From positions 1 to 25,982 of the forward strand of contig CAXHJY010000748.1 in the NCBI GenBank assembly GCA_964016885.1: a DNA stretch of 25,982 nt. The letters run 5' to 3'. The notes below the pieces were generated by a model. That model ran no database searches. It was not told the DNA's origin and saw only the letters and a list, made by a program, of their open reading frames with translations. The first letter of the stretch is position 1. Each line of letters begins with the position of its first letter. This document shows, in pieces, positions 1 to 25,982 of this stretch. Both the position numbers and the translations under genes were made by a program. This DNA is from Eledone cirrhosa. Its lineage: Eukaryota.

Positions 1-1319
<1,319 letters not shown>

Positions 1320-1390
1320 TATATTTATATAATATATATCATCATCATCATCATCATTTTACGTCCGCTTTTCCCTGCTTGCCAGGAAAA
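1320..1390 (-). mobile_element. 3' tail fragment of an RTE-LINE or RTE-tailed SINE with (ATG)n tail
   Basis: catcatcat-tttt-acgtccgcttttccctgcttgc matches the RTE 3' end at ~16553-16590 and, in reverse complement, the SINE tail at ~18005-18058. Confidence 0.7.
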
Positions 1391-1911
1391 AAAACAAAAG
1401 TGTATTTACAGTTTTGCTTGACCAGCTGTAGTATAGCAGCCAACCCCCTTATCCAACCACTGTCGCCTTAGAAAGGGAAGGACAGGGGTAATGTTCTGCC
1501 ACCCACGTATATTTATGGCTGGAACGCCTTTCACCAGTCGGAACTGTGATGTGGCTATAACAAGTAAATAACAACTAATTGTTGTTCACATCTCGTTAGC
1601 CCTAGGTCAGCCCTGGCCAGGCTGACCTAACGTTAAAGATGTTCCGGCCACAACTATCCAATATTTTTTTTTTTTTTTTTTTGTATGTCTAAGATTACAT
1701 TATGCAAAATGTCCTTTATTATTGTTATTTTTTCAAAACGGCAGTTCTTGTATTATTTAAATCCTGCGGTGGACTGGCGTCCTGTTCAGGGGGAAGTTTT
1801 CTCGGTTGTTTAATACCGATTAAACCGGGATAAGGTCCGGCCTGATGATCCTCCGGGTAGACTTTTTAAAAATAATTTTAAAACTTTATTATAAATCTGT
1901 TTTCACGTGTT

Positions 1912-2045
1912 AGAGTGGCAGAATGGTTAGAGCCGTGCGGTATTTCGGCTTCTGTCTACGGTCTGAGTTCAAATCTCGCCGAAGTCAACTTTACCTTTCA
2001 TCCTTTCGGAGATCGATAATATAAAGAACTACAAGTGAAATACTG
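1912..2045 (+). mobile_element. tRNA-derived SINE with Meta-domain-like core
   Basis: A-box-like TGGCAGAATGG (1916-1926) and B-box GTTCAAATC (1967-1975), then cctttcatcctttcggagatcgataa resembling the MetaSINE central domain. Homologous to minus-strand copies at ~4683-4800 and 15672-15801. Confidence 0.75.
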
Positions 2046-2874
2046 TGACATAGAAGCTTTTTTTTGTGTTTATAAAAAGTTCTGACGACTTCAACATTAA
2101 ATTATTTTAAAAAATTTGTTTTATAATATCTAATCAAGCAATTTTGTTTATTCAAAGATTTTTCGGGGGAGACTATTTATTTCTTAATAAACTCTTCGAA
2201 TTTCTAATTGTTGTTTCCACCGAACTGTTTAATAACAGACAAGAAGAATTGAATTAGTTATACAAATATTCTATAGCAGATTTGAAACACCTGCTGTATG
2301 TTGGAGACCTGCTCTGAGACAGCAGTGAAGCTCAACAAAAGCGCTTCCATTCCTTCCATGAAATGGTTAATTAAAAAAAAGTTTATTGAAGGAAATTCAA
2401 TGAAACTGGGTGGGGTGGGCAGGTTTATATAAATGTTTGTTGTATAATATTGATAGAACAACAATAATGAATAAATATTAACATTCAATATAATTATAAT
2501 AATAAACCTTAAATTATTCCAGAATATCGATATTAGGTGATGTTAAGTGATATGTTAATAGTCTGTGTTATTGTTAGTATTGTTTGTGGTCTGTATGTAT
2601 TTGTTGCAACCCATTGTACCCCCATACCTGTGTAGTGGTGAGGGAACCTCAGCAGTTTGACTGTACAGGCAGTAGCGTGTTGCTTTGTGTGGGAAGAACT
2701 AATATATATATATATATGTATCAGATAGGGTGTGGTAAAAACCAGCTAGACTCTCACCCGCCAGAGTACTCGATACTTGAGTTCGGATCTAGCTGTCGAA
2801 ATAGCCGGAGCTCAGCCGTCAGGGTCCTGAATGTTTATATATGTGTGCGTATGTGTGTAAAAGGTAAATAGAAA

Positions 2875-3016
2875 CGATGAGGTGCTGAAAAGTTCCTGAC
2901 TTTGCGTAAAAAAAATACAGGAGGATTAGTTAATTTTCACACACTTATTGCAGCAGTCCTACTTGCGCTGTAAAGGTAACAGCTATACCCTTAAAGCCAG
3001 GAACTTATCAACATCC

Positions 3017-3020
<4 letters not shown>
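2875..3020. mobile_element. Mariner-derived MITE (~145 bp)
   Basis: Left end ggtgctgaaaagttcctgacttt and right end aaagccaggaacttatcaacatcc are imperfect inverted repeats. They resemble the mariner TIR at 23495 (cgaggtgtgtcagaaaagttccagg). The right end abuts (TA)n. Confidence 0.7.
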
Positions 3021-3051
<31 letters not shown>

Positions 3052-3431
3052 AAAATATTAACAAAAATAGCACTCAATACATATGAGCTAAGTATAAGTT
3101 TTATTTTCTGAAGAAAAAGGTGGCAATGACTTCAGAGTTTTGGCAGCGATTCAGTCTTATTCTGACCTCGTTAGCAAAACAGAACCTTCAGCATAGTTTC
3201 TAAAGTAGTGATTAATAAATGAACCACAAGGTGAATGTACAAAATTATACATTTGTTAACATAGGAAAATAGAAAACACAACTGAACATTTGACTCATTA
3301 GATGTACGTGTAAGTGGCTAAGCATTCCACACACACACACACTTGTACCTTTAACATTATTCTCAAGCTAATATATATATATATATATATATATGAAAAG
3401 GGAGTAAGGTTCTATACAAAACGGGGGTTAT

Positions 3432-3805
3432 AGAGAAAAGATGGAATTGGAAATAGCACGGAAAATATATTTGAGGATCTGTTTTTTTCTTTCTTCTTTG
3501 ATTCATCAAAGTGACATTACAATATTTCATTATTGTAGACATATCATCAGCTGGAACCTTTTTTGTTTTTGTTGGTGGGTAAGAATTAATTGATCTTTTG
3601 GTCTCTCTCTTAACGAAGCCAGTGAAGTTTTCTTGGTTCCTGCCTAGTGCCTGTGTGTTTCTTACCCACCAATAAAAACAAAAAGGGTTCCAACTAATGA
3701 TGTCTGCAATAATGAAATATTGTAATGTCACTTTGACGAATCAAAGAAGGAAAAACAGATCTGTAAATATATTTTCTGTGGTATTTCCAATATTCCACCT
3801 TCTCT
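3432..3805. repeat. Long inverted repeat / foldback (arms ~3432-3585 and ~3659-3805, spacer ~73 nt), probably a MITE
   Basis: For example tcaaagtgacattacaatatttcattattg in the left arm is the exact reverse complement of caataatgaaatattgtaatgtcactttga in the right arm; the match continues across both arms with small indels. Confidence 0.92.
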
Positions 3806-4374
3806 GCTGAATCCAGCACTTTGTTGTTCTAAGCCCAAGTAGCCCTATCAAGCCTATTTCAAGCCAACAGAAAAATCCCAGAACTTGTAATGTGAGCTGT
3901 GAATAAATAATCCTGACCAGTTTTTATTCAGTAGTTTTCGAAGAAATACAGCGTTATAAACAAAATTTAAAGAGTAGTTGAGGTTGATGAAATTTAACCT
4001 GGTAAAACTAGCTGTCTGATGAAAGGGAACAATGTGTGAAAAGGTTTAAAAAGCCTTTAATCTGTTACTGCTAAGCCTGAGTAATACTGAACTAGTGTCA
4101 CCACTGATGATGTAGAAATGGCTTTGTGGTTAAGAAGTTAGCTTTGCAGTTATGAGATGTGGTGCATCTCATAGTATATGCCAATATATTTTACATATAT
4201 ATTATTCAATGTTATTACATGGATAGGCTAGTGAAGTAGTGCAGTCATCGTTGTGCAGTCATCAGTTTTGATATCCATAACAGAGTTCAATAAATATAAT
4301 GGTTTCTCATTTAGGTACAAGGCCAACAATTTGGGAGGCGAAAATTGATTAAATCAATTCCAGTCCATTGTAAA

Positions 4375-4560
4375 CACTCCTTCCAGCAGGTCCTGTCAGA
4401 AGCAACCATCTCCAATTTATCCAGCTGGATCCCCAAGCGAGATCAGCCAAGCTCATGGATGTTATCCAACCATCTTGTTCTGGGTCTCCTGCCAGTTGGT
4501 TTTGCCTGCAAAATCTGTCCAGTGATTTTCCTAAGACACTCTAACCACATGCCCATAGTA
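4375..4560 (-). mobile_element. Degenerate 3' fragment of an RTE-clade LINE
   Basis: Minus-strand translation ILQAKPTGRRPRTRWLDNI resembles the RTE C-terminal GRPxxRWxD motif. Confidence 0.6.
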
Positions 4561-4682
4561 TTGGAGTTGTGATCTCTCAATTCAGAGAATGGTAAAGCTA
4601 ACTGGCAATATTTGAACTCGGGATGTAACCCTATGCCACAAAGCAGGTTGTCTGACGCTCTCCTGCAGAATTTAATAATAAT

Positions 4683-4800
4683 TGTTTCTACTTTTGGCAC
4701 AAGGCCAGCAATTACCCCAGTGTATTACTGGTACTTTATTTACCCCCCCCCCCCGTAAATATGAAAGGCAAAGTTAACCTTGGTGGGATTTGAACCCAAA
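4683..4800 (-). mobile_element. Meta-domain-like SINE fragment
   Basis: gtttctacttttggcacaaggccagc...ctggtacttt...tgaaaggc...aagttaacct...gatttgaaccca is collinear with 15676-15786. Confidence 0.75.
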
Positions 4801-4824
4801 TAATAATAATAATTAATTCATCAA

Positions 4825-5080
4825 TTAATGTGTAAATGGCTAAGTATTCCACTGACACGTGTACCTTTAATGTAATTCTCAGGGAGATTCAGCATGTGTA
4901 ACAAAGCTGGGCCATTTTAATTATAGGTACAGTCCATCTGATGGGGTTCCACAGAGTTCTTGTCAACCCAATATCTCTCTAAAAGCTTGGGTGGACACTT
5001 GATCCCAAGATATCACATGGTGGAATCAAACCCAGAACCTCACTGTTGTAAAGGGAACTTCTTAACCCTTTGGCCAACCA
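4825..5080 (-). mobile_element. Degenerate SINE fragments
   Basis: 4825-4885 matches 3302-3366 (tggctaag..ttccac...gtacctttaa...ttctca). 5020-5076 reads as a decayed tRNA-like head on the minus strand. Confidence 0.5.
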
Positions 5081-5474
5081 ACTATCATGCCAATAGGTGG
5101 AGGACATTGAACCACTGGGCTTGTAATAGCTGTTGTTGTTGTTGTTATGACAGGTTATACTTTAAACCAGTGACTTGTAATAGCCGTTGTTGTTGTTGTT
5201 GGCAGGTCATACTCTTAGCAAGTCATCACATGTTTTGTCAGAAAAATTAATTTTAAAAAATGTTTCAAACATAAAAATAAAATTAGAATTAAAAATGTTT
5301 TCATCATCTATCATTAAAAATTATTTATTACTTCGCTGTTTTTAGTTCTAATTTAAAAGTATAATTTAAGTCCCTCTCTTTCTCTCTCTCTGACCCTCTG
5401 TCTCTGCCTGTCAGTCTATCTCCTTCACTTCCTTCCCATATGCATGTTAACTAAACATATTTGTACATCTAGTC

Positions 5475-5670
5475 ACACCACTACAACCACTAACATTGGT
5501 ACTACAACCACTTCCACCATCACTACAAATACCATCACCACCACTATCATGAAACCCAACACCATCATCACTACAAACACCACCACTACCACAACCACTA
5601 CCACTACTACCATCACAACCACCAGCACTGCAAACACCACCACCATCACTATTAACACCACCATCAACAA
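5475..5670. repeat. Imperfect (ACC/ACT/ATC)n trinucleotide microsatellite
   Basis: Runs of accacc/actacc/accatc; generates the spurious poly-Thr, poly-Val and Gly-rich ORFs. Confidence 0.9.
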
Positions 5671-5806
5671 CTCTTGCTGTCACATGATAAACCAAATGTC
5701 TAGAGAATTAGTGTCATAGTTGTTGACGTCCTTCTACCAACAGTGATAACAGATTATAGAAACAGCCCCACCTTCATTTTATCAGTGGGGGAATGTAGTA
5801 GGATGG

Positions 5807-5840
5807 TGCACCCTCCACGATCTTTATCTAGGAGTGTGCA
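5807..5840. promoter_or_regulatory. Pair of convergent metal-response-element core matches (TGCRCNC)
   Basis: TGCACCC at 5807-5813 (+) and GTGTGCA at 5834-5840 (TGCACAC on -), ~7.5 kb upstream of metallothionein exon 2. Short motif that may occur by chance. Confidence 0.25.
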
Positions 5841-6137
5841 TGTATGTGTTGTAGTAGGATAAGGCAACTAGGTGACATCAAGGGGAGGGGGACAGATAAA
5901 ATAAGACCAGTTAAGTACTGCAGAGGGTGGGTTCAGATTAAAACTACTTCATCACCACTGCCTCTTCAAGTCTTTGTATATCATCATCATTATCATTTTA
6001 TAAAGCTTTCAATGCTGGCATGGTTTCTATGGCTGGATGCCCCTCCTAGTGGAAAATCATACCACCACCACCACCACCACTGACAACCCCTATAGGACTA
6101 GTGTCACAATAAAGCTCACTCAGTACACCTTATAAAG

Positions 6138-6481
6138 CAGTGGTTGCCAACCTTTCAAACTTCAAATTATTATTTGAAATGCTGCAGACCACTAATATGA
6201 ATTTTTTTTTTTAAAAGATAAATACATTTGTAAAATAATGATCAGAGAACCTCCATTCTATTAAACAATACTGAAACGTTTGTGTGCCCTATTATTGATA
6301 GATGATACAATATGTATAAAATTCTTTCATGGATGTTAGTTTTTTACTGAGGAGAAACATTTTTTAGGGGTGTTATAACATATATTTTAACCGAATATTA
6401 TTTTTGTTTTATTATTAATAAAACATAAAAATTGCAAATAATGTCAGAATTTTTCAGTAGACCACCAGCTGGCAACTGCTG
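6138..6481. mobile_element. hAT-superfamily non-autonomous element (MITE, 344 bp)
   Basis: Imperfect TIRs CAGTGGTTGCCAACC / AGCTGGCAACTGCTG, with an 8-bp target duplication TTATAAAG (6130-6137) / TTGTAAAG (6482-6489). Confidence 0.8.
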
Positions 6482-6724
6482 TTGTAAAGTAGTTGATTTA
6501 GGTCAGGCTTCTAGCTATAGAAACCTGATCTGTAGTCTTCCCAGTCTCTGTACCACACACAACATGAAGTCTTTATCAAGGTCACAACACCATCTTGAGC
6601 CCAGCCCCCTAACCACTAGGCCACGCACCTCCACTACAGGTTTGCATCAACTCTTTTGTTACCACATTTTTAATAAAATGGGTTCTATTTCAATTAGTAT
6701 ATGAAGAATTTTGAAGGATTTACT

Positions 6725-7050
6725 GGCTCAGCTCTCATCAAGGGTTACCAGAAACTTAAGGATACTTGGATTCAAAGCAATCCACTCGACCCTCTTCCTG
6801 CTCTCATCAATGCACCTCTGCCTTTGATTTCCATTGAGCACCTTGGGAACAAACTTTGCGCATGTTCAAATTGTTTAGCAATCGTCAAGAGATGCACGAT
6901 GGTCCTCGTCCAGAAATGTGCAAATTTTGTCGACCAACTTCGACGTCCTGCTATCCCTCTCTCTGACCTTCCACAGGTTTCGCCAACTTCAAGGTCCTGA
7001 TGTCCCCCTCCCTCACCTCTTCCACAGGTTTCACCAACTTTAAATACCGC
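6725..7050 (-). pseudogene. Old mariner transposase fragment
   Basis: Manual minus-strand translation: KLVDKICTFLDEDHR...CAKFVPKVLNGNQRQRCIDESRKRVEWIALNPSILKFLVTLDES*. This aligns with CAKMVPKLLNDDQKGRR...VITGDESW of the 24058-24615 transposase. In-frame stops present. Confidence 0.8.
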
Positions 7051-7059
7051 ACTCCTCTT

Positions 7060-7850
7060 CTCTTTACTTGACCGTACCAGTACAATAATCTGTCTCTTGC
7101 ATGCTACATTTAATTCCTCTTATACTCTCAGTTCACTTGTGTTCTCTTGTTCATATATACTAACATTACATATCCAGTGAAGCATGCATGCTTCATTTCT
7201 TTTTAGCTGCTGTAGATCTTCTACAATCAAAACCAATATCTTGCCTCCATACAGTAGAGCAGTTTCAACAAACATCTCTTCATTCTGAAAGCGAAGCCTT
7301 TTGTTGCCAGCAAAGATAACAGCTCCATGAACTTCTTCCACCTTATCATCACTCTGGCTACAATACTTTCACCATATCCACCTCCACTGTTAATAAGGTC
7401 TTCAAGATATTAAAAGCTCTCTACTACTTCTAGTGAGCCTTCTCAATATTTAAGAGTTTATTTCCTGAGTACTCATACTGTTGAAAACTACTGTGCCTCT
7501 CACATATGAAGTCTACTTTCTCTGCCAGCCTAGCTGTAATCCCACTACATCTCTTGTGTAACCACTGTTCACACTGGGTACATGGCATAGTTTCTACCTA
7601 CTCCTTTTCTGTATATTGAGCAAGACCATTTCCCTGATGGTTGCAGAATCCTATCCTAATAAAGACCTTAGCCTTCGCTAAGTTTACTTTGAGTCTCTTT
7701 GATTCCAGATTTTGTTTGTATGTCTGGGGCTTCTTCTTAGCTCTTCTACAGTTTCAGCTGTGAGGGATCGATCATTGGCATGTAGGAGTTCCCATAGACA
7801 TCCAGTCTTAAATTTCTCTGTTTTGACTTATTTGGCTATAATGAACAGGC
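7060..7850 (-). mobile_element. Decayed RTE-clade LINE fragment (end of RT to C-terminal region)
   Basis: Minus-strand motifs WELLHAND (decayed YADD), KWSCSIYRKGVGRN..CTQCEQWLHKRCSG and EDLQQLKRNEACMLHWICNV. Homologous to 16553-17510 and 18080-18690. Confidence 0.85.
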
Positions 7851-8296
7851 TTTTTATCTAAACTCACTAATCATTAATAACTGGTCTTAGGTGGTACATT
7901 CTTCCTCAGGGAAAGTTTTAGCATTTATAAACATCTACCTCCTTTATTTTCTTGTGAGAATAAAGTCAATCTTGTTTGATCACCCACCAATCAGACAAAT
8001 AAACAAAGGCCTGACTGGCTGGCTGGTTGGTTTTCTGAAGTTTTTCTTACAGATTGTCATTTGCATCACAAAAATATCTTTTTATTGCTCTTCCACTCTG
8101 CACCACCGTACACAATTTGGTGGGCTGGTCATGATTGGACCTTGAAGCCTTAGGTAGTGCTTTTTGTTGTGTATGAGCATAAATAATATATCGGCTGTCA
8201 TACCAGATTGAGCACTGTTTTCCTTTTTCACATTCACTGATTTTTTTTTACTATATATATATATATCATTGTTTTTACATCTGCTTTTCCACACTT

Positions 8297-13270
<4,974 letters not shown>

Positions 13271-13297
13271 TGTATGATTATATTTTATTTGTTGCAG

Positions 13298-13417
13298 GAG
13301 GTAAATGTGCTTGCACTACATCCTGTAAAACTGGTAAATGTGACAATTCAGGATGTAAATGTGGTGCTAATTGTAAATGTAAGGACTGTAAAGGAGAGAA
13401 GTGCAAATGTGCTGAGG
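13298..13417 (+). CDS. Metallothionein-like protein, internal coding exon (120 nt, phase 1-1): [x]GKCACTTSCKTGKCDNSGCKCGANCKCKDCKGEKCKCAE[G]
   Basis: Acceptor ttttatttgttgcAG ends at 13297 and donor G|GTAAGT starts at 13418. The open frame has 11 Cys, including four CxC motifs, is Lys/Gly-rich and has no aromatic residues. Confidence 0.93.
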
Positions 13418-14185
13418 GTAAGTGACACCATAGTACTATTTTATCATATCACTGTGGGTTCCGTTACATTGGTCAGACATCAGCCACTGACCAGCACACC
13501 CAGTCCCCCCCTACCCAAACCATTGATCCTCTCAAACTCTCACCCTGCTCATGTCTTTCCAAAAGGAATAGACTTGCATCAGGTTAAGCAGAACATTGAT
13601 GGCATTGTTCTCTTCAGTCATGGGTGGTTTAAGACTGTCAACATCACCTTTTCATCTAGGGGTGGGGGAACATTTTTAATTTGAAGAGCCATCTTTAGCT
13701 ATAAAATAATAATTGATTCTGATTTAGACACAAGGCCAACAATTTTGGGGTGAGAGGAAAGTCAATTAAATCGAGCGCATTACTAGTACGCTGTTTTATC
13801 TACCACGTAATGATGAAAAACAAAGTTAATCTTGGCAGAAATAATAACAATAATTAAGACTACTGGAGCCACATAATTTATCAACAAAATAACAAGGAAA
13901 CATGAACTGAACCAAGTTTTCCTTATCTGAAACTGCTTCAATGTCTGAGTCATATGTTATGGCTTTTATTTGAATACAAGATTTAGAGCACCCAAGTGTC
14001 ACTTGAGATAGAGTAAAATCTCACAAGTGGCACTAACCCTATAAGTTCCCATCCTCTGCTCTAGATGAACATCTGGTTCTTTCCCTGTTGGTTTCCATCC
14101 ACTGCTCCAGATGTACATAAAAAAAAATAACTTCTACAAAGGAAATGTAATAAATTTAGTAATGTCCCCATTTTGTCTTTTTCAG
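13418..14185 (+). other. GT-AG intron (768 nt) of the metallothionein-like gene
   Basis: GTAAGT donor and ttttgtctttttcAG acceptor; phases match (G+GT = Gly). Contains a decayed minus-strand SINE at ~13725-13840. Confidence 0.9.
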
Positions 14186-14247
14186 GTGATTGTAAATGTG
14201 ACTCTAGTTGTTGTAAGCATGGCTCAGAGAAGAGTTGCTGCAAGTAG
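14186..14247 (+). CDS. Metallothionein-like protein, terminal coding exon: [G]DCKCDSSCCKHGSEKSCCK*
   Basis: In frame with the previous exon; 6 Cys (one CxC, two CC); TAG at 14245-14247. Confidence 0.93.
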
Positions 14248-14343
14248 AGAGATTTCAACTTGATGTTGTTGTTTACTTCATCCCTCTTATGTCTTCAGTT
14301 GACTAACCAATTAATAATAATTTATAAAATTGGCCTCAATACT

Positions 14344-14410
14344 AATAAAATGGATTAAAAATCAATGTCTTGTTTAACTCTTTCTTCACCTTCACTATAT
14401 TTCTAATAAA
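14344..14410 (+). terminator. Polyadenylation signals of the metallothionein-like gene
   Basis: AATAAA at 14344-14349, ~100 nt after the stop and followed by a T/GT-rich stretch; second AATAAA at 14405-14410. Confidence 0.65.
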
Positions 14411-14719
14411 GGACACACTGCCTTTCATCTATATATACATTTCTGCAAATCTGTCATGTGTAAAAAGAGTAGTTTGACTATCTCTTACTACTCCTCTCTC
14501 TTTACATTTGAAAATGTATGTGTGAATGTATGTCTGAGTGTATTTTTGTGTGTCTGTTTGCATGTTTATATTTATATACTCATAGATATAAATGTATGCA
14601 CATAAACAAACATATGCGTCACCATGTTGAAAAAATTCCTAGTTTTGAAATAATTTTAAAAATAATTGAGAATTTGGAGAGAGTAATATAACTAACTTTC
14701 ATTTTAGAACATAACTTAA

Positions 14720-14940
14720 CCCTTTAGCATTTACATTACTCTATATATACTATTATATTTCCACAGTAAACACTTTATCTCGCATAATTATGTCAAATAA
14801 TATTGAATCTATGAGATTTTGATATTATTTATTTTGAGAACAATACCTTAACATAAGTATGAGCAGACAGATACAGCTGGTTTGAACAAAAAGAGGTGAG
14901 AGAATTCTGGCCAGATATAGCAGGTTTAAATGCTAAAGGG
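14720..14940. mobile_element. piggyBac-type (TTAA) MITE, 221 bp
   Basis: Perfect 14-bp TIR CCCTTTAGCATTTA / TAAATGCTAAAGGG, flanked by TTAA (14716-14719) and TTGA (14941-14944). Confidence 0.8.
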
Positions 14941-15054
14941 TTGAAGGTTCTTCCATAAAATTATGACTGAAGGTCTTTAGATAAATATAATTTTTTCTTA
15001 CTTAACCTCACCCTAAATGAGTATAAGAAGCCTAAACTACCAATGACAAAAACT

Positions 15055-15202
15055 TTACCTATCTCATATAATATCAAATCTATGAGATTTTGATATTATT
15101 TATTTTGAGAACAATAACTTAACATCAGTATGAGCAGTCAGTTACAGCTGGTTTGAACAGAAAGAGGTGAAAGAATTCTGGCCGGATACTGCTGGTTTAA
15201 AT
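15055..15202 (+). repeat. Direct partial duplicate of the adjacent MITE interior (~14775-14931)
   Basis: aatctatgagattttgatattatttattttgagaacaata...acagctggtttgaaca...agaggtga...gaattctggcc is present in both copies. Confidence 0.88.
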
Positions 15203-15671
15203 TACATTTAACCATGGTCAGTTTCAGGCAGATTGCTATCAAAAGAATTAACCCTTCACTATATTTCTAATGAAATACACCACAGCCATGGACTCAATCG
15301 ATCACCCAATATACCACAAACATCCTGCTCATGGCTGCTTTCAGCAGGCATTTGGGCCAGGTCTCTGGTTTAGCTTTTAAAGTCCCTTACCACATTAGTA
15401 AGGCATATATGAAGCAACAATATGACTGTCAATTCTAACTTCATGCTAATACTGCAAATATTCAGATGCCCTACCCATGCTAGCTTGTAAGATAGACATT
15501 AAACAATGAGGATGATCACAATGATTGCTATATTTTATAGTATATTTGTAAAATATACTATAAAAGGTTAGTACAAAACAACTCAATGACTTCATCACAT
15601 TAAAACTTAGCCTTTACTCTAATATTGCAAATTTTCACAACATCCTGCCCATTACTAAAGATACTATAAAC

Positions 15672-15801
15672 TGGAGTTTCTACTTTTGGCACAAGGCCAG
15701 CGATTACCCCAGTGCACCACTGGTACTTTATTTTATCGACCTCGTAAGGATGAAAGGCCAAGTTAACCTCGGCGGATTTGAACCCAGAACGCAAAGGGCC
15801 A
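15672..15801 (-). mobile_element. 5'-truncated Meta-domain-like SINE with 16-bp target-site duplication
   Basis: The minus strand has B-box GGGTTCAAATCC and cctttcatccttacgaggtcgataaaataaagtaccag. Flanked by identical TAAAGATACTATAAAC at 15656-15671 and 15802-15817. Confidence 0.88.
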
Positions 15802-16282
15802 TAAAGATACTATAAACATTTATTATAATCAGTATTAAGACTGTCACATTAAAACTTAACCTTTATTCTAATATTGCAAATTTTTGCAATAAGCAATTTG
15901 TCCTCTACTCAAGATACAATAAACATTTTAATTAACAAACCTGTTTTTAGATATTTTCTGCTAAATCATTTGAGGATGTTAAGGGTTAAAGAAAATGTCT
16001 ATTCCTTTCCCACTGAAATGAGGTGATGGGTGGGGTTCTTCACCTCTTAACAAACACATCAGACCATTGATGATAACATGAAGATAAGACGATAAAAACT
16101 AAAGAAAAAGGAACAGCAATGAGATATAATTACCATTAAATTACCATAAATAATTATCATTAAGTTGAATAATGAATTCAAAACAGTATTTTGCTGATTA
16201 ACTTTTCTTAGGATATTGTAATTATCATATATTTATATATCATCATTTAACATCCGCTTTGCCTGCTAACAAGGGTTAATTA

Positions 16283-16320
<38 letters not shown>

Positions 16321-16552
16321 TAATATAATATGAATGTATATAAGTATATATATATATATATATAGGGTAAAGACTCACTTTGGTAATAAATTACCATGTG
16401 TTTTGTGCCTAGAAAGTCCCCTCCTGAGGTGCAAGTCCAGGCTAGGTTGTTTATGGAAGACCAGCAGTTGCCCATGCATACCAGTCTCCCCTCTCCATGT
16501 CACCGATGTCCAAAGGAAATGCAACGTCTGATACAACTCTGTACATATATAT

Positions 16553-17510
16553 ATTTTACGTCCGCTTTTCCCTTCTTTCAAGGGTAGAACAGGTCTTATT
16601 CAGCACAGCGTCTCTCCACTTGTCACGATCCTTTGTCATCTCCTCCATGAGCTTCAGTGATCTGAGGTCTCTCATCACCTCCGCCCATGTTTACTGTGGA
16701 CTTCCTCTTCTGTCTTCTGGTATTTCTTGGAACTTTTTTACCCAGCAGTCATCCTCCATGTGCATCACATGTCCATACCAATGCAGTCTTCTCTCCCGCA
16801 CACTACAGCTTATCGTTCTTATACACAGTTTCTCTCTCAACTCATCCATGCTTTGTTGCTCATACACATTGACATTGCACATCCAGCAGAGCATGTTTGC
16901 CTCATTTCTCTCCAGCCGTCGCATATCCTCGGCAGTTGCTGCCCATATCTCACTACCATGCAACATCAGGCATCATAAACCCGGCCTTTCGTTCGTAAGG
17001 AGAAACCCTTCTTTGTCAACAGAGGAAGCAGCTCCCTAAACTTGTTCCAACCCGTCCTTATTCTAGACACTATGGCCTCAGAACACCCTCTTCCCATGCT
17101 AATCTGATCACCTAAGTATTGGAAGCTATCAAACACTTCTATAGATCCTACCAGCATTTGAAAAAATGTGTATCACTGCGACTCCTACTGTCAAATGTCC
17201 CTGTACATCTACTGCATACGTATTTCTCCATACCTGTTAGTTTATCCCACTACATCTCTTGTGTACATTTTGTAGAATTTATGCCAACTCCTTTCCTACA
17301 TATCGAACATGGCCATTTCCCTGACGGAATCAGAGTTTTGTCCACTTTTCTAGTTATCAACACTTTAGTCTTAGCTAGGTTCACTCTCAGTCCTCTTGCT
17401 TCCAACTGCTGTTTCCATAGCCAGAATTTATTCTCTAGCTCTTCTACTGATTCTGCTATAAATACCAGATCATCGGCATAGAGATGTTACCATGGGCAGC
17501 CAGTCTTATA
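16553..17510 (-). mobile_element. RTE-clade LINE, 5'-truncated, decayed
   Basis: LYADDLVFIAE at ~17450-17483, then WPCSICRKGVG, FQYLGDQI, RIRTGWNKFRELLPLL, MLHGSEIW and RRLHWYGHVMHM. 3' tail ends next to (TA)n. Confidence 0.92.
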
Positions 17511-17724
17511 CTTCACTGTTATGGTTTGGAGAACTATAATGAACAAGAGCTGAATGATGTACTCCTACTGGTATCTGGAATTTACAAACACACCGAGCAT
17601 TATAATAAATGTTCGGTGAATCCATACGTACATATATATATGTGTGCATACTACTGTACGTCTGTACACATATATGTATGTACGTATACATATATATATA
17701 TATATACATATAAATATACATATA

Positions 17725-18058
17725 TGGCTTCGTGGTTAGAGCATTGGCCTTGCAATCGAAAGGTTGTGAGTTCAATTCTCAGACCGGGTGATGTGTTGTT
17801 TCCTTGAGCAAGACACTTTATTTCACATTGCTCCAGTTTACTCAGTTGTAGAAATGAGATGATAGGGACTGAGATCCATATCATTCCACTGCAAAGTGGT
17901 CGTGGAGGTGCCACGGCAAAAAAAGCACCCAGCACTCACTGTAAATGAGGTTGGTGTTAGGAAGGGCATCCAGCTGTAGAAATCAAGCCAGAATCAGTTC
18001 CCGTCCCACCCTTGCAAGCAGGGAAAAAGCGGATTTAAAATCAAATGATGAGGATGAT
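17725..18058 (+). mobile_element. tRNA-derived CORE-like SINE with RTE-derived 3' tail
   Basis: A-box TGGCTTCGTGGTTAGAGC and B-box GAGTTCAATTC. CORE-like ccttgagcaagacactt...ctcagttgtagaaatgag. Tail acccttgcaagcagggaaaaagcgg..aaaat plus (ATG)n-like end. Confidence 0.8.
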
Positions 18059-18079
18059 ATATATATATTCTCAGGTGCA

Positions 18080-18690
18080 ATAAGTAGCAGGTGTCCACAG
18101 GATACTAGCCCAGATGGTTCTATAGAAATAGTGGACACCTTCCGTTACCTGGGTGATAAAATCAACAGTGGTGGAGGGTGCTCTGAAAGTACAGTAGCCA
18201 GAGTCCGAACGGGATGGAAAATGTTCAGAGAGCTTATACCGCTGTTGGCCACAAAAGGTTTCTCTAAAAATGAAAGGCAGATTGTATGATGCCTGTATAC
18301 GAACAGCAATGCTACATGGCAGTGAGACATGGGCATTGAGTGCAGAGGATCTACGCAGACTGGAAAGGAACGAAGCATGCATGCTCCGTTGGATGTGTAA
18401 TAGTAATATACGGGAACGGCAAAGCATAAATGAACTAAGTGAGAAATTAGGAATAAGAGGGATCGGATGCTGTTTACTTGAGAGAAGACTACGTTGGTAT
18501 GGCCACGTGATGCGCATGAAAGATGACAGCTGTATAAAAAAGTGCAGGGCGATCAAAATTGACGGTAGTTACGGAGTAGGTAGACCCAGAAAAACCTGGG
18601 ACGATCTGATAAATTCCGACCTTACACACTTGCACCTCTCTAAGACAATGTCACTGGACTGAGATCTTTGGCCCTACGCAGAAGACCCGC
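18080..18690 (+). mobile_element. RTE-clade LINE 3' fragment, inverted relative to 16553-17510
   Basis: IEIVDTFRYLGDKI...ARVRTGWKMFRELIPLL, a frameshift near 18270, then KGRLYDACIRTAMLHGSETW...RLRWYGHVMRM...GRPRKTWDD. Confidence 0.92.
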
Positions 18691-18992
18691 CTTGCCTATG
18701 TACAAAACGAAACCTACAGTCAGTAGGCACCTCTTAACCAAAATATACACCCCTCCCACTCCCACCAACACCATCCTCTCTCTATAAAGTTGGTACCACA
18801 ACATCCAGTCCAATTAAATGAGATAATGAGATTGAGATCATGTAGGTGTCACAACAAAAAAACACACAGTCCACGCTGTAATGTGGCCGTGTAGGTAACA
18901 CGGTAAAAAGTTCCCAGTTCCACACTGTAAATGTGGTCGGTGTTAGGAAGGGCATCCAGCCGTACACACACACATATATATATATATATATA

Positions 18993-21530
18993 TTTCTTTA
19001 TTTGCCACAAGGGCGCACAAGAAAAGGGGACAATACAAAGACACATGCCAGGGATTTTACATACAGTTGTGTAAAAAAAATATAAAACAAACAAACAATT
19101 ATAACAATCGAAATCCCCAATAGGGGGCAGACGCCACAAATGGGTTGTTTAATACTCCGTTCAACTTCAGGAGTGTGTTGTGCAAGTGCTCCCTTCTTCC
19201 TTTAGCTCTCTTCTTTAACCTACAGGCTTATAAACAGAAGGCCCAATCACTCAGGCCATTTTCGCTTTATTCACCCACCTTTCAGTAAATTTACTGGGGT
19301 GCAGTGTTCTCTCTCCACTCTGATTCTCCTTCTAAAGTGATACTTAAAGAAGGGAATTAATTGTTGTCCGGAGAGAAAAACAGCTGTCCTCCTCAGTCCT
19401 CTCAATCTCATCCACCATATAACCTCTTTCACCATAGCCACTGTCTATAGGTCCCGGGCAGAAAGTCCTACCGAACAGACTGGTGAGTTCGTCGTCTTCC
19501 ACGCCTAGAGTTTCCCCGAGCCCGTCGTCGCACTTGTAAAGTACTAACCCTCTATAGAATGCCTGTGGTCGGTGAGGAATACCTGAAGATGCCGTAGCCT
19601 CAGCGCATCATTAGCCACGGCATGCCCAGCCCTCCGTTGGAAGGGTGTTGACAGCAGACGGATCTCCTCACCAGTGCAGCCTGCTTCTTCCACAGGAACT
19701 GGAAGAGCATGCGTTCCATCTTGGTGAGGTATTCACGAGGACAAGGCATGACAGTCAAGCAGTAGTAGATGACGGACGCTATGAAAGTGTTCGCCACCTC
19801 CTCGACCTTTCAAAGGCAGTTTGCACTCTGCCCACTTCTGGGTGAGCACAAATACCTTGGCCATGACCTCGCTCCAGTTTTTCTCCACCTGGAGGTTTAG
19901 GCCGAACCTGACCCCGAGCAATTTTACCGGTCCTTCCGTCCAGCATCCGACGACGCTGCCGGATGGCATTGGTTTGCCTCTCCACGTTCCGAGTTGCAAA
20001 CCGACAGACTTGTTCGGGTTCAGTTTTGCTCCTGTGAACCTTTCGTATTCCTGAAGTAGGTTGCCGATTACCTCGATTTCCGAGATTTTTGACACCATTA
20101 CCGTTACGTCGTCAGCATAAGCCGACGCCGCTTTTCGCATTCCCGGTTCTAAAGGGATGCCCTGCAAAAGCTCCAACTTCCGCAGTAGCGGCTCTAGAAT
20201 CAATAAGTACAGAATGGAGAAGAGAGGGCATCCCTGTTGAATGGAACGCGTGATTGCGAACGGCTTCGATAGGTAGCCGTTCACCTTGATCTTCGAGCAA
20301 ATGTTGGTGTACATCGCCTTGATCCAGCCTCTGAAAACGGGACCGAAACTGGCCGCCTTGAGAACCGCTTCCAAGTATCGATGGGCAACCCTATCGAATG
20401 CCTTAGACTGATCTAAATTGATCAGAGCCCCACCTTACCCTCTCTATGATGTATCGCATGAGGTGGAGGTTGTCATGTATGGATCTATTCGGGATTGCAC
20501 ACGTTTGCGCTTTCTCTACCAGCCTCGTTGCTAGCACCTTGGCCAAAATCTTTAACTCTGTGTTGTGGGCCTGAAATTGTTTTTTTTTCATCCTTCTTGT
20601 TCTCGTCTTTCCTGATCAGCGTTACTACGCCCTTGCCTGCAGAACTGGGAATTGTCCCGTTCTGCTGCCAATTGCAGTAGACGGCTTCGAGAACACCCAT
20701 GCCTATGTAAAACTCATAGGGTAGACCATCTAGACCGGGTGATTTGCGTTTCCGGCAGCGGCCCAGAGCGTCCCGTATCTCAGCGGCTGTGATCGGTCTT
20801 TCGCAGAACTCGGCGTCCATACTCAAGAGACGTGGCAGGCCGTGGAGGTATGAACCAAAGTCCATTGCCCCGTTCGGTGCACCGTCGTTCTGCTCAAAAA
20901 GTCGAGCAAAGTGCCACTGAAAGGCCGCACACATCTGCCTGGGGTCAAGTAGCATGCGTCCGTTTTGGTCTTTCAAAGACCGAATCGCGGACTTGTTGCT
21001 ACTTTTCGCTTCCTCCACTCGGGCCCAGCTAACAGCTTTTGCTCCCTCGTTTCTTAGAGCACGTGTTTTACTTCTGACCACGCAGCCTTCGTGTTTCGCG
21101 TCGAAGAACTGGTCTAGTGCCGTTCTCGATGCTAGCACTCTAGCTGTGTTGCCACTCCTAAGCGCCTCTTCTACTTTGGCTACTAGTTCTGTTTCTGATT
21201 TGTTTTTCTCTAAAGCTAATTCTCTGTTAAATCCTATTGATTCTACTCTAATTGCTCTCTTGAGAGAGTACCACTATCTATTGTTGACGATGGCTCCCAT
21301 CAACTCTTGCTTAACTAGTCTACTTATCCGTTCACTGTAGGCTTTTCGTGCCGGTAACGTCACGTTCAGCTTCCAGTATCCGGGTCCTTGTCTATGTATT
21401 CTTTCATGGTTGACTATGCAGACGACTAGTTTGTGATCTGAATAGGCAACCATGTGCATTTGTGGACAGCTTAACATCTTCTTGTCCTTTTCTCTAATGA
21501 AAAACCTATCTAGATACGATCTAGATGTCC
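18993..21530 (-). mobile_element. Tx1/L1-clade non-LTR retrotransposon, decayed (end of APE endonuclease + RT + C-terminus + 3' UTR)
   Basis: SYLDRFF/SDHKLV/GYWKLN (endonuclease end), KSPGLDGLPYEFY, KILAKVLATRL, QGCPLFS, AYADDVTV, GGLGMP and KEVIWWMR. Minus-strand AATAAA at 18997-19002, then (TA)n. Multiple frameshifts and internal deletions. Confidence 0.92.
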
Positions 21531-21539
21531 ATGCATATA

Positions 21540-22229
21540 CGAGGTGTGTCAGGACTGATGTCACAAAAGATTTATTTCAAACCCAAACTTCACACCAAGC
21601 GTTTTCTCCTTCAAAGTAATCCTCCTGGAGTCTAATGCACTTTTCCATCCTTTTCTGCCACGCTTGCATGCACTCCTGGAAGGATTCTTCCGGGATCCTC
21701 CACAGTTCCTTCGTCACGGCCTTTTTGATGTCGTCCACGTCTTCAAAACGGGTCCCCTTGATGATTCCCTTGAGCTGGGGGAATAGGAAAAAAATCACAC
21801 GGAGCCAGGTCGGGGGAGTAGGGAGGTTGCTCCAGCACAGCGATGTTCTTCTCGGCCAGGTACTGTCAGAGGCTCAGGGCATTGTGAGCAGGAACGTTGT
21901 CATGGTGAAGCATCCACGAGTTGTCCTGCCTCAACCTCACCTTTCCTCACGCACTGAACGAAGCAAACGCTGCAGTATCTCTTTGTAGACATGTTGGTTG
22001 ATTGTATGGCCCTGTGGCAAGAACTCGCAGTGGACGATCCCCCTCACATCGAAGAATGTGATCAACATGACCTTGACTTTGGACTTCGACTGTCATGTTT
22101 TCTTCGGCCTTGGCGACGACGGACTCTTCCTCTGAAGGCTCTGGCATTTGGTTACCGGGTCGTACTCGAAGATCCATGACTCATCAGCGGTGATGACTGT
22201 CCCTAACAAGTCTGGTTCGATTTCAAGAC
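21540..22229 (-). mobile_element. Truncated mariner copy (3' half of transposase plus one TIR with an 11-bp deletion)
   Basis: Collinear with 23495-24194. TA precedes cgaggtgtgtc; agaaaagttcc is missing from the TIR. Motifs ITADESW and FFLFPQLK...QEDYFEG. Confidence 0.93.
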
Positions 22230-23191
22230 GGATATATATATACACACAAACACACATATATATACACACAAACACATATATGCACACAAACATATATATA
22301 CGTCTAAACCCATGCTTGCGTGGAAGATAGACGTTAAACGATGATGATGACACAAACACATATATATATATACAAACACACATATATATATATATATACA
22401 TACACACACACATATATATATAAACACACATATACACACCCACACATATATATATATATTAAGAAATCCATACAATTGAGTGTGTCTGCATTATACTTTC
22501 ACTATTGAGACCTGTTGTAAAAAAAAAAAAAAAAATTCACAATCGTAACTGTCAAAAATTAGTTTCACTTTTGAGACCGCCCGTCTTGACGTATACCTAT
22601 ATATATATATATAATTTCTATTTCTTTCGCCAGACGATATTACTCGGAACAACTGGTGCGGTACCCCTAGTTGTCGCTGGCCATTGACCGCCAGCTCGCG
22701 CATATTTGTAATATATATACCACCCTGACAATCTATCGTGACTATACATATATATATCACACCTAAACTTCTTCATAAAAGCCTCTTTATGTTAATTGTC
22801 ACCTCTCTATATCAATTACACACACTCTCTACTTCTCACTCCCTCTATTTTACTTTCTCTGTCACTTTCTATCTCTCTTTCATTCACACACACACTCTCC
22901 CTTTTTAATGTCTATGTCTGTTTGTCCTTGAAAAAACATATTTCGCAGCAATATCAAGCATGCCTGACCAGCCTGAGTGACGTGTGACCTCAGCGCTGAC
23001 ACTTCCATCTGACGGGATGGTGGTAGTACATTAAAGGCTTACACCCCACACCAGAAGGTAGTATCTTGACCCAATTATCAGGCACTTGTGGGCGGTGCAC
23101 GCAGCTACAAGTTGCTAAAATACCGACCACCCTCTTGTCTCTGATTTAAACACCAAGGATTTTTATCTGCTATATTCCTTCGTTATATTTT

Positions 23192-23258
23192 GAATTACCT
23201 GATGATGTCACCGGATTCATACTAAACCCGGTCATTGAAATGATCATAGTATAATAAA
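23192..23258 (+). ncRNA. Candidate degenerate minimal type-I hammerhead ribozyme (Penelope/retrozyme-like)
   Basis: CTGATGA (23199-23205); stem ACCGG/CCGGT (23210-14/23228-32); GAAA (23237-40); palindromic ATGATCAT (23240-47); H17 = A23248; short stem I TAC/GTA; AATAAA at 23253-58. Confidence 0.45.
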
Positions 23259-23494
23259 CATTTCAAGGATTTACACCAGAATATGCCTCCTGTTATTTTG
23301 TAATAATTAACTCTGTACTCGCACCACCAACTACACAAATGAAGACGGGTGGTTGAATTACGTTGAGTGCTTTCCATAACATTACATCGTGGCTGACCAC
23401 ACAGAATGACCAGTTCTATCCAGTGGTGAACCAACAAACCCAAATAAATATATATATACATATATATACATATATACATATATATATATATATA

Positions 23495-24806
23495 CGAGGT
23501 GTGTCAGAAAAGTTCCAGGACTGATGTCACAAAAGATTTATTTCAAACCCAAACTTCACACTTAGAGTTTTCGCCTTCAAAGTAATCCCCCTGGAGTCTA
23601 ATGCACTTTTCCATCCTTTTCTGCCACGCTTGCATGCACTCCTGGAAGGATTCTTCCGGGATCCTCCGCAGTTCCGTCGTCACGGCCTTTTTGATGTCAT
23701 CCACGTCTTCAAAACGGGTCCCCTTGATGACCCCCTTGAGCTTGGGGAATAGGAAAAAATCACACGGAGCCAGGTCGGGGGAGTAGGGAGGTTGCTCCAG
23801 CACGGCAATGTTCTTCTCGGCCAAGAACTGTCAGAGGCTCAGGGCATTGTGAGCAGGCGTGTTGTCATGGTGAAGCATCCACGAGTTGTCCTGCCTCAAC
23901 CTCACCTTTTCTGACGCACTGAACGAAGCAAACGCTGCAGTTTCTCTTTGTAGACATGTTGGTTGATTGTATGGCCCTGTGGCAAGAACTTGCAGTGGAC
24001 GATCCCCCTCACATCGAAGAATGTGATCAACATGACCTTGACTTTGGACTTCAACTGTCATGCTTTCTTCGGCCTTGGCGACGATGGACTCTTCCACTGA
24101 AGGCTCTGGCGTTTGGCTACCGGGTCGTACTCGAAGATCCATGACTCATCACCGGTGATGACTGTCCCTAGCAAGTCTGGTTTGGTTTCAAGACACTCGA
24201 GGATGTCCTGGCACACTTGCATGCGTCGACCCTTCTGGTCATCGTTCAGCAGTTTTGGCACCATCTTCGCGCAGACTTTCCGCATATCCAAATTTTCAAT
24301 GAGAATCTTCCAGACGCTGTCCCGATTCATGCCCAGGTCATTTGCCATCAGTCGAACAGTCAGAAGACGATCGTTATGCACTATCTGCCTGACGCTCTCA
24401 ACGTTGACCTCAGTCCTGGTTGTTGAGGGCCTTCCGCTCCTGGGGTCATCTTCCACATCCTTGCGTCCTTCTTTAAATCTCTTGCACCACTCAAAAACAC
24501 GTGAGCATGACATCGTCTCATCTCCATACACTTGCTGCAGCAATCCCAGTGCTTCTGACGGAGTTTTCCCCAACCGTACCAGAAACTTCAAGTTTGTTCG
24601 TTGCTCTGTGCTCATTGCTTAACGACCTGAAACAGAGGACATGAATATAAAATTATGAAGAAAAATGTTTGATCGCTGCAGAGAGTTAAAATTACAGTTA
24701 CATACTCCAGGGCGAATACTTTGAAGGAGAAAACTCTTAGTGTGAAGATTGGATTTGAAATGAATCTTTTGTGACTTCAGTACTGGAACTTTTCTGACAC
24801 ACCTCG
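23495..24806 (-). mobile_element. Full-length (1312 bp) mariner DNA transposon with ~103-bp imperfect TIRs
   Basis: TIRs at 23495-23597 and 24704-24806 (9 mismatches by my alignment). TA on the left, AA on the right; lies in TA-rich repeats. Confidence 0.96.
23543..24615 (-). pseudogene. Mariner (DD34D-type) transposase pseudogene
   Basis: MSTEQRTNLKFLVRLGKT..., DDPRSGRP, CAKMVPKLL, ITGDESW, HHDNTPAH and YSPDLAPCDFFLFPKLK. TGA stops at 24058-60 and 23831-33, with a further stop/frameshift near 23900. Confidence 0.95.
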
Positions 24807-24875
24807 AATATAAATATGTACATATATATAAAATATATACGCACATATATAAATATATACACATATACACATATA

Positions 24876-25045
24876 TTAGAGCATTGGCCTTACAATCGAA
24901 AGGTTGTGAGTTCAAATCTCAGACCGAGTGATTTGTTGTTTCCTTGAGCAAGACACTTTATTTCCCATTGCTCCAGTTTACTCAGCTGTAGAAATGAGAT
25001 GATAGGACTGGGGTCCCTATCATTCCACTGCAAAGTGGTCGTGGA
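24876..25045 (+). mobile_element. Second, partial copy of the CORE-like SINE
   Basis: Highly similar to 17736-17906 (ttagagcattggcctt.caatcgaaaggttgtgagttcaa...cattccactgcaaagtggtcgtgga). Confidence 0.88.
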
Positions 25046-25569
25046 TTTGAAATAAGTCAACTAAGCATAGGTAACTATATATTACCCGTATGTTTTGTGA
25101 AGGTATGTATACCTTCTCGTACGTATATTTGACTGTTATGGCGTATACTTTTTACATATTCTGGTATTTAGGGTTTGGCTATGTGTATACGGGAGTTTTG
25201 CGTCTGCGTGAGTATGGTTCGTACGTATGGTGGTTGTGTGTATATGTGTACTTCTTGTTTTAGTTGACTTACGTCTCCGAACATTCGTGTATTTATATGT
25301 AGGTATGAGTGTGCGCTTGTTATATACGTATTTATTTACTTATATACGTTTATATAATTATTTATTTATTTGTACACAAGCATACACACACACACACATA
25401 TTTATATGTGCGTGGTTTTGTATACCTACGGTAAGGTTTTTGCGTATGCTTGTGTATGTACGTATCTGTTTGCGTGTATGTATTTATTTGTTTCTATTAC
25501 TTCTGTATTGTATTTATTTACTTTGTTCTTAACTCTGTAGCGGAGATTCATTTGGTCTCCTAGTTAGAA

Positions 25570-25826
25570 TTTTAGTCTACGACTTCTGCTTACCATTTAC
25601 GTGATTTTGTCTTTGCGTGCTATTGTTCTCCACGCTCCACATATGACTTATTGTCTTCGTTTTTTCGTTCATTGCCAGAGAATGTCTCTATGCACCACCT
25701 AAGAGAACATTAGTCTACGACCTCTTTTATACCATAAACGTGGTTCTGTCTTTGCGCGTAATTGTTTTTCACCGCTCCTATTAATGACGTATTATTCGTT
25801 TTTTCCCGTTCTTTGCCAGCGAACGT
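25570..25826. repeat. Diverged two-unit tandem repeat, period ~138 bp
   Basis: ttagtctacgac...tacca...acgtg.tt.tgtctttgcg...attgtt...cgctcc...atgac...cgttc.ttgccag.gaa.gt occurs twice (starting ~25572 and ~25710). Confidence 0.8.
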
Positions 25827-25982
25827 TACCACGAACCAAAGTATCGTCTTCCTGTCTTCCTCCGGTTGGAACATTTTTTGAAATATCCAGTTCTGCGTTT
25901 ACAGATTGACTTTGTTAGTTTCAGAAGATCCCGTTAAGGGTGAAAGCAGCGATTCTTTGCTTAAACTTTAATCTGTTATTTT

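Follow-up and report, generated by a model that had tools for sequence, protein, structure and literature searches.

A probable Octopus MT1 orthologue with one extra cysteine in a genomic contig of Eledone cirrhosa

Two exons in a stretch of 25,982 nucleotides from Eledone cirrhosa (contig CAXHJY010000748.1, analysed at its full length and called the window here) very probably encode, judging from sequence, the C-terminal 60 residues of an Octopus MT1 orthologue with a full length of about 70. The protein would be a metallothionein (MT) likely to wrap Cd/Zn in two thiolate clusters. The initial annotation had proposed a spliced cephalopod metallothionein at this place and had considered it potentially new. 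The first proposal has been borne out, as the orthologues are named Metallothionein and all 16 of their Cys in the aligned span are matched. The second has not. The gene holds up as real, yet OvuMT1 and ObiMT1, the equivalent proteins of two Octopus species, were already in UniRef and in the literature (PMC7826182), with the same layout, the same His and the same C-terminal KHGSEKSCCK. Annotated orthologues whose Cys spacing is the same except for one residue have therefore been found, which the annotation had named as the result that would remove the novelty, and the only new feature of the layout is one extra Cys.

Exon 2 occupies positions 13298-13417 of the forward strand (120 nt), with an acceptor AG ending at 13297 and the donor GTAAGT directly after 13417. 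It has split codons at both ends, corresponds to orthologue residues 11-51 and carries nine of the 12 Cys expected in the alpha domain, the linker and the CxC that opens the C-domain. Intron 2 (13418-14185, 768 nt) is a GT..AG intron of phase 1 and holds a piece of a high-copy repeat near 13717-13781, where read depth exceeds 1e5 in two runs. Exon 3 starts at 14186, preceded by the acceptor TTTCAG ending at 14185, and its coding part (14186-14247, forward strand) holds the remainder of the modified beta1 domain up to the stop codon at 14245-14247. Both introns flanking exon 2 are of phase 1, and the Cys-rich product arises in only one of the three frames, so that the two phase-compatible exons with canonical AG/GT sites stand as first described. 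The AATAAA reported after the gene lies at 14344-14349 (forward strand), 97 nt past the stop, and is likely to be the poly(A) signal; further candidates are ATTAAA at 14354 and a second AATAAA at 14405. The acceptor of exon 2 is in tandem (CAG GAG, 13295-13300). Use of its second AG would remove one Gly, and the Octopus proteins, which have GG at this site, correspond to the first.

The spliced product comprises 59 complete codons, or 60 when the split codon at its start is counted. A recount over these codons returned the composition given earlier, with 17 Cys, 13 Lys, one His and no Phe, Trp or Tyr. Members of the metallothionein superfamily have fewer than 100 residues, about 15-30% Cys in CxC, CC or CCC motifs and few or no aromatic residues (PMC7826182). 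The product has 17 Cys in 59 codons (29%) and no aromatic residues, and its Octopus orthologues have 69 residues. Its Cys are laid out as CxC-x3-C-x4-C-x4-CxC-x3-CxC-x2-C-x4-CxC-x4-CxC-x3-CC-x7-CC. The C-terminal spacing first given, CxC-x4-CxC-x3-CC, is retained in this layout, while its final gap is x7 and not x6. In a six-frame scan of the window, Cys/Lys-rich stretches were seen at exons 2 and 3 only. As originally noted, none of the 77 open reading frames of at least 80 aa in the window shows the product, which is absent from single-frame reading frames.

Orthology to the Octopus proteins was shown in several ways. A phmmer search with exon 2 against 1.84 billion representatives gave a sole match, P0002 (E 1.9e-08, 73% identity), whose cluster comprises one O. 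vulgaris and one O. bimaculoides protein, both entered in UniRef as Metallothionein. P0002 is OvuMT1 of O. vulgaris (CAI9736660.1, A0AA36BLK1), labelled "hypothetical predicted protein" at NCBI, and P0003 is ObiMT1 of Octopus bimaculoides (KOF91040, UniRef100_A0A0L8HQM4). The spliced product is identical to the O. bimaculoides protein at 47 of 59 positions and to that of O. vulgaris at 45 of 59, both proteins being 69 aa long. All 16 Cys of the orthologues in the aligned span are matched, and the His is conserved too. Against the O. vulgaris protein, 30 of 41 positions are identical over residues 11-51 (exon 2) and 17 of 20, with one gap, over residues 51-69 (exon 3). Each intron interrupts the gene at a point that corresponds to a Gly codon in the orthologues (residue 11 for one, residue 51 for the other). 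The alignment scores to the two proteins were 286 and 303, whereas 1000 shuffles for each, with composition preserved, reached at most 138 and 128, and tblastn recovered the two exons at E 2e-28 and 4e-12, with the next match in the window at E 0.84. These margins show that the Octopus match is not due to chance. Relative to ObiMT1 and OvuMT1, the Eledone copy shares the Cys spacing, the His and the last 10 residues. It differs by 11 and 13 substitutions, none of them at a Cys, and by one inserted residue that gives CC for C, so that its C-domain has 8 Cys where theirs have 7. Since the two Octopus proteins are identical to each other at 65 of 69 positions, the present copy is likely to come from a more distant octopod.

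No Pfam family was matched by either exon, nor by the two published Octopus MTs (P0002 and P0003). The library thus lacks coverage of the octopod MT lineage, which also explains the "hypothetical protein" labels of the Octopus proteins. Atlas matches to MT clusters reached 0.75-0.85 and serve as leads only, so that the assignment to the family depends on the orthologues, which owe their name to their Cys pattern. Word-based homologue searches returned nothing with exon 2 and, with P0002, only P0002 itself; the best MT match in a PDB search was 1qjl (E 2). ObiMT1 and OvuMT1 have been published as alpha plus beta1 proteins (PMC7826182, Calatayud et al., Table S2). Cephalopod MTs as a group are described as alpha/beta1 proteins of 69-73 aa with 19-21 Cys, whose beta1 domain is "somewhat modified in Octopus" (PMC7826182). 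The present gene is a third octopod MT sequence, comes with its arrangement of exons and makes plain that octopod MTs escape Pfam.

The N-terminal part had been read at first as a 9-Cys beta-type domain. The alignment begins at orthologue residue 11, and the first 10 orthologue residues carry a CCC motif; this part is therefore probably a 12-Cys alpha domain without its first exon. The two-domain plan with a 12-Cys alpha-type N-domain, as predicted for the octopod MT here, is also that of NpoMT1 of Nautilus pompilius and SesMT1 of Sepia esculenta. The C-domains of NpoMT1 and SesMT1 also start with CxC-x4-CxC-x3-C, as in the octopod form (PMC7826182, PMC9781358). They keep the full 9-Cys beta1 ending CxC-x3-CxC, whereas the octopod form ends in C(C)-x7-CC. 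Accordingly, the canonical mollusc beta1 pattern (CxC-x4-CxC-x3-C-x5-CxC-x3-CxC, 9 Cys) is not matched by the CxC-x4-CxC-x3-CC-x7-CC found here, nor by the Octopus MTs. The first five beta1 Cys are kept, a later CxC is lost and a CC stands at the end. The initially noted departure of the C-domain from canonical mollusc beta1 is thus upheld, and a "modified beta1" is what PMC7826182 describes. The C-domain would have been shortened by loss of a CxC motif relative to beta1 of Nautilus and Sepia.

The extra Cys lies in a Cys-Cys pair (TGT TGT, 14209-14214, forward strand) where both Octopus proteins have one Cys, and its codon likely came from slippage of a TGT. The pair is present without gaps in contigs of two sequencing runs, X1 (contig on 13744-14548, with no other letters) and X2, which may be the assembly's own sample. 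The His codon (14218-14220, forward strand) is common to both Octopus proteins and is a candidate ligand. The C-domain thus offers 8 Cys and a His here, compared with 7 Cys and a His in the Octopus proteins. It has to be asked whether this is a distinct octopod C-domain, in which His replaces a lost Cys and the extra Cys restores a nine-ligand cluster for three metal ions, a refinement of what the initial annotation had proposed. Such a reading is rather unlikely. In its favor, 8 Cys and one His make nine donors, and all three octopod sequences agree at the His and over the final 10 residues, with differences at 11-13 positions elsewhere; so small a set, at 76-94% identity, is however a weak guide to constraint. 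His ligands are known in other MTs, such as C. elegans MTL-1 (PMC11134313), but the His is present in Octopus proteins with only 7 Cys and hence predates the count of nine donors. The C-domain also aligns to beta1 over CxC-x4-CxC-x3-C and has been published as a modified beta1 (PMC7826182), and the Atlas model of P0002 has a pLDDT of 0.48.

What this modified domain binds may be approached through its relatives. Members of the metallothionein superfamily bind d10 metals in thiolate clusters, and of the two cephalopod MTs compared here, NpoMT1 and SesMT1, only NpoMT1 has measured binding (Cd7). NpoMT1 is regarded as a Cd-thionein: the whole protein forms Cd7 as its sole species, and the isolated alpha domain forms Cd4 (PMC9781358). 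By analogy with NpoMT1, the alpha domain of the octopod protein would bind four Cd2+ with a preference for Cd. Its C-domain has close to an even chance of holding three ions through 8 Cys and a ninth donor, for which the His is the obvious candidate, giving seven ions in total. That it holds two ions on Cys alone, for a total of six, is only slightly less probable. MTs that use His, among them C. elegans MTL-1 and MTs of bacteria and plants (PMC11134313), set a precedent for a ligand His, though one that has no sequence link to the octopod MT. In C. elegans itself, some His do not bind, namely one in MTL-1 and the terminal one in MTL-2 (PMC11134313). The word "histidine" is absent from the main text of two papers on mollusc MTs (PMC7826182, PMC9781358), and no binding study of any Octopus MT was found in the literature covered, which largely left out subscription journals. 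The likely role would be cytosolic sequestration of Cd and buffering of Zn and Cu, for example in the digestive gland. The role of cephalopod MTs has been called controversial and their induction by Cd inconsistent (reviews PMC4101491, PMC5397501). The metal content of the C-domain bears on this dispute over MT in octopus Cd storage, and the two forms, 7 Cys plus His and 8 Cys plus His, are a natural pair for asking how a shortened octopod C-domain binds metal.

Three sequencing runs of one study, X1, X2 and X3, cover parts of the gene. None of them is on record as RNA, and X1 and X2 come from one sample. Depth in X1 and X2 is flat at 2-3 across intron and exons, as expected of DNA, with exon 2 uncovered in X1. 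X3 was taken as transcriptome-like from its size and coverage alone. Its contig 17, 120 nt long and at depth 435, agrees with the window at all 86 positions of 13334-13419; after 13419 come four letters that are the next four of exon 3, and the contig is then joined back to 13334. It thus reads from exon 2 into 17 letters of exon 3 and into exon 2 again, in a cycle of 90 nt. This contig supports the use of the 13417/14186 junction and fits a spliced transcript. The proposed junction is accordingly crossed, but the X3 contig was not seen to go on into the rest of exon 3 as a normal transcript would. X3 has zero depth over most of intron 2, over positions 13298-13333, and over the body of exon 3 and the 3' UTR, although uncovered parts prove nothing on their own in this run. 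The ends of the looped contig fall on an 11-nt direct repeat, with copies at 13334-13344 and 14192-14202 (both forward strand) that lie 90 nt apart in the spliced mRNA. Two simpler accounts of the loop were set aside: the tail is unlikely to be plain exon 3, since it is placed at 13334 with four letters between, and a back-spliced circular RNA was rejected because no AG precedes any position to which the junction can slide. Two accounts remain for the loop: a chimera produced by template switching and left over when tips were clipped, or the transcript of a tandem-repeat MT.

The latter account holds that the 90-nt unit (13334-13417 plus 14186-14191) exists as tandem copies in an allele or paralogue, which would place extra 30-aa modules of 9 Cys between the alpha and C-domains. 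It is improbable, though several observations agree with it. At 90 plus 30 nt, the contig is built like the circular contigs of Logan, whose ends repeat a 30-mer (bioRxiv 10.1101/2024.07.30.605881), and the flanks at zero depth (13298-13333, exon 3 and the UTR) look as if clipped as tips. The 90-nt unit is open, and its 9 Cys (CxC-x4-CxC-x4-CxC-x3-CxC-x2-C) come near the beta2 pattern (PMC7826182, Table 1). Multimodular MTs are known in bivalves and gastropods (PMC7826182), and forms such as the oyster alpha/beta1/beta1 and the gastropod beta3n/beta1 are the model for this reading of the loop; they are reported for Bivalvia and Gastropoda only, and the support in the present case is one ambiguous contig. 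In a first toy assembly, a loop-only graph was obtained in 49 of 60 repeat cases compared with 2 of 40 rare-loop cases, and in 3 of 20 cases for a 50:50 mix. This contrast between a rare loop and a real repeat disappeared in a wider run with more error levels and three assumed clipping rules, which are not Logan's settings. Under the first rule, rare loops (1% and 5%) gave 7/24 and 6/24 and two and three copies 7/24 and 12/24; under the second, rare loops gave 11 and 11 of 24 and two and three copies none; under the third, every mix gave 24/24. A junction on an 11-nt direct repeat without splice signals is the signature of template switching by reverse transcriptase (PMC3591102). All four microhomologies of at least 9 nt between exons 2 and 3 are in frame, so that the frame of the loop is no sign of selection. 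Furthermore, the window holds one unit only, and the DNA-like contigs of X1 and X2 pass both copies of the repeat unbranched at flat depth 2-3 (a low depth, from one sample). That no longer homologue scored weighs weakly on the same side. There is accordingly a small chance that this would be the first repeat-expanded cephalopod MT, at least as an allele, in which recombination at the 11-nt repeat produced beta2-like modules (about three ions each) and the three-metal site of the C-domain was rebuilt from 8 Cys and His. If the loop is real, it would mean that multimodular MT evolution is under way in cephalopods; no repeat-expanded cephalopod MT is reported in the literature found, from a search with subscription journals largely outside its scope.

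For the two-domain MT with a single unit of each domain, the first exon would be expected upstream of the window. Such an exon 1 would measure about 31 nt (about 10 codons), carry the CCC motif and complete the 12-Cys alpha domain, and the full protein would then have 70 aa and 20 Cys. Exon 1 was not found in the window by a donor scan, a motif scan or scoring against residues 1-10 of P0002, the best 10-codon score in the 13.3 kb upstream being 24/63. A candidate with ATG at 6441, CCC at 6477 and a weak phase-1 donor after 6501 is very likely a chance occurrence and was rejected, as it lacks the N-terminus common to Octopus and Sepia and has x8 instead of x6. Other CCC runs (5131, 5188) are TGT microsatellites and not exon 1. 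A 5-kb (TA)n array (8298-13268) lies directly upstream of the exon-2 acceptor, probably within intron 1, and with only 6 C in 4971 bases it can hide no coding island. If exon 1 sits upstream of the window, intron 1 would be longer than 13 kb. The absence of exon 1 from the 13.3 kb upstream is also what a silent duplicate or pseudogene without exon 1 would show. This is very improbable, as frame and splice sites are intact, none of the 16 shared Cys is lost, the poly(A) signal is in place, the X3 contig crosses the junction with no other letters over 86 positions, and a missing exon 1 can be explained by the window edge or by an assembly problem in TA arrays. A long secreted disulfide-bonded protein with these exons as its tail, raised earlier as a possible refutation and favored by the missing start only, can be practically dismissed, since the orthologues are complete at 69 aa and the match begins at their residue 11.

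The window as a whole is rich in A and T and contains long TA arrays as well as the remains of transposons. The array ending about 30 nt before the exon-2 acceptor (8298-13268) is the second, another being found at 1-1339. A metal-inducible MT gene would show induction by metal and a cluster of metal response elements (MREs) at its promoter, which here presumably lies outside the window; the MRE core is TGCRCNC. It occurs 13 times in the window compared with 5.9 expected, a count reached in none of 100 shuffles. The cores are scattered: one lies in intron 2 (13773-13779, reverse strand), and 10 of the 13 are downstream of the gene, many of them in transposon remnants or CA-rich repeats. The excess was set aside because the cores are mostly downstream and in repeats. 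Among the remnants, short LINE-like pieces are present near 7120, 16691 and 18198 (Pfam blank in both of the two tested). A broken non-LTR retrotransposon spans 19733-21576 on the reverse strand (Pfam RVT_1, E 2e-17), and a broken mariner/Mos1-type transposase spans 23543-24618 on the same strand, with a second piece near 21577-22190 (Pfam HTH_48, E 2e-07).
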